Virus record (IMG/VR): IMGVR_UViG_3300007735_000804
Coordinates: 1-64,000 of that record
DNA: 64,000 nucleotides
Direction: 5' to 3' (one strand)
Shown: positions 1 to 64,000 of the stretch, piece after piece
Layout: each line of letters begins with the position of its first letter
How positions within the stretch are numbered: the stretch's first letter is position 1
Position numbers and translations under genes: made by a program
The notes under the pieces: generated by a model
Told to the model about the DNA's origin: nothing
Database searches by the model: none
What the model saw: only the letters and a program-made list of their open reading frames with translations

Positions 1-300
1 AAGTTGCTATTCCTGCTTATTTTGCATAAGTTGCTATTCCTGCTGATGTAGCATAAGTTGCAATACCTGCTGATGTTGCATAAGTTGCAATACCTGCATT
101 AGGAGCATAAGTTGCAATACCTGCTGATGTAGCATAAGTTGCAATACCTGCTGATGTTGCATAAGTTGCAATACCTGCATTAGGAGCATAAGTTGCAATA
201 CCTGCTGATGTAGCATAAGTTGCAATACCTGCATTAGGAGCATAAGTTGCAATACCTGCTGATGTTGCATAAGTTGCTATGCCTGCTATATCAGCATAAT
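1..300 (-). repeat. 27-bp coding tandem repeat (ATSAGIATY / APNAGIATY)
   Basis: About 10 units of gcataagttgcaatacctgc plus a variable block; the repeat continues past the stop codon at 17-19. Confidence 0.9.
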
Positions 301-3300
301 CAGAAGTAGCGGCATTACCACTTATATCAATATTATAAGTTCCAGATAATCTAGCACTGTTAATGGTTCCAGTAGTAATGTTTGCTGCATCGGTTAAGTT
401 AAATGCTGTAGTAGCAAATGATGCTGTAGAAGCAGTACCAGTTAAGTTAGCGGTAATCGTTCCAGCACTAAAGTTTCCAGAAGCATCTCTAGCGACAACT
501 TGATTAGTGGTATTTGCCGATGTTGCTGCAACACCAATCGTTAGTGTTGCACCTTCACTTCCTCCATCAGCACCAGTAATGTAACTTCCATTTGTAACAG
601 AAGCAACATAGTTTCCAGTGGTATCAGTTCCAAGTCCAACACTATTAGGTTGAATAGTTGCTGCTAAAGAAACATTACCAGTTCCATCAAAACTAATTGG
701 CGACGCTACAATATCTCCAGTGATTTCAAAAGTTCTAGAGTTTTGTAGTGCGGTTGCTACTTGTGCTGTAGATGCAGTACCAGTTAAGTTAGCAGTAATT
801 GTTCCTGCACTAAAGTTTCCAGAAGCATCACGAGCAACAATTGTACTAGGTGTATTATTACTAGTCGCATTGCTGGTAACAGTAAAAGTTGTCGCACCAG
901 AGTTATTATAAGTCGCAACTCCAGAAAGACCAGTTCCAGAAGTATTAAGTGTAAGATTATTTGCAAGAGTTCCAGTTATAATACCAGAAGCGTTAATGTT
1001 TCTTACAACTGCCAAATCTCGTTCGGTGAATTGAACCGATCCTGCAGCAAGTCTTGTACCTGATGGGAATTGAGTACTACCAATACCAATTGCATAATTA
1101 CTCAACCAAGCATCAGTATTCAGACCAGCAAAAGACCCTGCCTTGAACCACATAAATTTCTTGTATGTGGCAGGTAATGATTCTCCAATTGCAACATTAA
1201 CAAGTTGAACTAAAGGATTTCCTTCGGTTGATGCAATGGCAATACCACCATGATTTGCGGTAGTATCCGTTGAAGCATCATTACCATAAGTATTAGTTGT
1301 AAATCCAAGAGTTATATCAGCATCAGTAACTCTAAAATCTTGAACGATAATATAAGCAGTCGTACCACCAACTGTAATATTACCCGTGACATTTAAGTTA
1401 TTATTGACTTGTAAATCATTTCCAACTGTTACGTTTCCAGGTAATGTTGGATTTGAAGCAATCGATATAACAGGTGTAGATCCCTCTCCTGTTCCACCAG
1501 TAACTGTAATTTGTGCTACAGTCCCAGAAACCGACTGCACATAATCACCAGTAGTATCAGATCCAAGAGCAACCGAGTTTGGTTGGATTGTTGCTGCTAA
1601 AGAAACATTACCAGTTCCATCAAAACTAATTGGCGACGCTACAATATCTCCAGTGATTTCAAATGTTCTTGGAGTTTCTAATTTTGTTGCAGAAGCAGCA
1701 ATACCTGTCAGAGCACCGATGAATGTGGTTGCAGTAATAACACCAGAAACTTTCGCATCACCAACAACATCAAGTTTTGAAGTTGGTGTTACTGAACCAA
1801 CACCAAGATTAGTTCCAGTATTAATTGAAACAGTACCAACACCAGCAGTTGGTCCAATATTGATATTAGTGAATGAACCAGAAAGACCACCAGTTCCAAG
1901 GTTAATTGTTTTGGTATTTCCAGAAGCAGTAGCACCTGCCTGAATATCAGTTTGTTGTGATGCAGTTGAACGACCAAATGTGATTAATCCAGTTCCAGAA
2001 CTTCCCCCAAGTGTTATTGATCCTGTTGTTTGGTTACTTCCAAAAACGTGAGTGCCTGATGCTGAACCAGTTAATGAAAGTGTAGAAGTAGCACCCAATG
2101 TTGAGTTAATGGTTACAGCAGTAAATGTTTGAGTTCCACCAAATGATTGTGATAGTCCAAGAACTGCTACTGTATCAGTTCCAGTAATTACCGGTAGGTT
2201 GAGAGTTCTATTAGCAGTAATAGCACCACCAGTAATATCATATTGGAAAGTGTTTGCTGGGTTTTTTATCTTGAGTCCTGATGAAGTAAAGGTTCCAACA
2301 CCAGAAACATTCAGTTGTTGTGCTGTTAAACTTGTTGTACTTGTAACACCTAATGTACTGATACCAGTAACCTGAAGATCGGTAAATGTATTAGGAGCAT
2401 TAGCAATCGCACTTTCAATTGTTGATGTTGTTGTTGCGTCAAGAGAGGTAATATTTTGAAGTTGTCTACCAGAACTAATAACTTCAACCGCATTAATACT
2501 TAACGATCCAATTGTAGTAACTCCAGAAATTTTAACATCACCAACAACATCCAGTTTTGATGTTGGTGTTGTGGAATTGATACCAAGATTAGTACCAGCA
2601 TTAATTAAAATAGTACCAATACCAGAAGTTGGACCAATATTAATTCTAGTAAATGAACTAGAAAGACCTGCTGTACCAAAATTAATTGTTTTAACAGTGC
2701 CAACCCCAGAAGCACCAGCCGAATAATTTGTAGTATGAGTTACTGTAGATTGATCATAAGTTTGTGCGCCTGTTTGAGATACTCCACCCAAAAATATTGT
2801 ACCTGTTGTCTGAGATGCAACAATAAAATTATTAGTTGCACTATTAAATTGAAACCCACCACCAGAAATAGTAATTCCAGATCCAAATGTTTGCATCCCA
2901 ACAAACGTTTGAGGAAATCCAGTTACTGCAATACCAGTATCCGATGTAATAATTGGTAGATTTAAAACATAACTACCAGAAATTTCACTACCATAAATTG
3001 TATATTCATTAGTATTTGATGGATTTCTTATTTTTAAACCACTAGATCCAGGTGGTGAAGAATAAAAAACTCCAGATCCAGAAACATCAAGATTATAAGT
3101 ATCTAAATCTGTAAGTACATTTGCAGATCCAAGTGTAGTAAGTCCTGTGATTTGGCTATTGCCAACAACATATAAACTTCTTCCACCAGCGTTTGTTGTA
3201 CCAATACCTACTCTACCAATTACCTCAAGAGAAGTAAGATTTTCACTATATGATACAATACCTACTTTTAGATTTTTCTGTCTATTGCTGGTATACTTTG

Positions 3301-3304
3301 CCAT
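17..3304 (-). CDS. Long Gly/Thr/Ser-rich tail fibre / virion structural protein with internal repeats
   Basis: 1095 aa. VGIGTT and ISTLG/VGVVT-type motifs typical of cyanomyophage fibres; duplicated RTFEITGDIVASPISFDGTGNVSL and VARDASGNFSAGTITANL modules. Confidence 0.75.
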   Translation of the reverse strand: MAKYTSNRQKNLKVGIVSYSENLTSLEVIGRVGIGTTNAGGRSLYVVGNSQITGLTTLGSANVLTDLDTYNLDVSGSGVFYSSPPGSSGLKIRNPSNTNEYTIYGSEISGSYVLNLPIITSDTGIAVTGFPQTFVGMQTFGSGITISGGGFQFNSATNNFIVASQTTGTIFLGGVSQTGAQTYDQSTVTHTTNYSAGASGVGTVKTINFGTAGLSSSFTRINIGPTSGIGTILINAGTNLGINSTTPTSKLDVVGDVKISGVTTIGSLSINAVEVISSGRQLQNITSLDATTTSTIESAIANAPNTFTDLQVTGISTLGVTSTTSLTAQQLNVSGVGTFTSSGLKIKNPANTFQYDITGGAITANRTLNLPVITGTDTVAVLGLSQSFGGTQTFTAVTINSTLGATSTLSLTGSASGTHVFGSNQTTGSITLGGSSGTGLITFGRSTASQQTDIQAGATASGNTKTINLGTGGLSGSFTNINIGPTAGVGTVSINTGTNLGVGSVTPTSKLDVVGDAKVSGVITATTFIGALTGIAASATKLETPRTFEITGDIVASPISFDGTGNVSLAATIQPNSVALGSDTTGDYVQSVSGTVAQITVTGGTGEGSTPVISIASNPTLPGNVTVGNDLQVNNNLNVTGNITVGGTTAYIIVQDFRVTDADITLGFTTNTYGNDASTDTTANHGGIAIASTEGNPLVQLVNVAIGESLPATYKKFMWFKAGSFAGLNTDAWLSNYAIGIGSTQFPSGTRLAAGSVQFTERDLAVVRNINASGIITGTLANNLTLNTSGTGLSGVATYNNSGATTFTVTSNATSNNTPSTIVARDASGNFSAGTITANLTGTASTAQVATALQNSRTFEITGDIVASPISFDGTGNVSLAATIQPNSVGLGTDTTGNYVASVTNGSYITGADGGSEGATLTIGVAATSANTTNQVVARDASGNFSAGTITANLTGTASTASFATTAFNLTDAANITTGTINSARLSGTYNIDISGNAATSDYADIAGIATYATSAGIATYAPNAGIATYATSAGIATYAPNAGIATYATSAGIATYATSAGIATYAPNAGIATYATSAGIATYATSAGIATYAK
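657..1663. repeat. 74-bp perfect direct repeat (657-730 and 1590-1663)
   Basis: gttgctgctaaagaaacattaccagttcc...ccagtgatttcaaa is identical at both sites. Confidence 0.85.
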
Positions 3305-3319
3305 TTTAGGTAAAAGTTA

Positions 3320-3661
3320 TTAGTTAAGTGTTTCCAAAATACTGCCAAGAAATTTAACATCAGTTGCATTACTTGCAGATAAAACAAGAACATCACCGGA
3401 CTCAAGAACCAATTTGCCTGATAAAAGATTTGCAGAATCACTTGCAGAAATTGGAAAATCCTTCAATATTTCCGTAGTAACTGCAATTCCAGAAGTTGTT
3501 CTTTGATGTGAAAAAGAAATTGTTTGAGTATTATTTCCAATATTTGCTGCTTGTGCTAAAAGGACAACACCAGTATATCCAACAGGTGCAGTGTAGATTC
3601 CAACTGCATTTGTTGTAGAAACTTTAGTGATTGTTTTAAATACATTAAGTGCTAATGCCAT
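3320..3661 (-). CDS. Small virion/tail-associated protein
   Basis: 113-aa beta-rich protein with KLVLESGD motif, lying between fibre genes. Confidence 0.55.
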   Translation of the reverse strand: MALALNVFKTITKVSTTNAVGIYTAPVGYTGVVLLAQAANIGNNTQTISFSHQRTTSGIAVTTEILKDFPISASDSANLLSGKLVLESGDVLVLSASNATDVKFLGSILETLN

Positions 3662-3665
3662 TTTC

Positions 3666-5519
3666 TTATTCTCCTCCTAATGCTAGTATGAATGGTGTCA
3701 TTGTTGAAAACAAACTTTTTGAATAAAATGTACCAGAAATTGTTCCAGTTGTTTGATTAATCACAACACCATCACCAATTCTAAAATTACCAGATTGATC
3801 TGTGCTTGTAAAAACTACTAGACCACCATTTCTCATATCAATTTCATTATCTTGAATTGGAACACCACCTTGAGCAGGAAGAGCACCATTAATATTTGTT
3901 CCAGAACCAATGTATTCAAAAGAATGTCCAGATGCCAATATTCTACTTTGCTTAAAGAATGGTACAGTTGACCCAACACCAACAGCATAAGGAACATTAT
4001 CAGTCAAAGTAATCGTACAAATTCCAGAAGAAACTGGTGTAGAACTTAAGATTGAATAATAAGTTGGAAGTAATTGTAAAGTAGATGTTGCAGTATTTAT
4101 TCCAACATCAGGACCAGCAATTGTGATTGATGGAGTTGTATCATAACCCCTACCACTTGAAACGATTTCGATTGCAGTTACACTTCCGTTTGTTACTTCT
4201 GCGACTGCGGTTGCCCGGACCCCCCAAGATGTAGTGGGGGCGTCAATTGTAATGATTGGACTTGAATTATATCCAGTTCCACCAGAACTCACTTGAATTT
4301 TTCCTATAGTGTAATATAGATTATCGAAATAAACAACCTGACCATCAAAAGGTCTTACGACATTAATCTTTGTAGTACCACCAGAAACATAAGTATGAGG
4401 AAGTGTTGATGGTCCAACATTCACCACAAGTTGATTTGCTGCCGGAACTGATTGAACCTCAAAAACATAACCAAAATTACCACTTGGATATGTTACAATA
4501 CCTGGTCCAGAAGGGCAGGTGAATCCAAGTCCAGCAAGAGTCACTCCCATCCCAACACTAAAATTATGATTTGTAGAAGTTGTAATCGTTGTTACACCGC
4601 TGACATTATCATAAACAGCATTCGATACGTTATAAGTTGGCACATTTAAATCAAGTATAAAAGTATCACTATTTGCTGCTGCTGTTGCCGTTACAATACC
4701 TGTGTATTTTCTAGGTCCGACACCATCAGCAACAAGACCATAATTACCAAAGGAAGCATTAGAGTTAGTTAAATCACAAGCACCACCAGATCCACAGAAG
4801 ACGGCAGTGTCTGGGCAGATTGTAAACAGTGAAACTAACTGTGCATATCCTTCGTTTGTAATTGAAACTCCGATACCACCCTGATTGTATTGGGTATAAG
4901 AGTCAAGAACCATTGATTTTGTTGGTCCAATTGAATACTTACCATCAACTTTCATTCCAATACTGTTTGGAATAAAGTTAGTGCAGTTTTGGATGTAAGG
5001 CGATTGATTATTATAAACTGGTTTATTTGGATTGAAAGCAAAGATAGCACCGGTGTTTGCTGAACCTACAAACGACATTTCAGCAATGTAGTTTCCATTA
5101 CCAACATAAAAAAGGTCTCCTTGATTTTGTGGAGTAACGGAGACCTCTCTTAAACTATCACCAACAATACTAACTTGATTTGGTATTTGAATTGGATTAT
5201 TTTCTACATAAGATCCAGCACTAACTCTAATAACGGAACCTGCTGTTGAGATTGCGACTGCTCCTGCGATGGTTGCTTTTGCGTCTCCGAGTTTGAGTCC
5301 TGTGTTTGTATCGCTTCCGTCTTTTGTGACATAGATGACATTAGTTACTGTTGCGCCTGCACCGATACGAATAATGTCTGTGCCGATTCCTGGACGCTCT
5401 CTTTTTGCAGTGAGTTCACCATCATAAGTATTATAGGCTAATTCAGCACTTAAAAGTTGGTCTACTGTAGGTCTTTTACCAGGAACAGCAGAGCGTTTAA
5501 TCCTGATCGGAGTTGACAT
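3666..5519 (-). CDS. Virion structural protein with pectin-lyase-like beta-helix and tail-fibre repeats
   Basis: IYVTKDGSDTNTG...AKATIAGA, SPYIQNCT, GTGY...P.ITI and TSTDQSGNFRIG motifs. Confidence 0.65.
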   Translation of the reverse strand: MSTPIRIKRSAVPGKRPTVDQLLSAELAYNTYDGELTAKRERPGIGTDIIRIGAGATVTNVIYVTKDGSDTNTGLKLGDAKATIAGAVAISTAGSVIRVSAGSYVENNPIQIPNQVSIVGDSLREVSVTPQNQGDLFYVGNGNYIAEMSFVGSANTGAIFAFNPNKPVYNNQSPYIQNCTNFIPNSIGMKVDGKYSIGPTKSMVLDSYTQYNQGGIGVSITNEGYAQLVSLFTICPDTAVFCGSGGACDLTNSNASFGNYGLVADGVGPRKYTGIVTATAAANSDTFILDLNVPTYNVSNAVYDNVSGVTTITTSTNHNFSVGMGVTLAGLGFTCPSGPGIVTYPSGNFGYVFEVQSVPAANQLVVNVGPSTLPHTYVSGGTTKINVVRPFDGQVVYFDNLYYTIGKIQVSSGGTGYNSSPIITIDAPTTSWGVRATAVAEVTNGSVTAIEIVSSGRGYDTTPSITIAGPDVGINTATSTLQLLPTYYSILSSTPVSSGICTITLTDNVPYAVGVGSTVPFFKQSRILASGHSFEYIGSGTNINGALPAQGGVPIQDNEIDMRNGGLVVFTSTDQSGNFRIGDGVVINQTTGTISGTFYSKSLFSTMTPFILALGGE

Positions 5520-5575
5520 TTATTGCATTCGGTATTTACCAGAAGAAGCAGTATGTACCGCTTTCATTTATTTAT

Positions 5576-5947
5576 TCAACTAGCATTATTACGTCTTGGA
5601 CGATATTTGGATAAGTTAACAGGAGGATCTGGTTTCATCCATTCTTCTATTTTATCAAATCTCTCTTCACTATAAAAGTCTTGCTGAACATACCACAGTT
5701 TCCAATGCTCATGCCCCTTCGATTGATTACATGAATGGCAGCAACATACTACATTTTTTGTAAAGTCCATTCCACCTTTAGACTGCGGAACAATATGGTC
5801 GATTGTTAAATTTTCTTCTGCACCACAATAAGCACACTTATTTTCCCAACTATCTTTTATGTTTTGTCTCCACAACCTTTTTGCTTCTCCGGAACTCATT
5901 GCATGTAAATGAAACATGTATTCTTGAGGCGAATGGAGATTAACCAT
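5576..5947 (-). CDS. HNH endonuclease
   Basis: CAYCG...LTIDHIVPQSKGG...NVVCCCHSCNQSKG. Confidence 0.9.
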   Translation of the reverse strand: MVNLHSPQEYMFHLHAMSSGEAKRLWRQNIKDSWENKCAYCGAEENLTIDHIVPQSKGGMDFTKNVVCCCHSCNQSKGHEHWKLWYVQQDFYSEERFDKIEEWMKPDPPVNLSKYRPRRNNAS

Positions 5948-6050
5948 AAAGACCTTTCTTTTCTTCTATTTATTTTGAGTTTGTATAACCTCAATTAATT
6001 CCTTCAAAGTAATAAAAATATAATGAAACTCATCATAATAAGTAATGTCC

Positions 6051-6257
6051 TCATCCCTCTGAAGATTCTGTAGAATTTTTTTTAGCACAACGATCTCTTG
6101 CCCAAGCACGACTTACACTATTTACATAAGAACAAGACTTCTGTTTTTGACCACAATGGGGGCAAACAGCATCTGGTGGATCTGCAATATAACCATCAGG
6201 TGTATACATCCTTTTTTTCTTTTGGTTTTTTGCTTGTTTATGTTTGCGGTGATTCAT
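6051..6257 (-). CDS. Hypothetical protein, possible Zn ribbon
   Basis: CPHCG...C...C; ATGA-type coupling to the neighbouring gene. Confidence 0.55.
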   Translation of the reverse strand: MNHRKHKQAKNQKKKRMYTPDGYIADPPDAVCPHCGQKQKSCSYVNSVSRAWARDRCAKKNSTESSEG

Positions 6258-6568
6258 ACAATCACAGGTTGCCCTTCACCTTCTGGAAGTTTAATCTGAG
6301 GCAATTGATTAATTTTTTCAACCATCCATTCTTCCTGATGTTGTTTATAAGGTTCTGTGTTGATTGCTAGTTCATTAGTCGGCAATGCTTTGGGCATCTC
6401 AATATCAATAACCTGCCCCATCATAAATTTGTTTCTTGTAATAGTTCTATTTTGTGGATCAAAAGCAACCATCATTAGAGCATCAATTTCTTCACCACAA
6501 TCGGCAATCTTTCGTCCAGTCTTGGTTTCGATGACTGAAAAATAATCTTCACTATTGTACTTTTTCAT
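6254..6568 (-). CDS. Hypothetical phage protein
   Basis: 104-aa ORF downstream of a TATAAT-like promoter. Confidence 0.6.
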   Translation of the reverse strand: MKKYNSEDYFSVIETKTGRKIADCGEEIDALMMVAFDPQNRTITRNKFMMGQVIDIEMPKALPTNELAINTEPYKQHQEEWMVEKINQLPQIKLPEGEGQPVIV

Positions 6569-6676
6569 TGTTCTGTTGCTTTTCTTTATTATAAGGCACT
6601 TGTGGTCTTCTGTAAAGTTGTGGAAAAGTGTCTCTAATGATTTCTGCGAGTTTATAAGGTGTTTCCGTAGTAATCA

Positions 6677-7387
6677 TCAGTATTTTTCAAGTGCATACAT
6701 TCCATTCTTTTCCACAATCGCAGAGCAAGTATCCACAAAATCACCACAACACATATAAGTAATCTTTCCAAAGTTTCTTATATTTCCAGAATGAATATGT
6801 CCACAAATTACACCAGCATACTTCTTATCTCTTTGAGCACAATAAGAAGCAATATCAGTTTCATATTGATTGATATAATTCTTACCACGCACACTATTCT
6901 TCAGGAAATACACTAATGAAAAACGGAAAAATCTTTCTAACCATAAACTCAATGGTGTAATAATTTCATATCCTTTATTAAAAATGAGTTGTTTCCAAGA
7001 CCCAGAAGAATACTCAGAATACTTATCTCCATGAACACAAAGGAATTTATTTCCGTTCGAGTCTTCGTGAATATATTCATCCACCATTCTAAAATTCTTA
7101 TGTTTGAAATCACAGTACCGACGAATCTGACCTTCGTGATTTCCAAGAATATAAACGACTTCTGTGCCTTTCTTGACTAGGTTAAAAATCTGATGAACGC
7201 ACTCAGTATGCTCTTTTGTCCATCGAGTATTATATTTTTCCATACAGTAGATGTCTATAATATCACCTACTAAAACTAGTTTTTTAGTTTTGAGTTCTTT
7301 GAGAAACTTTAGAAATTTTTGAGTGTTACATCGTGGAGTGCCCAGATGCACATCAGAAATAAAGACTGTATCGTAAGTCATAATCAA
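6677..7387 (-). CDS. Calcineurin-like metallophosphoesterase, UDP-2,3-diacylglucosamine hydrolase (LpxH-like) family
   Basis: ISDVHLG, GDIID, GNHE, HGD and CGHIH motifs. Confidence 0.8.
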   Translation of the reverse strand: MIMTYDTVFISDVHLGTPRCNTQKFLKFLKELKTKKLVLVGDIIDIYCMEKYNTRWTKEHTECVHQIFNLVKKGTEVVYILGNHEGQIRRYCDFKHKNFRMVDEYIHEDSNGNKFLCVHGDKYSEYSSGSWKQLIFNKGYEIITPLSLWLERFFRFSLVYFLKNSVRGKNYINQYETDIASYCAQRDKKYAGVICGHIHSGNIRNFGKITYMCCGDFVDTCSAIVEKNGMYALEKY

Positions 7388-7545
7388 AATCTTTTTGGGG
7401 TATATTCCATTCCTTCTAAAAGTGCATCTAACATTGCTCCATATTCTTTAAATCTTCTGTCTCCTGCGATGAAACATCTTTGTCTCATCCATACCGCATC
7501 TGCCAGAAGTTTAATCTGGTCTTCAGAAAGTTCTAGGTTTTTCAT
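7384..7545 (-). CDS. 53-aa micro-protein, paralogue of 31147..31314 (not in ORF track)
   Basis: Hand translation: MKNLELSEDQIKLLADAVWMRQRCFIAGDRRFKEYGAMLDALLEGMEYTPKRF. Confidence 0.75.
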   Translation of the reverse strand: MKNLELSEDQIKLLADAVWMRQRCFIAGDRRFKEYGAMLDALLEGMEYTPKRF

Positions 7546-7657
7546 TTAATAAAAGCAACCTCTCTATGTAGTATTTTAATAATGATAATGGTCTGTAAGT
7601 GAGAGTAAGAACATAAAGATGCCAAATGTTATGAAGAATGTGAGAATTAGGAACATT

Positions 7658-8086
7658 TTATTGGTGCTTTTGTAGGTATTTAATCATTTCTTCTAGAAGA
7701 TTTACATTATCACCTACTTGACCCAATACCATATTACAGTTCCTACAAAGCAACTGACGAACTTTACCTGTCTTATGATCGTGGTCTACACAAAGTTTTT
7801 TCCATTTACCATCACCTTCACCTTTACAAATAGCACAAACTCCTTTTTGCTCATCAAACATTTCTTGGTGTTCTTGAAGAGTTATACCATAGTTTCTTTT
7901 CAAGTCATTATTTCTTGTGCGTTCTGGATTATCTTGATGTCTTTTTTTAACTCTTTCTTTATCACATTCTTTACAAGATGAGTGACGAACCATAGTAGTT
8001 TTATTTCTTACATAAAAATCCGTAGCAAGTTTTTCTTTACCACAAGATATACAAGTTCTATAAAGTTCGGAGTATAGTTTAGTCAT
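7658..8086 (-). CDS. Endonuclease VII-like free-standing homing endonuclease (F-CphI-like)
   Basis: CAICK...LCVDHDHKTGKVRQLLCRNCN; directly downstream of intron-bearing psbA, as F-CphI is in S-PM2. Confidence 0.85.
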   Translation of the reverse strand: MTKLYSELYRTCISCGKEKLATDFYVRNKTTMVRHSSCKECDKERVKKRHQDNPERTRNNDLKRNYGITLQEHQEMFDEQKGVCAICKGEGDGKWKKLCVDHDHKTGKVRQLLCRNCNMVLGQVGDNVNLLEEMIKYLQKHQ

Positions 8087-8109
8087 TCGTGTTTTCTTTC
8101 GTGCATAAT

Positions 8110-8117
8110 TATTTATA
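8110..8117 (-). promoter_or_regulatory. T4-type late promoter TATAAATA
   Basis: Exact consensus upstream of the endonuclease; also exact at 33109-33116, 42959-42966 and 49254-49261. Confidence 0.75.
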
Positions 8118-8143
8118 AAAAAAGGAACTCCGAAGAGTTCCTT
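8118..8143 (-). terminator. psbA intrinsic terminator
   Basis: AAGGAACTC-TTCG-GAGTTCCTT followed by a T run. Confidence 0.8.
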
Positions 8144-8152
8144 AACATTATA

Positions 8153-9439
8153 TCACCCGATGGATGGTGCAGTCAAGGCAACCGAAGTTGTTTGAGCAGC
8201 AGCAAGGTCAAGTGGGAAGTTGTGAGCATTCCTTCTGTTTTAACCTCTGTCGCCAGAGGGAGCGGACTATATCATCACTTATAAGAGTGTCGGACGCTAG
8301 TGGCGTATTACGGATGAAGCGTCATCCACCGCCTAGTCTCTGAACCTTCCTTACACGCTTGCAAGGCTTGGATGCTGATTGTCTACAAGAGAGTTCCAGC
8401 AATTCATCCGATTTAACGAGCGCCATGCAGACACAAAACGCTCATGCATTACCTCAATCCCTAAATTAGCAGAATTCAATACATCTGCCCAAGTTTTAAT
8501 AACACGGTTTTGACTATCAGTAATGCTTTGAACAAAGTTAAATCCATTGAGATTATAACTCATAGTAGCAATACCTAAAGAAGTAAACCAAATTCCAACT
8601 ACAGGAAGTGCTGCTAGGAAAAAGTGCAGTGAACGGGAATTATTAAATGATGCGTATTGAAAAATCAATCGACCGAAATACCCGTGAGCAGCAACAATAT
8701 TATAGGTTTCCTCTTCTTGACCAAACTTGTATCCATAGTTTTGTGATTCAGATTCAGTCGTTTCACGAATGAGTGAAGAAGTAACCAAAGAACCGTGCAT
8801 TGCTCCAGCAAATGCACCACCAAAAACACCTGCAACTCCCATCATATGAAAAGGATGCATAAGGATATTGTGTTCTGCTTGGAATACAAGCATAAAGTTA
8901 AAAGTTCCAGAAATACCGAGAGGCATACCATCACTAAAACTTCCTTGTCCAATTGGATAGAGAAGAAATACCGCAGTTGCAGCAATAGCAGGAGCAGAAT
9001 AAGCAACAAAAATCCAAGGACGCATACCAAGACGATAAGAGAGTTCCCACTCTCGCATAGCATACATCCAAATACCAATCAGGAAGTGAAAAACAATTAG
9101 TTGATATTCACCACCATTATATGCCCATTCTTCTAAGGATTGTGCTTCCCAGATTGGGTAAAAGTGCAGTCCAATTGCATTGGACGAAGGAACAACAGCA
9201 CCAGAAATGATGTTGTTTCCCCACATAAGAGAACCAGCAACGGGTTCCCTAATACCGTCAATGTCTGTTGGGGGTGCTGCAATAAAAGCAAGAATAAAGC
9301 AAGCAGTAGCAGCAATAAGACACGGAATCATAATAGTTCCCGACCACCCCACATAAAGTCGGTTGTCGGTAGAAGTAACCCACTGGCAAAAAGATTCCCA
9401 AGGGTTAGTAGAATTGCGTTGTGCAATAGAAGCAGTCAT
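8153..9439 (-). CDS. psbA: Photosystem II D1 protein, 359 aa; exon 1 9439-8438, exon 2 8230-8153
   Basis: MTASIAQR...EVMHER joined to [25 protein letters not shown]; Y161, D170, E189, H190, H198, H215, H272, H332, E333, D342 and A344 are present. Confidence 0.97.
8231..8437 (-). mobile_element. Group I self-splicing intron (207 nt) in psbA after codon 334
   Basis: Exon ends in U and intron ends in G; P1 GAGCGU/GCGCUC; core elements AATTGCTGGAA (P), AATCAGCA (Q), GTTCAGAGACTA (R), ATATAGTCC (S). Confidence 0.95.
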
Positions 9440-9562
9440 TTTCGTTAAAGGGTAAGTAAAAGTCCAGGGGGAACTGGATAGTACGTTATTCCCCACAGCA
9501 CCCTCCACTGTGGGCATGAGAGACGTTTTTATACTCCCCATAGGTCTCGGTTAGTGGGAGTC
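9440..9562 (-). ncRNA. Structured psbA 5' UTR, PhotoRC-II-like motif
   Basis: Hairpin CCCACAG-TGGAGGGTG-CTGTGGG, plus ACTCCC/GGGAGT and GAGAC/GTCTC pairings; family assignment from recall. Confidence 0.6.
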
Positions 9563-9609
9563 ACAGTGTTGCGAAATGTTTTAATTTCGTAACATTTGTT
9601 TACCTATTT

Positions 9610-9638
9610 ATCATACTACTGTTTCCCGTCCGTGTCAA
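9610..9638 (-). promoter_or_regulatory. Sigma70-type psbA promoter
   Basis: TTGACA-17 bp-TATGAT, overlapping an ATAAATA late-like element. Confidence 0.7.
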
Positions 9639-9799
9639 GCCCCGTATTCTTCCAGTTTGTCCAGGACTTTGTTGAGATACTGGTGTGCCAACCATTTTGG
9701 ATCATATCCAGATTTATTCATCCACTCCTTATCCAAATCTCTTTTAATTTTGAGGATCTCACATTTTATGATGTCCTTTGTCAATTGTCCTCTTGGCAT
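9635..9799 (-). CDS. 54-aa hypothetical cyanophage protein (not in ORF track)
   Basis: MPRGQLTKDIIKCEILKIKRDLDKEW...HQYLNKVLDKLEEYGA. Confidence 0.65.
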   Translation of the reverse strand: MPRGQLTKDIIKCEILKIKRDLDKEWMNKSGYDPKWLAHQYLNKVLDKLEEYGA

Positions 9800-9858
9800 A
9801 TACAAAAAAAAACTCTGCCCCTTATTTAGAGCAGAGTTTATTATTATGTAGAATTATT

Positions 9859-9966
9859 TCACCAAACACCGGGAATAATTTGTCCAGTCAGGGCATAAGA
9901 TCCCATTGCGGCAACGATTCCGATCATTGCGAACCAACCATTAATGCGTTCTGCACGTTCGTTCAT
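9859..9966 (-). CDS. hli: High-light-inducible protein, 35 aa (not in ORF track)
   Basis: MNERAERINGWFAMIGIVAAMGSYALTGQIIPGVW; AExxNG and TGQIIPG motifs. Confidence 0.92.
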   Translation of the reverse strand: MNERAERINGWFAMIGIVAAMGSYALTGQIIPGVW

Positions 9967-9978
9967 TGTTTTTCTCCT

Positions 9979-10164
9979 TTATTTTACATTAGAATAGATT
10001 GAAGTTTCACCATAATCACGGTGAATTTTATAACCAACAACTGCACCCTTCGTGTTCATCAGGGCAGGCATAAAAACAATTGTGAAGAACACTGCTGGTG
10101 CTCCAATAAAGAGAGCAGCAACGATCACATAATAAGTCAGAATTTCAATTAGAGAGTGTTCCAT
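9979..10164 (-). CDS. Small single-TM membrane protein
   Basis: Probable start MEHSLIEIL; long hydrophobic segment. Confidence 0.6.
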   Translation of the reverse strand: MEHSLIEILTYYVIVAALFIGAPAVFFTIVFMPALMNTKGAVVGYKIHRDYGETSIYSNVK

Positions 10165-10423
10165 TGTAAGGGTGTTGTTGTTTAAGTTCAGGATTTGGTT
10201 GTGAAGGAACAACTGGGTTCCTTGATTTATTTTTGATGACGATGAAGGCATCGTTTTGATAGGATATAGTTCCAAATGGTTTTGCCCATTTTGGATTTGC
10301 ATCTGGATGAGTTGCAGTTCCTGTGACTGCTACACCACCGATTTCAACAGAGATGTCATCATTAGCATCCCATCCGAGTTCTTGTAGGGCAAGAGCAAAT
10401 TGCCCAAGCATCGCAGCGGTCAT
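10145..10423 (-). CDS. Hypothetical cyanophage protein
   Basis: 92-aa ORF coupled to its neighbours. Confidence 0.65.
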   Translation of the reverse strand: MTAAMLGQFALALQELGWDANDDISVEIGGVAVTGTATHPDANPKWAKPFGTISYQNDAFIVIKNKSRNPVVPSQPNPELKQQHPYNGTLSN

Positions 10424-10509
10424 CAGTATGTTTCTGAAAGTTGCTCAATAGCATAACCCAAAATTACGAAAAATGCAATAGTGGTTACTGTCCAGAGTGC
10501 TTCAGTCAT
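10423..10509 (-). CDS. 28-aa single-TM peptide (not in ORF track)
   Basis: MTEALWTVTTIAFFVILGYAIEQLSETY; TGATG overlaps at both ends. Confidence 0.55.
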   Translation of the reverse strand: MTEALWTVTTIAFFVILGYAIEQLSETY

Positions 10510-10718
10510 CAGAAGATTCCGAAGAAGAGTTTGCCAGTGAGAGCATAAGAAACAGCACCAGCAACAATGCCGACCATCGCCCAGCGTCCATTCATTTTCT
10601 CCGCTTTTTCTGCATAAGGTTCAAACCCATAACGCTCAATATCTTCTTTAGACATCCACATCGTAGGTTCTTTGGCAAACATATTCATTTGCCCGCGATC
10701 ATTAGTTGTTACAGTCAT
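10509..10718 (-). CDS. hli: High-light-inducible protein, long HliA/B-like type
   Basis: AEKMNGRWAMVG motif; N-terminal RGQMNMFAKEP; start placed after the promoter at 10746-10774. Confidence 0.92.
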   Translation of the reverse strand: MTVTTNDRGQMNMFAKEPTMWMSKEDIERYGFEPYAEKAEKMNGRWAMVGIVAGAVSYALTGKLFFGIF

Positions 10719-10745
10719 TGTACATTCGTTAAGAATTGTTACACA

Positions 10746-10783
10746 ATTATATAGTAAAAATAAAGGGGCGTCAAGCCCCTTTT
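10746..10783 (-). promoter_or_regulatory. Sigma70 promoter with its -35 inside a terminator hairpin
   Basis: AAAGGGGC-TTGAC-GCCCCTTT; TTGACG-17-TATAAT. Confidence 0.75.
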
Positions 10784-10813
10784 GTTCGGATATCGTAACT
10801 TGAGTACAAATAC

Positions 10814-11596
10814 TCATCCACCAGGATTGCTAATACGATTTAAATAGGGATCATAGGTCATTAAATCAGAAATTTGCATATCACATCCTTGAGTTTGCCA
10901 AAAATTAATCAGTGCATCATGACTTCCTTTATGATAAATATCAATATGCTCTGGATGAATAGCAGAACCCAAATCGAGACGATATAAGAATAAAGGAATT
11001 GAATATGTTTTACCAGATCCAAAAATAGTATCTTCTGAAACTGCCCTAGGTTTTACACCATTATCAAGTTTGAATTTATTACCGCGAATATGATTCTTGA
11101 TAATCTTTGCTGCGTGGTGACGTGTAATCAGATAAGCTGCCGCAGAGAAATCATTAATAAAATAATGGTGTAAGCGAACATGAATATTACCAGTACAAAT
11201 CGTAGTTAACTGCACACAGTCCCAATCATGAGGTAACTTTGATACAAAATCCTTCCAAGTAAAGTTCCAATATCTGGTAGGTTCTAAAGCAATGTCATCT
11301 TCAAAAATAAGAATATATTCGGCATCAGTATTCTCATAAAAATATTTAATTGCTTTCAAATGGGACATGCAGCATCCAATTTCATTTTGAGACATGTTAT
11401 CAGGAGCACGTCCAATTAAGAACTCACATACATCATCAGTTCTTCCATCAAAACCAGAAATTCTTAAATGATTTTCAATTCCCCAATAAGTAAATTGATC
11501 CTCCATATACTGACGACGATGATCATCAGCATCAAGATTCAACCATAAAATTTGTGGTAAACCATTTAATTTGTATAATGACTTATTTATGTCCAC
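10814..11596 (-). CDS. Glycosyltransferase family 25
   Basis: INL...RR, EIGCCMSHLKA and ILIFEDD motifs. Confidence 0.85.
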   Translation of the reverse strand: MDINKSLYKLNGLPQILWLNLDADDHRRQYMEDQFTYWGIENHLRISGFDGRTDDVCEFLIGRAPDNMSQNEIGCCMSHLKAIKYFYENTDAEYILIFEDDIALEPTRYWNFTWKDFVSKLPHDWDCVQLTTICTGNIHVRLHHYFINDFSAAAYLITRHHAAKIIKNHIRGNKFKLDNGVKPRAVSEDTIFGSGKTYSIPLFLYRLDLGSAIHPEHIDIYHKGSHDALINFWQTQGCDMQISDLMTYDPYLNRISNPGG

Positions 11597-12530
11597 GAAT
11601 CAGATTCTCCATAAACGGTAAATGATATTTTTGTAAAGTTGTATCCCAAGAAAATTGTTTAGAATATTCTACAATATTTTTTCTATTTTTTAAAGATACC
11701 TCTCTATTTTCTTTTATCTTTTCCCCTATAAAATTTATATCATTTATTTTATCTTCTGGTATTACAGTAATATATTCTTTACTTGTATCTAGATTTGCCG
11801 TTGCCCACTCCGAAATAACTAAACCCAATCCAGCAGATAAAGCTTCCATGCATACAAGAGCATGTGCTTCACCATCACTTAAAAGAACAAGGTTTGCAAA
11901 ATGCGTTAGATTATTATATAAGTCTTTCTTACTCCATTCGCCAAGATAATTTTTACTAGTGTCAAATCTACCATCTTCAATATTTCCAGCATAGTATAAT
12001 GAAGATATCTCCTGGAACATATATTGCCGTTTTCTATCCACAACTTTAGCAAGATAAAGGCTTTTATCAGAGTGCTCTGGGGTGTCAGTCACTTTAAAAT
12101 TTTCTGCATTTACCCCATTAGGTGTTACAAATATTTTTTCTTTTGGAATACCAAGATTTGAATACAATGTTGCAATCTCTTGAGATAATGCAAAAATATT
12201 AGGTTGAATCATTGGAAAGTAAGCAAGTTTTTGCCAATACCCTCCAATCAATTGAGGTCTACCCAAGTATCCATAATGAGTAGTAATTGCTGTTGGAAAT
12301 CTTAAGTGAGGATAAAGAACAACATAATCATCATACTGAATGTGTACAAAGTCTGGATTGAATGCATTAATCTCTTTCAATGCTTCATTAAGATCTGTTG
12401 TATTAACAATCTGAACATCATGTCCCATTTGCTTGTATGAAAGATTCATCTCCCATACAAGAATTTCAACTGCACCCCATCCTGTTGGAGGAATAGGGGA
12501 TAAACCAGGTCCAACTAATGTAATTTTCAT
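11583..12530 (-). CDS. GT-B (GT4-like) glycosyltransferase
   Basis: IPPTGWGAVE, PNGV, EAHALVCMEALSAG. Confidence 0.85.
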   Translation of the reverse strand: MKITLVGPGLSPIPPTGWGAVEILVWEMNLSYKQMGHDVQIVNTTDLNEALKEINAFNPDFVHIQYDDYVVLYPHLRFPTAITTHYGYLGRPQLIGGYWQKLAYFPMIQPNIFALSQEIATLYSNLGIPKEKIFVTPNGVNAENFKVTDTPEHSDKSLYLAKVVDRKRQYMFQEISSLYYAGNIEDGRFDTSKNYLGEWSKKDLYNNLTHFANLVLLSDGEAHALVCMEALSAGLGLVISEWATANLDTSKEYITVIPEDKINDINFIGEKIKENREVSLKNRKNIVEYSKQFSWDTTLQKYHLPFMENLIRGHK

Positions 12531-13492
12531 GTCAACTCTGTGATATTTTTTTCATAAAGTTTAACCAAACTTTCCCAAGAGAAGGTATTGGCGGCATAAT
12601 CTCTGATATCTTTTCTCATTTCAATAGATATTTTTCTATTTTCATCAATTGCTTTCGAAACATAATCAATGTCACTCCAATGCTCATCATCAATAATAGT
12701 GACATATGGTTCATTAGGAAGTTCATGTGCAGCCCACTTTGATGATACAACTCCAAGACCTGCCATCATACCTTCTTTAATGCAAAGAGGTGTTCCATTC
12801 TCACCATCAGATAAAAGAACTATATTTGCATAATCAGTTAGATGATCTAATTTGTATTGATGTTCCCATTCACCAAGATAATTTTTATTAGGATCAAATG
12901 GTGTAGTGTTTGTATACTTACCCACAAAATCTAGTGTATCAATCTGCTGATAAAGATACTGCCTTTTTCTTAATTCAATTTTAGCAAGATAAAGCGATCT
13001 ATTTGGTTTTATGCAAATATTTTTAAATGCGATTTCTTTATGATTTGCACCGTTTTGACAAATCCTTAATTTACTTTCGTCTGCCCCAGCATTCTTAAAT
13101 GCATTGTAATCTTTTTGAGAAATACAAAAATTATAGTATGTTTTATTTTTTGCTAGAAAATCAAAAACTGGTTTATAACCATACCGATTATGAATCTCTG
13201 GACGTTCAATATACGCATGATGACTACTGATTGCAATCTTTGCATTAGGTTGCAATTCTTTAATCCTATCCAGAATCTGATAGAACATATCATAATGAAG
13301 ATGAATGAAATCATATTGATCACTTACAAAATAATCAATAATTTCTTCAATATCGGGGGTGTTAATAATTACTCCCTCATGACCTAACTCACCCAATTCT
13401 TTTGCATACTCCCAGATTAAAATTTCAACTGCCCCCCAACCATTGGTTGGGATCTCCATAAGTCCTGGACCAATAAGTGCTATCTTCATCAA
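12527..13492 (-). CDS. GT-B (GT4-like) glycosyltransferase, paralogue of the previous gene
   Basis: IPTNGWGAVE, ENGTPLCIKEGMMAG. Confidence 0.85.
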   Translation of the reverse strand: MMKIALIGPGLMEIPTNGWGAVEILIWEYAKELGELGHEGVIINTPDIEEIIDYFVSDQYDFIHLHYDMFYQILDRIKELQPNAKIAISSHHAYIERPEIHNRYGYKPVFDFLAKNKTYYNFCISQKDYNAFKNAGADESKLRICQNGANHKEIAFKNICIKPNRSLYLAKIELRKRQYLYQQIDTLDFVGKYTNTTPFDPNKNYLGEWEHQYKLDHLTDYANIVLLSDGENGTPLCIKEGMMAGLGVVSSKWAAHELPNEPYVTIIDDEHWSDIDYVSKAIDENRKISIEMRKDIRDYAANTFSWESLVKLYEKNITELT

Positions 13493-14211
13493 TAAAGCTC
13501 CTTATACGCATGTACTAAAGTAAATTCAGAATTTCTAAAATCTGGTGTCTTCCAGGTTTCAGTTAAATTTGTGTTGATCGTATACTCTTTACCACAAACA
13601 AAATAAGCAATCTGCATATAGAGATCTAGCCACCCAAATCTATGATCCATAGTATTTAAAATCAAATCAAAATCATCATCAATAAAATCATAAATTTTAT
13701 GATAGTTGTTCAAGAATGTTTCAATATTAAAGATACTGCCGCCGCCAGCACCATACCAATCAACATTAGGTTGAGCACCGTACTTTGTTTTAATGTGATC
13801 TAACAATGCTGGAGAAATCTTATTGCCTGGAACATCAAAACCAGCACATTCCCATATTGGATCAATTTTAACTTCACCTTGAGTAAGTACATCATCCTCC
13901 ATCATGATCATATGAGTGCCATCATTATTAGCAACATGCTTTGCAGCTTCTCTAAAATGATGCAACCAATGAAGTGATTCATCTTTTGTAAAACCATATA
14001 CCCCAGAAGGATCACCCCAATTCCTTCTGCCAATTCTCATATAGGAGTGTACATAGTTGCAGTTATATTTTTCAGCAAGATCCGAATAATCGACTCCACC
14101 ATCACAAATAATTGTGTATGGATTATTTGGATAATACTTGCGAAATTCTTGAAGGACAAATTCTGTTGCTCTTTTATTTTGAAAAACAGTATGAAAACAT
14201 CCGAAAGTCAT
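13489..14211 (-). CDS. Putative GT-A glycosyltransferase
   Basis: IICDGG and MMEDDV motifs; island context. Confidence 0.6.
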   Translation of the reverse strand: MTFGCFHTVFQNKRATEFVLQEFRKYYPNNPYTIICDGGVDYSDLAEKYNCNYVHSYMRIGRRNWGDPSGVYGFTKDESLHWLHHFREAAKHVANNDGTHMIMMEDDVLTQGEVKIDPIWECAGFDVPGNKISPALLDHIKTKYGAQPNVDWYGAGGGSIFNIETFLNNYHKIYDFIDDDFDLILNTMDHRFGWLDLYMQIAYFVCGKEYTINTNLTETWKTPDFRNSEFTLVHAYKELY

Positions 14212-14213
14212 TT

Positions 14214-14993
14214 TTAATTTCCTTTTCTATAGTAGGGTTCAATGTCATCTCTATACAACCAAAACCAATGTGGTTCACCTGGAGGTGTTGGTTGAACATC
14301 AGGGATCATTCCTTTATGGTCATAACTAAAAGGTCCATTATAAAAACTAAACGATTTAGGATTATTCATCCCTACCCATTTTTCAAAATTCATTCTTGAG
14401 ATTGGACCAAAATCTCTAGAATCTTGTGGAAAAGCATCATTAATTGGATGGTGTAAAGTTCTAATATAAGAAGCATTAGACCACCAAAAATTACCACTCA
14501 TATGTGGCCATGGATCAATACAATAGTTTACACCAGAAACATCATGTGAGTCAAGCTTATTTACAGCATCTTTCCAATTATCAATGACACCCCATTCCAT
14601 AAAGTGTCTCCAACTATTAATTGCCCTAAACTTTCTATCAGAATAGTGATCTCTTGCACCAGCAAGATGACTCATACCTTTGGTATGAAAATAAAGAACT
14701 TTAATATTTGGATTATATGTACATTCTTCATAGAGATGTTTTAGAGTAAATCCTTCATATTGATCGTCAGTATTAGATACTTCTAAAACTCTTACCCAAT
14801 CATAAAGAGAAACAAACTCTGCAATTCTCGATCCTTGCTCACCGTTGATTGCACAATAAAATCTTGCTTCATCTAAAATCCCAGATCGATAAACACGTTT
14901 GAGTTGTTCGTCAACCATTAACTTCCAAAGATCAGTATTTGATGGACTCCAAATATGATAATAAATTGATAGATTCTTATCCATAATTACCAC
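14214..14993 (-). CDS. Putative glycosyltransferase-like protein
   Basis: YEGFTL, VLYFHTKG, SGNFWW. Confidence 0.55.
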   Translation of the reverse strand: MVIMDKNLSIYYHIWSPSNTDLWKLMVDEQLKRVYRSGILDEARFYCAINGEQGSRIAEFVSLYDWVRVLEVSNTDDQYEGFTLKHLYEECTYNPNIKVLYFHTKGMSHLAGARDHYSDRKFRAINSWRHFMEWGVIDNWKDAVNKLDSHDVSGVNYCIDPWPHMSGNFWWSNASYIRTLHHPINDAFPQDSRDFGPISRMNFEKWVGMNNPKSFSFYNGPFSYDHKGMIPDVQPTPPGEPHWFWLYRDDIEPYYRKGN

Positions 14994-15727
14994 TCTGGAT
15001 TTTCATGATACTGCTTATTGTCTTTAGATACATGGACAATTTTCTTTTCAAAATTACAAAATCTTTCAAATGATTCTGGAAATGCAAACTCTGGACCAAG
15101 AGTGACCACTTCACTTTTATTTAAAATATAAAACTTATTAATGTAACTTTCTTCATAAAATCTAGCAGTTACATTTTTTGACAGATCATCTTTAGTCCAA
15201 GAATCAATCTGACGCATCATATCAAATACATAGGGAACTTTGCCACCCCACAAACAAGTTTGCCAATACATTGATAGATCCATTCCAGGTTCAACACAAG
15301 CATTCGATTTTTGATTAGTATCAAAACAACCAGGAAGTCTATCATGAGGTGGCATCCTTAAGTAATGACATGGGTGATGAACACCAAGATATTTTTTACT
15401 ATCATCATTACCAAAAAATTCTTCAAATGTAACTTTATCATGTACAATCATGTCAGCATCAATCGTTACTAACCAATCACAATCCTCACAATCTTTTTCA
15501 ATCTCCAGCAATTTTTCAAATGTTTTAAAAAATGTATCTGGAAACCCATAATGCGGAATGTTTACTACTTTAATATTTTCAGGAATTTCTCCCTCAAACT
15601 CACCATCAGTAAAAACAAAATACTTTTTATCTACATTTGGCATGAAGTTTTCTTCAATAGAATCATACCAATCTGAAAAAAAATTTAAATATTTTTGTGT
15701 TCCCCAAAAAGTTATTGCAATAGTCAT
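14987..15727 (-). CDS. Glycosyltransferase family 6
   Basis: KYFVFTD, IDADM, HHP, WGG and EESYINK motifs. Confidence 0.85.
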   Translation of the reverse strand: MTIAITFWGTQKYLNFFSDWYDSIEENFMPNVDKKYFVFTDGEFEGEIPENIKVVNIPHYGFPDTFFKTFEKLLEIEKDCEDCDWLVTIDADMIVHDKVTFEEFFGNDDSKKYLGVHHPCHYLRMPPHDRLPGCFDTNQKSNACVEPGMDLSMYWQTCLWGGKVPYVFDMMRQIDSWTKDDLSKNVTARFYEESYINKFYILNKSEVVTLGPEFAFPESFERFCNFEKKIVHVSKDNKQYHENPEW

Positions 15728-15736
15728 TAATAAACC

Positions 15737-16534
15737 TCAAATTTTTAAGTCTTTTAAAAAGTGTTGACAAGACCAAGAAAAATATTCTTTAACCTTTGTA
15801 CAATCTAAATTTACGCAAGTTGTTTTTTGATTGCTTTTTTTAACTGTAATATCAAGTCTTCGAAGAGAAGCTATAATATCTATTATATCACAGATTTTAT
15901 AACTTTCATTACCAACCAAAAATGTAAAATGTTTAGTATCCATTTTTTTATAGATTGCCTTTAATATAAGTTCAACCAAATCTTCCACATGAATAACATC
16001 AACAATTGTATTAAGATTGGTATAAATCTCTACTTTTTCTTCTGCTGTTAAAAGTTTATCAATCAAACCATTTACTCTATTATTAACTGGTTTTCCAGAA
16101 TAAACATTGCTAACTCTAAATGCAATACTAGTAAATGAATATTTGTTGTGTAAAATTTCTACATAATTTTCCAAAAGAATTTTATGCGCCCCATATATTG
16201 ATTTTGGTCTTGGCGTAACATTTTCATTGATTACCTCATTAATTATTGAACTATGAAGATCTCCAGCAGAAGATAAGAATATAATTTTTCCATGAGGATT
16301 GGTTTGCAAATAATTTTCAAAGATTCGCAAAGGAATAAAAACATCACTAAAAAATGATTGCTCCACATCATCTATTGTATTTCTTGGAGTAGTTGATGAA
16401 GAAAGATGTACTAAAGTTGAATTAGAAGAAAATTTTACATCTGGTACATTATTTCTAAAAGTTATTGGATTTACTTTTATCTTATTAGATAAACACTTCC
16501 CTATCAAACCATTTGAACCAGTTACATAGATCAT
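15737..16534 (-). CDS. NAD-dependent epimerase/dehydratase (extended SDR)
   Basis: VTGSNGLIG, YGAHK. Confidence 0.85.
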   Translation of the reverse strand: MIYVTGSNGLIGKCLSNKIKVNPITFRNNVPDVKFSSNSTLVHLSSSTTPRNTIDDVEQSFFSDVFIPLRIFENYLQTNPHGKIIFLSSAGDLHSSIINEVINENVTPRPKSIYGAHKILLENYVEILHNKYSFTSIAFRVSNVYSGKPVNNRVNGLIDKLLTAEEKVEIYTNLNTIVDVIHVEDLVELILKAIYKKMDTKHFTFLVGNESYKICDIIDIIASLRRLDITVKKSNQKTTCVNLDCTKVKEYFSWSCQHFLKDLKI

Positions 16535-17389
16535 TTAAATAATTTTCCATCCTTCACAATAAAGATCTTTAGTATTGTGTTGTGAGTATGCTGATCCAAA
16601 CCATTTACTTGGAGCAACAATTTTTTTATTTGGATTTTTCTGCAACCAAGAACCCCACCAACTTAAACTACTATTAGCAATAATAGCATGAGAACACAAA
16701 GACATTAAACACAAATCAATATATGGAACTAAAGCACCATCAGAATACTTATGTTCTGGTTCAGAGAACATAAATCTTTCATCCTTAAAAAACTCTTGCT
16801 CTTTAACCCAATCAATTGAATCTGAAAAAACAAGAAATTTCATATCGTTTGGAAATTCTTGTATTGCTTTTTCATAATATTCAATTGACTGGACGGGATG
16901 TTGATCCTGTAGATTTACATATGCCCATTTGAATCCACGTTTATCTGCAAGATTAGGATCTCCTCTTCTAACATGAATAAAACCTATCTCTTCTCCATCA
17001 AACTGAGTCATAAATTCAAGACAGGGTTCTAACCAATCTTTCTTAAATGTAAAATCTTCTCTTACTTGATTTTTAATTTTTTTAAAATATTTTTCAGTTT
17101 GAAAAAAACCAACTAAAGAAACATCGTCTTGACAGTTATTAAACAAATCTTCGTCGAAATGAAAATGTTTTTCCTGTGCTACTTTTTCTGTCTGAATAAA
17201 ACCAATTTTCTTATTAGTGCTTAATTCAAAGCATTCAAGCAAACCATAATTATCAATTTGATATTCATCATGTTGTGGAGGAATAGTATATTCCAATCCA
17301 CAATTTGAAGCGATTCCCTTCAATGAAGCATATTGAAACATTTGATTACCTAATCTTCCAAGTGTTCCAATAGAATTATTACCAATCAT
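16535..17389 (-). CDS. Alpha-1,2-fucosyltransferase, GT11
   Basis: GRLGNQMFQYA, IHVRRGD, IIANSSLSWWG. Confidence 0.92.
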   Translation of the reverse strand: MIGNNSIGTLGRLGNQMFQYASLKGIASNCGLEYTIPPQHDEYQIDNYGLLECFELSTNKKIGFIQTEKVAQEKHFHFDEDLFNNCQDDVSLVGFFQTEKYFKKIKNQVREDFTFKKDWLEPCLEFMTQFDGEEIGFIHVRRGDPNLADKRGFKWAYVNLQDQHPVQSIEYYEKAIQEFPNDMKFLVFSDSIDWVKEQEFFKDERFMFSEPEHKYSDGALVPYIDLCLMSLCSHAIIANSSLSWWGSWLQKNPNKKIVAPSKWFGSAYSQHNTKDLYCEGWKII

Positions 17390-18230
17390 TTTTCATCTCC
17401 TGAAATACTTTAGAAATCCCACTCTCAATTGCTGTTTTTGGAATCCACCATTTAGTTATATAAGTATCTGGTTCGTTCTTTTTATTCATCTGAACCGTAT
17501 CTTTTTCAGTTGATGGTTGTATTTTTACGTTGTACTTTTCAATCAGATTGAATTGACCAATAATAATACTAGCAATATCTTTTATCTTGGTAGTTCTAAA
17601 ACTAGTAATATGTAAATTGTCTTCAGAAGTAAAGTCATCATAATTATTCATGATTGTTTCAAGAGCTTCGCAACAATCTTCTGCGTAAAGAAATTCTCTT
17701 TCTTCTTCACCATCAGTAAGCATATCAATTACACCCGTTTCAAATCCCTTACGAATGAAATCTGTAATGACATGTGACTTTTCATAATCTTTTTCAATAC
17801 CGTACACATTCCAAAATTTGACAATGAGACCATTCAAAGATTTGGTATAAATTTCCCCAACATTTTTCAACACTCCATAAGGTGAATAACTCATGTTACT
17901 CATCTGTGAAGATGCAAATACAAATCTTTTATTATACTTCTTCAGCAATCCAAAAGTATTTGCCATCAAACGACAATTATTATTAATGAATTGGAAAGTA
18001 TGTTGATACTTTTTAAGATATCTAGAACCACCTACATCAAATGCAAGAAAGAAAACAAAATCAGAATCTGCGATTCTTTCTTCAAGAAGAGGGTTTGGGA
18101 TCGTTGCCAAATCTTCAGATGAATCATTTACAATATCAAATTCATAAACATACTTCCCTTTATTTCGAAGGTATTCAGTTAAGTATGCACCAATTTGACC
18201 ACTAGATCCCAAGATTAAAATTTTATCCAT
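17379..18230 (-). CDS. NAD-dependent nucleotide-sugar epimerase
   Basis: GSSGQIG, YGVLK, REFLYAED. Confidence 0.85.
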   Translation of the reverse strand: MDKILILGSSGQIGAYLTEYLRNKGKYVYEFDIVNDSSEDLATIPNPLLEERIADSDFVFFLAFDVGGSRYLKKYQHTFQFINNNCRLMANTFGLLKKYNKRFVFASSQMSNMSYSPYGVLKNVGEIYTKSLNGLIVKFWNVYGIEKDYEKSHVITDFIRKGFETGVIDMLTDGEEEREFLYAEDCCEALETIMNNYDDFTSEDNLHITSFRTTKIKDIASIIIGQFNLIEKYNVKIQPSTEKDTVQMNKKNEPDTYITKWWIPKTAIESGISKVFQEMKNDW

Positions 18231-19465
18231 CAGACAATTTCAATATACGGTAAAGGAAAAATAAACTTGCCTCCAGAACTTCTATACTCTTTTTCTCTTT
18301 GTATAATTCCATTTCTAAAGTGCCAAGGCAGAACAATCATGTAATCTGGTTTAATTTGTTTGACTTCAGACTCTGGAATAATTGGTATGTTTGTTCCTGG
18401 AGTTACACATCCATATTTGTCAGGATTAACTTCACCAATAGCAATAATATCTTCTGATGTTAATCCACACCATTGTAGCATAACATTACCTTTTGTGGAA
18501 GCACCATAACCATAAACTGTTTTACCATCAGCCCTCAAACCTCTGATTAAATTAACTAGTGATTCTTTATGAGATTCTACTCTTTCTGCAAACTCATAAT
18601 AAGGTTTAAGTGTATCTAAACCCATCTTATATTCTTCATCAATCAACCAATTAATAACTGCGGAATTAACTTTGATTTCAGTATTAGTATCTTTACACGC
18701 AGTCACAGCAAAACTACCACCATTAATATCATTCAAAGATACATCAACAATTTTCATTCCAGCAAGAGAAAGAATCTTGTTAACAGAAAGCATTGAATAA
18801 TATTCAATATGTTCATGACATGCAGTGTCATATGAAGTAGCTCGAAGCGTTGATGGTAAATATGCCTGCTCAAAGTGCCACAAACCATCATCAGAAAGAA
18901 TATCATGAATATCCTTTACAAAGGATACTGGGTCATCTAAATCATAAAAACAAGAAATAGATGTTACTAACTTACACTTTTTATCTTTCTCAACCGAATA
19001 GTATGATTCTTTTGAGAAGAAGTCTGCAACATATGCAATCTCTTCTGGATAATAATCAAGAAATTTTTTAATTGTTGGATCAATACCAATTCTCTTCGTA
19101 AACGTTGGCAGTGCTTTTAAGAAGGTGCAATCATTTGAACCGATATCAACAACTACATCACCATCTTTAAGTTCACATAATTCGGATAGATAACTAGCCT
19201 TTTGATTCAAGTGCTGAACCATTGAGTTATTCAAACTAGAAAGGTAACCATAGTTATCCCCATACATCTCTGTTGGTTCATATGTATGTTTTAATTGAAC
19301 CAAATAACTAGACGGACTCCAGACTAATTCAAGTGGACCGATTCCAACATCTTCATTTGGTTTTGGAAACACTCCCGTGAGATTTTGATTTCCAAGATTT
19401 AAAATTGTTTTAAGATCTTGAGTTTTTGTTACTCTACATGAATCAATTTCTTTGTAATTGGACAT
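18230..19465 (-). CDS. NDP-hexose C-methyltransferase
   Basis: VVDIGSND, HEHIEYYS, GYGASTKGN, PGTNIPI. Confidence 0.88.
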   Translation of the reverse strand: MSNYKEIDSCRVTKTQDLKTILNLGNQNLTGVFPKPNEDVGIGPLELVWSPSSYLVQLKHTYEPTEMYGDNYGYLSSLNNSMVQHLNQKASYLSELCELKDGDVVVDIGSNDCTFLKALPTFTKRIGIDPTIKKFLDYYPEEIAYVADFFSKESYYSVEKDKKCKLVTSISCFYDLDDPVSFVKDIHDILSDDGLWHFEQAYLPSTLRATSYDTACHEHIEYYSMLSVNKILSLAGMKIVDVSLNDINGGSFAVTACKDTNTEIKVNSAVINWLIDEEYKMGLDTLKPYYEFAERVESHKESLVNLIRGLRADGKTVYGYGASTKGNVMLQWCGLTSEDIIAIGEVNPDKYGCVTPGTNIPIIPESEVKQIKPDYMIVLPWHFRNGIIQREKEYRSSGGKFIFPLPYIEIV

Positions 19466-20394
19466 TATTCAAATTCCTCAATAATAGATAAAAGACCTTT
19501 GCATCGATTTATATAAGTGTGATCTTTTTTAACCACTTCCATTAAATGGATTATCAAATCTGTATTATATTGATTTTTTATACCCAAGTCATAAATTTCT
19601 TGAGCATTATCTGATGTTAAGAGATTATCGCTGATAAAACTTTTTGCATAATCACAATCAGAAACTACTAAACAACCGTAACTGATTGCTTTCATAATTC
19701 TATCTGAAGTATAACGATTTATCTTTTGTTCTTTAGGTCTAAAATCTGGAACAAAGATAGATTTTTGCATCAAATACATGTGTTCATCTTCAGTAGCTGG
19801 GTTAACCCAAGGATCCCTATGGGTAAAAGGAATATTATTATTTTTAATTATTTCTATAAAGTTTTGATGAAGTGGTTCACAATTAACTCTCGGTGCATGA
19901 ATAGTTCCTACAAAGTTATATTCATTATCCCTTTTAATTTTTGCCCAATCAAAATTTATTTCATGGGGTAGAAGATTAGTCGCATAATGAAAATGAATTA
20001 CATTATAATCTTCTATTGAATCATTATCAAATACCACTCCCTTTTCAATTTCAAGGTATCTTTCTCCATCTGGGATTGGATGTTTATATTCAGCTACTCT
20101 ATAATTAATTAAACCCTTAACCTTTCCCAGATATTTATTCAGATTGGTAAAGGTGTCATATGAAAAGTATATTCCAGATTCTAAAATTGGAACATTATTT
20201 TCAGACCTACCCTGGTTATCTACAAAAAATACTGCATTCTCATAATTAAACTCATCTACAGAAGGATAATTACCATCATGAAACCAATAAACTTGACTAC
20301 CAAGATATTCAAAAGCTTTTTTTAATCCATAATAAATGTATGAATGAGTATGAGATAAATGAGGGTATCCCCATAGAATAATTTTCCTATTCAT
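19465..20394 (-). CDS. Putative glycosyltransferase
   Basis: HTHSYI; C-terminal RIMKAISYG...HTYINR. Confidence 0.6.
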
Positions 20395-21416
20395 CTAGTG
20401 ACCCTCAAATCACATTCACACATTTCTTCAACAAGTTTTTCAAATGTGTATTCAGGTTTCCAACCAAGAACCTCTTTTGCCTTTGTACAATCACCAACTA
20501 GAGATTCTACTTCTGCAGGTCTATAATAATCTGGATTAATTTGAACTAATACTTTACCAGTATTTTTATCTATCGCAACTTCATCCTTACCTTCTCCAGA
20601 CCATTCAATATCGAACCCAATATAGTTGCAAGAAACATTGACAAAATCTCTTACAGAATGTTGTTCTTCCATAGAAACAACATAGTCATCAGCAAAATCA
20701 TGTTGTAACATTAACCACATAGATTTTACATAGTCTTTAGCATGTCCCCAATCTCTTTTGGCATCCAAATTTCCTAATTCAAGAGGTCCCTTTTTCTGAC
20801 CATTTTTTATTTCAGAAAGTGTTTTAGTAATTTTTTTTGTTACAAAAAGTTCACCTCTTCTAGGTGATTCATGATTAAAAAGTATTCCATTGCAACCAAA
20901 AAGATTATAAGACTCTCTATAATTTTTAGTAATCCAAAATCCATATAGTTTAGAAACACCATATGGAGATCTTGGATAAAATGGTGTGGTTTCTCTTTGG
21001 GGAACTTCTTGAACTTTGCCGAACAATTCAGAAGTAGAAGCCTGATAAAATCTAGTTTTATCTACAAGACCCAAAACTCTAATTGCTTCTAGCAATCTAA
21101 CTACACCAACAGCATCAACATCAGTCGTATAAAGAGAATTTGAAAAAGAAACTTTTACATGACTTTGTGCTGCTAAATTATAAACTTCATCTGGTTGAGT
21201 TTCTTGAATAATAGAAGTCACATTTGAAAAATCACTCAAATCACCATAATGCAATTTGATATTAGGATCTACCAACAACTCTTTTATACGATCAGTGCAA
21301 TCAGATGTAGAATTTCTACGGATGATACCATGAACCTTATACCCTTTACCTAAAAGTAATTCTGCAAGATACGATCCATCTTGCCCAGTAATTCCTGTAA
21401 TTAATGCTGTTTTCAT
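20391..21416 (-). CDS. gmd: GDP-mannose 4,6-dehydratase
   Basis: [37 protein letters not shown]. Confidence 0.96.
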
Positions 21417-21423
21417 TTTAAAA

Positions 21424-22173
21424 TTAATAATGAACCTTGAAATCTACTTTTTCAACTTTGACTTGATTATTTAAAATATGATGCTTCAATAAAAGTTCGT
21501 TACACCAGTACCCATCAATTTCATTAGACTGATTTACTAAATCATTAAGGTGATTATACACATTGGAGTAAATATTCATTACATTAGTTCTCCCCATTGC
21601 AAACCAATCTGCAATCATATCATCTGGTTGATATAAGTCATGATAAATTAATACATTATCTTCAAATTCATCAGTAAACATTTCATCAAATTTTAAAACC
21701 AAATGTGGAGCATGATCAATTCTATTTCTAATAACTAAATCATAAGTAACATTATTATCAACACAATATTGATTCTTAATATTATTTGACATCATTATAC
21801 TATAAAACATGCTATTTGCGGTGTTGCAAATATATTCTTTTGCCGAGTCTAAACCTGATGCAACTTCCAATGCCCAGGTCCATGCCTTAACAAAACAAAG
21901 ATCTGTAAACTCATATTTCTCATCCCAAAATTTCGGTCTATCGACTAAAATCTTTTTAGGTTTATAATACTGTTTTAATTTTTCAATTGCATTCGAATTT
22001 AATCTGTTTCCCTCTCTTCCTGGAATAACAGAATTTGTACTTAAATTATTTTTATCAAACCAAGTATGAATAAACACATCAACATCATTGTGTTTTAATA
22101 TTGACTCATTTAGGGCATGAAACCCACTATCAATCGATCTGGGTTGCCCAGATAAACAAAGTGCTATTTTCAT
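21424..22173 (-). CDS. Glycosyltransferase-like hypothetical protein
   Basis: [29 protein letters not shown]. Confidence 0.55.
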
Positions 22174-22616
22174 AATTTTACCAAATTTGGATAATCAGTA
22201 CAGACACCATAGCAATCAAACTGGGAATAATCTTGTGCTGATTCTTTATTTATTAGGGGGATAATACTGCGATTATTGACAGTGCCCATCAAATCATGTA
22301 CCCACACATGACCAGTGCTGGTTAAGGTAAAAGAATCTGATTGATGGCAAAAATACTTTACATCTTTATCCTTTAAGTAATATGCAGATTCAACATTCTT
22401 ACAATGAATCCAGAGATAATCCTTTCTTACATTTAACCAATTATAATCTACCTTATATTGGGGGTCATCATGACCCAACCACAGTTCACCATTAATTGAA
22501 CGAACATCAATCTCTACATGATATCCATTACCAATTGCACAATCAATATAACTAGGGCGATTTTCTTTATCTGGTATTGGACCACGAATGTTTCCTCGAT
22601 GAGAAATGATTATCAT
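22170..22616 (-). CDS. Glycerophosphodiester phosphodiesterase-like protein
   Basis: IISHRGN, EIDV, LGHD, WIHCKN. Confidence 0.7.
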   Translation of the reverse strand: MIIISHRGNIRGPIPDKENRPSYIDCAIGNGYHVEIDVRSINGELWLGHDDPQYKVDYNWLNVRKDYLWIHCKNVESAYYLKDKDVKYFCHQSDSFTLTSTGHVWVHDLMGTVNNRSIIPLINKESAQDYSQFDCYGVCTDYPNLVKL

Positions 22617-22924
22617 AGTTCTTCAATCCTCAATGCTTTATCTTCGATGAACAGATCGTAAAATGGTTTATCTGCTCGCAACTCGTGGTACTTTGCACCC
22701 CACTCTGCAAGTTGCTGCCTAGTTAGTTCGGTCCAGTCAATCTGTTTTCTAGATCCACGGGCAGTCCAATAAACGATTGTATGACCTTCCTCATAGAGTT
22801 TATTGATCTTATCTATATTTTCTTGAATGGGTTTTGCTTTGGTATAATCGTGAGTTGTGCCAAAGTCAACAGAAGTTTCCCGATGACAAATGGTTTCATC
22901 AATATCAACATAAATGACTTTCAT
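22613..22924 (-). CDS. HAD-family phosphatase (capsule-biosynthesis type)
   Basis: DIDETI, WTARG, KP.YDLFIEDK. Confidence 0.8.
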   Translation of the reverse strand: MKVIYVDIDETICHRETSVDFGTTHDYTKAKPIQENIDKINKLYEEGHTIVYWTARGSRKQIDWTELTRQQLAEWGAKYHELRADKPFYDLFIEDKALRIEEL

Positions 22925-23601
22925 TGATACATTGTTCTCCTATAAATTTCATTTGGGCAGGTATCAACATCAGAAACTTCTTGTTTGGTCAAGAACTTAA
23001 TTCCGCCCAGAAGTTTTGCTCCAATAAAAATATCAGCAGATTTTTCACACATTAAAGTTGCAGCAACACAATCTTTTTTAGATGCAGATGCTGTTATTAT
23101 ACCATGATTTTGAAGTAGAATCAACTTCGGAAAGAAACCTTCATGATCTACAAATGCAGAAACATGTTTTTCAACTAACTTTAAAATTGCCTCTCCAGGG
23201 GGAGCATAAGGAACTGTACAAGACTTTGTTCCGTTTCTTACAATTTGATCAGGAAACCATCTATGGCTAGCAAACTGATGCAACTGACTTGAACAAAGAA
23301 TTTTAGTTGTATGTGGTGGATGTGTATGTGCAATAAAATTAATCTCTGGAAAAGTCTTCATAATCCAAGCATGAAATGACGTTTCAATGCTTGGTTTTTT
23401 ATGTGAAGGATTTAACTGAACTCCATGAATATTACATAGAGTTAGATCTTCCTCTACTAGAGTATGAAGACTTGTCCCACTTGCCTTAATTAAGAATGTA
23501 TTTTCATTTTGGCGCATAGAAACATTTCCTTCGCCACAAATAGTGTAGTCACATATTTCATATGATAGATCTAGAAGTTCTTTAATTGGTGAAATAGTCA
23601 T
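22921..23601 (-). CDS. Class II aldolase/adducin family protein
   Basis: EGNVS, KPSIETSFH, HTHP, LQNHG. Confidence 0.88.
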   Translation of the reverse strand: MTISPIKELLDLSYEICDYTICGEGNVSMRQNENTFLIKASGTSLHTLVEEDLTLCNIHGVQLNPSHKKPSIETSFHAWIMKTFPEINFIAHTHPPHTTKILCSSQLHQFASHRWFPDQIVRNGTKSCTVPYAPPGEAILKLVEKHVSAFVDHEGFFPKLILLQNHGIITASASKKDCVAATLMCEKSADIFIGAKLLGGIKFLTKQEVSDVDTCPNEIYRRTMYQ

Positions 23602-25138
23602 TTTTATAAGAGTAGGGGTGCCAGTTTACTTTATTAAAAAATGTTTGCCAATATTTATAGGTGTTTAAATCATTGGGTGTTCCCCAACAAATATATTCAT
23701 CAACTTCAAAATTTCTAACAATATATCCTAGTTCAATTGCTTCATTGAGAAGATTATCAATATAAAATTCACCATTGGTTTTTATATTTTTTTCATATAA
23801 ATTTTTAAGGGAATTGAGATAAATGTCTTTATTTCTAAAGAACATTGTTCCAACAATTGCATATTCCTCTAAAGGATTATTACCAGTGAAATTTTTAACA
23901 TTTACTTTTCTAATAATATTTTCAGCATCTACATCTAACCAAGAATACATATTGGGATTATAATAACTTGTATAATTGTTTCTATAACTCCAAACTATAA
24001 TATCATTATCAGTATCACCAACCAATTCTAAAAATTTATCTGCATCGTAAAATACTCCATTATCACAAGTAGAAACAAGGATAGATCCATCACCACAATG
24101 TTCTAGAATCTTCTCCGTAGTGCAAGCCTGACCTTCCAGAACTTCATCAATCCATAAAACTTCCCCTTTTGGGTGTGGTGATGTTTGTCTTCTTAAGCAA
24201 GCATAGATTGTCCTATCAGTTTTAGGTAAGCAGCGAACTGCTTGTTCAAACATATTCTTATCATTAACTTGAATGAATGGTTTTGGTTGCTCATAACCTT
24301 CTTTAGAAAATCTACTACCAGCACCTGCCATAGGAAGTGCAAGAGTGCAGTTCTCAAGTCTAACTTCTTTTTGCCCCTTTAATGCTTTAGAATAATAATC
24401 AGACCACTTCAAATACATATCCAAATCAAGAGGAGTTCCCCACTGAAGCATATGGGAAATTTCATAAACTAAAGAAGTAAGATTATCATTATACAAAAAA
24501 TTATAAATTAGACTTACATAATATTCTCCACTTAAATTTACATCATCATCCATCATCTTTTGAAAATATTTTTTAATATACTTTCCTTTCCCGAAATAAT
24601 ATGTTCCAGTGGAAGCATATTCGTTCATCTTATTGTCAGTAAATGGATGTTTCTCCTGAACTTCTAAAATTTTATTAGAATCATCTACCTTACAAAAAGC
24701 ATAGTTATCACTACCCAACATGTGGGGGTGAAATCCAGTATAACAAACTACACATCCATCACAATTAGATTCATTCACAAACTTTTCAAAATCATCATAA
24801 TCCCAATACATTGAGAAGTCGCAGTAGTTAATAATGACTTGCTCTTCATCATCTATAAGATCATATACAAATGAAGTTGTATAGACTGGTCCTTTTTTGT
24901 GATTTGATATAATTTCTACATAACTATTATCAACTAAAGATTCTAATAAAAATTTTACATTATATAATTCTTCGTGAATTTTATTTACTATAAAAATAAA
25001 TTCAGAATTTTTTGGATACAAATCAATGATGTGCTCAATAACCTTTTTACCATCAATCTCAATGAGATATTTTGGAATTTCATAACCGACGTTTGCAAAT
25101 CGGTTACTCATTCCAGACATGGGTATTATGACTTTCAC
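23582..25138 (-). CDS. Tandem two-domain sugar-phosphate nucleotidyltransferase
   Basis: Two copies of the PMxGxxxRF...PK motif; GEYY/GEFY and WGTP twice. Confidence 0.82.
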   Translation of the reverse strand: MKVIIPMSGMSNRFANVGYEIPKYLIEIDGKKVIEHIIDLYPKNSEFIFIVNKIHEELYNVKFLLESLVDNSYVEIISNHKKGPVYTTSFVYDLIDDEEQVIINYCDFSMYWDYDDFEKFVNESNCDGCVVCYTGFHPHMLGSDNYAFCKVDDSNKILEVQEKHPFTDNKMNEYASTGTYYFGKGKYIKKYFQKMMDDDVNLSGEYYVSLIYNFLYNDNLTSLVYEISHMLQWGTPLDLDMYLKWSDYYSKALKGQKEVRLENCTLALPMAGAGSRFSKEGYEQPKPFIQVNDKNMFEQAVRCLPKTDRTIYACLRRQTSPHPKGEVLWIDEVLEGQACTTEKILEHCGDGSILVSTCDNGVFYDADKFLELVGDTDNDIIVWSYRNNYTSYYNPNMYSWLDVDAENIIRKVNVKNFTGNNPLEEYAIVGTMFFRNKDIYLNSLKNLYEKNIKTNGEFYIDNLLNEAIELGYIVRNFEVDEYICWGTPNDLNTYKYWQTFFNKVNWHPYSYKNDYFTN

Positions 25139-25788
25139 AATTCAAAAGTGTCTTTAATTTCTTGAATTAGTTCTGCATTATTTGAAGCAACACCCAATCC
25201 ACAAGAATTTGTAAAATTAACTTTGGGAACTTCTAATTGAGAAAAGAAAAGACCAACAGTATCAGGATTAGAAACAGTATCGTGAAACAAAATTACACCA
25301 TCCTCTTTAAGGAGAGGTGCCCAAGTCTCACAATCATTTTTACAGTTTTGGTAGTCATGAAGACCATCGATATGTAAAAGATCTATTTCTTTATCCCAAG
25401 TTTTTGCAACATCATCAAAATACCCTTTGATGATCTCCAAATTATTCAGTTTAAGCTTTTCTTTAGCCGATATTACAAATTCATAATCACGATCTTGTCG
25501 AATTCCATGCTTTGAAATATCAAAACAATCTATACCATAAACTACATTTTCTTGACACATTGCCATGACAAATGCAGAATAACCATAGTCAACTCCCAAT
25601 TCAACTGTAATTTCAGGTTTGATTCTTTCAATCAACCATTTAACAAATTCATAGTGACCTTTTGGAGGAACATTCCAAGCAGATGGAATTGCTCCTAGAA
25701 TTTCACTCACATTGTCATCATCGAGAGATAAAACATATTCTCTCCAATCTTCTCTTTTATTTTCAAACCAAGAAAAATTTTCAACCAT
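25135..25788 (-). CDS. Class I SAM methyltransferase (Methyltransf_24-like)
   Basis: VELGVDYGYS, LHIDGLHDY, ILFHD. Confidence 0.85.
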   Translation of the reverse strand: MVENFSWFENKREDWREYVLSLDDDNVSEILGAIPSAWNVPPKGHYEFVKWLIERIKPEITVELGVDYGYSAFVMAMCQENVVYGIDCFDISKHGIRQDRDYEFVISAKEKLKLNNLEIIKGYFDDVAKTWDKEIDLLHIDGLHDYQNCKNDCETWAPLLKEDGVILFHDTVSNPDTVGLFFSQLEVPKVNFTNSCGLGVASNNAELIQEIKDTFEL

Positions 25789-26824
25789 TTAATTGCTCCT
25801 TAATCCAATTGTAAGTTTTACTAATTCCTTCTTCAAGGGTTTGGGAATAATCCCACCCAAGTTTTTCACGAATCAAATCATTATTAGAGTTACGTCCACG
25901 AACACCCAAAGGACCAGGGACATGATTCTTCTCAACTTTTTTACCAGCAACTTTTGCAGCAGTATCTGCAAGTTGATTAATAGTGACCATTTCTTCAGAT
26001 CCAATATTCACAGGACCGAGAAAATCAGATTGCATTAAACGACGAGTTGCTTCAATACATTCATCAATGTAGAGGAATGAACGAGTCTGCTTACCATCAC
26101 CCCAGATCTCAATTTCACCAGCGTCTTCAGTAAGTTCTGCAACCTTACGGCAAATTGCTGCAGGTGATTTTTCTTTACCACCAGTCCAAGTTCCTTCAGG
26201 TCCAAAAATATTGTGATAACGAGCAACTCTTACAGGAATCCCGTAGTTGCGGTGATAGGCAAAGTAAAGACGTTCAGAGAAAAGTTTTTCCCAACCATAC
26301 TCTGAATCAGGGGCAGCAGGGTAAGCATCGGATTCTTTTAGACCTGGGTTATCTACATCCATCTGTGCATATTCTGGATACATGCAAGCAGATGAAGAAT
26401 AGAAAATCTTTGTTGTATTTTTTCCACACTTCTCATTCAATTCTTTAACTGAACGAAGAACATTTAAATTGATAGTCGCAGAATTATTCATAACATCTGC
26501 ATCATGATCACCCGTAAAAATATATCCAGCGCCGCCCATGTCAGCAGCAAACTGATAGATCTCATCAAAGGGTTGGATGTAACGATAAGGAACAGAGTTA
26601 TAAAAGTTACCTCTGTCACCTTTATATTCAACAACCTTACTTACAAAATTTGCATTAGTAAGATCTCCTCTAATAAATTCATTTGCTTCATGTTTAGAAT
26701 ATTCTGGATACTTAAGGTCTACACCACGAACCCAATAACCTTCGGATCGCAGTCTACGCACCATATGACTTCCAATAAAACCACCAGCACCAAGTACAAG
26801 TGCTTTCTTGACGTATTGACTCAT
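25781..26824 (-). CDS. GDP-mannose 3,5-epimerase-like SDR
   Basis: GAGGFIG, AADMGGAG, SSACMYP, YGWEK, GVRGRNS. Confidence 0.88.
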   Translation of the reverse strand: MSQYVKKALVLGAGGFIGSHMVRRLRSEGYWVRGVDLKYPEYSKHEANEFIRGDLTNANFVSKVVEYKGDRGNFYNSVPYRYIQPFDEIYQFAADMGGAGYIFTGDHDADVMNNSATINLNVLRSVKELNEKCGKNTTKIFYSSSACMYPEYAQMDVDNPGLKESDAYPAAPDSEYGWEKLFSERLYFAYHRNYGIPVRVARYHNIFGPEGTWTGGKEKSPAAICRKVAELTEDAGEIEIWGDGKQTRSFLYIDECIEATRRLMQSDFLGPVNIGSEEMVTINQLADTAAKVAGKKVEKNHVPGPLGVRGRNSNNDLIREKLGWDYSQTLEEGISKTYNWIKEQLNG

Positions 26825-26856
26825 AGATAAAAATTACTCCTAGTATATATTCTACA

Positions 26857-27657
26857 TTACAAACAAGTAGTTTGCAAGCCCTTTTCTAAAGAGATACTTT
26901 GATTGAATCCCAAAGATTTAAGTTTACCAACATTCAAGTAATAATCAAGTGCTGGATTAGGTAGATAATTAATTGTACTTTTGCTATCTAATATTTTTTT
27001 ACTATATTCAACAGCATCTTTAAATTCTGTAATTACTCCAGTTCCTATATTATAAATCTGATTAGTTTTCGAGTTATTCATTAATTGATAAAAAGCATTG
27101 CAGACATCATCTACAAAAATAAAATCTCTTTTGAACTTGCCATAGTTGTAAAGATCTACATCTTGATCATTTTTTAATAGATTAATGATATAACCAATAA
27201 CATTTTTCTTAAAAGAGCAATTCTTATCTTTACCATAAACATTTGCTAATCGAAAGATACGATACTTAACTCCAAATGTTTCGCAGAATGTTATTAACAT
27301 CTGCTCTGCAGTTCTTTTAGTTATTGAATAAAACCCTTTAGGATTACAAGAATCTTCCTCAGAAGCATTAATCACTTCAGAACCATAGACAAATCCAGAA
27401 CTGACAAAATTAAAAGTGATATTTTCACTTCTACAGTTATCTAGAACATCCATCAATACATTTAGATTTGTATTAATATCTACGTGAAGGTCTTCGTAGA
27501 TATTATGATTGGTGGTTGTGCTGATGCAATACAAGATATTATTAGTCTCTGGAACTTTCTGGTCTCTTGGAATTTTTACTCCACCATAAAGTTCGCAGAA
27601 CCGACCACCAATAAATCCAGTCGCACCAAATACAGATGTGTCACTCATACTTATCAC
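26857..27657 (-). CDS. NAD-dependent epimerase/dehydratase
   Basis: GATGFIG, YSITK, RDFIFVDD. Confidence 0.85.
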   Translation of the reverse strand: MISMSDTSVFGATGFIGGRFCELYGGVKIPRDQKVPETNNILYCISTTTNHNIYEDLHVDINTNLNVLMDVLDNCRSENITFNFVSSGFVYGSEVINASEEDSCNPKGFYSITKRTAEQMLITFCETFGVKYRIFRLANVYGKDKNCSFKKNVIGYIINLLKNDQDVDLYNYGKFKRDFIFVDDVCNAFYQLMNNSKTNQIYNIGTGVITEFKDAVEYSKKILDSKSTINYLPNPALDYYLNVGKLKSLGFNQSISLEKGLQTTCL

Positions 27658-28177
27658 AATCCTTAAATGATACTCCCTTAAGATCTTTGTCAGAAAGAAT
27701 CGGAGATGCTAAATTCCAATTAATATTCAAATCTTCATCATTCCACAAAAGAGTACGTTCATGTTCTTGGTAACGATAATCAGTTACCTTATATAATACT
27801 TCTGCTTGATGTGAGAGAACACAAAAACTATGAGCAAATCCAGGTGGAACCCATAACTGTTCAGATCCTGGCGAAAGTTTAACTCCTATCCATTCTCCAA
27901 ATGTTGGGGAACTTTTACGCAAATCAACAATTACATCATAAATCTCACCAGCAATACATCGAACAAGTTTACCTTGTGCATGTTCAATCTGATAATGCAA
28001 ACCTCGTAAAACATTTTTTGTAGAAACTGAATGACAGTCCTGTACAAATTCATAATTTCCAATAATTTTTTGAATATCACGAAGATTAAAAGACTCAGTG
28101 AAAGAACCTCGACTATCTTCAAAAATATTTGTGCTAATAATGTATGCGTCTTTTAGACTAGTTCCGATTGCGTTCAT
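27641..28177 (-). CDS. rmlC: dTDP-4-dehydrorhamnose 3,5-epimerase
   Basis: DSRGSF, LRGLHYQ, VPPGFAH, LSDKD. Confidence 0.93.
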   Translation of the reverse strand: MNAIGTSLKDAYIISTNIFEDSRGSFTESFNLRDIQKIIGNYEFVQDCHSVSTKNVLRGLHYQIEHAQGKLVRCIAGEIYDVIVDLRKSSPTFGEWIGVKLSPGSEQLWVPPGFAHSFCVLSHQAEVLYKVTDYRYQEHERTLLWNDEDLNINWNLASPILSDKDLKGVSFKDCDKYE

Positions 28178-29084
28178 ACCATTTAATTGTTTTATCAAGT
28201 CCATTTTCAAAAGTAAATCTAGGAGACCAGTCCAATTTATTTTTTATCTTTGTAATATCTGTAGAATAACGACGATCATGTCCCAGTCTATCATCTACAT
28301 ATTCTATCATATCTTCAGTCATATTCATACGCTCTAAAATCATCTTAACCAAATCAATGTTGCGAAGTTCGCATTCACCACCTATATTATACTTTTCACC
28401 AATAGAACCCCTTTCAGCAATTGCTGAAAGTGCCTCACAATGATCTTGAACATATAACCAATCCCGAATTTGTTTACCATCACCATAGATAGGAACTTTC
28501 TTACCAACTAAAAGATTGCTAATAGTTTTAGGTATCATTTTTTCATGATACTGCCTTGGTCCATAGTTATTAGAACAGTTTGTAATTATGGTGGGCAACC
28601 CATAAGTATTATGATATGCCATTACAAAATGATCACTTGCTGCTTTAGATGCCGAATATGGATTCCTTGGAGAATAATTAGACTCTTCAGTGAATGAACC
28701 CGCATTTATGGAACCATAAACTTCGTCTGTAGAAATGTGAAGAAACTTTTCAATTCCATTCTTAACAGCAAGATTTAAAAGATTAACTGTTCCCTCAATA
28801 TTTGTATGAATGAATTCTGAACAATTTTTAATTGAGTTATCAACATGACTTTCTGCAGCAAAATGAAAAATTGTTTTAATTTTGTGCTTATCAAAAACAT
28901 ATTGACAACTCTGTTCAGAAGCAATATCAATTGTATAAAATTTGACTGGATCTGGTATGTTGTGCCAGTCTGCAGCATATGTCAATTTATCAATACAAAT
29001 AAGTTCTTCATCAGTTTTTGTCGATAAGTGATGAAGAAAATTACTTCCAATAAATCCTGCACCACCTGTAACTAAAATTGCCAT
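28158..29084 (-). CDS. rmlB: dTDP-glucose 4,6-dehydratase
   Basis: GGAGFIGSN, AAESHVD, STDEVYG, PYSASK, CSNNYGP. Confidence 0.95.
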   Translation of the reverse strand: MAILVTGGAGFIGSNFLHHLSTKTDEELICIDKLTYAADWHNIPDPVKFYTIDIASEQSCQYVFDKHKIKTIFHFAAESHVDNSIKNCSEFIHTNIEGTVNLLNLAVKNGIEKFLHISTDEVYGSINAGSFTEESNYSPRNPYSASKAASDHFVMAYHNTYGLPTIITNCSNNYGPRQYHEKMIPKTISNLLVGKKVPIYGDGKQIRDWLYVQDHCEALSAIAERGSIGEKYNIGGECELRNIDLVKMILERMNMTEDMIEYVDDRLGHDRRYSTDITKIKNKLDWSPRFTFENGLDKTIKWYERNRN

Positions 29085-29087
29085 TGA

Positions 29088-29588
29088 TTAATCACTTCTT
29101 AATGAATATTTTTCTAAAAGTTGTGGGGAGTATTGTTCTAAAACAGGTGCATCTCCACTCTCTTCTCTTTTTTTCTTCTCAAGATCATATACTCTATTTC
29201 TAATTTCAGTTGAAGAATACTTATGTTTTCTCAAATGATAAAATAAGTCTATATCATGATCAATACAATACTGTTTACCAGTAAAGTCTCTATCTACATA
29301 CTCTTCACTCAAAAAACGGATATGAATTGTTTGAGTTTGAATTAGATTAAGTAAATCTTCTTCAGTCTCATAAACTAGAATCTCATCAACATATTTACAT
29401 GCTTGAAGTTGAACATAACGTTCATATACAGATTGAGCTGGTTTATTTTTAACACCAGGTCTATCAATTGTTGGATCAACTTGAAGTGCAACTTTAAGAT
29501 AATCACACATTTCTTTTTCCATTTTGAGCATTGTAACATGCCCAGCATGAAATAAATCAAACGAGCTACAATTAAATCCTATTTTCAT
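29088..29588 (-). CDS. Cytidylyltransferase, TagD-like
   Basis: FDLFHAGH (HxGH), SSTEIR. Confidence 0.85.
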   Translation of the reverse strand: MKIGFNCSSFDLFHAGHVTMLKMEKEMCDYLKVALQVDPTIDRPGVKNKPAQSVYERYVQLQACKYVDEILVYETEEDLLNLIQTQTIHIRFLSEEYVDRDFTGKQYCIDHDIDLFYHLRKHKYSSTEIRNRVYDLEKKKREESGDAPVLEQYSPQLLEKYSLRSD

Positions 29589-29653
29589 ATGAGTATTGTT
29601 TTTTTTATAATTATACTAAAAAAGATGGGTTTATGCAACCCACCTTCATGTAC

Positions 29654-30057
29654 TCAGGCTCGCCACCAATTCTTTGACTGGAAATTGGAAACCAGGCGGG
29701 AGAGAGTCCCATCCGCACCACTTGCTTTTTAATGGAAAAGCAAGAAACCATAAGGGGTCAGATTGACTCCACCACTTGGTTTTAGGAAACCAAGAAAAGT
29801 TGGGTTAACTTTGATAGTTCGGTAATACCAAAGAATGCTATCAGAAATAGCACGTCCCAGAGTTTAAGTTTGATAGCAAAAGGAATACCAAAGAGTCCTC
29901 CGATAAACTTAATTGCTAGACCAAACTTAAAGTTTCCCCACAACATAACTTGATAACCAAGCATTAGGAGAAAGTTTCCAAGATACCTCAAGATACTTGA
30001 TTTAGACATAAGGGGTTTGCTCCCGACCAGGGCTTAGTTTTGAGTCATAACCGAGAC
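29654..30057 (-). ncRNA. manA-like structured RNA, interrupted by a 75-codon ORF
   Basis: 5' part GTCTCGGTTATGAC...CCCTGGTCGGGA; three TTTC-hairpin-TGGYG units at 29661-29797; upstream of sugar genes; family assignment from recall. Confidence 0.6.
29782..30009 (-). CDS. Small multi-TM membrane protein
   Basis: 75 aa with three hydrophobic segments; stop codon lies in the loop of an RNA hairpin. Confidence 0.65.
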   Translation of the reverse strand: MSKSSILRYLGNFLLMLGYQVMLWGNFKFGLAIKFIGGLFGIPFAIKLKLWDVLFLIAFFGITELSKLTQLFLVS

Positions 30058-30293
30058 TATTCATCATCGTCTTTTACATAACAAGGAACTCGATCTGGAT
30101 CTAACCATTTCGCATACTCAATATCCTCCATTGCAGTAGAACATTGTAGAACATTATCAAAAAGATAAATGTCATTCCAGCGTTTTGTATAGTAATTTTG
30201 TTTTTGTAAACGATAATCGGGGTTACCGTTTATTTCAAGGATACCTGCTTCAACAAAACGATATCCTTCACGCTCCAGGAGAACCTTACTCAC
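30057..30293 (-). CDS. Hypothetical cyanophage protein
   Basis: 78 aa, coupled to the upstream gene. Confidence 0.65.
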   Translation of the reverse strand: MSKVLLEREGYRFVEAGILEINGNPDYRLQKQNYYTKRWNDIYLFDNVLQCSTAMEDIEYAKWLDPDRVPCYVKDDDE

Positions 30294-30502
30294 GCTTCAA
30301 CTGCCTCAAGATCGCTGGCGACATACTCCATAAGCATTTCGTAGTCGTCAAGGGGGTCACCAGAAAATACCACTCCTTCATTTTCGTAGAAGCGGCGCAC
30401 CTTTTTATAAAGTTTCGGACTCTTTACATCAAGATAGATTTCCCCGTTAGCAGCAAGACGGAGAGTGCTAACATCTTTTTTGAATTTTTGAATCAGAGAC
30501 AT
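30290..30502 (-). CDS. Hypothetical cyanophage protein
   Basis: Probable start MSLIQKF, after a TTGACT/TATAAT promoter. Confidence 0.65.
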   Translation of the reverse strand: MSLIQKFKKDVSTLRLAANGEIYLDVKSPKLYKKVRRFYENEGVVFSGDPLDDYEMLMEYVASDLEAVEA

Positions 30503-30577
30503 TGTTTTGAATTGTTGCCTTAGTATTATAAGGGTTGTTGAGTGTTTAGTCAAGTGTGCCAGTGAAGTAACTGGCAA

Positions 30578-30651
30578 TCGGGCATAGAGGATTTGAACCT
30601 CTGGCCTTTCCGCCCCAAACGGAACGCGCTACCAAACTGCGCTAATGCCCG
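30578..30651 (-). tRNA. tRNA-Pro(UGG)
   Basis: Cloverleaf; TTCCG-TT TGG GG-CGGAA; GGTTCAAATCC. Confidence 0.93.
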
Positions 30652-30691
30652 TTGCGTTGAGTGGTCTTGCCTCCCAACAGAAGTAATTATA

Positions 30692-30844
30692 CTACTTCTT
30701 GTGCCCCCTGTCAAACGGAGCCCAGTGCTGCCATCCGTATTTATGAATTGCCCAGATACCCATAATAGGCAGAACAATCAAAAGATATCCAATAATACCA
30801 AGAGTATAAGGATTTTCTAATACCCATCTTGCAAAGTGTCCCAT
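30692..30844 (-). CDS. 50-aa single-TM protein (not in ORF track)
   Basis: MGHFARWVLENPYTLGIIGYLLIVLPIMGIWAIHKYGWQHWAPFDRGHKK; TAATG coupling. Confidence 0.65.
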   Translation of the reverse strand: MGHFARWVLENPYTLGIIGYLLIVLPIMGIWAIHKYGWQHWAPFDRGHKK

Positions 30845-31065
30845 TAATATCCCCTCCAAGTCTTAAATTCGTAGTAAAAATATTGGTCAAGAATTTTATC
30901 ATCTAATGGAGCATTCTCTTCCCTATGTGCCCACTCAACACAGAAATCTACAATCTTATGGTCGTGTAATGAACTATGTCCCCACATTCTTACGAATGCA
31001 GTTGCAGCAAAGTGATATCGTTGCCTAATGTGCGGTTCCGTTTCCCTTATAATCTTTGGAGTCAT
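30844..31065 (-). CDS. Hypothetical cyanophage protein
   Basis: 73 aa ending YFYYEFKTWRGY. Confidence 0.6.
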   Translation of the reverse strand: MTPKIIRETEPHIRQRYHFAATAFVRMWGHSSLHDHKIVDFCVEWAHREENAPLDDKILDQYFYYEFKTWRGY

Positions 31066-31147
31066 AGTATCCTCCTTTTGTTCCGAAATAGAGTGTTGTT
31101 AAAACAAACGGGACTGAAACAAATAAAAGTGCTTTTGCGAGTAACAT
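31025..31147 (-). CDS. ndhP: NDH-1L small subunit NdhP homologue, 40 aa (not in ORF track)
   Basis: MLLAKALLFVSVPFVLTTLYFGTKGGYYDSKDYKGNGTAH matches the NdhP TM plus FGTxNGFYDxDxYHGNGSAH signature. Confidence 0.85.
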   Translation of the reverse strand: MLLAKALLFVSVPFVLTTLYFGTKGGYYDSKDYKGNGTAH

Positions 31148-31314
31148 TATGAAAATACTCCTGGAACATAATCAATTCTTTCACGAAGTTCATCTAGAAG
31201 GACGCCATACTCCTTGAACCTTCTATCACCAGCAATGAAACATCTTTGTCTCATCCATACTGCATCTGCGATTAATTTTAGTTCGTAATCTGAAAAATCT
31301 TTAAAGCGTTCCAT
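31147..31314 (-). CDS. 55-aa micro-protein, paralogue of 7384..7545
   Basis: Core ADAVWMRQRCFIAGDRRFKEYG. Confidence 0.75.
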   Translation of the reverse strand: MERFKDFSDYELKLIADAVWMRQRCFIAGDRRFKEYGVLLDELRERIDYVPGVFS

Positions 31315-31321
31315 ATTTCTC

Positions 31322-31417
31322 CTAGTGGGGTGGATATGCATGATTGAGTCCCCATACAATGAAGCACCCTATCGCACCAAAAATAGTTAATGCCTTGAAC
31401 AATAGATTAGTATTCAT
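31322..31417 (-). CDS. 31-aa single-TM peptide resembling the NdhQ C-terminus
   Basis: MNTNLLFKALTIFGAIGCFIVWGLNHAYPPH versus recalled NdhQ ...ILGFIAGLIWWALHTAY. Confidence 0.45.
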   Translation of the reverse strand: MNTNLLFKALTIFGAIGCFIVWGLNHAYPPH

Positions 31418-31511
31418 TATCCTCATCCTCGTAAGTAGATGGTTCTTCTATCTTTTGCTGTAAAACTCTTTGTTGTAGTTCTTGAATATCTTCGTCCGTA
31501 ATAGATATCAT
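31407..31511 (-). CDS. 34-aa acidic micro-protein
   Basis: MISITDEDIQELQQRVLQQKIEEPSTYEDEDNEY; ATGA coupling. Confidence 0.5.
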   Translation of the reverse strand: MISITDEDIQELQQRVLQQKIEEPSTYEDEDNEY

Positions 31512-31687
31512 TTGTCCTTGAGTAGTTCTTCTATTCTTTGACGCATATTTATGCTGTCCTGTTTCATATAGTCCCGAAGAGAATATCCCTTCTGACCTCT
31601 CATAATACAGGTGCCTTGATAGAACATCGTGGCTGCAAATACTAACAGGAGAACGATACCAATTATTTCAGGGTAATGTTGAGCCAT
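31508..31687 (-). CDS. 59-aa single-TM protein
   Basis: MAQHYPEIIGIVLLLVFAATMFYQG...RIEELLKDK. Confidence 0.6.
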   Translation of the reverse strand: MAQHYPEIIGIVLLLVFAATMFYQGTCIMRGQKGYSLRDYMKQDSINMRQRIEELLKDK

Positions 31688-31869
31688 GGTAGTACTGGTG
31701 GAATAACTCCGATAAGTCTTAACAATCCTTCAGCAAATAGAGCAAGAACCACCCAACCAACACACATAGAAATAATGGAAGCATTCCGATTGTGTTGTCG
31801 TATAGCAGCATCAATCATCTCCTGGACTTCAGAACGAGATACATAATCGTCATCAAACGGTTCCATCAT
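31663..31869 (-). CDS. Small membrane protein
   Basis: HNRNASIISMCVGWVVLALFAEGLLRL. Confidence 0.65.
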   Translation of the reverse strand: MMEPFDDDYVSRSEVQEMIDAAIRQHNRNASIISMCVGWVVLALFAEGLLRLIGVIPPVLPWLNITLK

Positions 31870-32015
31870 TTCTCATCTCCAAGAAACTTTGCAAGAGGAT
31901 CCTTGCGAGTTTTAACTATTTCAACTGCTCTCTTGTAGAACATATTATCCATGTTCCCAGAGGCTTCAAAAGTCTCCTTGATCTTCACCCAGTTCTCATA
32001 GGTGTGCTGATCCAT
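31866..32015 (-). CDS. 49-aa hypothetical protein, first gene after an early promoter
   Basis: MDQHTYENWVKIKETFEASGNMDNMFYKRAVEIVK... Confidence 0.65.
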   Translation of the reverse strand: MDQHTYENWVKIKETFEASGNMDNMFYKRAVEIVKTRKDPLAKFLGDEK

Positions 32016-32131
32016 AGGTTTAAAGTTTGAATACTACTAGTTATGCTAGTGAGTAATTCTACTATGTCAAGTTTGTGTTGATATAAAAATATACATTAAG
32101 ACAATCTTAAAATTGTAATATTTTTTTTAAA

Positions 32132-32215
32132 CGGAAAGGGTGGGATTCGAACCCACGGTGCTATTAACACGACAGTTTTCAAGACTGTTTCCTTAAACCA
32201 CTCGGACACCTTTCC
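32132..32215 (-). tRNA. tRNA-Ser(UGA)
   Basis: ACAGT-CT TGA AA-ACTGT; long variable arm. Confidence 0.93.
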
Positions 32216-32222
32216 ATATAAA

Positions 32223-32294
32223 TGGGAAATGCTAGATTTGAACTAGCGACCTCTGCGTTATCAGCACATTGCTCTACCGCTGAGCTAATCTCCC
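32223..32294 (-). tRNA. tRNA-Ile(GAU)
   Basis: TGTG-CT GAT AA-CGCA; cloverleaf. Confidence 0.9.
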
Positions 32295-32297
32295 ATA

Positions 32298-32389
32298 CGG
32301 AGGATGTTGGATTTGAACCAACGGATGCACTTAAAGTACATCGGGGGATTAGCAATCCCCTGCATTAAACCTAACTCTGCCAATCCTCC
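32298..32389 (-). tRNA. tRNA-Ser(GCU)
   Basis: GGGGA-TT GCT AA-TCCCC; long variable arm. Confidence 0.92.
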
Positions 32390-32646
32390 TATCGGATTTC
32401 AAAGTCTAGGCGTTTTACTTTACGCTGACGCCTTGCTTCCTGAAAAGCAAGATCTTCGTTTGAAAGAACACCAGACTTTGATTTTGTATGATAGGAGTTT
32501 AGCATAACGACAGATGATAAGTCAACTGCAGAGATCTTATCACCACGAATAGTTGACATATTGGGACAACCACACGTCACAGTTTTAGTAGGATGCCCCT
32601 CTAACTCCTTACCACAGGAGCGGCATCTGATTCTTAAATTATCCAT
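32389..32646 (-). CDS. Cys-rich (Zn-binding) hypothetical protein
   Basis: CRSCG...CGCPN. Confidence 0.7.
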   Translation of the reverse strand: MDNLRIRCRSCGKELEGHPTKTVTCGCPNMSTIRGDKISAVDLSSVVMLNSYHTKSKSGVLSNEDLAFQEARRQRKVKRLDFEIR

Positions 32647-32652
32647 TTTATA

Positions 32653-33090
32653 CTATTTTTCAGTAAATGAACGCAACATCCAAATGTATTTTCCGTGTGC
32701 TTCGTTTAGATCATCAAGAAGATTAATCGTTCCTCTTGACTTTTGCTCTTCCGCTTCAACAGCAGCAGCATCAAACATAGCAACTATTTTTTTATGATCC
32801 TCAAGAAGATCACGAATCATTTCCATTGAAGAAATGTTAGTCTTTGCTTCAGAAACCCCAGAAACTTCCAATACTCGTGAAAGAGAACTGATAGGTTTAA
32901 TACCTAAGAATCTCATATGTTCTGATAATCTATCAATCTCTTCCTGAATAGTAAGATATTGCTCCCCAAACAAATCATGAATCTGTTTAAAGTCTTCCCC
33001 TACAACATGCCAATGATAAACCCAAGTTTTCTGAAAGAGTAAAAAGAGCGATGCTTGCGTATCACTCAGAAGTTTATATAGAGATTCCAT
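32653..33090 (-). CDS. dps: Dps / ferritin-like DNA-protection protein
   Basis: YHWHVVG, IHDLF, IDRLSE, KYIWML. Confidence 0.9.
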   Translation of the reverse strand: MESLYKLLSDTQASLFLLFQKTWVYHWHVVGEDFKQIHDLFGEQYLTIQEEIDRLSEHMRFLGIKPISSLSRVLEVSGVSEAKTNISSMEMIRDLLEDHKKIVAMFDAAAVEAEEQKSRGTINLLDDLNEAHGKYIWMLRSFTEK

Positions 33091-33120
33091 TATACTTCTT
33101 TTTGAAAGTATTTATAAAAG

Positions 33121-33193
33121 TGCCCGATATAGGTTCCGCCCCTACCGATGCCTGCTTGTAAGGCAGGTCCCTTCACTAGCTGGGTCATCGGGC
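33121..33193 (-). tRNA. tRNA-Val(UAC) with atypical T-loop
   Basis: CCTGC-CT TAC AA-GCAGG; acceptor stem GCCCGAT/ATCGGGC; T-loop GGCGGAA. Confidence 0.75.
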
Positions 33194-33533
33194 AAAAAAT
33201 TAAAGTTTTTCCATCATATATTCTACAGTATTTGCTACATCATTCATAGCGTTCCGTAAATTTTCTCTTTGACCCGACTCTTGCCTTACGACTGGGCGAT
33301 GGTCGTCTGTAAGAGTCCAACGCCATTGATTCATATCCTTACAAAACCAGAGATTAATTTTCATTCTTGAAATACTCTAGTTCGATCCATTTGAGAAGAG
33401 TATTGTATGAATAGATTGCTGCTTCATTGCAATTATTCTTTTTCATATCTTGAATATAAAATTCAAGAGCATCAATAACCATCTCACGATCTTTTTGGGA
33501 AATAAGAGACATAAACCTCCTAACTCGTTATCT

Positions 33534-33568
33534 ATAATACATTAAAAAGGGGGTCTTGTCAACCCCCC
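33534..33568 (-). promoter_or_regulatory. Early promoter within a terminator hairpin
   Basis: GGGGGT-TGACAAG-ACCCCC-TTTTT; TTGACA-17-TATTAT. Confidence 0.7.
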
Positions 33569-33591
33569 ATTCTATATTATGTAGTTAGGTA

Positions 33592-33963
33592 TCAGAAGGA
33601 ATAACGCACCTTCAGTTCACCGCCCATATCAAACACTTTGGACAGTCCACCATATTCACCAGTCACTTTGGCATTCACACCAACATTCTTGGAAACTTTG
33701 GATTTCACACCAACTTCACCAACGGTCACATACTCATTACGGGTAGAACCAGTATTCCACTCATAACCAGGACCGATCTCACCAAAAACAACAACGTTCT
33801 TGGCAACTTTATCTTCATAACCGATACGCAGTTCGGTTTGTGCGGACTTATAGTTGCCGTCAGAAAGAGCAGTAGTGGTCTTGCTTTCTACATAAGGGCC
33901 AGCAAATGCAGCCGAAGCAAGGAAAGGAGTTGCAGCAACAGCTGCGATTGCGGATTTAAACAT
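33592..33963 (-). CDS. Small outer-membrane beta-barrel protein
   Basis: Signal peptide MFKSAIAAVAA...AFA, alternating beta-strands, C-terminal RYSF. Confidence 0.75.
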   Translation of the reverse strand: MFKSAIAAVAATPFLASAAFAGPYVESKTTTALSDGNYKSAQTELRIGYEDKVAKNVVVFGEIGPGYEWNTGSTRNEYVTVGEVGVKSKVSKNVGVNAKVTGEYGGLSKVFDMGGELKVRYSF

Positions 33964-34105
33964 AATAGTACCTCTATATTTTCTCGCAGAGTTTCCTGCG
34001 GATGTAAGGAGTTTCGACAAACTCCCTTTAGTTCAGTGACTCAACAAGTATTTGAGGTTTCATCACTTGATTTATTTAGATATTAACGGGAATTCGGTTT
34101 CCCGA

Positions 34106-34177
34106 AGCGGAGTATCGGATTCGAACCGACGACGAACTGCTTGGAAGGCAGTCATTCTACCACTGAATTAACTCCGC
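34106..34177 (-). tRNA. tRNA-Gly(UCC)
   Basis: ACTGC-CT TCC AA-GCAGT. Confidence 0.93.
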
Positions 34178-34223
34178 AAAGTGGGGGATTTCTCCCCCAA
34201 CACACTTCCTTCACACAAAAGAA

Positions 34224-34252
34224 AGTATAAGACATAATATGAATTATGTCAA
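34224..34252 (-). promoter_or_regulatory. Sigma70 promoter with a palindromic spacer
   Basis: TTGACA-17-TATACT; GACATAAT-N4-ATTATGTC inverted repeat. Confidence 0.75.
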
Positions 34253-34253
34253 G

Positions 34254-34326
34254 AGCCCCCGCTCGGAATCGAACCGAGAATCTTCCGCTTACAAGGCGGA
34301 TGCAGTAACCGTTATGCTACAAGGGC
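34254..34326 (-). tRNA. tRNA-Thr(UGU)
   Basis: TCCGC-CT TGT AA-GCGGA. Confidence 0.93.
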
Positions 34327-34330
34327 AAAT

Positions 34331-34538
34331 GGGTAACGAGTGCCCGTCACCCGCAGAAGACACTTTCTGCAATTTTCACTGCATTAGAGGGCAGTGAATA
34401 AAAACATTTCCAGTAGCCGCTCTTATCTCCCATAAGGAAGATGTAGGCATCGAACCTACAAAGGACAGTCCCGAAGAACTGCTGGGAATTCCACCCAGAA
34501 TGTAGTTTAGAAGAATCAGACATTTCCAATCCCTCTAA
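34331..34538 (-). ncRNA. Unidentified highly structured RNA between tRNA-Asn and tRNA-Thr
   Basis: Seven hairpins plus a possible TTAGAGG/CCTCTAA pseudoknot. Confidence 0.6.
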
Positions 34539-34610
34539 CTCCCCAACCTCGATTCGAACGAGGGACAGCAAAATTAACAGTTTTGAGTTCTACCACTGAA
34601 CTATTGGGGA
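34539..34610 (-). tRNA. tRNA-Asn(GUU)
   Basis: CAAAA-CT GTT AA-TTTTG. Confidence 0.92.
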
Positions 34611-34635
34611 ATGGTTTGGAGCATTATACTCCAAG

Positions 34636-34708
34636 CAGGGCAGGAGGGATTTGAACCCCCATCTTACATCTTAGAAGGATGGTGCATGATCCGTCATGCT
34701 GCTGCCCC
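34636..34708 (-). tRNA. tRNA-Arg(UCU)
   Basis: CATC-CT TCT AA-GATG; GGTTCAAATCC. Confidence 0.9.
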
Positions 34709-34726
34709 GTGTATGAAAGTATTATA

Positions 34727-35119
34727 TCAGTCCTTGGGGCAGTCGTCAACCCAAGGAGCACAGATTCTCATTTCTCCACCAAGCAGTCTCTGTGCCTCGC
34801 TGCCGTCTGGTGGTTTCTCAACATATCTAGGTTTCTTTATTAATTCGTTAATAATGCGATCATATTCAGGTGTAACATCATCAATCGCACGATCAACATC
34901 GCGTTTGATTCTACGCCCTAACTTCGCAGGATCTTTAATAACAAACTCATTAAGAATAGTTTGTGGGAAATATTTTCTTTGAATCTCATCCAATAAGTCC
35001 CAAAGTCCATCTTGAGATACCCCAGTGCATTGTGAGAGTGCTGCGATAATGGACAATAATACTATTCCGATTATAGCATATTGCTTTATGTCTGGTTTTT
35101 GTTTTCCAAACTTAAACAT
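34727..35119 (-). CDS. Membrane-anchored hypothetical protein
   Basis: N-terminal TM helix. Confidence 0.65.
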   Translation of the reverse strand: MFKFGKQKPDIKQYAIIGIVLLSIIAALSQCTGVSQDGLWDLLDEIQRKYFPQTILNEFVIKDPAKLGRRIKRDVDRAIDDVTPEYDRIINELIKKPRYVEKPPDGSEAQRLLGGEMRICAPWVDDCPKD

Positions 35120-35144
35120 AAAAGCGCAGCACTCTTACTATGTA

Positions 35145-35336
35145 TCACTCCTCTTCAGTAAATTCTGCAGTAGTTTTTTCTGTTGATTTTGGTTCTGGAA
35201 GGGTTACACCGATTTGAGTCAAATACTCAATTGCACCTTGGACTTTCCAAAACAATTCTCTATTTTGAGAAATTTGCTGATCTAAAGTAGATCTTTGTTG
35301 TAAAAGATTTTGAAGATGTTCTTGTTGTTCAGTCAT
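35145..35336 (-). CDS. Small coiled-coil protein
   Basis: Probable start MTEQQEHL. Confidence 0.55.
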   Translation of the reverse strand: MTEQQEHLQNLLQQRSTLDQQISQNRELFWKVQGAIEYLTQIGVTLPEPKSTEKTTAEFTEEE

Positions 35337-35395
35337 TGTTCTATAAAAAGTAAACAGTAAAAAGTAAGGGGGAGTCATTCCACTCCCCCTATATA

Positions 35396-36031
35396 TCAAA
35401 CTTCTACCATGATCAGTTTGGAAGCATACTCATGAGCATACGAAGTGCGGGCGCCATGATGCCCCCAACCAATCCAACTATACGCATAGTCCATATAACG
35501 GTTAATCGATTTACCAGGAGTCTTCATACGCTCCTCAATCTTTTGCCATTGGACCTCGTTTGTAAGATAACGAAGTTGCGTATCCAGAGATGATGGTGAC
35601 CCACCATTCCTTCTAGCAAAATCACCCAATCCATAATATCTGTTGGCAGATGTCCATTGAATCAGTCCGTAACCGCCGTAGCAATTACGCCAACTGGTTC
35701 TGCTACCACCTTCGCAAATGTTAGGAATAAAAGTTGATTCCTGACGAATATTACCCATGATGGTAGCAAGGGCGTTTCTGTCTTTAATACCACGATCCTG
35801 GAAGTATGCCAGGGTAGCATTCTCATGTTCATTACACCCTTTACAAATTAGCCTTTTCTCTTTTGGCTTTTCAGCGGGAGCAACCTCTTTGGTCGCTGTC
35901 GGTGTTTCAAACTCCTTAACGATTGCAAATGGCGGAGCATCTACAGGTGGAGGTGGAAACAGGGGCAGTGTTGCCGCATTGGTTGTAACCGTTGCCAGGA
36001 GAGGCAGGGCTACTGTAAAGAAATTTTGCAC
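35396..36031 (-). CDS. Secreted phage-tail-lysozyme-type cell-wall hydrolase
   Basis: IMGNIRQES, GYGLIQWT, QLRYL; probable GTG start and signal peptide. Confidence 0.8.
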   Translation of the reverse strand: MQNFFTVALPLLATVTTNAATLPLFPPPPVDAPPFAIVKEFETPTATKEVAPAEKPKEKRLICKGCNEHENATLAYFQDRGIKDRNALATIMGNIRQESTFIPNICEGGSRTSWRNCYGGYGLIQWTSANRYYGLGDFARRNGGSPSSLDTQLRYLTNEVQWQKIEERMKTPGKSINRYMDYAYSWIGWGHHGARTSYAHEYASKLIMVEV

Positions 36032-36243
36032 TAGTTTTAATTGAACTCTACATCCGTATAGAAAGGGGGTACACCCTCTTCTCAAAGGGCACTTTCCACG
36101 GCTCTAATTGTCACTCAAAGTCTCATTACGAGAAAACCCACCATAAGAATGGGTTTGTTCATAATAAGTTAATATTTATGATTTGTCAAGATGCCAGTTT
36201 AGAAAATGTCTTTCCTAAATAAGCTAGGTTCATATTTAAAAAA

Positions 36244-36705
36244 ATGAAAAGACTTCTATTAGCCTTTTCGTTATTCTTTACTACTCCTGCTTTTGCTGGT
36301 GAAATTACATCCAAAATCGTGGATTCAATACAATTAAGCGTTCAGGGTGCAGCGGTACAATCAGAGAGAGTCGGTGGACAATATGCCGTCTCTGGTACAA
36401 ATATCAACGTAACAACTCTTGGTGGAGTTGGTAGTGCAGGTTCTTATGCGATCAACACAAACGGACAAGCATTTAGTTTCTCCGAATCATCAATTACTGC
36501 AGATACTGTTGTCACCACTCAGTCGGCAGCTTCTGGAACAATTGCTTCTCCCAACCTTTACAGCAACTCTACTACTCAGTTAGGTGGAGACAAGGGTTCT
36601 CTTGCAGGTACACTTTCACCAACAAGTATTCCTACTATCACTGCAGGTGGTCCTGGAAGCACTGGTACTGCACAAAGAACCATCGAGTTAAGCGTATTCA
36701 AGTGA
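36244..36705 (+). CDS. Secreted beta-rich protein A
   Basis: Signal peptide ending PAFA; Ser/Thr/Gly-rich; ends LSVFK. Confidence 0.75.
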   Translation: MKRLLLAFSLFFTTPAFAGEITSKIVDSIQLSVQGAAVQSERVGGQYAVSGTNINVTTLGGVGSAGSYAINTNGQAFSFSESSITADTVVTTQSAASGTIASPNLYSNSTTQLGGDKGSLAGTLSPTSIPTITAGGPGSTGTAQRTIELSVFK

Positions 36706-37064
36706 GACACATAACTCCCGTTTTGCTGCTTGCAACGGGACTTATATCTCCCTGTTATGCAGCGCCTGTCACTCCTAATTTTACGAGTGGCACGATTACT
36801 TCTGAGACCAGAACTCGCACTGAGGTGGTTGAAGTTATCAAACAAATAGAATATACAACTGGAACATCTTATACTGTCACTGGTACTAATATTAATATAC
36901 CTGACCGTCCTGGTCCAGGCACGAACTACACAATTCAAACGCAAGGTGCTCCGTTCCAGTTTAGTGAGACTTATCTGACTCCTGGAATTGCGAAAGAAAC
37001 ATGGATAGATCGCAAAACAGTAGAGGAATCTACTACAAATTCATTGTCGGTCTTTACGCAATAG
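36702..37064 (+). CDS. Secreted beta-rich protein B, related to A
   Basis: Signal peptide; shared GTNIN and G.AF.FSE-like motifs; ends LSVFTQ. Confidence 0.75.
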   Translation: MRHITPVLLLATGLISPCYAAPVTPNFTSGTITSETRTRTEVVEVIKQIEYTTGTSYTVTGTNINIPDRPGPGTNYTIQTQGAPFQFSETYLTPGIAKETWIDRKTVEESTTNSLSVFTQ

Positions 37065-37597
37065 TATTTGCTCTACCAGCAACTGCTCAGCAAGCACCGT
37101 CTAATACGAATATTGCAGGACCCTCAGCATCTGCCACTGGTAATGTAACCAATCAGGCAGTTCAAGTGCTTCAGGGTCCTTTTGCTGTGAATACTTATGG
37201 TTCTGGTGTTTCATGTCAAGGTCCAACATTAAGTCTACAAACATTTGGATATAACAGTATTGCAGGTAGTAATGATCCAACATCTTATCAGACCAGTTCA
37301 TTCAATGGAGGACTCTCTGCAGGGTTCTCTATACCGCTTGACGGGTCATTTCAAGAACTATGTAAGACAAGAGTGAGAACTGAAATATCCAGACAGCAGG
37401 CAGAGGCAGACAAGGCACGACTTGATTTTGAATTGGTGCGTCTACTTAAATGTGGTGAGGCAATTAAGTCAGGTATTACATTTCATCCAGAAAGTCCCTA
37501 TGCAAAAATATGTGCTGATGTAGTTGTTAAGTATCCCAGAGTACAGGATGTAGTCAATGGAAATAAAAATAATCAGTCCATCGTCCGTAAGAATTGA
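37001..37597 (+). CDS. Secreted protein with Cys residues and a C-terminal helical region
   Basis: Signal peptide; ASATGNVTNQAVQ, CQGPT, RLDFELVRLLKCG. Confidence 0.7.
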   Translation: MDRSQNSRGIYYKFIVGLYAIVFALPATAQQAPSNTNIAGPSASATGNVTNQAVQVLQGPFAVNTYGSGVSCQGPTLSLQTFGYNSIAGSNDPTSYQTSSFNGGLSAGFSIPLDGSFQELCKTRVRTEISRQQAEADKARLDFELVRLLKCGEAIKSGITFHPESPYAKICADVVVKYPRVQDVVNGNKNNQSIVRKN

Positions 37598-38240
37598 AGA
37601 ACCACCAATCATTCCTACGATAGAACCTCCTGTTACAAGAAGAGCGGAACGAACTGTAACACGTGGATTAGAACTTCCAATTATCAATATTCCAGACCCA
37701 TCATTCAAATATCCAGTCATTGATGTTCCGACTCAAGAAGAGTTTGATGCTGCGGTAAGAGCAGAACAAAAGAAACAAGAAGAGGAAAAAGAAGAAAAAA
37801 CTAGAAGTCTTCCTGACTCAAAACCAATCGTTCCACAAGTTCAAGTTCCTCAAGAGTCAGTACAAGACAAAATTATCAAAGAAACCAATACAGAAAACAA
37901 CAATTTAGGAGTTCCTGTCATTGAAGTACCAATCATCGGGGAAGTTCCAGTCCCACCTAAAGAGCAGGTTATTCTTGCTGGCACCACTGCTACTGCTTCT
38001 GTTGCTGCGGCTCTTGTTGGCAAATCTTTGGTGGAATGGATGGTAAAGAAGATGAAACCAGTTGTTGAACAGATATTCGTAAGGGGTAAGAAACTCTTGA
38101 GTAGAGATCTTACCCCATATGAACTTCAGATCTACTTTGCGTTTGAGAAAAGTCAGTCTCTGAAGAAAGTTAATAAGTTACTTAAAAAAGAACAAAAGAA
38201 AGAAAAGAAAGAACAATACAAAAAGTTTCACGAGAAGTGA
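37557..38240 (+). CDS. Pro-rich membrane-associated protein with a basic C-terminus
   Basis: VILAGTTATASVAAALVG hydrophobic segment. Confidence 0.65.
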   Translation: MEIKIISPSSVRIEEPPIIPTIEPPVTRRAERTVTRGLELPIINIPDPSFKYPVIDVPTQEEFDAAVRAEQKKQEEEKEEKTRSLPDSKPIVPQVQVPQESVQDKIIKETNTENNNLGVPVIEVPIIGEVPVPPKEQVILAGTTATASVAAALVGKSLVEWMVKKMKPVVEQIFVRGKKLLSRDLTPYELQIYFAFEKSQSLKKVNKLLKKEQKKEKKEQYKKFHEK

Positions 38241-38654
38241 TTACTTCTTACGCTTTGCATCCAGTTCAGCAAAGTTCTTGACCTTGGTGCCGCCATCATA
38301 AGACCAAGCATATCCCTCAATAATCATTTGGTCGTTGAGAGATGTTGGTTCATCATTAATAAACAAGTGTCCGATGATCCTACCATACTTCTCCGTAGAA
38401 TCAGGAAGTTCTGTCTTGATTAGAATGTTTTTAGCATTTTCACAACGATGCTTCAACCATTCTTTTGATTCAAGTCCGTATTTTTTCTCATTCGCATCAG
38501 CGGTGCGGCTTTCAGGAGTATCAACCCCAGCAAGGCGAATGCGTTTAGTGAGAGATATGTCAAACCCCAAATCAATATCAGCGTCAATAGTGTCCCCATC
38601 GACTACTTTATGGATTGAGCGAATACGATATATGTATGGGTCTTTATTATCCAT
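38241..38654 (-). CDS. Thermonuclease (SNase-like)
   Basis: VVDGDTID, RIRLAGVDTPE, KYGRII. Confidence 0.9.
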   Translation of the reverse strand: MDNKDPYIYRIRSIHKVVDGDTIDADIDLGFDISLTKRIRLAGVDTPESRTADANEKKYGLESKEWLKHRCENAKNILIKTELPDSTEKYGRIIGHLFINDEPTSLNDQMIIEGYAWSYDGGTKVKNFAELDAKRKK

Positions 38655-38866
38655 TAGAAAGGAAACTTAATACTCGCAGTATTTAGTTTCGGAATAGATA
38701 ATTTTTCAAATGCTCTGTTGACTTGATTCTCTACAACCTTACCAACAAACTCTTCTGGGTTGTTTAGAATTGCTTCTGCTCTCTTATAAGTCACATAAGC
38801 ACCATAACAAAGTGCTCCACTAATGAGAAGGCTTGTCGTCGATAGAATGATTGCTAGGTTCTTCAT
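38654..38866 (-). CDS. Small membrane protein
   Basis: N-terminal TM helix. Confidence 0.6.
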   Translation of the reverse strand: MKNLAIILSTTSLLISGALCYGAYVTYKRAEAILNNPEEFVGKVVENQVNRAFEKLSIPKLNTASIKFPF

Positions 38867-38964
38867 TTTTCATTTCCTCATTTGCTAATCGTAATATGTA
38901 GAAGATCACATATGCAGTAAAAGCAAGTCCACACCCAAGTAAAGTCAACACTCCCCAGGGAAAA

Positions 38965-39165
38965 TCATTCATTCCAACCTCCTTCCTGTTTATGTATCCA
39001 AACTTTCAAATTTTTTACATATTTTCTTAATGTTTCTGCTTGAGAAAGATGCCAATCATCACCTGTCATAAGATGCTGCCGCATATGTTCATCGACAGCA
39101 TCCAGACATTTCTTAATTACAGGATTCCAGGGTTCCCTTATAGGATTGTTCCACTCTCGTGGCAT
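38965..39165 (-). CDS. Hypothetical cyanophage protein
   Basis: MPREWNNPIREPWN. Confidence 0.65.
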   Translation of the reverse strand: MPREWNNPIREPWNPVIKKCLDAVDEHMRQHLMTGDDWHLSQAETLRKYVKNLKVWIHKQEGGWNE

Positions 39166-39171
39166 AAAACC

Positions 39172-39285
39172 TCACTTTTTCTTTCCACCGTTTTTTGCTT
39201 TTTTAGCAGTCGCATTACCTTGATTCTGTTTAGAGTTTTTACTTCCAGTAGAACCTTTTTTACCTTTGTTTGCGGACTTTGCCAT
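39172..39285 (-). CDS. 37-aa Lys-rich basic peptide (not in ORF track)
   Basis: MAKSANKGKKGSTGSKNSKQNQGNATAKKAKNGGKKK; TGATG coupling. Confidence 0.6.
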   Translation of the reverse strand: MAKSANKGKKGSTGSKNSKQNQGNATAKKAKNGGKKK

Positions 39286-39617
39286 CAAACTCCACCTGTT
39301 CTTGGTTGAACTTGTCCTTCAAGAACTTCAACTCTTTCTTCAAGAGATACAGTTGCTTCAGGAGCAGGTGGTTCTGGTGGTGCTTCTACAACTTCTTCTC
39401 TGCGTGGCTCTTCTTTCTTCTCATCATCCTCACCACCTTTCTTCATCGTGTTAATACCAAATGTGGCAGCGGATGCTGTAAAGACTGTAGCAATAAAGGT
39501 AGGATCCATTTTGGATAGCATACCAGCATAGCTAGCAGTAAGAAGAGCAGCAGACCAACTCAAGATAGAAATACGAATAATCTGACTCATACATTTACCT
39601 TTCTTGTCGTTTTCCAT
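39285..39617 (-). CDS. Two-TM membrane protein, holin candidate
   Basis: Two hydrophobic helices and a charged C-tail; directly downstream of the lysozyme. Confidence 0.55.
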   Translation of the reverse strand: MENDKKGKCMSQIIRISILSWSAALLTASYAGMLSKMDPTFIATVFTASAATFGINTMKKGGEDDEKKEEPRREEVVEAPPEPPAPEATVSLEERVEVLEGQVQPRTGGV

Positions 39618-39635
39618 TTTAGTTTGTGTGTGAAG

Positions 39636-40298
39636 TTAACCTTTTTTCCAAGCTTCACCTTCTGCTTTTCTTCTACGTGCTAAACCTGCTTCTACATTTG
39701 AACCAGGATTTCTGTAAAGATAAAGCGCATCGGGCACCAGATCCCATTCTTTATTTTTTAGGCGTTTAGTAATAGTATTGAAGTTATCACCACCGTAGAA
39801 ACCAGCCCCAAGATTATAAGCAAAGCTAAGAAGAGCTCCTCTTTTTCCATCTGACATTTCATTCCAGTGTGGGATTTTACGAAGTGATGGAAGAAAATTA
39901 TGCTTACACTCTTCAATCAGAAGTTCATCTGCTTCTGCTTGTGTAATTGTATCTCCCATGTGGAATGGTTTACCATTTTTATCTCTTGTACATCCCCAAC
40001 CGATTGTGATTGGAAGTCCACCCGATAGAGGATCAGGATAGGCATTCAGTCTACATCCTTCAAACTCTTTGATAAGTTTGATACCCATCATTGGAACATC
40101 ACCACCTGTTACAGGAGCTGCAGCAGCGGGTGCCGGTGCAGCACTAGTCTTTTTTCCACGATAAATCTCTGCCCAATCTACATTATCCTCCAAAAACTTA
40201 ACTGGTAGGTTGTCTTCTAACCATTGAACTGCCTTCACATGGTTAGGGTTCTTCTCATCATAGAATTGAAAGAAGTTATGTAAATCAATTCTTGCCAT
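39636..40298 (-). CDS. GH24 lysozyme (endolysin)
   Basis: IKEFEGCRLNAYPD...TIGWG, SFAYNLG, GLARRRKAE. Confidence 0.92.
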   Translation of the reverse strand: MARIDLHNFFQFYDEKNPNHVKAVQWLEDNLPVKFLEDNVDWAEIYRGKKTSAAPAPAAAAPVTGGDVPMMGIKLIKEFEGCRLNAYPDPLSGGLPITIGWGCTRDKNGKPFHMGDTITQAEADELLIEECKHNFLPSLRKIPHWNEMSDGKRGALLSFAYNLGAGFYGGDNFNTITKRLKNKEWDLVPDALYLYRNPGSNVEAGLARRRKAEGEAWKKG

Positions 40299-40396
40299 TG
40301 TTGCCTCCGAAGTATTTTTGATAAAGTTGATTTGCTTCTAAGTGTTTACCATGATTTGTAAGATCCTTAATGATCTTAAGCATCTTTCTCTTAAAA

Positions 40397-41068
40397 TTAA
40401 TCGAAGATTCTTCCCCATCCATCATTACCTCCTGGGCACCAACGATACTTCAACATAGCCTTTGTATAAATGGTCTTCTTACCGTTGGTAACAGGACCAG
40501 TGTAGTTGTCATTACACGAACCATATGGGTCATTACAATAGTAACCTTTGCCATCTGGTGTTTTACCGATGACTACAACCATGTGCCCACCAGTAGGAGC
40601 AGAAAGAGGACCCCTGTGGAGGATACCAATAACGACAGGTTTCCCAGCGTCAAGACTTTTATCAATGTCAGCAAAAGAAAGATTGTAACTAAAGTGTGAC
40701 TTAACTCCATAACCTGCCAGAACCTTTGTCTGAACCGCATGGTCAGTCGTGTCACCAATCGCAAATACTTTCTTGACATACTCATCGTCGCCTTTGATGC
40801 TGCCTGGCTTGAGGAAAGCAAGGCACATAGCGCACGATGAACTGTTACAAGTTCTATGTGCATCTCTATAGTTATCTACTTGATTAAAGTATGGAACATC
40901 GAGTACTGCTGGTGTTGGTGGTTTTGTTCTGTAAATACCAATCCAGTCAGTCTCTGCGTCATCTAGGAATTGAGCAGGAAGGTTATCTTCTAACCATTGA
41001 ACTGCCGCTACATGATTTGAATTTTTTTCGTCGTAAAATTTAAAAAAATTGTGAAGGTCTAGTGTCAT
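40397..41068 (-). CDS. C39-like peptidase (probable endolysin)
   Basis: VPYFNQ, CNSSSCAM, GHMVVVIG, NDPYG. Confidence 0.85.
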   Translation of the reverse strand: MTLDLHNFFKFYDEKNSNHVAAVQWLEDNLPAQFLDDAETDWIGIYRTKPPTPAVLDVPYFNQVDNYRDAHRTCNSSSCAMCLAFLKPGSIKGDDEYVKKVFAIGDTTDHAVQTKVLAGYGVKSHFSYNLSFADIDKSLDAGKPVVIGILHRGPLSAPTGGHMVVVIGKTPDGKGYYCNDPYGSCNDNYTGPVTNGKKTIYTKAMLKYRWCPGGNDGWGRIFD

Positions 41069-41246
41069 CTCCCTCTCCTATGAACTCTAATGAGAAAATG
41101 TCATGATCAGGAATTTCTGGATTCAACCATTCACGAAATTCAGATTGAATCGCATGGGCATCTTCAATGTTCTTTTCACAGAGAGTATGAATACGGTCAA
41201 CTGCCCAATCATGTGTTTGGCGAAGAGTCTTTTCCAAAGTTTCCAT
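41040..41246 (-). CDS. Hypothetical cyanophage protein
   Basis: 68-aa ORF in a coupled run. Confidence 0.6.
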   Translation of the reverse strand: METLEKTLRQTHDWAVDRIHTLCEKNIEDAHAIQSEFREWLNPEIPDHDIFSLEFIGEGDDTRPSQFF

Positions 41247-41658
41247 AATCTTTTCGCATATAGCGTCCTAGAATATTGCTATTATAGTACGCAGGAGAAC
41301 CATCGTCAAGAGACTCGATCAACACATTATTTAGGAAAAGTTGTTTTGTTTCTTCATAGTTACACTGTCCTTTGGTTCGATGGAGGCTAAGTATTCTTCT
41401 GTCGCAGGATGCTTTTCCCCAAACGTCAATGTCTGCTTTAAGTTCTGGGCAGGAACCGTAATACTTTTTCCAATCAGACTCTGATTTAACTTTTCTACTT
41501 TTTCCTTTTGGTTTACGAAAACTCCACAGATACTTCCTCCCAATATATTTACGACCAGTTGGACGGCAATGTATAAGATATACAAAACCAAAATAATCTT
41601 GAATATGATCAGAATCAAATACTTCCCCATTGTAGATCCAGGGATTCTCATAGCTCAT
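41209..41658 (-). CDS. GIY-YIG-like endonuclease
   Basis: GFVYLI...RKYIGRK, YYGS. Confidence 0.75.
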   Translation of the reverse strand: MSYENPWIYNGEVFDSDHIQDYFGFVYLIHCRPTGRKYIGRKYLWSFRKPKGKSRKVKSESDWKKYYGSCPELKADIDVWGKASCDRRILSLHRTKGQCNYEETKQLFLNNVLIESLDDGSPAYYNSNILGRYMRKDYGNFGKDSSPNT

Positions 41659-41706
41659 ATTAAAGTATCTTATGAGCTATTATTTATCTTCAACGGGAAC
41701 AAAGCA

Positions 41707-41745
41707 ATTCTAGCAATAAAAAAGCACCCCTGTCAAGAGGTGCTT
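41707..41745 (-). promoter_or_regulatory. Early promoter within a terminator hairpin
   Basis: AAGCACCTC-TTGACA-GGGGTGCTTTTTT; TAGAAT 18 bp downstream. Confidence 0.7.
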
Positions 41746-41763
41746 GAGATTATGTTAGAAAAC

Positions 41764-42933
41764 TTAAGCTTGATTTTTCGATTCTTTTCCTCTATTTGAA
41801 CTAGAAGTTCCTCTAGCAAGTCTCACACCCGTCGCTTTAGGTGCAGGTGGTTCTCCATATTGACCACCGCCACTAGGTCCAGGAATTCTTGGACCAACAT
41901 CTTGCTTATAGCGATTTTTTAACTCATCCCTTCTATTGTTAAAATCATCAATTCTACTTGGAATGGTAAAACCAACACCACCCTCAACAATACTCTTAAT
42001 CATTTTAGAATCCATCTCAAGCATTACATAATGCGCTTCGTCTACGGTATCTACGTGCCCGTTCTCCAGGAGATAGTCAAGAACGAGATCATAAGCATCT
42101 TCATACTCATAACCTGCTGCAATCTGAGTTTTTGCAGGTGCTACTGGCGCTGGAGTCTTAGTAGCAGCAATAGCAGCGGTTTTCTTAACTTCAGGTGCTG
42201 CTTTGAATGCATTTGGATTTTGAGTTAATGATTGATTGCCAGCACCCAATTTAGCAACTTCTGGTGCCTGAACTGAAGGAGATTTCATAGGAAGACTAGA
42301 TCTCATATCCTTCATTAAAGGATTGTCAGTCTGCTGTGTTCCACGAATTCTTGCCTTTTCAGCAGCTGCAGCAGCAAGTTTTGGATTTGCCTTTGCCCAC
42401 TGATCCATTGCAGAAAGTTTTGGTTCTGATGCTTGTGGTTTTGATGGAACAACTTTGGGTGCTGCTGGTGATGTAGATGCTGCTGTTCGGCGTTGCGGTT
42501 GGGGCGATTCTTGTCTAGGAGAGTTTGGATTGATAGCTGGTTTAATTCCAACAGCTTGTTGTGCTTTTGCAATATTCTGTGGTGTATACTTTGGATTTAT
42601 GGCTTTGGTTAAATTATCCTTATTCCATCCATTATTGGGTCCACCTCTAGCTTTTTGTCTATCCAACATTCCCTGAATAGCTGCCTGCTGCATTTGCTTA
42701 GGACTGCTACCTGCAGGTGCCGCTGACCTTTCCCTATCTTTGGATGCTTGTATAGCAGTATTTTGTTGGGATCTCTTCTTATTTCTAGATGCCTCTGCTC
42801 TGGCAGCTGCATCTTGTGCAGCTCTAATAGTAGATGCATCATATTGACCTTCATTCAAAACTTCTTGCTCAGAAGAAACAATACTTTCATATAAATTTGC
42901 AATCTCATTCAGGTTACTCGAAGAAAGAGTCAT
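41764..42933 (-). CDS. Low-complexity late protein, probable internal head protein
   Basis: Late promoter; Ala/Pro/Gln-rich; YDLVLDYLLENG motif. Confidence 0.55.
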   Translation of the reverse strand: MTLSSSNLNEIANLYESIVSSEQEVLNEGQYDASTIRAAQDAAARAEASRNKKRSQQNTAIQASKDRERSAAPAGSSPKQMQQAAIQGMLDRQKARGGPNNGWNKDNLTKAINPKYTPQNIAKAQQAVGIKPAINPNSPRQESPQPQRRTAASTSPAAPKVVPSKPQASEPKLSAMDQWAKANPKLAAAAAEKARIRGTQQTDNPLMKDMRSSLPMKSPSVQAPEVAKLGAGNQSLTQNPNAFKAAPEVKKTAAIAATKTPAPVAPAKTQIAAGYEYEDAYDLVLDYLLENGHVDTVDEAHYVMLEMDSKMIKSIVEGGVGFTIPSRIDDFNNRRDELKNRYKQDVGPRIPGPSGGGQYGEPPAPKATGVRLARGTSSSNRGKESKNQA

Positions 42934-42964
42934 CTTGCTAATACGTTTTACTTTCTTTTATTTA

Positions 42965-42991
42965 TAAAAAAAGAGGGTCCGAAGACCCTCT
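42965..42991 (-). terminator. nrdB terminator
   Basis: AGAGGGTC-TTCG-GACCCTCT-TTTTTT. Confidence 0.85.
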
Positions 42992-42994
42992 GTA

Positions 42995-44179
42995 TTAAAG
43001 TTGGAATCCTGCAAAGGAATCTTTTGTAACGTCTTGTTTGATTCCTCCAACAATGTAAGACTCAACTTCAGTTTCTTGTGGGGCAACTTGAAGACCTTTC
43101 GAAGAAATCCAATGCTCAGTCCATGGAAGTGGATTATTCTTTGCTGAAATATCATAAAGTGGGCGAAGACCAATTGCCTTCATTCTACGATTTGCAATCC
43201 ATTCAACATACTGCTGCAACAGTTTGTCATTCAGACCAATCATAGAACCATCCTTGAACAAATATTCTGCCCAAAGTTTTTCCTGATTGACTGCATTATC
43301 AAAAGTCTTATAAAACCACTGCTCTTCCTCTTTGGCAATAAGTGCCATCTCAGGGTCATCACCCTCTTTCCATTTATTCAGAATGTTTTGAGTGATAACC
43401 AAATGTTGATTTTCATCACGAGCAATTAATGAAATTATCTTTGCACTTCCCTCCATAAGCTTGAGCTCGCCAAACGCAAAACTACAAGCGAAGCTGACGT
43501 AAAAGCGAATACCTTCAAGAATATTAACGTTTGCAACTGCTCTGAACAATTTACGTTTGAGTTCATACCTTGCTTCTCGTGCGTATGGTACTTGTTCTAA
43601 TGCGTGAACCCACTCATTTGAATTATCATACTGATGAGCACTATTAATAAAATCATTGTATGCCTGAGTGACACTCACGGCACGTTCCATAATGCGATCT
43701 TCTTTAAGAATAGTATCAAAAACTTCAGATGGGTCTGAATATACGTTTTTGATAATGTAAGTGTATGAACGAGAATGGATCATCTCCATAAACTCCCATA
43801 CTTTCATACACGCTTCCAGTTCAGGAAGTGAACAGTATGGAGCAAACGCCATACCAGGTCCACGACCCTGAACAGAATCCAGCATCACCTGATATTTCAA
43901 ATTGCTGGTGAAGATATGTTTTTGCTCTGGGCGTAGCATATGATAATCGCTACGATCTTTTTGAAGAGATACCTCTTCGGGTCTCCAGAAATAACCCAAT
44001 TGTTGTGTGGTTAATTTATCGAAAATTGGATACTTGTAAGAATCGTATCTTTGTATTCCTAATGGTTTTCCAAAAAACATAGGTTGTTTTTTAGTGTCTA
44101 CTTCTTCAGAGTTAAAAACGGTCATTGAATTGACCATTGGTTTCTCCTCTAGATGGGTTTTAAATCTTACAAGACTCAC
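42995..44179 (-). CDS. nrdB: Class Ia ribonucleotide reductase beta subunit
   Basis: FWRPEE, EMIHSRSY, EGIRFY, RDENQH, APQETEVESY. Confidence 0.97.
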   Translation of the reverse strand: MSLVRFKTHLEEKPMVNSMTVFNSEEVDTKKQPMFFGKPLGIQRYDSYKYPIFDKLTTQQLGYFWRPEEVSLQKDRSDYHMLRPEQKHIFTSNLKYQVMLDSVQGRGPGMAFAPYCSLPELEACMKVWEFMEMIHSRSYTYIIKNVYSDPSEVFDTILKEDRIMERAVSVTQAYNDFINSAHQYDNSNEWVHALEQVPYAREARYELKRKLFRAVANVNILEGIRFYVSFACSFAFGELKLMEGSAKIISLIARDENQHLVITQNILNKWKEGDDPEMALIAKEEEQWFYKTFDNAVNQEKLWAEYLFKDGSMIGLNDKLLQQYVEWIANRRMKAIGLRPLYDISAKNNPLPWTEHWISSKGLQVAPQETEVESYIVGGIKQDVTKDSFAGFQL

Positions 44180-46457
44180 AATCTTCTTCCTCCGTCGATA
44201 AAATGTCAGAAACTAAACTTTCAAGTGATTGACGGGGTTCTTCAACCTCATCATTCTTCATGTCGTGGGTGTTTTGATAGTAGCTGGTTTTCCAGCCGTA
44301 CTTATATGTAGTCAAAAGGTCCTGTGCCATTACTGAAGTAGGAACTTCATTATCTGGGTAATGCTCTGGATTATAGGACCAGTTTCCAGAAATCGCTTGA
44401 TCAAAGAACTTTTGCATAACAGCAACAATATGAATGTACCCACGATTGCTAGACATATCCCACAGCAGCGTATAATTGTTCTTAAGTGTTTGATACTGGG
44501 GAACAATCTGCTTGAGTGGACCCTTCTTGGACTTCTTAATGGACAAGTACCCGCGAGGTGGTTCGATTCCATTTGTTGCATTTGACACAACGGAACTGCT
44601 CTCCGATGGCATCTGTGCGGACAGTGTTGAGTTCCGTACCCCGTATTGTAGTACTTGTGCTCTAAGACCTTCCCAATCATATTTCAACTCGTTTGGAACG
44701 ATTTCATCCACATCCTTCTTGTATGTATCAATCGGGAGAATCCCTTGTCCATACTTGGTACGATGCGAATATTCACAGGCACCTTTCTCCTTTGCAAGAT
44801 TAACTGTTGCCTGAATGAGATAATATTGGAATGCTTCAGTTAAGTCATGAACCAGTTTCCAAGCACCAGGATCATCGTAATGCTCACCGTGCTTGGCAAG
44901 ATAGTGTGCAAGACCAATGTATCCTACCCCAAGTGAACGACGTGCTCTGGTGGCGATTTCTGCTGCTCTGACGGGATATCCTTGAAAATCAATGAGTTCA
45001 TCAAGACTCCTAACAGCAAGATCGCAAAGAAGTTCAAGATCCTCATTAGTTTTAATTTTACCAACATTAATAGCAGAAAGGATGCAAAGAGCAATTTCAC
45101 CATCAGTATCGTCAATATGTTGAAGAGGTTTAGTGGGCAAAGTGATTTCCTGACACAGATTACTCATCTCAACTTTATCAATAAAAGATGAGTGAGAGTT
45201 GCAGTGGTCGATATTCATAATGTAAATACGACCAGTCTCTGCTCGCTCTTTTAAAAGTGAAAGAAATAGTTCTTGACCGCCAATAGTTTTTCTTGGAACA
45301 GACTCATTTCGTTCATAAGATACATATAACTCGTCAAATCCATCAGTGCCAAAAGCATCATACAAACCAGGAACATCGTGTGGAGAGAAGAGTGAAATGT
45401 CTTCGTTGCGGATGAATCGTTCATAGAAGAGTTTAGAGATTTGGATACTATAGTCTAACTTACGAACACGATTATCCTCGGTTCCTTTATTATTTTTCAA
45501 TACTAGGATGTCTTGGATTTCTTGATGCCAGATAGGAAAGTGGACTGTAGCTGAACCACCTCTGATCCCGTTTTGAGTGCAGCATCGTACAGTTGCTTCA
45601 AACTTTTTAAGGAAGGGGACAACGCCTGTGTGTTGTACCTCTCCGCCTCTGATTTTACTGTTGATGCCACGGATGCGACCTGCGTTGATACCGATACCCG
45701 CCCTTTGTGCAACATATCTGCCAATAGCCATATCGCTAGTAAAGATACTATCGAGGGTGTCATCAACATCAACAAGGACACAACTAGCGTATTGTCGAAG
45801 TGGTGTTCTAACTCCCGCCATGATGGGGGTTGGAATGTTGATTTTGTGCTTGGAGATTGCGTCATAATACCTCTTAACGTAATCTAAACGTGTCTCCTTT
45901 GGATACTTTGAAAATATAGTTGCAGCAATCAAAAGATACATAAACTGTGGCGTTTCATAAAGTGCCCCAGTGCTTCTATCCTGCACGAGATACTTATCAA
46001 CGACCTGACGTAGACCTGCATAAGTGAACAGATAGTCACGACTATGATCAATGAACGACTGAAGTTTATCAAACTCTTCATCGGAATACAGTGACAGAAT
46101 CTCTGGGTCATACACACCTCTACCCACACAACGCTCTACATGCTGCTTCACAGTGGGACAATCGTAAATACCTCCAAACAACTGCTTGCGAAGGGAAAAT
46201 AGCAATAGGCGGGCAGCAACAAACTGATAATTGGGGTGGTCCAGGTCAATCAAATCTGAAGCAGAGCGAATCAGAATCTCCTGAATCTCTGCTGTCGTAA
46301 TACCATTATAAAATTGAATCCCAGACTGCATCTCAACTTGTGAGGCAGACACACCAGCTAGATCTTTACATGCCTCTTCCACCATGACGTGGAGTTTATT
46401 CAAATCAAGAGGTTCTGTATTACCATCTCTCTTGACAACGTTTGTTCCGTTACTCAT
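44160..46457 (-). CDS. nrdA: Class Ia ribonucleotide reductase alpha subunit
   Basis: ATP cone VVKRDG, SCVL, SNLCQE, C-terminal CESCKI. Confidence 0.97.
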   Translation of the reverse strand: MSNGTNVVKRDGNTEPLDLNKLHVMVEEACKDLAGVSASQVEMQSGIQFYNGITTAEIQEILIRSASDLIDLDHPNYQFVAARLLLFSLRKQLFGGIYDCPTVKQHVERCVGRGVYDPEILSLYSDEEFDKLQSFIDHSRDYLFTYAGLRQVVDKYLVQDRSTGALYETPQFMYLLIAATIFSKYPKETRLDYVKRYYDAISKHKINIPTPIMAGVRTPLRQYASCVLVDVDDTLDSIFTSDMAIGRYVAQRAGIGINAGRIRGINSKIRGGEVQHTGVVPFLKKFEATVRCCTQNGIRGGSATVHFPIWHQEIQDILVLKNNKGTEDNRVRKLDYSIQISKLFYERFIRNEDISLFSPHDVPGLYDAFGTDGFDELYVSYERNESVPRKTIGGQELFLSLLKERAETGRIYIMNIDHCNSHSSFIDKVEMSNLCQEITLPTKPLQHIDDTDGEIALCILSAINVGKIKTNEDLELLCDLAVRSLDELIDFQGYPVRAAEIATRARRSLGVGYIGLAHYLAKHGEHYDDPGAWKLVHDLTEAFQYYLIQATVNLAKEKGACEYSHRTKYGQGILPIDTYKKDVDEIVPNELKYDWEGLRAQVLQYGVRNSTLSAQMPSESSSVVSNATNGIEPPRGYLSIKKSKKGPLKQIVPQYQTLKNNYTLLWDMSSNRGYIHIVAVMQKFFDQAISGNWSYNPEHYPDNEVPTSVMAQDLLTTYKYGWKTSYYQNTHDMKNDEVEEPRQSLESLVSDILSTEEEDCESCKI

Positions 46458-47425
46458 ACCTTCTTCCAATTGTTAAACTTAATTTTTGCTTCTAATCCAG
46501 AGTAGATATTTGATTTTAACACATCCATAACCTGATGTCCAGCGAGCACCATATCATTGATATCCTTTTGCTGAACAAATGTTGGCCAAATAATCACCTT
46601 GTCGCCTCTGTCGATGGTCTTTGATATTCGGTTAATGATTTCTCGATTACGTGGTTCGTTATCAAAAACGTAAATATAATTGCTCCAACCAAACGACCTA
46701 ATATTAATGTCGGACCCACACATAGCAACAGCATTTTGTACAAACGTGGAGTCGAAGGGTCCTTCAACAATGTAAATAGGTTTCGAAAAATCCACTTGGT
46801 CGAGACCGTAAATTTTGGGAGCATCATCAAAAAGCATCACGGTAATGTATTTAACCGGATTAGGACCCAGTGCTCTTCCCTGAAAACCAATCAAATTACT
46901 TTCAGTATCATACATTGGTATAATAATGCGACTCTCATCCCTACCAATAGTGTCAAAAGTAACTTTTTGAGTATTTGTCCATTCTTTAAATTTGTTAGCA
47001 AAATAAAACTTTTCGGGATCAAGTCGCCTTTTTTCCAAATAGTTTTTTGCTATTTCTACTTCTGATGCTTTAGGTAAATCCAGTTTCTTTTTAAAGACTG
47101 GTTTAGTGAACTCAAACTTGGGTTCTTCTACAACGAAGTTTTTTCCAGTGTGCCCTTCTTTAAACTTCTCCATTGTGTACTGTTTATACAGCACAGTATC
47201 AATCTCTTTGAGAAAGTTATTGAACGACATACTCGCACCACAATTGTGGCACTTAAAGTTGGTATTGTTCTTTACAGGATACAGATATCCCCTCGTCTTG
47301 TTCTTGTTCTTCTGGGAGTCTCCACAGATAGGGCAGCGGAAGTTGTAGAGATCCGTCTTGACCCTTTTAAATTTTTGCAAGCGTGATGAAACGAGTCCAA
47401 TATACTTGGAGTCAACAAAATCCAT
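46454..47425 (-). CDS. DNA primase, T4 gp61
   Basis: CPICGDS...CHNCG, VEGPFDS, FDNE, KDINDM. Confidence 0.95.
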   Translation of the reverse strand: MDFVDSKYIGLVSSRLQKFKRVKTDLYNFRCPICGDSQKNKNKTRGYLYPVKNNTNFKCHNCGASMSFNNFLKEIDTVLYKQYTMEKFKEGHTGKNFVVEEPKFEFTKPVFKKKLDLPKASEVEIAKNYLEKRRLDPEKFYFANKFKEWTNTQKVTFDTIGRDESRIIIPMYDTESNLIGFQGRALGPNPVKYITVMLFDDAPKIYGLDQVDFSKPIYIVEGPFDSTFVQNAVAMCGSDINIRSFGWSNYIYVFDNEPRNREIINRISKTIDRGDKVIIWPTFVQQKDINDMVLAGHQVMDVLKSNIYSGLEAKIKFNNWKKV

Positions 47426-47438
47426 TATGAAGGTAATA

Positions 47439-47861
47439 TTACTTCGTTCTTTCTATTATAGCAGGTGCTGGTTTAGGAGTCAAGAACGATGTGATTGATG
47501 GAAGCAGTCCAATAACAACCACAGCGACAGCAAGAACACCACCAATTTGCCATCTAAACTTAAAAAGATTTTCTACTTTTTGTTCTACTTTTCCTATTCT
47601 TTCACCCAATTCTTTGCTAATTTCTTCATGTTGTTCCTTTGAAGATTTTTTAATTTCTTCAATCATTGTAACAATGATACCATCAGTTCTATTACATTGT
47701 TCAATCTTTTCATTATGAATGGCAAGCATTTGACTAATATTTTGACTCGTCTCACCAATCTTTTGAATTGCAGTATCAATACGCTCCATCATCTGCTCAT
47801 AAACATTAATGCGTTCTTCAAGTAGTGCTATCTTTGTTTCGGTAGATGATTGCTGAAACAT
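47439..47861 (-). CDS. Coiled-coil protein with a C-terminal TM helix
   Basis: Probable start MFQQSSTE; heptads followed by FRWQIGGVLAVAVVVIG. Confidence 0.65.
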   Translation of the reverse strand: MFQQSSTETKIALLEERINVYEQMMERIDTAIQKIGETSQNISQMLAIHNEKIEQCNRTDGIIVTMIEEIKKSSKEQHEEISKELGERIGKVEQKVENLFKFRWQIGGVLAVAVVVIGLLPSITSFLTPKPAPAIIERTK

Positions 47862-47865
47862 TGTT

Positions 47866-48078
47866 TTACTGCGGTGGTTTTCTTCTTTGCATCCAACGTC
47901 TACGAGAACCTGCACCAAGATATGCGTTTTTCTTTTTTCTAGGAAACACGGGAGGCGTTTCTGTATTTGGATTAAACCCAAGACCAGCAGTGTTTGCTGC
48001 ATTAGTTGGTCCAGAAACCACAGCAGCATCTTCCTTTAGATGACGAATAGTTTGTATTAATCTATCTATTTTATCCAT
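47866..48078 (-). CDS. Small hypothetical protein
   Basis: Probable start MDKIDRL. Confidence 0.55.
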   Translation of the reverse strand: MDKIDRLIQTIRHLKEDAAVVSGPTNAANTAGLGFNPNTETPPVFPRKKKNAYLGAGSRRRWMQRRKPPQ

Positions 48079-48449
48079 TAGACTGCTTGCAATTGCGTAA
48101 GACACTCAACGTCTTCTTTGATGTCGTGAATTTGAGTTTTAGGATATTCTGGAAAACGATTTAAAAATAATAAAAAACTTTTTATTGATGGCCACAATTC
48201 TCTCTCTAAATTGTAAAATAATAATGGAACTGCAGCATCATTAAAGACATTGAAAAGTATAATTAAATGATTTAAGATAAGATGAGTTTTAAGCTCTCCA
48301 GTATTTTTATACTTTTTAAGTAATCTTTTAACATAACGAATTCGCTTCAAGTCAGATTGAAAATCCTCCATCGTAATTGCTTGAGGATTTTCATAGAATT
48401 TTATAGCAAATAACAAATAGTTATCTTCATTCAACTCATCAAATCTCAT
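48078..48449 (-). CDS. Conserved T4-like phage hypothetical protein
   Basis: LILNHLIILFNVF motif. Confidence 0.75.
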   Translation of the reverse strand: MRFDELNEDNYLLFAIKFYENPQAITMEDFQSDLKRIRYVKRLLKKYKNTGELKTHLILNHLIILFNVFNDAAVPLLFYNLERELWPSIKSFLLFLNRFPEYPKTQIHDIKEDVECLTQLQAV

Positions 48450-48455
48450 AGACTA

Positions 48456-49220
48456 TTATTTTGCTGTTGGATATAAAATACCGTCGGAACCAGTTGTAAT
48501 ACCAGACATTGCAACAAGAACTTCACTCTTAACTCTCAAATTACCATGTGTATCGGTATATGTCATAATTCCTACCCAACCTTGATGGGTAAATCCTCTA
48601 TAAGCAGCAGGAACAGAAGATGCGTCAGTTGAAATGCCATAAACTTGTCTATCATAACCATCAGTGTATCTCTTAAATGTGAGAGATGCTCCAGTGGCAA
48701 TTCCTGCAGAAATCGTAGATCCTAAAGTAATGGTGTTTGTTCCGAGTGTGGATACTACAAGGTCATTACCATTATTTAACATCGTATCTCCAACAATCAA
48801 ACCTGATGGAGGGACAACTGGAATAATACTAGTGCCAATATTAGCGTTTGTTGTTGCTGTTCCAGTAATACCTAAATTAATAAGAGTTTGTGCAGCATCA
48901 TTTCTGTTACTAAATGATGAATCGAGAGTAGTATATTTTGGAAGTTGGCTAATATAAAAACTTGTAGCAGCAATTGCAGCACCAGAAAGACCTGCAGTTG
49001 ATGCGATTGATAATTGAGTTGTACTTGCGATTCCAACAATTACCGCATCTCCAAAATATGTCCCACCACTACCACGAATTCCAAAACGAATTACATCACC
49101 AGTTGCAGCGGCACCAACTTGCCCAAAAGTTGTACCAGATCCAGTAACAACAAGGGTTGAATAGTTCAGGGATACAGTTCCGCCTGAACCTTTATTATCG
49201 TTTCTTCCCCAAAGAGACAT
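48456..49220 (-). CDS. Virion structural protein
   Basis: MSLWG...HQGWV...RVKSEVLVAMS; late promoter. Confidence 0.7.
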   Translation of the reverse strand: MSLWGRNDNKGSGGTVSLNYSTLVVTGSGTTFGQVGAAATGDVIRFGIRGSGGTYFGDAVIVGIASTTQLSIASTAGLSGAAIAATSFYISQLPKYTTLDSSFSNRNDAAQTLINLGITGTATTNANIGTSIIPVVPPSGLIVGDTMLNNGNDLVVSTLGTNTITLGSTISAGIATGASLTFKRYTDGYDRQVYGISTDASSVPAAYRGFTHQGWVGIMTYTDTHGNLRVKSEVLVAMSGITTGSDGILYPTAK

Positions 49221-49307
49221 TTGACGTACCTGATAAATTTCTTTTTATAATGATATTTATAAAAAAAAGAGACCTTATAAAAAGGTCTCCAATATTAAGA
49301 TATTAAC

Positions 49308-49487
49308 TCAAGGAGTTAAATCTTTTGCACCCTTTGCTTTTAGTTGTCCTTGAACTTGTAAAAGAATGAGTGAAAGAATGCCGTTGGACTTTACTTTTGG
49401 GTTTGCGCCAAGTGCTTCAGAAACTGCAAACAGAACTGTTGCAATTAAAGCCTGATTAGCAAGACACCAAGCGATGAGTGCCGACAT
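49308..49487 (-). CDS. 59-aa membrane peptide, holin-like (not in ORF track)
   Basis: MSALIAWCLANQALIATVLFAVSEALGANPKVKSNGILSLILL...; GGAGG RBS and CTAAATA promoter. Confidence 0.65.
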   Translation of the reverse strand: MSALIAWCLANQALIATVLFAVSEALGANPKVKSNGILSLILLQVQGQLKAKGAKDLTP

Positions 49488-49527
49488 GATGACCTCCGTG
49501 TGAAGAGTATCCTGTCTTATTTAGTAA

Positions 49528-51252
49528 TCAATCATATCTAGAATGCATATGAGATTGATCTCTTCTATTTGCCTGCATTTGAGCATATCTACCTGCACCT
49601 TGTCGGTTTTCAGGTCCACCATAGGTTCCACCAGGTTGATCAACATAACGGCGAGTTGATGCTCTTCTTTGCTCTTTTGTTGTACCACCCTTACCTCTTA
49701 AATGAGGATTTTGACCTCCAGAATAAGAAGTTACTGGTCTTCTACCACCAGGACCTGATTCTCCAGATTTCATTCTTTTTCTTTCAGAACCAGTTGACCC
49801 CAGACCTCTTTTTTCTTCTGCTCTTGCCTCATCCACCATTTCACCTTCTGGTTCATAAGACTGGCGAAGTTGTTGCATTGCGGCATCCATTTGTGATGCT
49901 CTATTTCCAAGTCTTCCAGCAATACCGGTATTTGAACTGGTTGTAGATGATGTTTGTTTTTTAGCAAGTGGATTTTTAATTCCCAATCTTGGATGACCAA
50001 GATAACCATCACCAGGTTGACCGCCCAAAACTTCATCAATCTGATCACCTTCTGGATCATAAGAACACTTAAGACCCATCGCTCTTAACTCGTTCTTTGC
50101 AAGATTTACTGCAGTTGGAATTGAGCGAGGATCCATTTCATCCTGCTCTTTTTTTGCTTTTTTGTCTGCTTGGGCAACAGTTTCTTCAGCAACTCTTTTT
50201 GCCACTTTAGTAGCAGTAGCATACATCACTTCTTTACCACGACCAGGATATCTCTTTTCAAATTCTTCTCCTTTATCTTTCATAGACTTTACAATCTCTT
50301 CTTTCTTTTTAGTTTCAGGTGCAGTCAAAGTTCTTTCTTGAACCATTTTAGCCAATTTCATTTCAGATTCTGAAAGTGGGTTGCCTTGCATATCATAATG
50401 AGCAACCTGCATGAATGAAGAAGATTGCTTACCACTACCAGGAAGTTCTGGAGCAATCACAACTTTATTTTCCCCTTTCATTACATCAATTTTTTTTCCA
50501 TTTGCATCTGGATTAGACTTTTCAGTATTCACTTCACCAAGAAATTCTTCAGAAACACCTTTTCTTTTTGCAATCGCTGCCCCAACCGCATTGCGACGCT
50601 TCATCAGATACTTATCAGACTTATCCTCATCACCATCATTATCGATATCACCATCTTCTTTACCAACAGGATCCAAACCTTTACCCGCTTTTACAGCAGC
50701 AGTATTAGCACCTTTTGATTTTTCTTTTTTTGCATCCTTATTAACTTCACTCATTTCAACGGAAGCAATATTTGGATTAGCACGAAGTTCTGCAATCTTT
50801 TCACGAGTTGCATCACGAGTATAAGTATTTCCAGTCTTCTTGTCCTTTACAATAACGTGATAGATTCTTTCACCTTTCTTATTAACTCTTGAATAAAACT
50901 CCTTCAATTCTTCTACTTGCTCTTCAACATTATCCTCTTTCTTTTCTACAAAAACTTTATAGAGAGCGGTTGCAATAGCATCTGTTGCCATATCTTTTGG
51001 ATCAACAGAACTCATAACCTCTTCCTTTACATTTCCAGTAAGCATTTGCTTTGCTCTTGCTTTTACTGCTGGAGCGGCAGATGACTTGGCAAGTTGAGCA
51101 AGATATGCTTTTGTAACAGAAGCAGGATCAAGTCTTGATCCACTCGTGGACTTCATCATCTGCTTGACTTTGTAGCGTGTATCATAAGCAAGCTGTCTTG
51201 CCTGCTTTTCAATTTTCTGTGTCGCGCCGACACCAGCTGTAGGTTTATCCAT
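49528..51252 (-). CDS. Large charged protein, probable internal head protein
   Basis: DGDIDNDGDED loop; repeated SY(D/E)PEG..(I/V)DE. Confidence 0.6.
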   Translation of the reverse strand: MDKPTAGVGATQKIEKQARQLAYDTRYKVKQMMKSTSGSRLDPASVTKAYLAQLAKSSAAPAVKARAKQMLTGNVKEEVMSSVDPKDMATDAIATALYKVFVEKKEDNVEEQVEELKEFYSRVNKKGERIYHVIVKDKKTGNTYTRDATREKIAELRANPNIASVEMSEVNKDAKKEKSKGANTAAVKAGKGLDPVGKEDGDIDNDGDEDKSDKYLMKRRNAVGAAIAKRKGVSEEFLGEVNTEKSNPDANGKKIDVMKGENKVVIAPELPGSGKQSSSFMQVAHYDMQGNPLSESEMKLAKMVQERTLTAPETKKKEEIVKSMKDKGEEFEKRYPGRGKEVMYATATKVAKRVAEETVAQADKKAKKEQDEMDPRSIPTAVNLAKNELRAMGLKCSYDPEGDQIDEVLGGQPGDGYLGHPRLGIKNPLAKKQTSSTTSSNTGIAGRLGNRASQMDAAMQQLRQSYEPEGEMVDEARAEEKRGLGSTGSERKRMKSGESGPGGRRPVTSYSGGQNPHLRGKGGTTKEQRRASTRRYVDQPGGTYGGPENRQGAGRYAQMQANRRDQSHMHSRYD

Positions 51253-51268
51253 TAGAAAGTCTAATTGC

Positions 51269-52591
51269 TTACTTTTTCCTATACTTATTTATGAATTCTT
51301 TTATATTATAACCTTTGTATGCTTTTCCACCTGGTTGAAGATTCTCTTTTCCTGTTCCGATTGCTCCTGGAGTCATATCAGAGAAATGTCTGAATGCACC
51401 TAAAGTTCCCTCAAGAGTATTGGGTTTTCCAGGTAATCTCATTTTACGATCCATTCTAACTTCGGTATATTCTCTCAAATCTTTAATCCAAGACTTGAAC
51501 ATCATACCAGACTCACTTACGCAAATCAAATAGTTGGTTCCTCTGCGAATAATACGACCAACCATTCCCGTATTCAAGTTCTCTACTAACTCACCAATTC
51601 TAAAAATAGATTCTTGGAGATAATGCTCACGAAGATTTCTAAAGTCAAACTTCGGTGCAATTTCCCATATATCCCACCCCTCTTTCACACTCATCGCACC
51701 ACGAAGCATATTGAATAACTCTTTCGCTTCTGCTGGTTTGACTTCTGGCGGAAGACCTGATCTGAATGTCTTAAAATCTCCCTCTGCAGCAGCAAGTCTC
51801 ATTCTTGAAGCGGACATTCCCTCTACGCCTTGTGCATCAGGATCTCTATCACCAGCAGAAACAACCTCAATATTATCAAAGTTATACAGTTGCCCATTAT
51901 ACTGATTTGACAGTTTTTCAAACTCTTTAACTCTATCTCCACCACCAATAATTCTTACACCAGCATATCCATTATTATGTGCCATTTTGAGCACATCAAA
52001 AATAGTTTTGGTGTTGGCATCGTTTACAATATTGCCCGCGTGATTTGGGTAAAACTTCTGCATATAAGCAATCTTTGTATCAGGGTCAAGAGGATTCTTT
52101 TTTTTGTCCTGACTTCTTGATGGGAAAATTAAATACTGCCCATCCTGATCCTGCGACGCTGCCTGTGCTGCAACATCCATTAACTGTTGGTGTCCAATCG
52201 TTGGAGGATTGAAACGACCGAATGCAACAGTAAGAGTTCCTTTTGTTTTAGGAACTGGTAGATATTGAGCAGGTGGTGCTTCTTGCGCTGCCATTTGCTG
52301 CTCTGGTGCAGGTGGTTGTTCTGTCGGTGCTTGTTGTTGTGCTGCCTGTTGTTGAAGTGCTGGATCATTATATCCAGGTGATGCTACTTTCTTTTCTTTC
52401 TCAGTTTGCGCTGGGTCTTTACCACCAACCTTTTGACGCTTATTATAAAACTTTAACTGACCACCTTCTGTTTTTGCTACAAATTCCCCTTGCTTATCGT
52501 ACCAACCGCCGTGACCATCACCAACAAGACCAAGACGCTGCGCTTGTTGAGAGGCAGTTGCTTCTGCGATGAATTGGAAAAAACTTTTCAT
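51269..52591 (-). CDS. Cyanophage cytidylyltransferase-like (HxGH) nucleotidyltransferase
   Basis: FGRFNPPTIGH, GMSASRMR. Confidence 0.85.
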   Translation of the reverse strand: MKSFFQFIAEATASQQAQRLGLVGDGHGGWYDKQGEFVAKTEGGQLKFYNKRQKVGGKDPAQTEKEKKVASPGYNDPALQQQAAQQQAPTEQPPAPEQQMAAQEAPPAQYLPVPKTKGTLTVAFGRFNPPTIGHQQLMDVAAQAASQDQDGQYLIFPSRSQDKKKNPLDPDTKIAYMQKFYPNHAGNIVNDANTKTIFDVLKMAHNNGYAGVRIIGGGDRVKEFEKLSNQYNGQLYNFDNIEVVSAGDRDPDAQGVEGMSASRMRLAAAEGDFKTFRSGLPPEVKPAEAKELFNMLRGAMSVKEGWDIWEIAPKFDFRNLREHYLQESIFRIGELVENLNTGMVGRIIRRGTNYLICVSESGMMFKSWIKDLREYTEVRMDRKMRLPGKPNTLEGTLGAFRHFSDMTPGAIGTGKENLQPGGKAYKGYNIKEFINKYRKK

Positions 52592-52644
52592 TATCTACTT
52601 TATAGTATGACTCAATACCTTTTAATACTTATATTTATTATTAT

Positions 52645-53508
52645 TTACCTATAGACTCCAAAAGGATCCAAAGCTAACTGTATTTGTTCTCCACCTTCTT
52701 CCCTTGAATCTAAACTAAAACCACTTTTTGATGGATTTTTATCTATTAATAATGCTGTAGAAAATCTATAATTCCAAGGTTCCGTGCTACTTCCTCCAGG
52801 TTTTCTTCTTACCCTCAATTTCAAAGTTCCATCAAATTTTTTAACTCCTATTTTTTGAAGTTGTAATGGATCAGAACTCATATAATATAATCCATATCCA
52901 CCTATTTGAATATAATGAGTTCCTTTTGATCCATAATAACTAAAAAGAGTGCTAGTTTGTGGCGCATTTGAACCACTCATTATAACATCTTTAAAATTTT
53001 GAATATCATATTGATAATCAACAGGTAACATATCCCTACCAGTTTTTGTTGCAGTAAACTTTTTTGGTGGACCATATTTACCCCATTCAGCATTAACTTT
53101 TTGAGCAACTTGAAGCCTGCTTAAAAGATTTCTCATTTCTATTGCCTCCGTGGTTGATGCTCCAGCAAGATACCAATTTTTTCCAGGAGCCCACTTTAAT
53201 CCACTTTGTCCAAAATCTGCAGCAGTATTTAATTTTATCTCAACTTTTCCTATTTGTTTTACAAGACTTGAAGAATATTTTTTTTGTCCTACCCCAGCCA
53301 CTCTAATTTTAAGGTCAGGCAACAAATTAGAAGATCCTGCGGGAGCAAATCCTGGAGGAACTAATCCAAGTTCTTTAAGACTAGAAAATAAATAATCCTC
53401 ATATATAAATCCACCGCCACCAGATTTTAAGTATCCTCCAGCACCTGCAGATTCCCAAAGATCATAATAATCTGGATCACCTTGAACTTCGCTTTGAACT
53501 ACTGCCAT
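52645..53508 (-). CDS. Hypothetical protein, possible PD-(D/E)xK nuclease
   Basis: Start MAVVQSEV after tRNA-Leu; YE...LPDL...VEIK. Confidence 0.5.
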   Translation of the reverse strand: MAVVQSEVQGDPDYYDLWESAGAGGYLKSGGGGFIYEDYLFSSLKELGLVPPGFAPAGSSNLLPDLKIRVAGVGQKKYSSSLVKQIGKVEIKLNTAADFGQSGLKWAPGKNWYLAGASTTEAIEMRNLLSRLQVAQKVNAEWGKYGPPKKFTATKTGRDMLPVDYQYDIQNFKDVIMSGSNAPQTSTLFSYYGSKGTHYIQIGGYGLYYMSSDPLQLQKIGVKKFDGTLKLRVRRKPGGSSTEPWNYRFSTALLIDKNPSKSGFSLDSREEGGEQIQLALDPFGVYR

Positions 53509-53531
53509 AAGTATTTTATTTTTATTTAGAA

Positions 53532-53613
53532 TGCCCAAAAGAGGACTTGAACCTCCACAGATATTTCTACAGGAACCTAAACCCTGCGCGTCTACCAATT
53601 CCGCCATTTGGGC
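53532..53613 (-). tRNA. tRNA-Leu(UAG)
   Basis: CAGGG-TT TAG GT-TCCTG; variable arm. Confidence 0.92.
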
Positions 53614-53616
53614 AAG

Positions 53617-53690
53617 TGGAGAATATCGGACTCGAACCGATGACTTCATCCTTGCAAAGGATGCGCTACTACCAACTGAGCTAATTCCCC
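53617..53690 (-). tRNA. tRNA-Ala(UGC)
   Basis: CATCC-TT TGC AA-GGATG; G3:U70 pair. Confidence 0.92.
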
Positions 53691-53705
53691 AATAAAAAAA
53701 TTATA

Positions 53706-54104
53706 TCACCTAATTGGCATTAGGTCAAATAATTCTGGGTGTAAATTTCCATACTTTCTCATCAGTTCTCCTGCTTTTGCATTTGCTTGATTTTCAATCA
53801 TACTTCCAGCAGATGAACTCATATTTTTACCTTGCATAACTTGCTTGTAATGAACAACCTCATGTGCAAAGGTTCTCAAAATATCCATAGGATGACGATT
53901 AACTACACTCACGTAAATAATTTTATTATTCATAATCCCAAATGCTTTTTCTTTTTTTGCAAAATCAGCATCATCCATTAACACATAAGGGATATCATAT
54001 GATAAATTTAATTCTCTTTTAAGAAATATTAAAAATCTTTTGAGAATTGCATCAAACTGTGTACTTGTAGTTGGTCTTCCTTTTCTTTTACCAAGTAAAG
54101 ACAT
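53706..54104 (-). CDS. HExxH metallopeptidase-like protein
   Basis: ILRTFAHEVVHYKQ...ENQANAKAG. Confidence 0.7.
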   Translation of the reverse strand: MSLLGKRKGRPTTSTQFDAILKRFLIFLKRELNLSYDIPYVLMDDADFAKKEKAFGIMNNKIIYVSVVNRHPMDILRTFAHEVVHYKQVMQGKNMSSSAGSMIENQANAKAGELMRKYGNLHPELFDLMPIR

Positions 54105-54116
54105 TTTTTAAAATAT

Positions 54117-54299
54117 TTATTCTACACCAAGGACGGCACTGATATTATCATCAAGGTCTTGAATGACTGCACGAATATCAGTAATACGTTCTGGAACATA
54201 GTTATAACTATATCCCCTCTGCGCTTCAAATAGAACTTGACGAACTGCGGCAGCGCAGCGAACATCCATTTTAATTGTTACTTTTTTTTCTTTAGTCAT
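54117..54299 (-). CDS. Hypothetical protein
   Basis: 60 aa, coupled to mazG. Confidence 0.6.
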   Translation of the reverse strand: MTKEKKVTIKMDVRCAAAVRQVLFEAQRGYSYNYVPERITDIRAVIQDLDDNISAVLGVE

Positions 54300-54712
54300 C
54301 GGTCGTCAGCAGCGCGGTTTTCGGAGAAGTAAACATCAAAAGCACCTTCAGGATAACGCTTGAGAAGTTTTTGCACATTACGAGCAACCACATCATCAAG
54401 TGTGGTATCAAGTGCCATACAAGCTTGGGCAACATACCACATAATGTCACCCAACTCAATAATCAGATGCTCACGATTATCTTCATTGAAGGGTTTACCT
54501 TGAAAGATCATTTTCTTAATGATTTCAAGAAATTCACCACCTTCAGCATTAATCCCAACACCAGCAGTCAGAAGACGTTCAATGTTTGCACCCTTTTCAT
54601 CCAGTTGAACTAGACGGTCAGATAGAGCAAGGAAGTCTTTTGATGCTTCGGACGTTACAGCATCAACAAACTCAACATACTTATCAAAATTAACATGTTT
54701 AGCAGTTTCCAT
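54296..54712 (-). CDS. mazG: MazG nucleotide pyrophosphohydrolase
   Basis: EGGEFLEIIKK, ELGDIMWY, KLLKRYP. Confidence 0.93.
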   Translation of the reverse strand: METAKHVNFDKYVEFVDAVTSEASKDFLALSDRLVQLDEKGANIERLLTAGVGINAEGGEFLEIIKKMIFQGKPFNEDNREHLIIELGDIMWYVAQACMALDTTLDDVVARNVQKLLKRYPEGAFDVYFSENRAADDR

Positions 54713-56088
54713 TAAAATTTAAATCCTTCAAACGACTTTTTAGGTTTCCTGTCCTCATCATTATACTCGTCATCTTGTCCAGAGTCAAGTATATCTTTTT
54801 GAGCAGTCTGTTCACAATCATACAATCTCATCTTTGCCCGGTCAATACCCACAATAAAACGCTTGTAGATAGTAGGGTCATTATATCGGTTCTTCAGTTG
54901 TTTCACCATAATTTGCCCAAGTGCCTCCAACTCTTCAGTGCTAATAAGGGCAAACATAAGGTCAGCAGTAGCAGGGAGACCAAAGGACTCGCTAGTATCA
55001 GTAAGTTCAACATCGCTATTGCCATAACCTGAACGAGTGGTCTGAGTAGCGGAGACAATTGGGACATTAAACTCCACTGCGAGTCCTCTAAGTTCTTCTG
55101 CAATTGCTTTAATATATGAATAAGAATTGACAGAGAGATTTGACTTATACCTGCTGGAAGCACAAATATTAAGGTAATCAATGAAAATAATATCAGGTCT
55201 AAATGACTTCTTAAGTGCAAGTTCATTAAGAAGTGCTTTAAAGTGTCCACTATGCGCTGATGCAGTGGGATACTCCTTAATTATAAGAGATCCTTGAGTT
55301 TTCTTTGAGATGTTTGTAACTTTATTTTCAAACATTTGGCGTGGCAAATCAACCAGTTGCTGAATCGGAACATTGAGAAGGTTTGCATCAATTCTTTCTG
55401 CAATTCGTTCCTCCGCCATTTCAAGAGTGATATAGAGCACGGACCTGCCCTGTAGCAAGACGGAGCTAGCCAGATGACACATAAACAGCGATTTCCCAAC
55501 ACCCGTTCCAGCGAGAGCAATATTGAGAGTCTTGTTAGGAAGACCACCTTTCGTGATTTTGTTGAAATATTCCAGGTCAAACTCGATTTTATCTTCCTTA
55601 CGGTGGTAAAATTCATATCGCTCCTCATAGTTTTGAAGATAATCGTGTCCGATATTGTTATCAAAACTTACAGCAAGAGCATCTGATAGAATGCTTGGAA
55701 TTGCATCACGACTCTTATCTTTGTTATTCCCGTCAGCAATATGGATTGACTCCATAAGTGCCAAATAGATAGCACGGTCACGACACCACTTTTCAGTGGT
55801 ATCAAGCAACCATTGTTTTTCTACAGGAGAATCATTCAGAGAATTATTGATTTGTCTGATATCCTTGATTTCTGTTTCGTTTAGGTCAGTTCTATTCTCT
55901 ATCTCGATATTGAGTGCTTCAATGGTGATTGCTGAACCATACTTGACAATAAATTGAACAACCTCCTCAAAAATGACCTTCTCCGCCTTTTGCTCAAAAT
56001 AATCTGGTTGTATGAAAGGAATAACTTTCCGCGAATAGTCTTCATTAAAAATTAGATTCCGTAAAATAGTGTGTTCAAGTCTTTCCAT
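54712..56088 (-). CDS. Replicative helicase, T4 gp41
   Basis: AGTGVGKS, IFIDYLN, SATQTTR. Confidence 0.96.
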   Translation of the reverse strand: MERLEHTILRNLIFNEDYSRKVIPFIQPDYFEQKAEKVIFEEVVQFIVKYGSAITIEALNIEIENRTDLNETEIKDIRQINNSLNDSPVEKQWLLDTTEKWCRDRAIYLALMESIHIADGNNKDKSRDAIPSILSDALAVSFDNNIGHDYLQNYEERYEFYHRKEDKIEFDLEYFNKITKGGLPNKTLNIALAGTGVGKSLFMCHLASSVLLQGRSVLYITLEMAEERIAERIDANLLNVPIQQLVDLPRQMFENKVTNISKKTQGSLIIKEYPTASAHSGHFKALLNELALKKSFRPDIIFIDYLNICASSRYKSNLSVNSYSYIKAIAEELRGLAVEFNVPIVSATQTTRSGYGNSDVELTDTSESFGLPATADLMFALISTEELEALGQIMVKQLKNRYNDPTIYKRFIVGIDRAKMRLYDCEQTAQKDILDSGQDDEYNDEDRKPKKSFEGFKF

Positions 56089-56645
56089 TACTTATAATGC
56101 AAGTAGGCACTCATAATATACTTTGGACCACTGATTGGAGGTTCACCTTTGTGAGGGAACATCCAAAGTGGTGGGAATATCAATAGTGTTCCTTTTTTAG
56201 GTTGAACAGATAAGTCTTTAAAGATAGTTTCCCCACCAGATTCAACATCATTCAAATACCACATAAAAGATAAAAATCTCCTTGCCGATTCATGATCAAC
56301 AACATCAACATGTGTATCAAAACGATCTTCACCACCAGGATTATACTTCTTTATACGAAATTGTTCAAATGCATTTTCTTCTGGAAAAACTCTCCTGTCA
56401 GTAAATTCATAATACTGATCACGATATTCAAATATTTTTTTAATAATACAATTATGAACTTGATTAACTTCTGGTGCAAGTTCTCGATATTCTGTTAAAT
56501 TAAATTGAGTAAAATTAGGTTTTCCTTCATTGTCATGACGCTCGTGTTTATCTGAAACTTGCTCAAATAAAGAAATTAAAAAATCACAAATATCAGACTC
56601 TAAAGCGTTCTCGTAAACATGAATGAAGTCATTAAGTTCAACCAT
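56088..56645 (-). CDS. 2OG-Fe(II) oxygenase
   Basis: HVD, YLNDVESGGET, FPHKG...KY. Confidence 0.9.
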   Translation of the reverse strand: MVELNDFIHVYENALESDICDFLISLFEQVSDKHERHDNEGKPNFTQFNLTEYRELAPEVNQVHNCIIKKIFEYRDQYYEFTDRRVFPEENAFEQFRIKKYNPGGEDRFDTHVDVVDHESARRFLSFMWYLNDVESGGETIFKDLSVQPKKGTLLIFPPLWMFPHKGEPPISGPKYIMSAYLHYK

Positions 56646-57639
56646 AACTGAATTCTTCTTTGGCAATTGCATCAAGTTGTTGCATTACCTCTTCGGTAAA
56701 ATACTGATCTGGATTCTTTAGAATTTCTTTGGCGTAAATTTTCTTACCATCCATCTCATAACGGCCCGCAACATTTTTCCAGAGTCCGCCGAGTTCCCCG
56801 AGTTCCAGAAGACCATAATAGCGATCAAGACCGCGCTCATCATAAAATAGACGGATTTCAACGTCTTTATTCTCCTTACTCAAACGCGATTTAGCAGTCT
56901 TAGCCTTAATAATATTGCCGACCACTTCCGTTCCATCCTTTTCTTTCTTTTTGCTGAGATAGATGATCGTAGACGCTGCGTACTTGAGTCCAGAACCTCC
57001 TCCCATCTCTTTCGTTGGTACATAAGCTCCGATGACATCGTATGTATGATTTGTGACAATGAGCGGGACATTTGCTTGACCTAGTTTAAGTGTGAGCATT
57101 CGAAATGCACCTTTGACCAATTGCGATTTAGTCATATCACGAACTTGCTTATCATTTAGTGCATCAGTAATTTCTTTCTCGGTAGAAAGCATACCCAGAG
57201 AGTCTAACACAAACATACAAGGTTTGCGTTCTCCTTCAGGTTTTTTTAAGTATAGGTCTACTGCCTTGAGTGCTTTACTACGAAACTCTTCTATGGTGAC
57301 AACATTAACCACGACAAGACGAGATGTGTCGATGCCGCGTGATTCCAGGAGTGACTTTGTAATGGCAGCCTCAGTATCAAAGTAGAGACAATAACCATCG
57401 GGGTGAGTATCAAGAAAATTCTTAACCACAGCGAGAGAGAAGAAAGTTTTTCCAGTAGAAGACTCTCCAGCAATAGCAGTAATCTTATTCCCAGATACAC
57501 CACCAAATATGCTACCTGAAACCAGTGCATTAAAAATGTACGAACCCGTATCAACATACTTTTCAGTTTCATCAATATCAGAAGCAAGTTGTGTATACTC
57601 ACCACCAATTTCTTTTACAATATCTTTAAGAAAATCCAT
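56638..57639 (-). CDS. uvsX: RecA-like recombinase
   Basis: GESSTGKT, LDSLG, MGGGSGLKY. Confidence 0.95.
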   Translation of the reverse strand: MDFLKDIVKEIGGEYTQLASDIDETEKYVDTGSYIFNALVSGSIFGGVSGNKITAIAGESSTGKTFFSLAVVKNFLDTHPDGYCLYFDTEAAITKSLLESRGIDTSRLVVVNVVTIEEFRSKALKAVDLYLKKPEGERKPCMFVLDSLGMLSTEKEITDALNDKQVRDMTKSQLVKGAFRMLTLKLGQANVPLIVTNHTYDVIGAYVPTKEMGGGSGLKYAASTIIYLSKKKEKDGTEVVGNIIKAKTAKSRLSKENKDVEIRLFYDERGLDRYYGLLELGELGGLWKNVAGRYEMDGKKIYAKEILKNPDQYFTEEVMQQLDAIAKEEFSYG

Positions 57640-60140
57640 CAGGTAAAAAATAGTTCAAGGTTTACAGTTTTTTCCACATTCCATCCAATTGAATCGAGAA
57701 TAGATTTTAATGGTTCCACAAAACTCTTCTCAAATTGTAAGTCATAATCAATATATTTGTCAAGACCAAGTTCTTTTGGAAAATCTTGAATGAATGAAAT
57801 AATATTTTCTTGAATGATATTTGGTTTTTTCAAATACACAAATTTAATTTTTTCACCATTAGCAATTAACGAATATTTATTAGTCAATTTCTTCTCCTTT
57901 ATATAATGATTAAACAAAAGTGCTCCACGAATATGAATGGGAGTTTTGTGGGCATAAATTGTTGATGATGCTGCATATTTTCGAACATCAGAAGCCGTTC
58001 GTGGGAAAGCAATTTGTTCTGGAGGCAGAGATTTAAACTCTTCACGACATTTATCAATGAAATTAATTACATCTTCTTCAGTTCCACTCATCATCAACTT
58101 TAAACCATCTTTAATCATTTTGCGACAAGGTGCTGGAGTTGATGACTTGACTGCCTCAATGCCCATCATTTTCAGTTTGGGTTCTTCATAACGAACACCT
58201 TCACTGTCCCACACATTCAAAATGTAACGCTTCTTGGCAGTCCAGATTCCACGTTCGGCAATGTTCTCACGCTTCATCTGCATCTTTTGGTCATATGCGT
58301 TCACATAGTCAGCCAGTTCTTTGTAGCAACCTTCAATATACTTTTCAAGTTCCACTTGACAGACCTTATCAAGGAACGAAACAATGCCTTCAGTAGTTTT
58401 CTCTCTTCCCGCGAATACACATTCAACCAAAGGACCCATATTAAGGTAAATAGAATCAGTATCTGAAGCAATAACATAATCAACCTCACTAGTCTTTAAG
58501 AGTTTGTTGAGATAGGCATTCATCTTGTTCTCAATCCAACGGATTGAAACTTGACCAGACAAGGTGATTGCCTCAGCATTTGCTAGTTTGTAATAACGAA
58601 AATACTGATTGCCGATAGCACCATAAGCAGAGTTAAGTTGAATCTTCCTTGCCATTTGGATGTTGTTGCATCGAGCAATCTCTTTAATTAATTCCTTATT
58701 TTTTGTCTTTTCATATTCTTGCTTTGCAGCAAGCATCTTCTTTTTGTAAATGGTGCGGTCCTGATAGATCTTCTCCATCAGTTCAGGCAAGAACCCACGC
58801 ACATCCTTGCGGAACATTGCCCCATTAGCACAAACTGCTTTATCTTTATACAGTTCAAATGTAATGTCCTGGTTCAGGATCTTATCAACAGTTACAGTTG
58901 GGTGCTTCTCATCCAGAAGAGTTTCTGGAGAAATATTATATTGCATAATGAGGTGAGGATATAGCGAGTTGAGGTCAAAAGACACAACCCAATCATACTT
59001 CCCTGGAATCGGTTCCTTAACATAAGCACCTGCATACTTGGAATCCTTATCAGAACGCTCTTTGGGAGGAATAACAATGTTTCTCTTTTTCAGATAGTTG
59101 TAAATAATCGTATCCCACATCCGAACTTGAGAGAACACATCAGCATAATTTGCCTTTGCGTCATATGCCATTGTGATTGCAAGTTCAATCAATTTCATCT
59201 TGTCTTCCAAACGGTCAACAAGTTCTACGTCAATGATGTTGTATTCTACAAACTTCTGCCAACCTTTAGTGTAAAAGTCTTTAAAGGTATCAAATTCAGA
59301 GTGGTCTAATTTTTTTGAATCAAGTTCTACGCTTGCAATATAATCAAGACGATATGATTCTTGTGCTTTATATGTAAATTTCTTATATAGATTCAAATAA
59401 TCAAGTTGAGTAATGCCACCCACATCATAAGAAATATGTTTACGACCAGCAATATAAATCTCACTTTCAGTAACAAGACCCCAGGGAGAAAAACGCTTCA
59501 TCAGTTTTTCACCTAAAACGCGATCCAAACGCCGAACGATATATGGAATATCATACAATTCAATATTCCATCCAGTTAAAACTTCTGGAGTATTATCCTC
59601 GACCATCCACCAATTAATAAAGTCATTCAATAAATCTCTTTCATTATCAAATCCTCTATAAATCACATTTGATTGATTATTATCAAACTTACCCATACCC
59701 CAGGTGCGGATTTGTTTAGAACTATAATCCTGAATAGTAATTAACAAAATTTCTTCAGAAGCTGATTCTACGTCGGGAAATCCATTCTCAGAGGCAACTT
59801 CAATATCAAGAGTAGTAACTTTAATTTTACCAATATCAAACTTCATCTCATCATTGGGGTACGTTTCTGAAATGTATTGATAAATGTATGCGGTATTTCC
59901 ATAGATTTTAAAATTTTCTACGCCCTCATATTTCTTAATAAATTCACGACATTCCCGAATAGATCCAGGTTGAACTGACTCAACATACTCACCATTTAGA
60001 GTTTGATATTTAGTTTTTTTATTTGCAGGGACAAAAAGAGTCGGGTTAAACTTCTCACGAGTCATGAAGTGTTTTCCATCTTCATAACCACGAACCAAGA
60101 AGTGGTCCCCGACCATCTGGACATTTGTGTAAAATCTCAT
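57639..60140 (-). CDS. Family B DNA polymerase, T4 gp43
   Basis: DIEV exonuclease motif, SFDLNSLYP, KIQLNSAYG, SDTDS. Confidence 0.97.
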   Translation of the reverse strand: MRFYTNVQMVGDHFLVRGYEDGKHFMTREKFNPTLFVPANKKTKYQTLNGEYVESVQPGSIRECREFIKKYEGVENFKIYGNTAYIYQYISETYPNDEMKFDIGKIKVTTLDIEVASENGFPDVESASEEILLITIQDYSSKQIRTWGMGKFDNNQSNVIYRGFDNERDLLNDFINWWMVEDNTPEVLTGWNIELYDIPYIVRRLDRVLGEKLMKRFSPWGLVTESEIYIAGRKHISYDVGGITQLDYLNLYKKFTYKAQESYRLDYIASVELDSKKLDHSEFDTFKDFYTKGWQKFVEYNIIDVELVDRLEDKMKLIELAITMAYDAKANYADVFSQVRMWDTIIYNYLKKRNIVIPPKERSDKDSKYAGAYVKEPIPGKYDWVVSFDLNSLYPHLIMQYNISPETLLDEKHPTVTVDKILNQDITFELYKDKAVCANGAMFRKDVRGFLPELMEKIYQDRTIYKKKMLAAKQEYEKTKNKELIKEIARCNNIQMARKIQLNSAYGAIGNQYFRYYKLANAEAITLSGQVSIRWIENKMNAYLNKLLKTSEVDYVIASDTDSIYLNMGPLVECVFAGREKTTEGIVSFLDKVCQVELEKYIEGCYKELADYVNAYDQKMQMKRENIAERGIWTAKKRYILNVWDSEGVRYEEPKLKMMGIEAVKSSTPAPCRKMIKDGLKLMMSGTEEDVINFIDKCREEFKSLPPEQIAFPRTASDVRKYAASSTIYAHKTPIHIRGALLFNHYIKEKKLTNKYSLIANGEKIKFVYLKKPNIIQENIISFIQDFPKELGLDKYIDYDLQFEKSFVEPLKSILDSIGWNVEKTVNLELFFT

Positions 60141-60394
60141 TATGCAGTTAATTCAAGATACTTTTCAACAATTTCTTTTTTTGGATCTACAATCGTAAGA
60201 ATACTGTCAGAGTGAATCATCATCTCTGTCTGGTCAGTTACATCTGGCCAAGGAGTTAAATTACCTTCAGCATCAATACGGTGTGGATTAATTAATTTGC
60301 AATCAGGTTCTCCAAGTTCAGAACCAACTTCAATAATTTCTGTGACAATTACGTTATCAACTTTCAGTAAAAGACACTTGACTGTTTTGTCCAT
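60140..60394 (-). CDS. Hypothetical cyanophage protein
   Basis: 84-aa gene immediately upstream of gp43. Confidence 0.7.
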   Translation of the reverse strand: MDKTVKCLLLKVDNVIVTEIIEVGSELGEPDCKLINPHRIDAEGNLTPWPDVTDQTEMMIHSDSILTIVDPKKEIVEKYLELTA

Positions 60395-60689
60395 TTACTT
60401 TCTCCTCATACATTTTTTTAATAGTTTGAATTGGTTCCACAATCGTAATGATCCAATCAGGTGGAACTGGAATCTGGGTGTCGCTAGTAAGAACAATCCA
60501 TGGAGATAAAGACACTTCTAAATCTCCATGAGGACTTTCATTTTCTTCCACGAGCAAAATTGTTTTACGAGTTTCTACTTTATGTGGATTTGTAAATAGA
60601 TATCCACATACTTTATCATCAGAAATCAGTTCTTTGGCATCAGAAATGATTGTTTCACCAGATTTCAATAATGCTAACTTAATTGACAT
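60357..60689 (-). CDS. Hypothetical cyanophage protein
   Basis: Start MSIKLALLKSGE. Confidence 0.7.
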   Translation of the reverse strand: MSIKLALLKSGETIISDAKELISDDKVCGYLFTNPHKVETRKTILLVEENESPHGDLEVSLSPWIVLTSDTQIPVPPDWIITIVEPIQTIKKMYEEKVNGQNSQVSFTES

Positions 60690-60711
60690 TTTTTCTAATA
60701 TTCCTCCATAT

Positions 60712-60763
60712 ATTATACCAAGAAAAATGGGAGGCGTCAACTGGATTTTGCCAGTTGCCTCCC
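60712..60763 (-). promoter_or_regulatory. Early promoter within a terminator hairpin
   Basis: GGGAGGC..AACTGG/CCAGTT..GCCTCCC; TTGACG-17-TATAAT. Confidence 0.75.
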
Positions 60764-60786
60764 GCGCCGACGATATTCGAAACTAT

Positions 60787-60948
60787 TTATTCCTCTTCAC
60801 AACCCTTTCCACCACCACCTGGATTAAATGGAACTGCTTTTCCAGCAGGAACATTTTGAACTTTTCCGTGCATATAAACCTTATGTGGCTTTGCCATAGG
60901 ATATTTGATGGTTTTTATTTCACTTAAAAACTGCTGGAAGGTCTTCAT
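60787..60948 (-). CDS. 53-aa protein with a T4 capsid-targeting-like N-terminus (not in ORF track)
   Basis: MKTFQQFLSEIKTIKYPM...; CTAAATA late-like promoter. Confidence 0.6.
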   Translation of the reverse strand: MKTFQQFLSEIKTIKYPMAKPHKVYMHGKVQNVPAGKAVPFNPGGGGKGCEEE

Positions 60949-60965
60949 TTAAGTTTTTCTTTTAT

Positions 60966-61400
60966 TTAGAGATAGTCCTTCCTTTGATGGTGATCGGGAA
61001 CAATCTTTCCAAGTTTCACAGTTAGCAGTCCATCCTCAAATACCACTTCCCGTACTTCCGTGTCGTCGGATAATGTCCACGCTCTCTTGAAAGATCGTTG
61101 AGCCAGTCCCTTATGGACGTAGTTGGTATCAGATTCTCTGTCTTCCTTCTGCCCTTCGACAAAAAGTTTTCCATACTCTGTGTATACATAAACTTCTCCT
61201 TTCTTAAATCCAGCAAGTGCAAGTTCTAAACGTGATTCTACGTTACTGATTTGAACAAGATTGTAAGGGGGATAATTAGAAGTAGTTTCGTGGAGATTGA
61301 ATAAACGATCAAAATATTCGTCCATTCCAATGCTGTGACGAGTAATCCTATCCATCAAGGCAGGAAGATCCGCAGCAGTATACCTTGTGAGGTTAGTCAT
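60966..61400 (-). CDS. Small heat-shock protein Hsp20
   Basis: YPPYN, ALAGF, GLAQRSF, DGLL. Confidence 0.93.
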   Translation of the reverse strand: MTNLTRYTAADLPALMDRITRHSIGMDEYFDRLFNLHETTSNYPPYNLVQISNVESRLELALAGFKKGEVYVYTEYGKLFVEGQKEDRESDTNYVHKGLAQRSFKRAWTLSDDTEVREVVFEDGLLTVKLGKIVPDHHQRKDYL

Positions 61401-61508
61401 TATAGTAGCTCCTTTAAAAGCGAGTTTGTGTTTTGTGGACCCAGAAGGCGTCCTTACTATTATATAGTTAAAAACAATAAAAAAGGGAGTGTTGAACTCC
61501 CCACTTTT

Positions 61509-61949
61509 TTATTCGGCATCCTCTACCTTTTTCTTCTTCGCACCAATATTATACTTGGTTTCCAGAATCCAATCACCCTTGTCCTTATAAGCAAGAACTT
61601 TAATTTGGTTCAGGGGAGCGATATCTTGGATTTTATTCAGGTCTATAATCTCAATTAAACCCCAATCGGCAAGAAGTTGGGCGATACGATTGCGACGTTG
61701 TACATCATTCACAGTTAGATTTGCGTGTTTGCCGTCCAGAGCAAACAGTTCCTTAAAGTGAACGAGGTAATATCTACCTTGTTTGTGTAGAATATGGCAA
61801 GACTGATAGATTTTCTTTTCCTTTCTTGAAGCAACTCCGATACGGGTCAAAGTCTCACGAACCTTCAAAAAGTCATCGGGTTCGTTAAGAATCACTTCCA
61901 CCATTTGGTCGGGCGTCCACTTCACTTCAGGTTCTTGAACGACACTCAT
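61509..61949 (-). CDS. regA: Translational repressor RegA
   Basis: FLKVRETLTRIG, CHILHKQG, HFKELF. Confidence 0.95.
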   Translation of the reverse strand: MSVVQEPEVKWTPDQMVEVILNEPDDFLKVRETLTRIGVASRKEKKIYQSCHILHKQGRYYLVHFKELFALDGKHANLTVNDVQRRNRIAQLLADWGLIEIIDLNKIQDIAPLNQIKVLAYKDKGDWILETKYNIGAKKKKVEDAE

Positions 61950-62326
61950 TTTGTTCCTCCAGTTTCAAATTTCGATTTAATAAAAGTAAGTTGTTCTTTA
62001 GTAAGAATCCTCAAAGCTTGTTTTGCCTTCTCATTACTATAACCATAATAACGCTTAACATAATCAAGGTCTTTGATTTTATCTTGTCGGAGCCAGGGAG
62101 AAAATCTCTTCTTTTTCCTCAGACTATTTATAAAAAAGTCATACTGGAGTTTTTTTGGAAGAAAATGATATTGATTCATTTCATTCGCAAACAAAACGCA
62201 ATCAAGATGACCTGATAGACAACGATTGATAATATAAGGAGCATATTCCTTCTCAAGTGAAGGGTCTTCATCAATCAAATGTTTCTTCGTTTGATTGATC
62301 GAATTTAACCAGTCCTTCAATTCCAT
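61946..62326 (-). CDS. Clamp-loader small subunit, gp62
   Basis: Start MELKDWLNSIN; YIINRCLS, YYGYS. Confidence 0.9.
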   Translation of the reverse strand: MELKDWLNSINQTKKHLIDEDPSLEKEYAPYIINRCLSGHLDCVLFANEMNQYHFLPKKLQYDFFINSLRKKKRFSPWLRQDKIKDLDYVKRYYGYSNEKAKQALRILTKEQLTFIKSKFETGGTK

Positions 62327-63143
62327 AATTAAATAACAGTAGTTCTTTACGTTGTTTTTGCTCTCGCATATATTCACCAACCGAACGCATCGTATAAGTC
62401 AAATCAAACTCTGCGGCATTCCAGTTTTTGAACCTATCCTTTACAAGTTGATCAGAATTATAACTTACCAACTGGTCCATATCATTAGAATCGCAGTCAG
62501 AAGCAAACTTATCGTGATCAAATCCTTTGTGCATTGATCCCTTACGCCCATAGAGATTATCCTTAATGTCATAAGGAGGATCGAGATACATAAAAGCACC
62601 TTTATTTCCATCCATCAGATAATCGTAGGAATAATTAGTTATACGCCAATGTGCAATTAATTCAGAATACGCAGGCAGTTTTTGGATCCCTCGCAAACTG
62701 AAGTTGGCATTGGAGGCTTGTTCAGAAAATGAGGAGCTCTCTGTGAGACCACTGAAAGAACACTTATTGACAACATAAAAAGCCACAGCACGATCAAAAT
62801 TTGACACGGTTTTGTCATTGATCCGTTCCTTCGATTGGAGAAAGAGTTCTTTCGCTTTGTCTGGGGTAATATTTGCCTGCTTTAAATCAACTAGTTCGCT
62901 TTTCAAATCATACCCAAACATCTGAAGTTGTTGCCAAAAGTTTACAAGAGGTTCATACAAATCATTTACCCAAATATCTAGGCTGGGATATTTTTTGGTG
63001 ATATGAATCGCAACACTTCCTCCCCCAAGAAATGGTTCACGGAACTCATCATAATTGCGAAGATCTGGAAAATAAGGATCCATCTTGACGCAAGCACGGG
63101 ACTTACCGCCAGGGTAACGTAATGGGGTTTTAAGAGACTTCAT
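62271..63143 (-). CDS. dam: D12-class DNA adenine methyltransferase
   Basis: LRYPGGKS, EPFLGGGS, DPPY. Confidence 0.9.
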   Translation of the reverse strand: MKSLKTPLRYPGGKSRACVKMDPYFPDLRNYDEFREPFLGGGSVAIHITKKYPSLDIWVNDLYEPLVNFWQQLQMFGYDLKSELVDLKQANITPDKAKELFLQSKERINDKTVSNFDRAVAFYVVNKCSFSGLTESSSFSEQASNANFSLRGIQKLPAYSELIAHWRITNYSYDYLMDGNKGAFMYLDPPYDIKDNLYGRKGSMHKGFDHDKFASDCDSNDMDQLVSYNSDQLVKDRFKNWNAAEFDLTYTMRSVGEYMREQKQRKELLLFNYGIEGLVKFDQSNEETFD

Positions 63144-63339
63144 AATCTGCTGGATGATACTTCAAATATTCTCTAAAGGTGAGTTTCATTTCTTTCTGCG
63201 TCATACCACAATGCTTTGCGGCAGCAGGTATAGTCATTTTTGCACGGAAAAGTGCTTCGTTTGCTTCTTTTACATTTTCAGGAGTTGTCTTCACGGGAAC
63301 TTCGTAAAGAGATGCCTTATCAATTTTGAGCAGACTCAT
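63130..63339 (-). CDS. Small HTH-like hypothetical protein
   Basis: 69 aa between gp44 and dam. Confidence 0.6.
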   Translation of the reverse strand: MSLLKIDKASLYEVPVKTTPENVKEANEALFRAKMTIPAAAKHCGMTQKEMKLTFREYLKYHPADYEVS

Positions 63340-64000
63340 TTAAACTCACACTCCACCATAATCTCAGTCAGACAGGCAAGCATATTTATTTCTTGATCTG
63401 CTACGAACGCACTCTGATACTGATACTTAGCAAGAACAAGCACAGCAGCAGGAATACTATTGTTTTCAAGGGTGCTATAAAGAGCATCGTAAATACGGCG
63501 CAACAATAAAGTAATATCATTGTCCATATTAGCCACCACCCACTTCCGAACTTCAGGGAAGTTCTTTTCTTTAAGGTTTTGAAGAAGATCATTTACAGCA
63601 ACATCGGAGAAAGTAGCAAGAATTCCAGAATCAATTTGCCCACTTACGGAGTATCGTTGGCACTCATTGAGAACTCGCCTGAAATCGGGAAAATGTTTTG
63701 ATACCAATTCAATAAGAACTTTTTGATCATATGCAATTTTTTCATTATCTAGGATAGTTTGCAACCGTTTAAAAAAAGAACTTGCTAGTTGTGCCTTTTC
63801 TTTACCCTTTAAACTAAAATCAACAACTGCACAACGAGAATGTAATGGTTCAATTATTTTATTTTTATAATTACACGTAAAAATAAACCTACAATTGTTA
63901 TAAAACGTTTCAATATTTGCTCTTAGCAAAAGTTGAACATCATTACCTGTGTTGTCTGCCTCATCTATGATAATGATTTTATGTTTAGAGTCTGCGGTTA
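63336..64000 (-). CDS. Clamp-loader large subunit gp44 (5' end outside the window)
   Basis: IIDEAD Walker B, FIFTCN, PLHSRC, FPDFRR. Confidence 0.93.
   Translation of the reverse strand, partial: TADSKHKIIIIDEADNTGNDVQLLLRANIETFYNNCRFIFTCNYKNKIIEPLHSRCAVVDFSLKGKEKAQLASSFFKRLQTILDNEKIAYDQKVLIELVSKHFPDFRRVLNECQRYSVSGQIDSGILATFSDVAVNDLLQNLKEKNFPEVRKWVVANMDNDITLLLRRIYDALYSTLENNSIPAAVLVLAKYQYQSAFVADQEINMLACLTEIMVECEFK

What the first reader, a model, noticed from the sequence alone, without database searches (positions are those of the whole stretch)
30692..32070. Early operon of nine coupled micro-ORFs, mostly single-TM
Seen: a TTGACA promoter at about 32070 is followed by nine ORFs of 31-73 aa joined by ATGA/TAATG or short overlaps. 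Five have a TM helix and six are absent from the ORF track. Since one is ndhP, the rest (e.g. MGHFARW...WQHWAPF and MAQHYPE...MFYQG) are candidates for a peptide toolkit that remodels thylakoid electron-transport complexes.
Basis: partly seen in the sequence, partly recalled or inferred. Interest (0 to 1): 0.7.

Follow-up and report, generated by a model that had tools for sequence, protein, structure and literature searches.

The report
Cyanophage micro-gene cluster with ndhP, ndhQ
A freshwater cyanobacterial virus carries a tightly packed, conserved string of nine tiny genes; two copy the host's two smallest NDH-1 subunits (NdhP, already known in such viruses, and NdhQ, found in no paper I could search), and the other seven are real genes of unknown function.

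Summary
Nine minus-strand ORFs of 31-73 aa (30692-32015) follow a TTGACA promoter at 32070. They are joined by ATGA/TAATG or short overlaps, and five carry one TM helix. All nine are real genes: the order is kept across about 90 cyanomyovirus loci, in-frame pN/pS is 0.15-0.52 against 0.8-3.5 in shifted frames, and six belong to PHROG families.

The window comes from a 213-kb T4-like cyanophage from freshwater viromes. ORF7 is NdhP. The new result is that ORF5 (31322-31417) is a homologue of NdhQ, the second small single-helix subunit that, with NdhP, holds NdhD1 in NDH-1L. In six related contigs ndhQ and ndhP are 4-5 nt apart. In others PTOX, gnd or talC lie between them.

Its two named examples (ORF9, ORF3) match no subunit of any solved complex. 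ORF1, ORF2 and ORF3 have sporadic homologues in picocyanobacteria. ORF8 folds confidently into a helical bundle with no structural match.

Most likely function: an early operon that supplies NdhP and NdhQ to keep NDH-1L, and so cyclic electron flow and ATP supply, running during infection. Binding and expression are untested.

The parts
32043..32070 (-). Sigma-70-type promoter (TTGACA, 16-nt spacer, TAGCAT) about 28 nt upstream of the o1 start codon
   Evidence: One search gives 10 of 12 consensus matches. One search finds TTGAC at the same offset in 59 of 71 distinct upstream sequences of o1 homologues. One search finds no T4-type late box (TATAAATA) upstream.
31866..32015 (-). o1: 49-aa soluble helical protein, function unknown
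   Evidence: Found in 84 of 90 phage loci and 11 GenBank phage records. pN/pS is 0.15 in frame against 1.3-1.7 out of frame. Multi-copy homologues occur in 20 of 151 picocyanobacterial genomes.
31663..31869 (-). o2: 68-aa tail-anchored membrane protein (phrog_1096; labelled 'Gp7 family' in some records), function unknown
   Evidence: One search gives E=7e-38 to phrog_1096. The core, including the TM helix, is nearly invariant across 65 distinct sequences. pN/pS is 0.21. Homologues lie in 8 of 151 host-family genomes and are named 'hypothetical protein [Prochlorococcus marinus]'. The profile has no PDB match.
31508..31687 (-). o3: 59-aa protein with an N-terminal TM helix and a charged C-terminal helix (phrog_1953), function unknown
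   Evidence: Shown. Present in 50 phage records. Rare Cyanobium homologues exist. It is fused in frame to o4 in L009 (DSL-LC02) and L045. The profile has no PDB match.
31407..31511 (-). o4: 34-aa acidic soluble peptide; probable functional partner of o3
   Evidence: Found in 66-74 of 90 loci. The EEPSTYEDE motif is conserved. pN/pS is 0.28. The o3-o4 fusion is seen in two phages. The window copy differs by an in-frame 3-aa deletion.
31322..31417 (-). o5 = ndhQ homologue: 31 aa, one TM helix, C-terminal WGLxHAYP motif
   Evidence: The phage-only profile A2 hits one small ORF in 132 of 151 picocyanobacterial genomes. The joint alignment A5 shows the shared motif. A5 hits solved NdhQ chains 6khi_Q at E=1.2e-5, 6l7o_Q at 1.2e-4 and 6hum_Q at 3.8e-3. 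A5 also retrieves NdhQ orthologues across cyanobacteria, including the Thermosynechococcus-type sequence. It lies 4-5 nt from ndhP in six loci.
31147..31314 (-). o6: 55-aa soluble protein (phrog_2064), function unknown
   Evidence: One search gives E=8e-22. Present in 13 of 90 loci, between gnd and PTOX where those genes occur. A paralogue lies at 7387-7533. No host match was found.
31025..31147 (-). o7 = ndhP: 40 aa, one TM helix, C-terminal GGYYDS..YKGNGTAH motif
   Evidence: One search gives E=4.3e-8 to 6khi_P and 4e-7 to 6hum_P. It is 74-76% identical to NdhP of freshwater Cyanobium and Synechococcus. phrog_2173 is found in 5 of 5 host genomes tested. tblastn finds it in 369 phage records.
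30844..31065 (-). o8: 73-aa soluble helical-bundle protein (phrog_593), function unknown; its start lies inside ndhP
   Evidence: Shown. It follows ndhP at once in 37 of 39 loci. The AlphaFold2 model has pLDDT 90 and pTM 0.78. Neither PDB nor AFDB clusters give a structural match. No host match was found.
30692..30844 (-). o9: 50-aa single-TM protein (phrog_1184), function unknown
   Evidence: One search gives E=4e-25. Present in 296 phage records, all cyanophage. It follows o8 directly in 46 of 60 loci. There is no credible host match and no PDB match.
30686..30714 (-). Perfect sigma-70 consensus (TTGACA, 17-nt spacer, TATAAT) across the o9 stop codon, upstream of tRNA-Pro
   Evidence: One search gives 12 of 12 consensus matches. 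tRNA-Pro lies at 30578-30651.
30578..30651 (-). tRNA-Pro(TGG), the downstream boundary of the cluster
32131..32389 (-). tRNA-Ser, tRNA-Ile and tRNA-Ser, the upstream boundary of the cluster

Best explanation
The region is a polycistronic, translationally coupled operon of nine real micro-genes in a T4-like freshwater cyanomyovirus. A host-type (sigma-70) promoter, of the kind that drives early genes in cyanomyoviruses, precedes it.

Two of the products are viral copies of the two smallest subunits of cyanobacterial NDH-1L:
- NdhP (o7), clearly of host origin.
- NdhQ (o5), shortened to little more than the TM helix and the C-terminal W-G-L-x-x-A-Y motif.

In the host, NdhP and NdhQ both bind only NdhD1. 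Together they keep the NdhD1/NdhF1 module attached to NDH-1M. Loss of one halves NDH-1L, and loss of both abolishes it (PMC11794437).

Inferred mechanism:
1. Early in infection the phage makes its own NdhP and NdhQ.
2. They insert into the thylakoid membrane and take the NdhD1 sites.
3. This keeps NDH-1L assembled while host protein synthesis declines.
4. [quoted passage not shown]

The other seven products are conserved phage proteins of unknown role. o8 and o9 are so tightly linked to ndhP/ndhQ that a related role is the best guess. o3 and o4 act together, because they are fused in two phages.

What is shown: coding status, conservation, synteny, homology, and promoter presence and conservation. 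What is inferred: timing, membrane insertion, binding to NdhD1, and the physiological effect.
For: Coding status:
- Colinear order o1-o2-(o3)-o4-ndhQ-[insert]-(o6)-ndhP-o8-o9 in about 90 loci.
- Median dN/dS is 0.07-0.42.
- pN/pS is 0.15-0.52 in frame against 0.8-3.5 in shifted frames.
- Six ORFs belong to PHROG families.

NdhP:
- solved NdhP chains; 74-76% identity to Cyanobium NdhP; positive control in host genomes.

NdhQ:
- Phage-only profile finds one ORF per genome in 132 of 151 host genomes.
- Shared motif in the joint alignment.
- The top three PDB hits of the joint profile are all NdhQ; the next hit (PetM) has E=1.7.
- The same profile retrieves the Thermosynechococcus-type NdhQ and its orthologues.
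- The phage-only profile reaches other cyanobacterial NdhQ sequences at E=2e-5 to 0.3, scaled to the size of the PDB.

Linkage:
- ndhQ and ndhP are 4-5 nt apart in six loci.
- PTOX, gnd or talC lie between them elsewhere; petE, gnd, talC and zwf occur at the locus in isolates.

Promoter:
-.
- Early genes of cyanomyoviruses are thought to use an unmodified host sigma-70 polymerase (PMC2984593).

Function of NdhP and NdhQ:
- PMC11794437 section 9; PMC12038448; PMC4131877.

Weak expression hint:
- Contigs 90-100% like o1-o3 and ndhP occur in freshwater metatranscriptome runs. The tool itself warns that this does not show transcription.
Against: - No experiment or transcript map exists for this phage, so 'early' rests on promoter type alone.
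- The co-fold of host NdhD1 with phage NdhP and o5 gave no answer (score 0.16, below the mark of 0.34).
- The NdhQ link rests on about 24-30 aligned residues that are mostly a TM helix, and the single-sequence search did not find NdhQ.
- Phage NdhQ lacks the N-terminal cytoplasmic segment of canonical NdhQ, so it may behave differently.
- Four marine phages with ndhP have no ndhQ anywhere in their genomes, so the pair is not obligatory.
- This phage itself lacks PTOX, gnd and talC.
- Nothing ties o1-o4, o6, o8 or o9 to NDH-1 beyond gene linkage.
Confidence: 0.6

Rival explanations
1. One reading: all or most of the nine peptides form a toolkit in which each docks onto a thylakoid electron-transport complex (PSI, PSII, b6f, NDH-1, oxidases, ATP synthase).
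For: - Two of the nine are NDH-1 subunits.
- Five have a TM helix.
- o8 and o9 are coupled to ndhP/ndhQ in most loci.
- The neighbours in relatives are electron-transport and pentose-phosphate genes.
- o2 has an almost invariant TM helix, which points to a specific partner in the membrane.
Against: - Profiles of o2, o3 and o9 hit no chain of any solved structure; the PDB profile search did find NdhP, NdhQ and PetM chains for o5 and o7.
- Four of the nine are soluble.
- o6, o8 and o9 have no host homologue.
- The o8 fold matches nothing known.
Confidence: 0.15
2. The seven non-Ndh ORFs are generic early phage proteins, for example for host takeover, superinfection exclusion or anti-defence, like the many small early ORFs in plastic regions of T4-like genomes. 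They sit beside ndhP and ndhQ only because this is a mosaic insertion hot-spot next to the tRNA cluster.
For: - Modules come and go between relatives: o3, o6, ndhP, ndhQ and the inserts are each present or absent.
- The same small genes sit in different genome contexts: next to terminase in S-RIM8 and S-RIM50, next to psbA/psbD in DSL-LC02, and after tRNAs here.
- o6, o8 and o9 occur only in phages.
- Established knowledge: T4 early regions are dense in small, dispensable, often membrane-active ORFs.
Against: - The order ndhP-o8-o9 with overlapping starts is kept in 37 of 39 and 46 of 60 loci, even between marine and freshwater phages. That is more than a hot-spot predicts.
- o1, o2 and o3 have homologues in host chromosomes, as auxiliary metabolic genes do.
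Confidence: 0.3
3. Phage NdhP and NdhQ do not support NDH-1L but modify it. The truncated NdhQ and the viral NdhP compete with the host subunits and shift the balance between NDH-1L and the CO2-uptake forms, or change its regulation, as part of the known viral shutdown of carbon fixation.
For: - Phage NdhQ lacks the whole N-terminal cytoplasmic segment.
- It is only 39-55% identical to host NdhQ, while NdhP is 74-76% identical to host NdhP.
- dN/dS of o5 is the highest of the nine, at 0.42.
Against: - The C-terminal motif and the TM helix are conserved under purifying selection.
- Picocyanobacterial NdhQ has itself a short N-terminus.
- NdhP keeps every invariant residue of the family motif.
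- No evidence for inhibition exists.
Confidence: 0.12
4. o5 is not NdhQ. The resemblance is a chance match between hydrophobic helices.
For: - The match is short, and a single-sequence search gave only weak CP43 and V-ATPase helix hits (E >= 0.05).
- The co-fold gave no support.
Against: - There is a single hit per genome in 132 of 151 genomes, with E down to 2e-8 from a phage-only profile.
- The invariant W, A and Y of the C-terminal motif lie outside the hydrophobic core.
- All significant PDB hits are NdhQ.
- It is directly adjacent to ndhP in six loci.
Confidence: 0.07

Closest known systems
Cyanophage ndhP (auxiliary metabolic gene; annotated in Prochlorococcus phage P-TIM68; noted in PMC12801897 and PMC10452541)
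   Same: o7 is a 40-aa single-helix protein with the family's C-terminal motif. It matches solved NdhP chains and lies next to gnd, zwf or petF-type genes in many phages.
   Different: Nothing essential differs. Here it sits in a freshwater phage and is most like Cyanobium NdhP. It is far more common than the literature states: 369 phage records, nearly all labelled hypothetical or left unannotated.
Cyanobacterial NdhQ (NDH-1L subunit; chains Q of 6HUM, 6KHI, 6L7O)
   Same: o5 has a single TM helix followed by the W-(G/A)-L-x-x-A-Y motif. The host counterpart is single-copy and nearly universal. The gene is linked to ndhP.
   Different: The viral form has 28-35 aa and lacks the conserved N-terminal cytoplasmic segment (SDLNRGIMKF-GAD in most cyanobacteria). 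Picocyanobacteria keep only a short acidic stub there. Binding to NdhD1 has not been shown. I found no paper in the searchable library that reports ndhQ in a phage.
Cyanomyovirus gene clusters for photosynthetic electron transport and the pentose-phosphate pathway (PTOX, petE, petF, talC, gnd, zwf, cp12)
   Same: The locus is the same: in relatives PTOX, gnd and talC lie between ndhQ and ndhP, and petE and zwf lie beside them.
   Different: In this phage the locus holds only the micro-genes. PTOX, gnd and talC were not found anywhere in its genome.
Small early ORFs in plastic regions of T4-like phage genomes
   Same: Runs of overlapping ORFs under 100 aa behind sigma-70-type promoters, with mosaic presence and absence, many of them membrane-active.
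   Different: No sequence relationship to any T4 gene was found. Several members here have cyanobacterial homologues (ndhP, ndhQ, o1, o2, o3).

Membership tests
NdhP (NDH-1L subunit P) | About 40-45 aa with one N-terminal TM helix | tested here: met
   o7 has 40 aa and a KD19 maximum of 2.04 at residues 1-19.
NdhP (NDH-1L subunit P) | Significant sequence similarity to NdhP chains of solved NDH-1L, including the C-terminal G-x-YD..Y.GNG.AH motif | tested here: met
   E=4.3e-8 to 6khi_P and 4e-7 to 6hum_P. The motif is invariant in 13 phage sequences. o7 is 74-76% identical to Cyanobium NdhP.
NdhP (NDH-1L subunit P) | Binds NdhD1 and stabilises NDH-1L | tested here: inconclusive
   NdhP was a non-partner chain in the co-fold, which gave no answer. 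This needs biochemistry.
NdhQ (NDH-1L subunit Q) | Small protein with a single TM helix ending in W-(G/A)-L-x-x-A-Y | tested here: met
   o5 has 31 aa and a KD19 maximum of 1.94. W, A and Y are invariant across 25 host and phage sequences.
NdhQ (NDH-1L subunit Q) | Profile similarity to NdhQ chains of solved NDH-1L | tested here: met
   The host+phage profile A5 hits 6khi_Q at E=1.2e-5, 6l7o_Q at 1.2e-4 and 6hum_Q at 3.8e-3, with no other significant hit. The phage-only profile is weaker: E=2e-5 to 0.3 against NdhQ of other cyanobacteria. The single sequence does not hit NdhQ.
NdhQ (NDH-1L subunit Q) | Orthologous to a single-copy, nearly universal gene of thylakoid-bearing cyanobacteria | tested here: met
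   Mostly one hit per genome (two in seven genomes) in 132 of 151 picocyanobacterial genomes and in 76 of 251 genomes across the phylum. The hit in a Thermosynechococcus-size genome carries the sequence segment of the solved NdhQ chain.
NdhQ (NDH-1L subunit Q) | Conserved N-terminal cytoplasmic segment (SDLNRGIMKF-GAD-P) | tested here: not met
   The segment is absent from all phage copies and reduced to a short acidic stub in picocyanobacteria. o5 is therefore filed as a truncated homologue, not a full-length NdhQ.
NdhQ (NDH-1L subunit Q) | Binds NdhD1 and stabilises NDH-1L together with NdhP | tested here: inconclusive
   The co-fold of host NdhD1 (an orthologue scoring 820 bits to 6hum_D) with phage NdhP and o5 scored 0.16 against a mark of 0.34. 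The tool says this is evidence neither way.
Early (sigma-70-dependent) operon of a T4-like cyanophage | -35 and -10 hexamers with 16-18 nt spacing upstream of the first gene, conserved among relatives | tested here: met
   Shown. Similar promoters recur on the same strand through the window.
Early (sigma-70-dependent) operon of a T4-like cyanophage | One transcript made early in infection | not testable with these tools
   Only metagenomic and metatranscriptomic contigs of relatives exist, and they show no direction or timing. The scan found no strong terminator between the promoter and tRNA-Pro, only a weak terminator-like hairpin inside o1.
Known small subunits of PSI, PSII, cytochrome b6f, ATP synthase or other NDH-1 subunits (for o2, o3, o9) | Detectable sequence or profile similarity to a chain of a solved complex | tested here: not met
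   Single sequences gave nothing. Profiles A6, A7 and A8 gave nothing below E=0.4 and nothing photosynthetic.

The most novel reading that the evidence does not exclude
The conserved core ndhQ-(ndhP)-o8-o9, perhaps together with o2 and o3/o4, is a virus-specific NDH-1 remodelling module. Under this reading o9 (single TM helix) and o8 (a fold with no structural match found) would be phage-invented accessory subunits or assembly factors. They would dock with viral NdhP and NdhQ on the NdhD1/NdhF1 arm and give infected cells a modified NDH-1L tuned for cyclic electron flow.
Probability: 0.15. Interest if true: 0.85.

Novelty: new member of a known kind. Interest (0 to 1): 0.58.

Why it matters
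Cyanophages are known to carry photosynthesis genes, and NDH-1 has been implicated through ndhI, ndhD and ndhP.

Many phages carry both NdhP and NdhQ. These are exactly the two subunits whose joint loss abolishes NDH-1L, and in some phages the two genes are adjacent. That makes a specific hypothesis testable: the virus protects the NdhD1/NdhF1 module, and so cyclic electron flow and ATP supply, during infection.

The work also exposes an annotation gap:
- NdhQ and NdhP have no Pfam or NCBIfam model.
- NdhQ is labelled 'hypothetical' or not called in picocyanobacteria.
- NdhQ is not called in any of the four isolate phages that carry it.
- ndhP is present in 369 phage records although a recent paper calls it rare.

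Finally, the work defines seven conserved micro-proteins as concrete candidates for experiments. These include a tail-anchored protein with an almost invariant TM helix, and o8, whose predicted fold matched nothing in the PDB or AFDB-cluster searches.

Tried and rejected
- Pfam and NCBIfam scans of all nine ORFs and of the host homologues found nothing above noise.
- Single-sequence PDB searches of o2, o3, o5 and o9 found no NdhQ. o5 gave only a weak CP43 helix hit at E=0.05, which I reject as compositional because the profile points to NdhQ instead.
- The co-fold of host NdhD1 with phage NdhP and o5 gave 'no answer'. I do not use it either way.
- tblastn of host NdhQ against GenBank phages found no match, because the query is short and the low-complexity filter is on. 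tblastn of o5 found one record only, so HMM searches on fetched loci were used instead.
- Atlas look-alikes for o2, o8 and o9 returned only their own unnamed clusters or ones named 'Gp7'. The weak ATP-cone-like structural neighbours of an o8 relative were not reproduced by Foldseek on my own model, so I dropped that lead.
- Metatranscriptome contigs cover parts of the region, but the runs may hold DNA and come from relatives. This is not counted as expression evidence.
- The search for a T4-type late promoter upstream of o1 found none.
- The idea that the ORFs are spurious is rejected by the frame-specific selection signal.
Full report
**What the window is.** The window is the first 64 kb of a single 213,274-bp virus record. 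DNA and protein matches are almost all to T4-like cyanomyoviruses of Synechococcus. Near-identical sequence occurs in viral, riverine, lake and freshwater metagenomes. The phage NdhP is most like that of freshwater Cyanobium and Synechococcus. The host is therefore probably a freshwater picocyanobacterium.

**Check of the observation.** Between a tRNA-Ser/Ile/Ser group (32131-32389) and tRNA-Pro (30578-30651), the minus strand carries nine ORFs of 31-73 aa. Their junctions are 4-nt ATGA overlaps, 1-nt TAATG overlaps, overlaps of 11, 25 and 41 nt, and one 7-nt gap. TTGACA lies at 32070, followed after 16 nt by TAGCAT, about 28 nt upstream of the first start codon. By my reading of the upstream sequences, seven of the nine starts have a purine-rich Shine-Dalgarno-like stretch 5-13 nt upstream. 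Five ORFs (o2, o3, o5, o7, o9) have one clear hydrophobic helix.

**Are they genes?**
- A scan of IMG/VR with o2 returned 80 close loci, and isolates added 10 more.
- tblastn and HMM searches show a colinear array, o1-o2-(o3)-o4-o5-[variable insert]-(o6)-o7-o8-o9. Modules are present or absent, but the order is fixed.
- ORF lengths and start codons are kept.
- Median pairwise dN/dS is 0.07-0.42.
- Pooled pN/pS is 0.15-0.52 in the annotated frame but 0.8-3.5 in the two shifted frames, for every one of the nine.
- Six ORFs belong to PHROG families of unknown function.
- In GenBank phages, o9 occurs in 296 records, ndhP in 369, o3 in 50, o1 in 11 and o4 in 4, all of them cyanophages.
- o8 gives a confident AlphaFold2 model of a small helical bundle, with pLDDT 90 and pTM 0.78.

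All nine are real protein-coding genes.

**The promoter.** The -35 box lies at the same offset in 59 of 71 distinct upstream sequences of o1 homologues, followed by a conserved TAG(C/T)AT. Genome-wide, sigma-70-like sites with good -10 boxes cluster on the minus strand of this part of the genome. Cyanomyoviruses lack the T4 factors that re-programme the polymerase, and their early genes are thought to use the unmodified host sigma-70 enzyme (PMC2984593). No T4-type late box precedes o1. "Early operon" is thus a reasonable inference, not a demonstration. Metatranscriptome contigs overlap parts of the region but prove nothing.

**ORF7 is NdhP.** It matches NdhP chains of solved NDH-1L at E=4e-8. 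It keeps the invariant C-terminal motif. It is 74-76% identical to Cyanobium NdhP. Its PHROG family is found in every host genome tested. Viral ndhP is already in the literature (PMC12801897, PMC10452541).

**ORF5 is an NdhQ homologue (the main new result).**
- A profile made only from phage o5 sequences finds a small ORF (mostly one per genome) in 132 of 151 genomes of the host family, with E down to 2e-8.
- These host ORFs are 29-40 aa single-helix proteins ending in WGL(T/S)(N/H)AYP, the motif of o5.
- One member is on record only as "hypothetical protein". It sits as a stand-alone gene between thiamine and riboflavin genes in the core chromosome.
- The joint profile hits three distinct NdhQ sequences among PDB chains at E=1.2e-5, 1.2e-4 and 3.8e-3. 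The next hit, PetM, has E=1.7.
- The same profile finds one ORF per genome in 76 of 251 genomes of the phylum.
- Sixteen of these were read. All are NdhQ-type proteins with the N-terminal SDLNRGIMKF-GAD segment. One, from a genome of Thermosynechococcus size, contains the sequence segment of the solved NdhQ chain.
- The phage-only profile reaches these at E=2e-5 to 0.3, scaled to PDB size.
- The window's o5 is 39-55% identical to host NdhQ over 29-31 positions.
- The phage form lacks the N-terminal cytoplasmic segment, so I call it a truncated homologue.
- No Pfam or NCBIfam model exists for either small subunit, which explains the missing annotation.
- The gene is uncalled in all four isolate phages that carry it: S-SRM01, DSL-LC03, DSL-LC02 and S-SCSM2R.
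- At least 362 IMG/VR stretches encode it.
- Two searches of the paper library found no report of ndhQ in a phage.

**Linkage.**
- Of the 90 loci, 65 carry ndhQ, 40 carry ndhP and 28 carry both.
- In six loci the two genes are 4-5 nt apart.
- Where they are separated, the inserts encode PTOX (AOX family, ending directly before ndhP), 6-phosphogluconate dehydrogenase and transaldolase.
- Isolates show petE, gnd, talC and zwf at the same place.
- ndhP is followed at once by o8 in 37 of 39 loci, and o8 by o9 in 46 of 60.
- Four marine phages with ndhP have no ndhQ in their whole genomes.
- The window's own genome lacks PTOX, gnd and talC.

**What NdhP and NdhQ do.** Both contact only NdhD1. Deleting either one breaks about half of NDH-1L down to NDH-1M. 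Deleting both breaks almost all of it and lowers NDH-dependent cyclic electron flow (PMC11794437 section 9; also PMC4131877, PMC12038448). The most economical reading is that the phage supplies both clamps to keep NDH-1L working during infection. A co-fold of host NdhD1 (identified) with the two phage peptides gave no answer.

**The other seven ORFs.**
- Profiles of o2, o3 and o9 match no solved chain.
- o6, o8 and o9 have no credible host homologue.
- o2 has homologues at E about 1e-15 in 8 of 151 host-family genomes, named hypothetical proteins of Prochlorococcus marinus.
- o3 has rare Cyanobium homologues.
- o1 has multi-copy homologues in 20 of 151 host genomes.
- o3 and o4 are one fused ORF in DSL-LC02 and one IMG/VR contig, so they probably act together.
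- o8 has no structural match in the PDB or AFDB-cluster searches.

Their functions remain open. Gene linkage makes an NDH-related role for o8 and o9 the best guess, and generic early host-takeover roles the main rival.

**Verdict.** This is a new member of a known kind (a photosynthetic auxiliary gene), and it sits in a well-defined set of conserved micro-proteins worth testing.

Noticed in passing
L009:2824-3111 (Synechococcus phage DSL-LC02) and L045:2248-2541; window 31407-31687: o3 and o4, separate genes with an ATGA overlap in the window, form a single fused ORF of 96-98 aa in two other phages. This is a gene fusion or fission event that ties the two together functionally.
   Followed up: partly
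window 31025-31080: The Shine-Dalgarno sequence and ATG of o8 (AAAGGAGGATACTATG) lie inside the codons for the conserved KGGYYD motif of ndhP. The 82-nt offset between the ndhP and o8 starts, and so the overlap, is kept in all nine loci listed with ATG-start ndhP.
   Followed up: partly
window 30686-30714: A perfect TTGACA, 17-nt spacer, TATAAT promoter spans the stop codon of o9, just upstream of tRNA-Pro. Another promoter (TTGACT, 17-nt spacer, TATAAT) at 30525-30553 precedes the next small ORF.
   Followed up: no
window 7387-7533 (minus strand); genome about 183201-183302: o6 has a paralogue with 65% identity elsewhere in the window, and a weak third copy in the genome.
   Followed up: no
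host loci L187-L206, L207-L214: Picocyanobacterial NdhQ is a 29-40 aa gene, recorded as 'hypothetical protein' where a name is on record. In the freshwater Synechococcus/Cyanobium contigs looked at it lies between a thiamine-phosphate synthase gene and ribF. Neither NdhP nor NdhQ has a Pfam or NCBIfam model.
   Followed up: partly
L182-L184 and one search hits (for example seven places in G100): o1-like 55-60 aa proteins occur in up to seven copies per genome in some genomes of the host family. One is annotated as a hypothetical protein of a dinoflagellate cyanobiont.
   Followed up: no
L176-L178 (genomes of 1.6-1.9 Mb): o2-family proteins of 58 aa, sharing the EMI..AIRRHNR..IIS core, are encoded in Prochlorococcus chromosomes. 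More than 1,200 protein clusters were found in the large database.
   Followed up: partly
GenBank phage records: tblastn finds ndhP in 369 phage records. Among the 25 records listed it is labelled as ndhP only in P-TIM68 and is otherwise hypothetical, uncalled or under neighbouring dehydrogenase labels. This contradicts the statement in PMC12801897 that it is uncommon in cyanophages.
   Followed up: partly
window 10774, 33562, 41736 (minus strand): Several -35 boxes sit inside or directly after G+C-rich hairpins followed by T runs. These look like terminator-promoter junctions between early transcription units.
   Followed up: no
whole genome G000: tblastn with the versions from relatives finds no PTOX, gnd or talC in this phage, although relatives carry them inside this very cluster.
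   Followed up: partly
L001, L033, L039, L048, L053, L063, L089: o9 comes in two forms. The long form has 50 aa and a C-terminal HKYxWQHWAPFD tail. The short form has 37-46 aa and lacks the tail.
   Followed up: no

What the first reader, a model, noticed from the sequence alone, without database searches (positions are those of the whole stretch)
31025..31417. Hidden NDH-1 module: ndhP and a candidate ndhQ-like peptide
Seen: a 40-aa ORF ending YFGTKGGYYDSKDYKGNGTAH (clear NdhP signature), and two genes upstream a 31-aa TM peptide ending IVWGLNHAYP, resembling the NdhQ C-terminal helix. Established: NdhP and NdhQ stabilise NDH-1L, which drives respiration and cyclic electron flow; viral ndhP has been reported. 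Inference: the phage supplies both small subunits to bias NDH-1 toward ATP-generating cyclic flow. I do not know of a described phage ndhQ.
Basis: partly seen in the sequence, partly recalled or inferred. Interest (0 to 1): 0.75.

Follow-up and report, generated by a model that had tools for sequence, protein, structure and literature searches.

The report
Phage ndhP plus a truncated ndhQ
A freshwater cyanophage carries, in one small operon, copies of both tiny "glue" peptides (NdhP and a shortened NdhQ) that hold the host's NDH-1L energy complex together; the NdhQ-like gene has not been described in phages, and it also points to an overlooked NdhQ gene in Prochlorococcus/Synechococcus-type hosts.

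Summary
The 40-aa ORF (31025-31147, minus strand) is NdhP. It matches the solved T. elongatus NdhP chain at E 4e-8 and occurs in 370 phage records.

The 31-aa ORF (31322-31417, minus strand; 34 aa if it starts at 31426) is a conserved cyanomyovirus gene under purifying selection (dN/dS about 0.27). It is a homolog of the transmembrane helix and C-terminus of NdhQ:
- An NdhQ profile scanned over all 1,772 six-frame segments of the window hits only this ORF (E 2.4e-5).
- Profile-profile comparison gives 96.7% probability, E 3e-10.
- Shuffle controls stay far below these scores.

The phage profile and the canonical NdhQ profile both pick the same single locus in each of five picocyanobacterial genomes. 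These unannotated or "hypothetical" peptides of about 38-45 aa bridge the two families. A 2025 survey listed no NdhQ in such organisms.

In 20 viral contigs ndhP starts 5 nt after the stop codon of the Q-like gene. The phage form lacks the conserved N-terminal NRGIMKF-GADSP segment.

Incorporation into NDH-1L, and any boost to cyclic electron flow, remain inference. I rate this a new member of a known kind (a photosynthetic auxiliary gene), of moderate to high interest.

The parts
31025..31147 (-). ndhP: a 40-aa single-TM peptide, the NDH-1L-specific subunit P homolog (coding 31028-31147, stop 31025-31027).
   Evidence: PDB NdhP 6khi_P at E 4.3e-8 and 6hum_P at E 4e-7, aligned to the C-terminal end. 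phrog_2173 at E 1e-20. Found in 370 phage records. Host NdhP sequences carry the same FGT(K/R)GGYY...GNGTAH tail.
31322..31417 (-). ndhQ-like gene: a 31-aa single-TM peptide (34 aa if the ATG at 31426 is used), homologous to the TM helix and C-terminus of NdhQ. The N-terminal NRGIMKF-GADSP segment is absent.
   Evidence: The NdhQ HMM gives a single hit in the window at E 2.4e-5. All 36 distinct phage variants score 10.9-29.6 bits, against a maximum of 11.0 for shuffles. hhalign gives 96.7% probability, E 3.3e-10. The column-shuffle control scores 43.2 for the real alignment against a maximum of 20.8. PDB NdhQ chains are 2 of only 3 hits for the family profile. dN/dS is 0.27.
31147..31314 (-). 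A 55-aa soluble ORF (phrog_2064, unknown function) inserted between the Q-like gene and ndhP. It is absent from the contigs where Q and P are directly adjacent.
   Evidence: phrog_2064 at E 8e-23, covering residues 12-67 of the 70-aa TTG reading. A GGAG ribosome-binding site precedes the ATG at 31314. In L008-type loci Q and P are 5 nt apart.
30844..31065 (-). A 73-aa ORF (phrog_593, unknown function) that overlaps the 3' end of ndhP by 41 nt. It is a recurrent neighbour of Q and P in S-CAM4 and S-CAM9.
   Evidence: phrog_593 at E 3e-13. Homologous ORFs in L001 and L002. No host homolog in 5 picocyanobacterial genomes.
30692..30859 (-). A 55-aa 'gp123'-like small membrane protein (phrog_1184), the conserved downstream neighbour of the Q-like gene in marine and freshwater cyanomyoviruses.
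   Evidence: phrog_1184 at E 3e-25. It lies directly after the Q-like ORF in S-CAM4 and S-CAM9. No PDB hit and no host hit.
31407..31511 (-). A 34-aa acidic ORF immediately upstream. Its stop codon overlaps the first codons of the Q-like gene. It has no family match.
30578..30651 (-). tRNA-Pro(UGG), which ends the small-gene cluster.
   Evidence: ARAGORN.

Best explanation
The window comes from a 213-kb freshwater T4-like cyanomyovirus. On its minus strand, a run of tightly packed small genes includes two host-derived auxiliary genes for the two single-helix peptides specific to the NDH-1L form of photosynthetic complex I.

One is a full-length NdhP. The other is a minimal NdhQ that keeps only the transmembrane helix and the lumenal W-G-L-N-x-A-Y-P tail.

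In the solved cyanobacterial complex, NdhP and NdhQ sandwich NdhD1 from opposite sides. They contact NdhF1, lipids and beta-carotene. Loss of either one disassembles about half of NDH-1L, and loss of both disassembles nearly all of it.

The inferred mechanism is as follows. During infection the phage peptides insert into the thylakoid membrane with the N-terminus on the cytoplasmic side. They occupy the P and Q sites on host NdhD1/NdhF1. This keeps NDH-1L assembled while host protein synthesis declines. Respiratory and PSI-cyclic electron flow, and therefore ATP supply for phage replication, would then continue.

Shown here: the genes are real, conserved, under purifying selection, homologous to NdhP and NdhQ, and often adjacent to each other.

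Inferred: membrane insertion, binding to NDH-1L, and the physiological effect.
For: NdhP identity.

NdhQ homology:
- An NdhQ HMM built from 120 homologs hits only this ORF among 1,772 window segments (E 2.4e-5; the next best is 0.23).
- All 36 distinct phage variants score 10.9-29.6 bits. The best of 10,800 composition-preserving shuffles scores 11.0, and reversed sequences score 3 bits or less.
- hhalign of phage against NdhQ gives 96.7% probability, E 3.3e-10. The real score is 43.2, against a maximum of 20.8 in 200 column shuffles.
- A PDB-wide search with the phage profile returns only 3 sequences at E<=10, and two are T. elongatus NdhQ.
- The invariant TM and C-terminal residues of NdhQ (G29, W37, L39, A42, Y43) are all kept in the phage family.

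Bridge through the hosts:
- The phage profile finds a hit, usually one, in 5 of 5 picocyanobacterial genomes and in 234 of 301 genomes of that family.
- The canonical NdhQ profile finds the same loci as its only significant hits, at E 2.6e-12 to 3.5e-5.
- hhalign of host against NdhQ gives 98.0% probability, E 1.7e-13, including the G-A/S-D-S-P motif. hhalign of phage against host gives 98.6%, E 1.2e-15.

Genomic linkage: ndhP lies downstream on the same strand within 2 kb in about 40 of 85 loci. In 20 loci it starts 5 nt after the Q stop codon.

Specificity control: the neighbouring phage TM peptide has no host hit.

Selection: dN/dS is 0.27.

Role of P and Q in NDH-1L: PMC6992706, PMC7021789 and PMC11794437.
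Against: - The phage peptide lacks the N-terminal 19 residues. These include the most conserved block of canonical NdhQ (D3, R6-F11, G13-D15 and P17 are invariant). It may bind differently or not at all.
- A single-sequence search did not reach PDB NdhQ. The family profile reaches it only at E 0.48.
- The host peptide has never been shown to be an NDH-1 subunit. A 2025 survey lists no NdhQ for WH8102, WH5701 or CCMP1375.
- Q and P are not obligatorily linked. S-CAM4, DSL-LC03 and a complete 215-kb contig have Q but no ndhP (with the positive control). Most of the 370 ndhP-bearing phages show no detectable Q.
- Transcription was not demonstrated.
Confidence: 0.6

Rival explanations
1. The peptide is a true NdhQ homolog but acts as a remodelling or antagonist factor. 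Because it lacks the cytoplasmic N-terminal segment, it competes with host NdhQ for the NdhD1 site. This would alter NDH-1L, for example by changing its stability, its supercomplex contacts or the balance with the CO2-uptake forms NDH-1MS/MS', rather than simply replacing the host subunit.
For: The N-terminal motif that is invariant in canonical NdhQ, and partly kept in hosts as G-G/S-D-S-P, is completely absent from all 36 phage variants. Phage sequences form their own well-supported group (98/99) on a long branch, away from host and canonical forms. Q occurs without ndhP in some complete phage genomes.
Against: Every conserved membrane and C-terminal residue is retained, which is the pattern expected for a working subunit. 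The gene is frequently fused into an operon with a full-length ndhP. Some host forms may themselves be nearly as short (L174-type sequences). The precedent from other photosynthetic auxiliary genes such as psbA, petE and ndhP is substitution rather than antagonism (my own knowledge).
Confidence: 0.17
2. The resemblance to NdhQ is real at the sequence level, but the picocyanobacterial and phage peptides are not NDH-1 subunits. They would be a diverged paralogous or convergent small membrane peptide serving another thylakoid complex (for example cytochrome b6f, as PetM does) or another membrane function.
For: The best single PDB hit of the family profile is PetM (E 0.32), marginally ahead of NdhQ (E 0.48). 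The window peptide alone weakly resembles CP43 helix V (E 0.07). No biochemical data exist for the host peptide. The host gene shares no synteny with canonical ndhQ.
Against: None of the 32 phage members matches a Pfam PetM model at E<=10. The CP43 match disappears when the family profile is used. The canonical NdhQ profile finds the host locus as its only significant hit in each genome, and no other NdhQ candidate exists there. Host against NdhQ aligns over 36 columns, including the GADSP motif, at E 1.7e-13. Adjacency to ndhP points to NDH-1L.
Confidence: 0.13
3. The 31-aa ORF is not a functional gene: it is a chance ORF or a decaying remnant.
For: It is very short and unannotated in several isolate genomes ('none' under the match for S-SCSM2R, ACG-2014h and ACG-2014i). 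There is no Pfam or NCBIfam model. Metatranscriptome contigs do not cover it.
Against: It is intact in 85 loci, with 36 distinct protein variants and 40 distinct core DNA sequences. Mean pS is 0.56 against pN 0.24, and median dN/dS is 0.27. The F, W, G, A and Y columns are invariant. Its position before the gp123-like gene or before ndhP is conserved. It is packed in operon style, with an overlapping stop codon and ribosome-binding site.
Confidence: 0.03

Closest known systems
NdhQ, the NDH-1L-specific single-TM subunit of cyanobacterial photosynthetic complex I (T. elongatus, PDB 6KHI/6L7O chain Q; Synechocystis Norf6)
   Same: Single TM helix. Shared conserved pattern L/F-G-x-I ... I-x-W-(A/G)-L-x-x-A-Y. 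Significant profile and profile-profile matches over 24-25 columns. Positively charged residues precede the helix, which is consistent with the same N-in orientation.
   Different: 31-34 aa rather than 44-47 aa. The N-terminal S-D-L-N-R-G-I-M-K-F-x-G-A-D-S-P block is missing entirely. The motif is W-G-L-N and ends in Y-P-(Q/H), where most canonical forms have W-A-L...A-Y-A. It is encoded by a virus.
Unannotated or 'hypothetical' 38-45-aa peptides of Cyanobiaceae (for example Synechococcus BL107_11241 and Prochlorococcus SS52 EV11_0213)
   Same: These are the closest relatives: hhalign 98.6% probability, E 1.2e-15, with an identical F-I-V-W-G-L-x-N-A-Y-P core. They are the probable source of the phage gene.
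   Different: Host forms keep a short acidic N-terminal stretch with G-G/S-D-S-P, which ties them to NdhQ. Phage forms start 4-9 residues before the helix. Phage sequences form a separate group in the tree. The donor lineage is not resolved.
Viral NdhP (cyanophage auxiliary metabolic gene reported from metagenomes, P-TIM68 and S-SCSM2R)
   Same: The window's 40-aa ORF is a typical member. Like the Q-like gene, it encodes an NDH-1L-specific 'glue' peptide.
   Different: NdhP is full length in phages and far more widespread: 370 records against about 30 with a detectable Q-like gene.
PetM (cytochrome b6f subunit VII)
   Same: It is a short single-TM thylakoid peptide. There is a weak match of the phage profile's N-terminal 24 positions (E 0.32).
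   Different: It has no W-G-L-N-x-A-Y-P tail. The match needs a gap. No phage member matches a Pfam PetM model at E<=10. I rejected it as the family.

Membership tests
NdhP | Peptide of about 40-50 aa with one TM helix followed by the F-G-T-(K/R)-x-G-x-Y-(D/N)-x-x-x-Y-x-G-(N/D)-G-x-A-H tail | tested here: met
   Aligns end to end with solved T. elongatus NdhP (6khi_P at E 4.3e-8, residues 6-40 against 10-44). The tail is identical in pattern to the host NdhPs listed.
NdhP | Physical subunit of NDH-1L bound to NdhD1 | not testable with these tools
   Needs biochemistry on infected cells.
NdhQ | Significant match to an NdhQ family profile | tested here: met
   HMM of 120 NdhQ homologs: window-wide E 2.4e-5, and it is the only hit. 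hhalign 96.7% probability, E 3.3e-10. Shuffle controls.
NdhQ | Conserved TM and C-terminal residues (G29, I31, W37, L39, A42, Y43 of the canonical alignment) | tested here: met
   The corresponding columns G14, I16, W22, L24, A27 and Y28 are invariant or nearly so, except I16, which is I in most members and V or M in the rest, in 32 phage sequences.
NdhQ | Invariant N-terminal cytoplasmic block D-x-x-R-G-I-M-K-F-x-G-A-D-x-P | tested here: not met
   Absent from all 36 phage variants. Only the G-x-D-S-P part survives in the host peptides.
NdhQ | Orthology chain to bona fide NdhQ through cellular homologs (reciprocal, single-copy) | tested here: met
   In 5 of 5 picocyanobacterial genomes the phage profile and the canonical NdhQ profile pick the same coordinates. 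There is no second significant locus.
NdhQ | Presence in purified NDH-1L, with stabilisation of the NdhD1-NdhB junction | not testable with these tools
   Known for T. elongatus and Synechocystis. Untested for the host and phage peptides.
NdhQ | Genomic association with other NDH-1L-specific genes (supporting, not defining) | tested here: met
   ndhP starts 5 nt after the Q stop in 20 viral loci and lies within 2 kb in about 40 of 85 loci. The association is not universal.
PetM (PF08041) | Match to the family model | tested here: not met
   0 of 32 members match at E<=10. There is only a weak PDB hit at E 0.32.
CP43/IsiA/Pcb helix V fragment | Match retained when the whole peptide family is used | tested here: not met
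   The single-sequence hit at E 0.07 is absent from the profile search.

The most novel reading that the evidence does not exclude
The phage peptide is a working, minimal NdhQ. Its host relatives would be the 'missing' NdhQ of Prochlorococcus and of marine and freshwater Synechococcus and Cyanobium. NdhQ would then be universal in thylakoid-bearing cyanobacteria. Its functional core would be only the roughly 25-residue helix plus the W-x-L-x-x-A-Y tail. Cyanophages would have captured both NDH-1L-specific glue peptides, and in S-SCSM2R also ndhD, to keep the respiratory and cyclic NDH-1L form assembled during infection.
Probability: 0.5. Interest if true: 0.7.

Novelty: new member of a known kind. 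Interest (0 to 1): 0.62.

Why it matters
Cyanophage auxiliary genes show which host functions limit phage production. NDH-1L drives PSI-cyclic and respiratory electron flow, which yields ATP without net NADPH or CO2 fixation.

A second NDH-1L-specific subunit in phages, often fused into an operon with ndhP, strengthens the case that phages actively maintain this complex.

The finding also has a host-side payoff. It identifies a conserved candidate NdhQ, usually present as a single hit per genome, in 234 of 301 sampled genomes of the Prochlorococcus/Synechococcus/Cyanobium family. A 2025 evolutionary survey of NDH-1 subunits recorded none in such organisms, so this changes the inferred history of the subunit.

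The phage version is a natural deletion experiment that defines the minimal part of NdhQ kept under selection. All of this can be tested directly by complementation, BN-PAGE and top-down mass spectrometry.

Tried and rejected
- Pfam and NCBIfam have no model that matches either peptide. PHROGs gives only families of unknown function.
- The search for homologous proteins refuses queries under 40 aa. I therefore collected the phage family by tblastn and by an IMG/VR pattern scan.
- A single-sequence PDB search of the Q-like peptide gave CP43 helix V (E 0.07) and no NdhQ. I rejected the CP43 lead because it vanishes with the family profile.
- I rejected the PetM lead (E 0.32) because no member matches the Pfam PetM model.
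- A scan of 185,579 species genomes for the exact phage motif F[IV][IV]WGLN[NH]A found nothing. The host forms differ at one or two of those positions and were found only by profile search.
- The original NdhP/NdhQ paper (PMC3040284) is not held, so I could not check what it says about marine picocyanobacteria or phages.
- Synteny between the marine Synechococcus gene and Leptolyngbya ndhQ is not shared and gives no information.
- The neighbouring small ORFs (gp123-like, phrog_593, phrog_1953, phrog_1096) have no PDB match (phrog_593 not searched). The first two also have no host homolog, so I have no evidence that they belong to NDH-1.
- The phage genome has no NdhD/F-type gene (PF00361).
- Expression evidence is inconclusive. 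One exact 151-nt contig over 31187-31337 comes from a library that is probably DNA, and the true metatranscriptomes cover only neighbouring genes of relatives.
- The tree of 109 short sequences does not resolve a donor lineage.

Full report
**What is in the sequence**

The window is the first 64 kb of a 213,274-bp IMG/VR virus record that CheckV rates as complete. Its nearest isolates are T4-like Synechococcus myoviruses. Public runs that hold this stretch are riverine, lake and freshwater metagenomes.

Between 30.6 and 31.9 kb the minus strand carries a run of tightly packed small genes. In transcription order they are:
- a 34-aa acidic ORF (31407-31511);
- the 31/34-aa hydrophobic ORF (31322-31417, or to 31426);
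- a 55-aa phrog_2064 ORF (ATG 31314, to 31147);
- the 40-aa ORF (31025-31147);
- a 73-aa phrog_593 ORF (30844-31065, overlapping the previous gene by 41 nt);
- a 55-aa 'gp123'-like membrane ORF (phrog_1184, 30692-30859);
- tRNA-Pro.

The stop codon of the hydrophobic ORF overlaps the GGAG of the next gene. That gene's stop overlaps the ATG of the 40-aa ORF as TAATG.

**The 40-aa ORF is NdhP**

It aligns to the very C-terminus of the solved T. elongatus NdhP chains (6khi_P at E 4.3e-8, 6hum_P at E 4e-7). It belongs to phrog_2173 (E 1e-20). It has the same tail as the host NdhPs printed in the supplement of PMC12038448.

tblastn finds it in 370 phage records, all of them cyanophages. Nearly all are annotated 'hypothetical' or not annotated at all. 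Viral ndhP is already in the literature, so this part is known.

**The 31-aa ORF is a real, conserved gene**

tblastn finds it in 30 isolate cyanophage records and in nothing else. A pattern scan of IMG/VR confirmed 106 stretches, and 80 loci were fetched.

From these loci I extracted 36 distinct peptides. A 32-sequence alignment shows invariant F19, W22, G23, A27 and Y28, and nearly invariant G14, L24, N25 and P29.

Over 40 distinct core DNA sequences, pS is 0.56, pN is 0.24 and median dN/dS is 0.27.

In S-CAM4 and S-CAM9 the gene sits immediately before the gp123-like gene, as it does in the window.

Several relatives have one to three extra in-frame Met, Arg or Lys codons upstream. These coincide with the purine-rich ribosome-binding region. 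I therefore give both possible starts, 31417 and 31426.

**Test of the NdhQ idea**

No Pfam or NCBIfam model exists. A single-sequence PDB search did not reach NdhQ.

I took bona fide NdhQ sequences from Supplementary Data 4 of PMC12038448. I used the S. elongatus PCC 7942 sequence to collect 127 homologs.

The results with an HMM of 120 of them were:
- Scanned with all filters off over every stop-to-stop segment of at least 20 aa in the window (1,772 segments), it gave one hit, the candidate, at E 2.4e-5 and 20.6 bits. The next best was E 0.23.
- All 36 phage variants scored 10.9-29.6 bits, aligned to HMM positions 20-43.
- The best of 10,800 shuffles of the same peptides reached 11.0 bits. 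Reversed peptides reached 3 bits or less.

Profile-profile comparison of the phage alignment with an NdhQ alignment gave 96.7% probability, E 3.3e-10, over 25 columns. With alignment columns shuffled 200 times, the best score was 20.8 against 43.2 for the real alignment.

The phage profile searched against all 177,635 distinct PDB sequences returned three sequences at E<=10. They were PetM (0.32) and two versions of T. elongatus NdhQ (0.48 and 1.8).

PetM fails as an alternative because none of the 32 members matches the Pfam PetM model. The single-sequence CP43 resemblance disappears at the profile level.

The canonical invariant residues in the helix and tail (G29, W37, L39, A42, Y43) are all conserved in the phage family. 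The invariant N-terminal block (D3, R6-F11, G13-D15, P17) is absent.

**The hosts supply the bridge**

PMC12038448 lists no NdhQ for Synechococcus WH5701, Synechococcus WH8102 or Prochlorococcus CCMP1375. A scan of species-representative genomes for the exact phage motif also found nothing.

I used ndhP to obtain handles on picocyanobacterial genomes. A six-frame profile search then found a significant locus in each of five genomes (E 1e-8 to 8e-5). It found a hit, usually one, in 234 of 301 sampled genomes of that family.

The ORFs are about 35-45 aa. They have a short acidic N-terminus that often contains G-G/S/A-D-S-P, then a helix, then F-I-V-W-G-L-x-N-A-Y-P.

The canonical NdhQ profile, run on the same five genomes, picks exactly the same coordinates as its only significant hits (E 2.6e-12 to 3.5e-5).

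hhalign gives host against NdhQ at 98.0% probability, E 1.7e-13, over 36 columns that include the GADSP region. Phage against host gives 98.6%, E 1.2e-15.

In public databases these peptides are 'hypothetical protein'. Examples are Synechococcus BL107_11241, seen on hundreds of contigs, and Prochlorococcus SS52 EV11_0213.

As a specificity control, the neighbouring phage membrane peptide and the phrog_593 protein have no host match.

In a maximum-likelihood tree of 109 sequences:
- canonical NdhQ is one clade (100/99) that attaches beside the WH5701-type host forms;
- 35 of 36 phage sequences form one group (98/99);
- the donor lineage is not resolved, because the alignment has too few columns.

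**Linkage to ndhP**

In about 40 of the 85 phage loci, ndhP lies downstream on the same strand within the 2-kb flank. In 20 loci (L008-L025, L036, L037) the ndhP ATG follows the Q stop codon after 5 nt.

The window type has one inserted gene between the two. S-CAM9 has the order P...Q.

The linkage is not obligatory. S-CAM4, DSL-LC03 and a complete 215-kb contig have Q but no ndhP. The positive control for that search rang in five other records.

S-SCSM2R is reported to carry ndhD and ndhP. It also has an unannotated Q-like ORF. The window's own genome has no NdhD/F-type gene.

**Mechanism**

Cryo-EM and genetics in T. elongatus and Synechocystis establish several points:
- NdhP and NdhQ sit on opposite faces of NdhD1.
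- They contact NdhF1, lipids and beta-carotene.
- They are absent from NDH-1MS.
- Each single deletion disassembles about half of NDH-1L, and the double deletion disassembles almost all of it (PMC6992706, PMC7021789, PMC11794437).

From this I infer that the phage supplies both peptides to keep NDH-1L assembled during infection. That would sustain cyclic and respiratory electron flow and ATP supply.

The retained helix and tail residues and the operon with ndhP favour substitution. The complete loss of the N-terminal block leaves room for a remodelling or antagonist role.

Nothing here shows membrane insertion, binding or a phenotype. Transcription could not be demonstrated from public runs.

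**Verdict**

- ndhP is already known in phages.
- The Q-like gene is, as far as the searchable literature goes, an undescribed phage auxiliary gene.
- It is best filed as an N-terminally truncated NdhQ homolog: a new member of the known class of photosynthetic-complex AMGs.
- The by-product is arguably of equal interest. It is a candidate for the overlooked NdhQ of the Prochlorococcus/Synechococcus/Cyanobium lineage.

Noticed in passing
Host loci L156-L160 and L164-L193 (for example L159:1492-1605:-, L167:1489-1608:-, L164:1492-1605:-): Picocyanobacteria (Prochlorococcus, marine and freshwater Synechococcus, Cyanobium) encode a 35-45-aa NdhQ-like peptide, usually one hit per genome. It is unannotated or labelled 'hypothetical'. 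A 2025 survey of NDH-1 subunits recorded no NdhQ in these organisms. It was found in 234 of 301 sampled genomes. Many of the listed genomes without a match are 1.6-1.7 Mb in size.
   Followed up: partly
L004:1492-1596 (Synechococcus phage S-SCSM2R, PQ898602): There is an unannotated 34-aa Q-like ORF in a phage reported to carry ndhD and ndhP. That phage would then hold three components of the NDH-1L-specific module.
   Followed up: partly
Phage collection, with window 31025-31147 as query: ndhP is present in 370 cyanophage records but is almost always annotated 'hypothetical' or missed. In S-CAM9 an overlapping 106-aa CDS is annotated instead. A 2025 paper calls ndhP uncommon in cyanophages.
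   Followed up: partly
window 30844-31065 (-) against 31025-31147 (-): The phrog_593 ORF overlaps the last 41 nt of ndhP in another frame. Its N-terminal residues are conserved in S-CAM4, so the overlap appears genuine.
   Followed up: no
window 30692-30859 (-): The 'gp123'-like 55-aa membrane protein (phrog_1184, motif HKYGWxHWxPF) is the constant downstream partner of the Q-like gene in marine and freshwater phages. It has no PDB or host homolog, and its function is unknown.
   Followed up: partly
window 23582-29588 (-): This is a sugar-nucleotide and polysaccharide cluster. It contains two nucleotidyltransferase-type genes, a methyltransferase, three epimerase/dehydratase genes, a dTDP-4-dehydrorhamnose 3,5-epimerase and a cytidylyltransferase.
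   Followed up: no
window 32653-33090 (-) and 33592-34020 (-): A ferritin/Dps-like gene and a cyanophage outer-membrane-protein-like beta-barrel gene flank the tRNA clusters. The window holds ten tRNAs in all.
   Followed up: no
L002 (S-CAM4), L003 (DSL-LC03), L078 (215-kb IMG/VR contig): These complete or near-complete phage genomes carry the Q-like gene, but ndhP is not detectable in them. The two genes are therefore gained and lost independently.
   Followed up: yes

What the first reader, a model, noticed from the sequence alone, without database searches (positions are those of the whole stretch)
34178..34252. Candidate ~40-nt sRNA complementary to the leaders of two holin-like genes and to the host Yfr1 motif
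Seen: a strong promoter (TTGACA-17-TATACT) would start a leader UGUGUGAAGGAAGUGUGUUGGGGGAGAAAUCCCCCAC ahead of tRNA-Gly. Its 5' UGUGUGAAG pairs with CUUCACACA just before the start of the 2-TM gene at 39617 (39627-39635). It also pairs with CUUCACACG abutting the GGAGG RBS of the holin-like gene at 49487 (49497-49505). It resembles the complement of the cyanobacterial Yfr1 motif ACUCCUCACAC. Inference: an early antisense RNA timing lysis, or a Yfr1 sponge. The seeds are only 8-9 nt and I could not count genome-wide occurrences.
Basis: partly seen in the sequence, partly recalled or inferred. Interest (0 to 1): 0.6.

Follow-up and report, generated by a model that had tools for sequence, protein, structure and literature searches.

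The report
Phage small RNA antisense to host tRNA-Val

Summary
The proposed phage targets do not hold. CTTCACAC is not enriched, and 179 and 763 of 35,540 genome windows pair with the leader at least as well as the two sites.

The small-RNA idea itself is strongly supported. The module (promoter, then GUGUGAAGGAAGUG, then a covarying hairpin) recurs in 97 viral contigs at the same tRNA-Thr/tRNA-Gly junction. A scan with the 14-mer found 47 stand-alone copies ending in a Rho-independent terminator and 27 copies fused to tRNA-Gly or tRNA-Leu. Carriers include Syn9, S-RIM8, S-RIM2, S-SKS1 and S-SRM01. It is not in Rfam 15.

The 14-mer is the exact reverse complement of the host tRNA-Val(CAC) anticodon stem-loop, and 16-17 nt match in many copies. 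It occurs in at least 85 of 151 Cyanobiaceae genomes. Its seven invariant bases are the complement of the 7-nt anticodon loop. Hosts use GUG for about 47% of Val codons and the phages for 7-11%. No phage examined encodes tRNA-Val(CAC).

Best reading: an anti-tRNA small RNA, released here by RNase P, that binds or disables host tRNA-Val(CAC). This function is inferred, not shown. Pairing with Yfr1 (12 bp with two bulges) remains a weaker rival.

The parts
34224..34252 (-). Sigma-70-type promoter: -35 TTGACA at 34252-34247, 17-nt spacer, -10 TATACT at 34229-34224. The predicted start is at 34218-34216.
   Evidence: Consensus scan gives 11 of 12 positions. The promoter is identical or near-identical in 97 IMG/VR contigs, S-SRM01 and S-SKS1. 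In other lineages different promoters precede the same motif at the same distance.
34231..34250 (-). Inverted repeat GACATAAT-TCAT-ATTATGTC inside the promoter spacer, directly after tRNA-Thr and followed by a U-rich stretch. It is probably the 3' trailer hairpin or weak terminator of the upstream tRNA transcript, overlapping the next promoter (inferred).
   Evidence: The loop varies while the arms stay complementary. Arm variants are GACAAGA/TCTTGTC, GACAGAAT/ATTCTGTC, GACAAAT/ATTTGTC and GACAGGAT/ATCTTGTC (with G-U). They occur only where a tRNA lies upstream and are absent from stand-alone copies. No formal pair count was made.
34203..34216 (-). Seed GUGUGAAGGAAGUG at the 5' end of the RNA, predicted unpaired. 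It is the exact reverse complement of host tRNA-Val(CAC) from just upstream of the anticodon stem, through its 5' strand, to the end of the anticodon loop.
   Evidence: G1-A7 are invariant in alignment A1. The exact 14-mer lies inside tRNA-Val(CAC) of at least 85 of 151 Cyanobiaceae genomes. The leader-seed duplex is -30.8 kcal/mol. The seed is unpaired in the minimum-energy fold.
34182..34199 (-). Hairpin UGGGGGA-GAAA-UCCCCCA: a 7-bp stem with a GNRA loop. It is the structural 3' domain of the small RNA.
   Evidence: In 38 distinct sequences, 94.4% of cells are paired, 6 of 7 pairs show changes on both sides, and 0 of 500 shuffles reach the observed score. Slid controls give 45-62% paired. 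In relatives the hairpin is replaced by larger branched domains or by terminator hairpins.
34178..34181 (-). Linker CUUU between the hairpin and tRNA-Gly. RNase P cleavage at 34178/34177 would create the 3' end of the small RNA (inferred).
   Evidence: A 3-6 nt linker is present in all tRNA-linked copies. RNase P cleavage at the tRNA 5' end is established general knowledge and was not tested here.
34106..34177 (-). tRNA-Gly(UCC), co-transcribed downstream partner.
   Evidence: ARAGORN and Rfam, 68.6 bits.
34253..34326 (-). tRNA-Thr(UGU), upstream neighbour. The Thr-to-Gly junction is conserved in about 90 contigs.
39627..39635 (-). Judged a chance match.
   Evidence: Duplex -13.6 kcal/mol, and 763 of 35,540 windows are as good. 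The orthologue in G002 reads CUUCACUCA, and the site is absent in S-SKS1.
49497..49505 (-). The 11-mer ACUCUUCACAC is conserved in three phages, but pairing is not exceptional.
   Evidence: Duplex -15.7 kcal/mol, and 179 of 35,540 windows are as good. The same untranslated region is found in G001 and S-SRM01, in S-SRM01 before a different ORF. S-SRM01's seed has an extra A with no compensating change in the site.

Best explanation
The spacer encodes a small RNA of about 40 nt. It is transcribed from its own strong sigma-70-type promoter and released from the tRNA-Gly precursor by RNase P.

It belongs to a large family of cyanophage small RNAs. Each has (i) a 5'-terminal single-stranded seed, (CC)GUGUGAAGGAAGUG, (ii) a stable hairpin of variable sequence, and (iii) a 3' end made either by a Rho-independent terminator or by a downstream tRNA.

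The seed is antisense to the anticodon stem-loop of the host's single-copy tRNA-Val(CAC). Its first seven bases pair with the whole anticodon loop, UUCACAC. The following bases invade the 5' strand of the anticodon stem and the bases just upstream of it.

Proposed action: the RNA sequesters host tRNA-Val(CAC), or marks it for cleavage. This would depress decoding of GUG, the commonest valine codon of the GC-rich host and the rarest in the AT-rich phage. The phage reads its own GUU/GUA codons with tRNA-Val(UAC), which many of these phages carry.

Shown: the anatomy, conservation, hairpin covariation, exact complementarity, host distribution and codon contrast. Inferred: the transcription start, RNase P release, accumulation, binding in vivo and the physiological effect.
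For: Family and anatomy:
- 97 contigs hold the promoter pattern, nearly all with the seed, hairpin and tRNA-Gly.
- The 14-mer scan gave 47 copies with a terminator and 27 linked to a tRNA. These sit behind sigma-70-like, -10-only or late (TAAATA) promoters, always 4-11 nt upstream of the seed.
- Named carriers include Syn9 (the unannotated spacer between gp134 and gp135), S-RIM8 (just after gp23), S-RIM2, S-SKS1 and S-SRM01.
- Hairpin covariation is strong. The invariant columns G1-A7 equal the complement of the anticodon loop.

Target:
- The exact 14-mer occurs once per genome in at least 85 of 151 Cyanobiaceae genomes. In all six loci read, the flanking sequence is that of this tRNA, and ARAGORN called tRNA-Val(CAC) in the four loci submitted to it.
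- The preceding CC extends the match to 16 nt in 31 of 74 copies.
- Duplex energies are -27 to -32.5 kcal/mol. This compares with at most -19 for any phage tRNA, -8.4 for host tRNA-Val(UAC), -21.1 for tRNA-Val(GAC) and -21.6 for the best non-self site in the phage genome.
- Co-folding with the full tRNA is net favourable by 14-17 kcal/mol.

Biological coherence:
- GUG makes up 7-11% of Val codons in 7 phages and 47% in host loci. None of the 7 phages has tRNA-Val(CAC), and 5 have tRNA-Val(UAC).
- Four small, Prochlorococcus-size genomes gave only tRNA-Val(GAC) and tRNA-Val(UAC) and lack the 14-mer.
- 118 of the 142 phage records that match are named Synechococcus phages.
- Two contigs keep the promoter and tRNA-Gly without the seed and hairpin, so tRNA expression does not need the module.
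Against: - No expression or end-mapping data exist. The only RNA runs found are stored as contigs and show nothing about starts or ends.
- tRNAs are abundant, tightly folded and modified. The folding energies ignore tertiary structure and modifications, so titrating the tRNA may need very high RNA levels.
- Many freshwater tRNA-linked copies carry 1-2 nt changes or insertions at seed positions 8-12. Examples are GAAGUGAAGUG, GAAGGAAAUGUG and S-SRM01's GAAAGG. These leave only the loop complement plus 1-4 stem bases contiguous.
- The bases before the seed are CC in only about 40% of copies.
- In marine phages the RNA sits behind late-type promoters, which fits host shut-off less well.
- The host of this uncultured freshwater phage is unknown. 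I showed the target in one Cyanobium genome and other Cyanobiaceae, not in the actual host.
- The seed also resembles the host Yfr2 5' motif, so a second or different partner is possible.
Confidence: 0.5

Rival explanations
1. Yfr1/Yfr10 sponge that mimics Yfr2. The seed binds the host small-RNA motif (C)ACUCCUCACAC and relieves Yfr1 targets such as porins, as the host's own Yfr2 does.
For: - The seed equals the Yfr2 5' motif GUGUGAGGAGUG with two inserted A. It can form 12 bp with two single-A bulges with Yfr1.
- The duplex with Cyanobium Yfr1 is -20.9 kcal/mol, against -23.3 for Yfr2:Yfr1. Only 0.3% of shuffled seeds do as well, and only 4 of 35,540 phage-genome windows pair as well.
- Yfr2 is known to bind Yfr1 through its 5' motif (PMC6778093).
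- S-SRM01 has a gene annotated as a porin directly downstream.
- The variant GUGUGGAGG keeps full pairing.
Against: - The two extra A are conserved across marine and freshwater phages although a perfect complement was available. The same 14 nt are a perfect, contiguous match to tRNA-Val(CAC), 7-12 kcal/mol better.
- The central GGA that should pair with the essential UCC of Yfr1 is the least conserved part of the seed.
- There is no Yfr2 loop motif and no Rfam hit.
- A different candidate RNA in the same genome, at about 189.9 kb, is a closer Yfr1 complement with 10 contiguous bp.
Confidence: 0.12
2. One reading: an early antisense RNA that pairs with the leaders of the genes at 39617 and 49487 and times lysis.
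For: - Both sites lie 10 nt upstream of start codons, and one gene follows an endolysin-like gene.
- The 11-mer ACUCUUCACAC before the 59-aa gene is conserved in the window, G001 and S-SRM01.
- Hits near ORF starts number 6 against a mean of 1.6.
Against: - The 8-mer is not enriched.
- The duplexes rank 179th and 763rd of 35,540 windows.
- The three conserved sites are orthologous and so count as one event. S-SRM01's seed change is not compensated. The site is mutated in G002 and absent in S-SKS1.
- No common phage target appears among the top sites of seven genomes.
- The seed is invariant in phages that lack these genes.
Confidence: 0.05
3. A purely cis-acting element. It could be a leader needed for transcription, processing or stability of the downstream tRNA, or a tRNA-sensing attenuator. 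Alternatively it could be a protein-binding or ribosome-binding site, since AAGGAAGUG is one base away from a perfect Shine-Dalgarno sequence.
For: - In this window the element is physically a tRNA leader.
- The seed matches 8 of 9 positions of the anti-Shine-Dalgarno complement (my own comparison).
- In stand-alone copies a terminator directly follows the seed, as in attenuators.
Against: - The same seed and hairpin occur with no downstream tRNA or ORF dependence in 47 copies.
- Downstream genes have their own late promoters.
- tRNA-Gly is expressed from the same promoter without the element in two contigs.
- The distance to the -10 element varies by 4-11 nt, which argues against a DNA-level promoter element.
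- The window's hairpin has no U tract.
Confidence: 0.15
4. A relic or DNA-level site: a captured fragment of a host tRNA-Val gene, or an attachment-site-like core for recombination with the host tRNA gene.
For: Phages often share short identities with host tRNA genes at integration sites. That is general knowledge and was not tested here.
Against: - Only 14-17 nt match. They cover the 5' half of the anticodon arm rather than the 3' part of the tRNA.
- There is no other tRNA similarity on the opposite strand, and ARAGORN finds no tRNA there.
- The carriers are T4-like phages and S-SKS1.
- The position is fixed at a transcription start and next to a covarying RNA hairpin.
Confidence: 0.03

Closest known systems
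Yfr2 family of cyanobacterial small RNAs (Yfr2-Yfr5)
   Same: A small RNA whose extreme 5' end carries an ultraconserved purine-rich motif beginning GUGUGA, followed by a stem-loop and driven by a strong promoter. The Yfr2 motif acts by base pairing, binding Yfr1 and Yfr10 (PMC6778093; sequences).
   Different: - The phage seed has two extra A.
- It lacks the Yfr2 loop motif (GUCGAAAC..AGGA).
- It is about half the length and gives no Rfam hit.
- Its perfect partner is a tRNA, not Yfr1.
tRNA-spacer-derived regulators, such as the 3' external transcribed spacer of the E. coli glyW-cysT-leuZ operon
   Same: A regulatory RNA cut out of a tRNA precursor during normal tRNA processing. It acts by base pairing in trans (my own knowledge; the literature list shows the class exists).
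   Different: - This one is a 5' leader with its own promoter.
- It is phage-encoded.
- In many relatives it is an independent gene with a terminator.
- Its presumed partner is a tRNA rather than small RNAs.
T-box riboswitch specifier-anticodon pairing and the retroviral primer-binding site-tRNA pairing
   Same: An RNA that recognises one specific tRNA by Watson-Crick pairing that includes the anticodon loop (T-box), or by a long antisense stretch (HIV-1 and tRNA-Lys3).
   Different: - There is no T-box fold, no acceptor-end contact and no downstream antiterminator.
- Pairing is 14-17 nt and would unwind the anticodon stem.
- It is a trans-acting phage RNA.
Non-coding RNAs already reported in cyanophages: CfrI antisense RNA, PhotoRC-II, wcaG, glnA, manA and abiF
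   Same: Non-coding RNAs of T4-like cyanophages. wcaG and PhotoRC-II are present in this window.
   Different: None has this motif or position. A 2023 paper that names these cyanophage non-coding RNAs does not mention this one (PMC9964418).
Small stable RNAs of the phage T4 tRNA cluster (species 1 and 2)
   Same: Non-tRNA stable RNAs co-transcribed and processed within a phage tRNA gene cluster (my own knowledge).
   Different: The T4 RNAs are larger, of unknown function, and have no reported antisense relation to a host tRNA. No sequence comparison was made here.

Membership tests
Cyanophage GUGUGAAGGAAGUG small-RNA family (defined here) | The seed begins 4-11 nt downstream of a -10-type promoter element. 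| tested here: met
   In the window, TATACT ends at 34224 and the seed starts at 34216. The same spacing holds across the family.
Cyanophage GUGUGAAGGAAGUG small-RNA family (defined here) | A stable hairpin 2-6 nt after the seed, conserved as structure rather than sequence. | tested here: met
   94.4% paired, and 6 of 7 pairs carry compensatory changes.
Cyanophage GUGUGAAGGAAGUG small-RNA family (defined here) | A 3' end defined by a terminator U tract or by an abutting tRNA. | tested here: met
   tRNA-Gly begins 4 nt after the hairpin. The family census gives 47 terminator copies and 27 tRNA-linked copies.
Cyanophage GUGUGAAGGAAGUG small-RNA family (defined here) | The RNA accumulates as a discrete species. 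| not testable with these tools
   Only contig-level RNA runs were available.
Yfr2 family | 5' motif GUGUGAGGAGUG. | tested here: not met
   The phage motif has two inserted A.
Yfr2 family | Conserved loop motif GUCGAAAC(A/G)AGGA in the first stem-loop, and a match to curated RNA family models. | tested here: not met
   The hairpin loop is GAAA or GCAA. No Rfam hit appears even at E up to 10.
Hfq-type or terminator-ended trans-acting small RNA (generic) | A Rho-independent terminator with a U tail at the 3' end. | tested here: not met
   In the window's copy the hairpin is followed by CUUU and then the tRNA. The feature is met in 47 relatives.
tRNA-precursor-derived regulatory spacer (external-transcribed-spacer type) | Excised from a tRNA precursor by RNase P or RNase E and stable afterwards. 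| not testable with these tools
   The position fits, with a leader abutting tRNA-Gly. Processing and stability are inferred.
T-box riboswitch | Stem I with a specifier loop, plus a T-box antiterminator that pairs with the tRNA acceptor end. | tested here: not met
   Rfam gives no T-box hit. The only structure is one 7-bp hairpin.
Antisense regulator of host tRNA-Val(CAC) (functional class proposed here) | Contiguous complementarity to the tRNA anticodon loop and stem, specific for one isoacceptor. | tested here: met
   14 nt match exactly, and 16-17 nt in many copies. Duplex energies are -29.9 for tRNA-Val(CAC), -21.1 for tRNA-Val(GAC) and -8.4 for tRNA-Val(UAC).
Antisense regulator of host tRNA-Val(CAC) (functional class proposed here) | Physical binding to the tRNA and an effect on it in infected cells. 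| not testable with these tools
   This needs experiments.

The most novel reading that the evidence does not exclude
Cyanophages of Synechococcus and Cyanobium carry a dedicated anti-tRNA small RNA. It docks on the anticodon loop of host tRNA-Val(CAC), unwinds its anticodon stem and so removes the decoder of the host's favourite valine codon. This would be codon-biased host shut-off achieved by RNA alone. The phage translates its GUG-poor genes with tRNA-Val(UAC). In one lineage the RNA has been fused to a phage tRNA gene, so that RNase P makes its 3' end.
Probability: 0.4. Interest if true: 0.92.

Novelty: new variant of a known kind. Interest (0 to 1): 0.82.

Why it matters
If the RNA really binds tRNA-Val(CAC), it would be, to my knowledge, the first trans-encoded small RNA known to target a host tRNA. 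It would also be a new way for a virus to exploit the codon-usage gap between itself and its host.

That would complement the long-debated role of phage tRNA genes and the recent evidence that tRNA supply decides cyanophage infection outcomes. The family is present in well-studied model phages (Syn9, S-RIM8, S-RIM2), so the hypothesis can be tested directly.

Even if the target proves different, this is a large, ultraconserved and unannotated RNA family of abundant marine and freshwater viruses. It has an unusual dual way of forming its 3' end, by terminator or by tRNA.

Tried and rejected
- **Rfam.** I scanned the window at gathering thresholds, the spacer at E up to 10, and 14 related loci including stand-alone copies. 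Only tRNAs, wcaG, PhotoRC-II, a group I intron and abiF appeared, and nothing at the element.
- **Public reads.** The phage is present in river, lake and sediment metagenomes. The four RNA-type runs are stored as contigs and gave no starts, ends or strand. Expression therefore remains unshown.
- **8-mer enrichment.** Enrichment overall and near start codons is at or near chance.
- **Genome-wide duplex scans of seven phage genomes.** No conserved phage target emerged. The top non-self sites are scattered in coding or antisense DNA.
- **Host search with the 12-mer complement, one mismatch allowed.** Counts equalled the controls. This looked negative at first, but the exact hits later proved to be the tRNA.
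- **A guessed Rfam accession for Yfr1.** It was wrong: RF00621 is a different family. Yfr1 and Yfr2 were found by motif search instead.
- **CGRE1 operator of Yfr2 promoters.** It lies at -55 and has a different sequence, so it is not the promoter palindrome seen here.
- **A codon-anticodon link to the downstream tRNA-Gly.** GGAAG in the seed could pair with CUUCC in its anticodon loop. I rejected this because GGA is not conserved and the module also precedes tRNA-Leu, tRNA-Ile or no tRNA at all.
- **A boxA/boxB-like antitermination site.** I considered this from memory only and did not pursue it.
- **Literature.** Ten full-text searches and several papers gave no description of this motif or of a phage RNA antisense to a tRNA. 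The Syn9 transcriptome paper (PMC5029184) is not held, so I could not check whether it reports a transcript between gp134 and gp135.
Full report
**What the window is**

The window is the first 64 kb of a 213,274-bp single-contig virus record. It carries psbA with a group I intron, PhotoRC-II and wcaG RNAs, and ten tRNA genes. Its nearest named relative is the freshwater Synechococcus phage S-SRM01, of the Kyanoviridae. Runs that hold its DNA come from river, lake and sediment metagenomes.

**Checking the observation**

The feature lies on the minus strand.
- tRNA-Thr(UGU) ends at 34253.
- TTGACA (34252-34247), a 17-nt spacer and TATACT (34229-34224) form an 11-of-12 consensus promoter.
- Six to eight bases later the sequence reads (U)GUGUGAAGGAAGUG (34216-34203), then UGU.
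- The hairpin UGGGGGA-GAAA-UCCCCCA follows (34199-34182), then CUUU, and tRNA-Gly(UCC) starts at 34177.
- The gene upstream of the first site matches endolysin families, so "holin-like" is reasonable for the 110-aa two-helix protein. The second gene is a 59-aa membrane protein among structural genes.

**The proposed phage targets are at chance level**

- CTTCACAC occurs 3 times in the window against 1.9 expected and 8 times in the whole genome.
- It occurs 34 times in five related genomes, against a mean of 35.8 for the 420 same-composition permutations.
- The apparent excess near ORF starts (6 against 1.6) shrinks to two independent loci once the self-antisense site, an intragenic site and two orthologous copies are discounted.
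- I scanned all 35,540 overlapping 36-nt windows of the genome for duplexes with the leader's 18-nt single-stranded part. 179 windows pair at least as well as the 49.5-kb site (-15.7 kcal/mol). 763 windows pair at least as well as the 39.6-kb site (-13.6 kcal/mol).
- The 39.6-kb site is altered in relative G002 and absent in S-SKS1.
- The 49.5-kb leader is conserved in G001 and S-SRM01. However, S-SRM01's seed carries an extra A without a matching change in the site.

**The leader itself is far from ordinary**

- A scan of IMG/VR with the promoter pattern found 97 contigs.
- In about 90 of them the order is tRNA-Thr, promoter, GUGUGAAGG-type seed, structured domain, 3-6 nt linker, tRNA-Gly. 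The tRNA-Gly sequences themselves differ a lot.
- The structured domain is a 6-7 bp GNRA hairpin, a roughly 45-nt bifurcated stem or a roughly 75-nt three-way junction. All are closed by the same kind of basal stem.
- In an alignment of 38 distinct short forms, the hairpin is paired in 94.4% of cells. Six of seven pairs show changes on both sides, no shuffle out of 500 reaches the observed score, and slid registers give only 45-62% paired.
- The only invariant columns of the leader are G1 to A7 of the seed, plus one hairpin base.
- The marine phage S-SKS1, of a different genus, has the same seed and hairpin between tRNA-Lys and tRNA-Gly.
- Two contigs keep the promoter and tRNA-Gly but have only a 10-nt leader. 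The module is therefore not needed to express the tRNA.

**The same RNA exists as a stand-alone gene**

It returned 118 instances.
- 47 are stand-alone genes: a -10 element (TATAAT, often TGTGATATAAT), a late-type (C)TAAATA or a full TTGACA-17-TAATAT promoter. Then come 4-11 nt, (CC)GUGUGAAGGAAGUG, 2-6 nt, a GC-rich hairpin and a run of at least five T.
- 27 are fused to tRNA-Gly(UCC), tRNA-Leu(UAA) or tRNA-Leu(UAG).
- 44 were not classified, and many of these are chance hits in coding DNA of unrelated viruses.

Promoter spacers differ completely between lineages while the seed and its distance from the -10 element stay the same. This places the seed at the 5' end of a primary transcript.

BLAST of one stand-alone copy hits 142 phage records, of which 118 are named Synechococcus phages. 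In Syn9 the RNA lies in the unannotated 50-bp spacer between gp134 and gp135. In S-RIM8 it lies directly after the gp23 major capsid gene.

No Rfam 15 family matches any form. Neither the papers I could search nor a 2023 paper that names cyanophage non-coding RNAs mentions it.

**What the seed pairs with**

- The Yfr1 motif ACUCCUCACAC is present in all 41 Cyanobiaceae genomes sampled.
- Reading the loci gave both Yfr1 and, on the opposite strand, Yfr2 genes whose 5' ends read GUGUGAGGAGUG.
- The phage seed is that Yfr2 motif with two inserted A. It can form 12 bp with two bulges with Yfr1. The energy is -20.9 kcal/mol, against -23.3 for Yfr2:Yfr1, and only 0.3% of shuffled seeds do as well.

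I then asked whether hosts carry the phage 14-mer itself.
- It occurs exactly, and as a rule once, in at least 85 of 151 Cyanobiaceae genomes. About 0.02 per genome is expected by chance.
- In all six loci read, it lies in the reverse complement of a tRNA gene. ARAGORN called that gene tRNA-Val(CAC) in the four loci submitted to it.
- The tRNA's anticodon stem is CUUCC/GGAAG and its loop is UUCACAC.
- The seed therefore pairs perfectly with the bases just upstream of the anticodon stem, the 5' strand of that stem and the whole anticodon loop. The CC that precedes the seed in 31 of 74 classified copies extends pairing into the 3' strand, giving 16 nt, or 17 nt in Syn9.
- The seven invariant seed bases are exactly the complement of the seven loop bases.

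Duplex energies of seven phages' own seeds with this tRNA are -27.2 to -32.5 kcal/mol. That is essentially as good as with their own antisense strand. Comparison values are:

| Partner | Duplex energy (kcal/mol) |
|---|---|
| Host tRNA-Val(CAC), seven phage seeds | -27.2 to -32.5 |
| Any phage-encoded tRNA | -9.4 to -19.2 |
| tRNA-Val(GAC) of small-genome relatives | -21.1 |
| Host tRNA-Val(UAC) | -8.4 |
| Best non-self site in the 213-kb phage genome | -21.6 |

Co-folding the full leader with the full tRNA predicts the intermolecular helix. The net gain is 14-17 kcal/mol after paying for the lost tRNA stems. Tertiary structure and modifications are ignored in this calculation.

**Biological coherence**

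- In long ORFs of seven phages, GUG makes up 7-11% of valine codons (5-8 per 1000 codons). In 29 ORFs from the host loci fetched, it makes up 47% (34 per 1000).
- None of the seven phages encodes tRNA-Val(CAC). Five encode tRNA-Val(UAC).
- Four Prochlorococcus-size genomes gave only tRNA-Val(GAC) and tRNA-Val(UAC). This matches the absence of the 14-mer from small genomes and the predominance of Synechococcus phages among carriers. That last count is biased by the query used.

**Mechanism proposed**

Steps marked "inferred" are not shown by any result here.
1. Transcription starts at about 34217-34216 (inferred from promoter geometry and family-wide spacing).
2. RNase P cuts at 34178/34177 and frees a roughly 40-nt RNA. 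Its 3' hairpin protects it, as the terminator hairpin does in stand-alone relatives (inferred).
3. The unpaired 5' GUGUGAA docks on the pre-organised anticodon loop. Pairing then spreads into the stem (inferred from complementarity and energies).
4. The tRNA is then unavailable for decoding or becomes a nuclease substrate. This selectively slows translation of GUG-rich host messages (inferred).

I put this at about 0.5. That the element is a member of this small-RNA family I put at about 0.9.

**Rivals**

- A Yfr1 sponge remains possible (0.12).
- A cis-acting or protein-binding role is possible (0.15).
- A DNA-level relic or attachment-like site is very unlikely (0.03).

**Main weaknesses of the preferred model**

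- There is no expression evidence.
- Seed positions 8-12 are degenerate in many freshwater copies.
- Marine copies sit behind late-type promoters.
- The host of this particular phage is unknown.

**The inverted repeat inside the promoter**

Within the finding's coordinates, the promoter spacer holds an 8-bp inverted repeat (34250-34231). Its arms change in a compensatory way among lineages, including G-U pairs. It occurs only where a tRNA lies immediately upstream. I read it as the trailer hairpin or weak terminator of the upstream tRNA transcript, overlapping the next promoter.

Noticed in passing
Same genome, outside the window: G000:C1 about 189,830-189,965, minus strand (L147 820-965): A second candidate small-RNA gene of about 110 nt. 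It has a perfect TTGACA-17-TATAAT promoter, a 9-bp stem, a hairpin CUCUUC-GGUGGUGU-GAAGAG and a Rho-independent terminator. The fold z-score is -3.4. It is conserved in S-SRM01, with compensatory terminator changes, and in G002. Its GGUGGUGUGAAGAGG is a near-complement of the picocyanobacterial Yfr1 sequence ACUCCUCACACCACC (10 contiguous bp plus 3). It is not in Rfam.
   Followed up: partly
window 34327-34420, minus strand: An ~85-nt stretch just upstream of tRNA-Thr forms three hairpins. It is conserved in S-SRM01, with at least one compensatory change (A-U to G-C in the middle hairpin) and one G-U to G-C change. It may be a further stable non-tRNA RNA inside the tRNA array.
   Followed up: partly
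window 34440-34535, minus strand: The spacer between tRNA-Asn and the stretch above contains a T-arm-like hairpin (GUAGGUUCGAUGCCUAC) and a second stem. ARAGORN calls no tRNA here. It may be a decayed tRNA or a tRNA-like element.
   Followed up: no
window 49497-49525, minus strand: A late-promoter-like CTAAATAA is followed by a conserved leader that contains ACUCUUCACAC, which is the Yfr1 motif with one change. The leader is shared by the window, G001 and S-SRM01, although the ORF behind it differs in S-SRM01.
   Followed up: partly
window 7658-9541, minus strand: psbA is interrupted by a group I intron (Rfam, 8243-8482). A 142-aa ORF downstream of it (7658-8086) carries an HNH-like motif, so it is probably a homing endonuclease. 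A PhotoRC-II RNA lies upstream of psbA (9478-9571).
   Followed up: no
window 35396-36085, minus strand: The 229-aa ORF here is covered at by far the highest contig depth in three freshwater or aquatic metatranscriptome runs (summed contig depth up to about 2,400). Relatives of this gene therefore appear highly represented in RNA libraries.
   Followed up: no
window 33592-33963, minus strand; L001 1391-2851: The gene directly downstream of tRNA-Gly encodes a signal-peptide protein in the window (phrog_417, DUF680-like by its relatives' annotation). In S-SRM01 the corresponding gene is a 487-aa protein annotated as a porin. This is of interest because Yfr1 is reported to control porin mRNAs.
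   Followed up: no
L033 3723-3759: An abiF RNA (Rfam RF03085, 49.3 bits) lies inside the tRNA array of a related viral contig.
   Followed up: no
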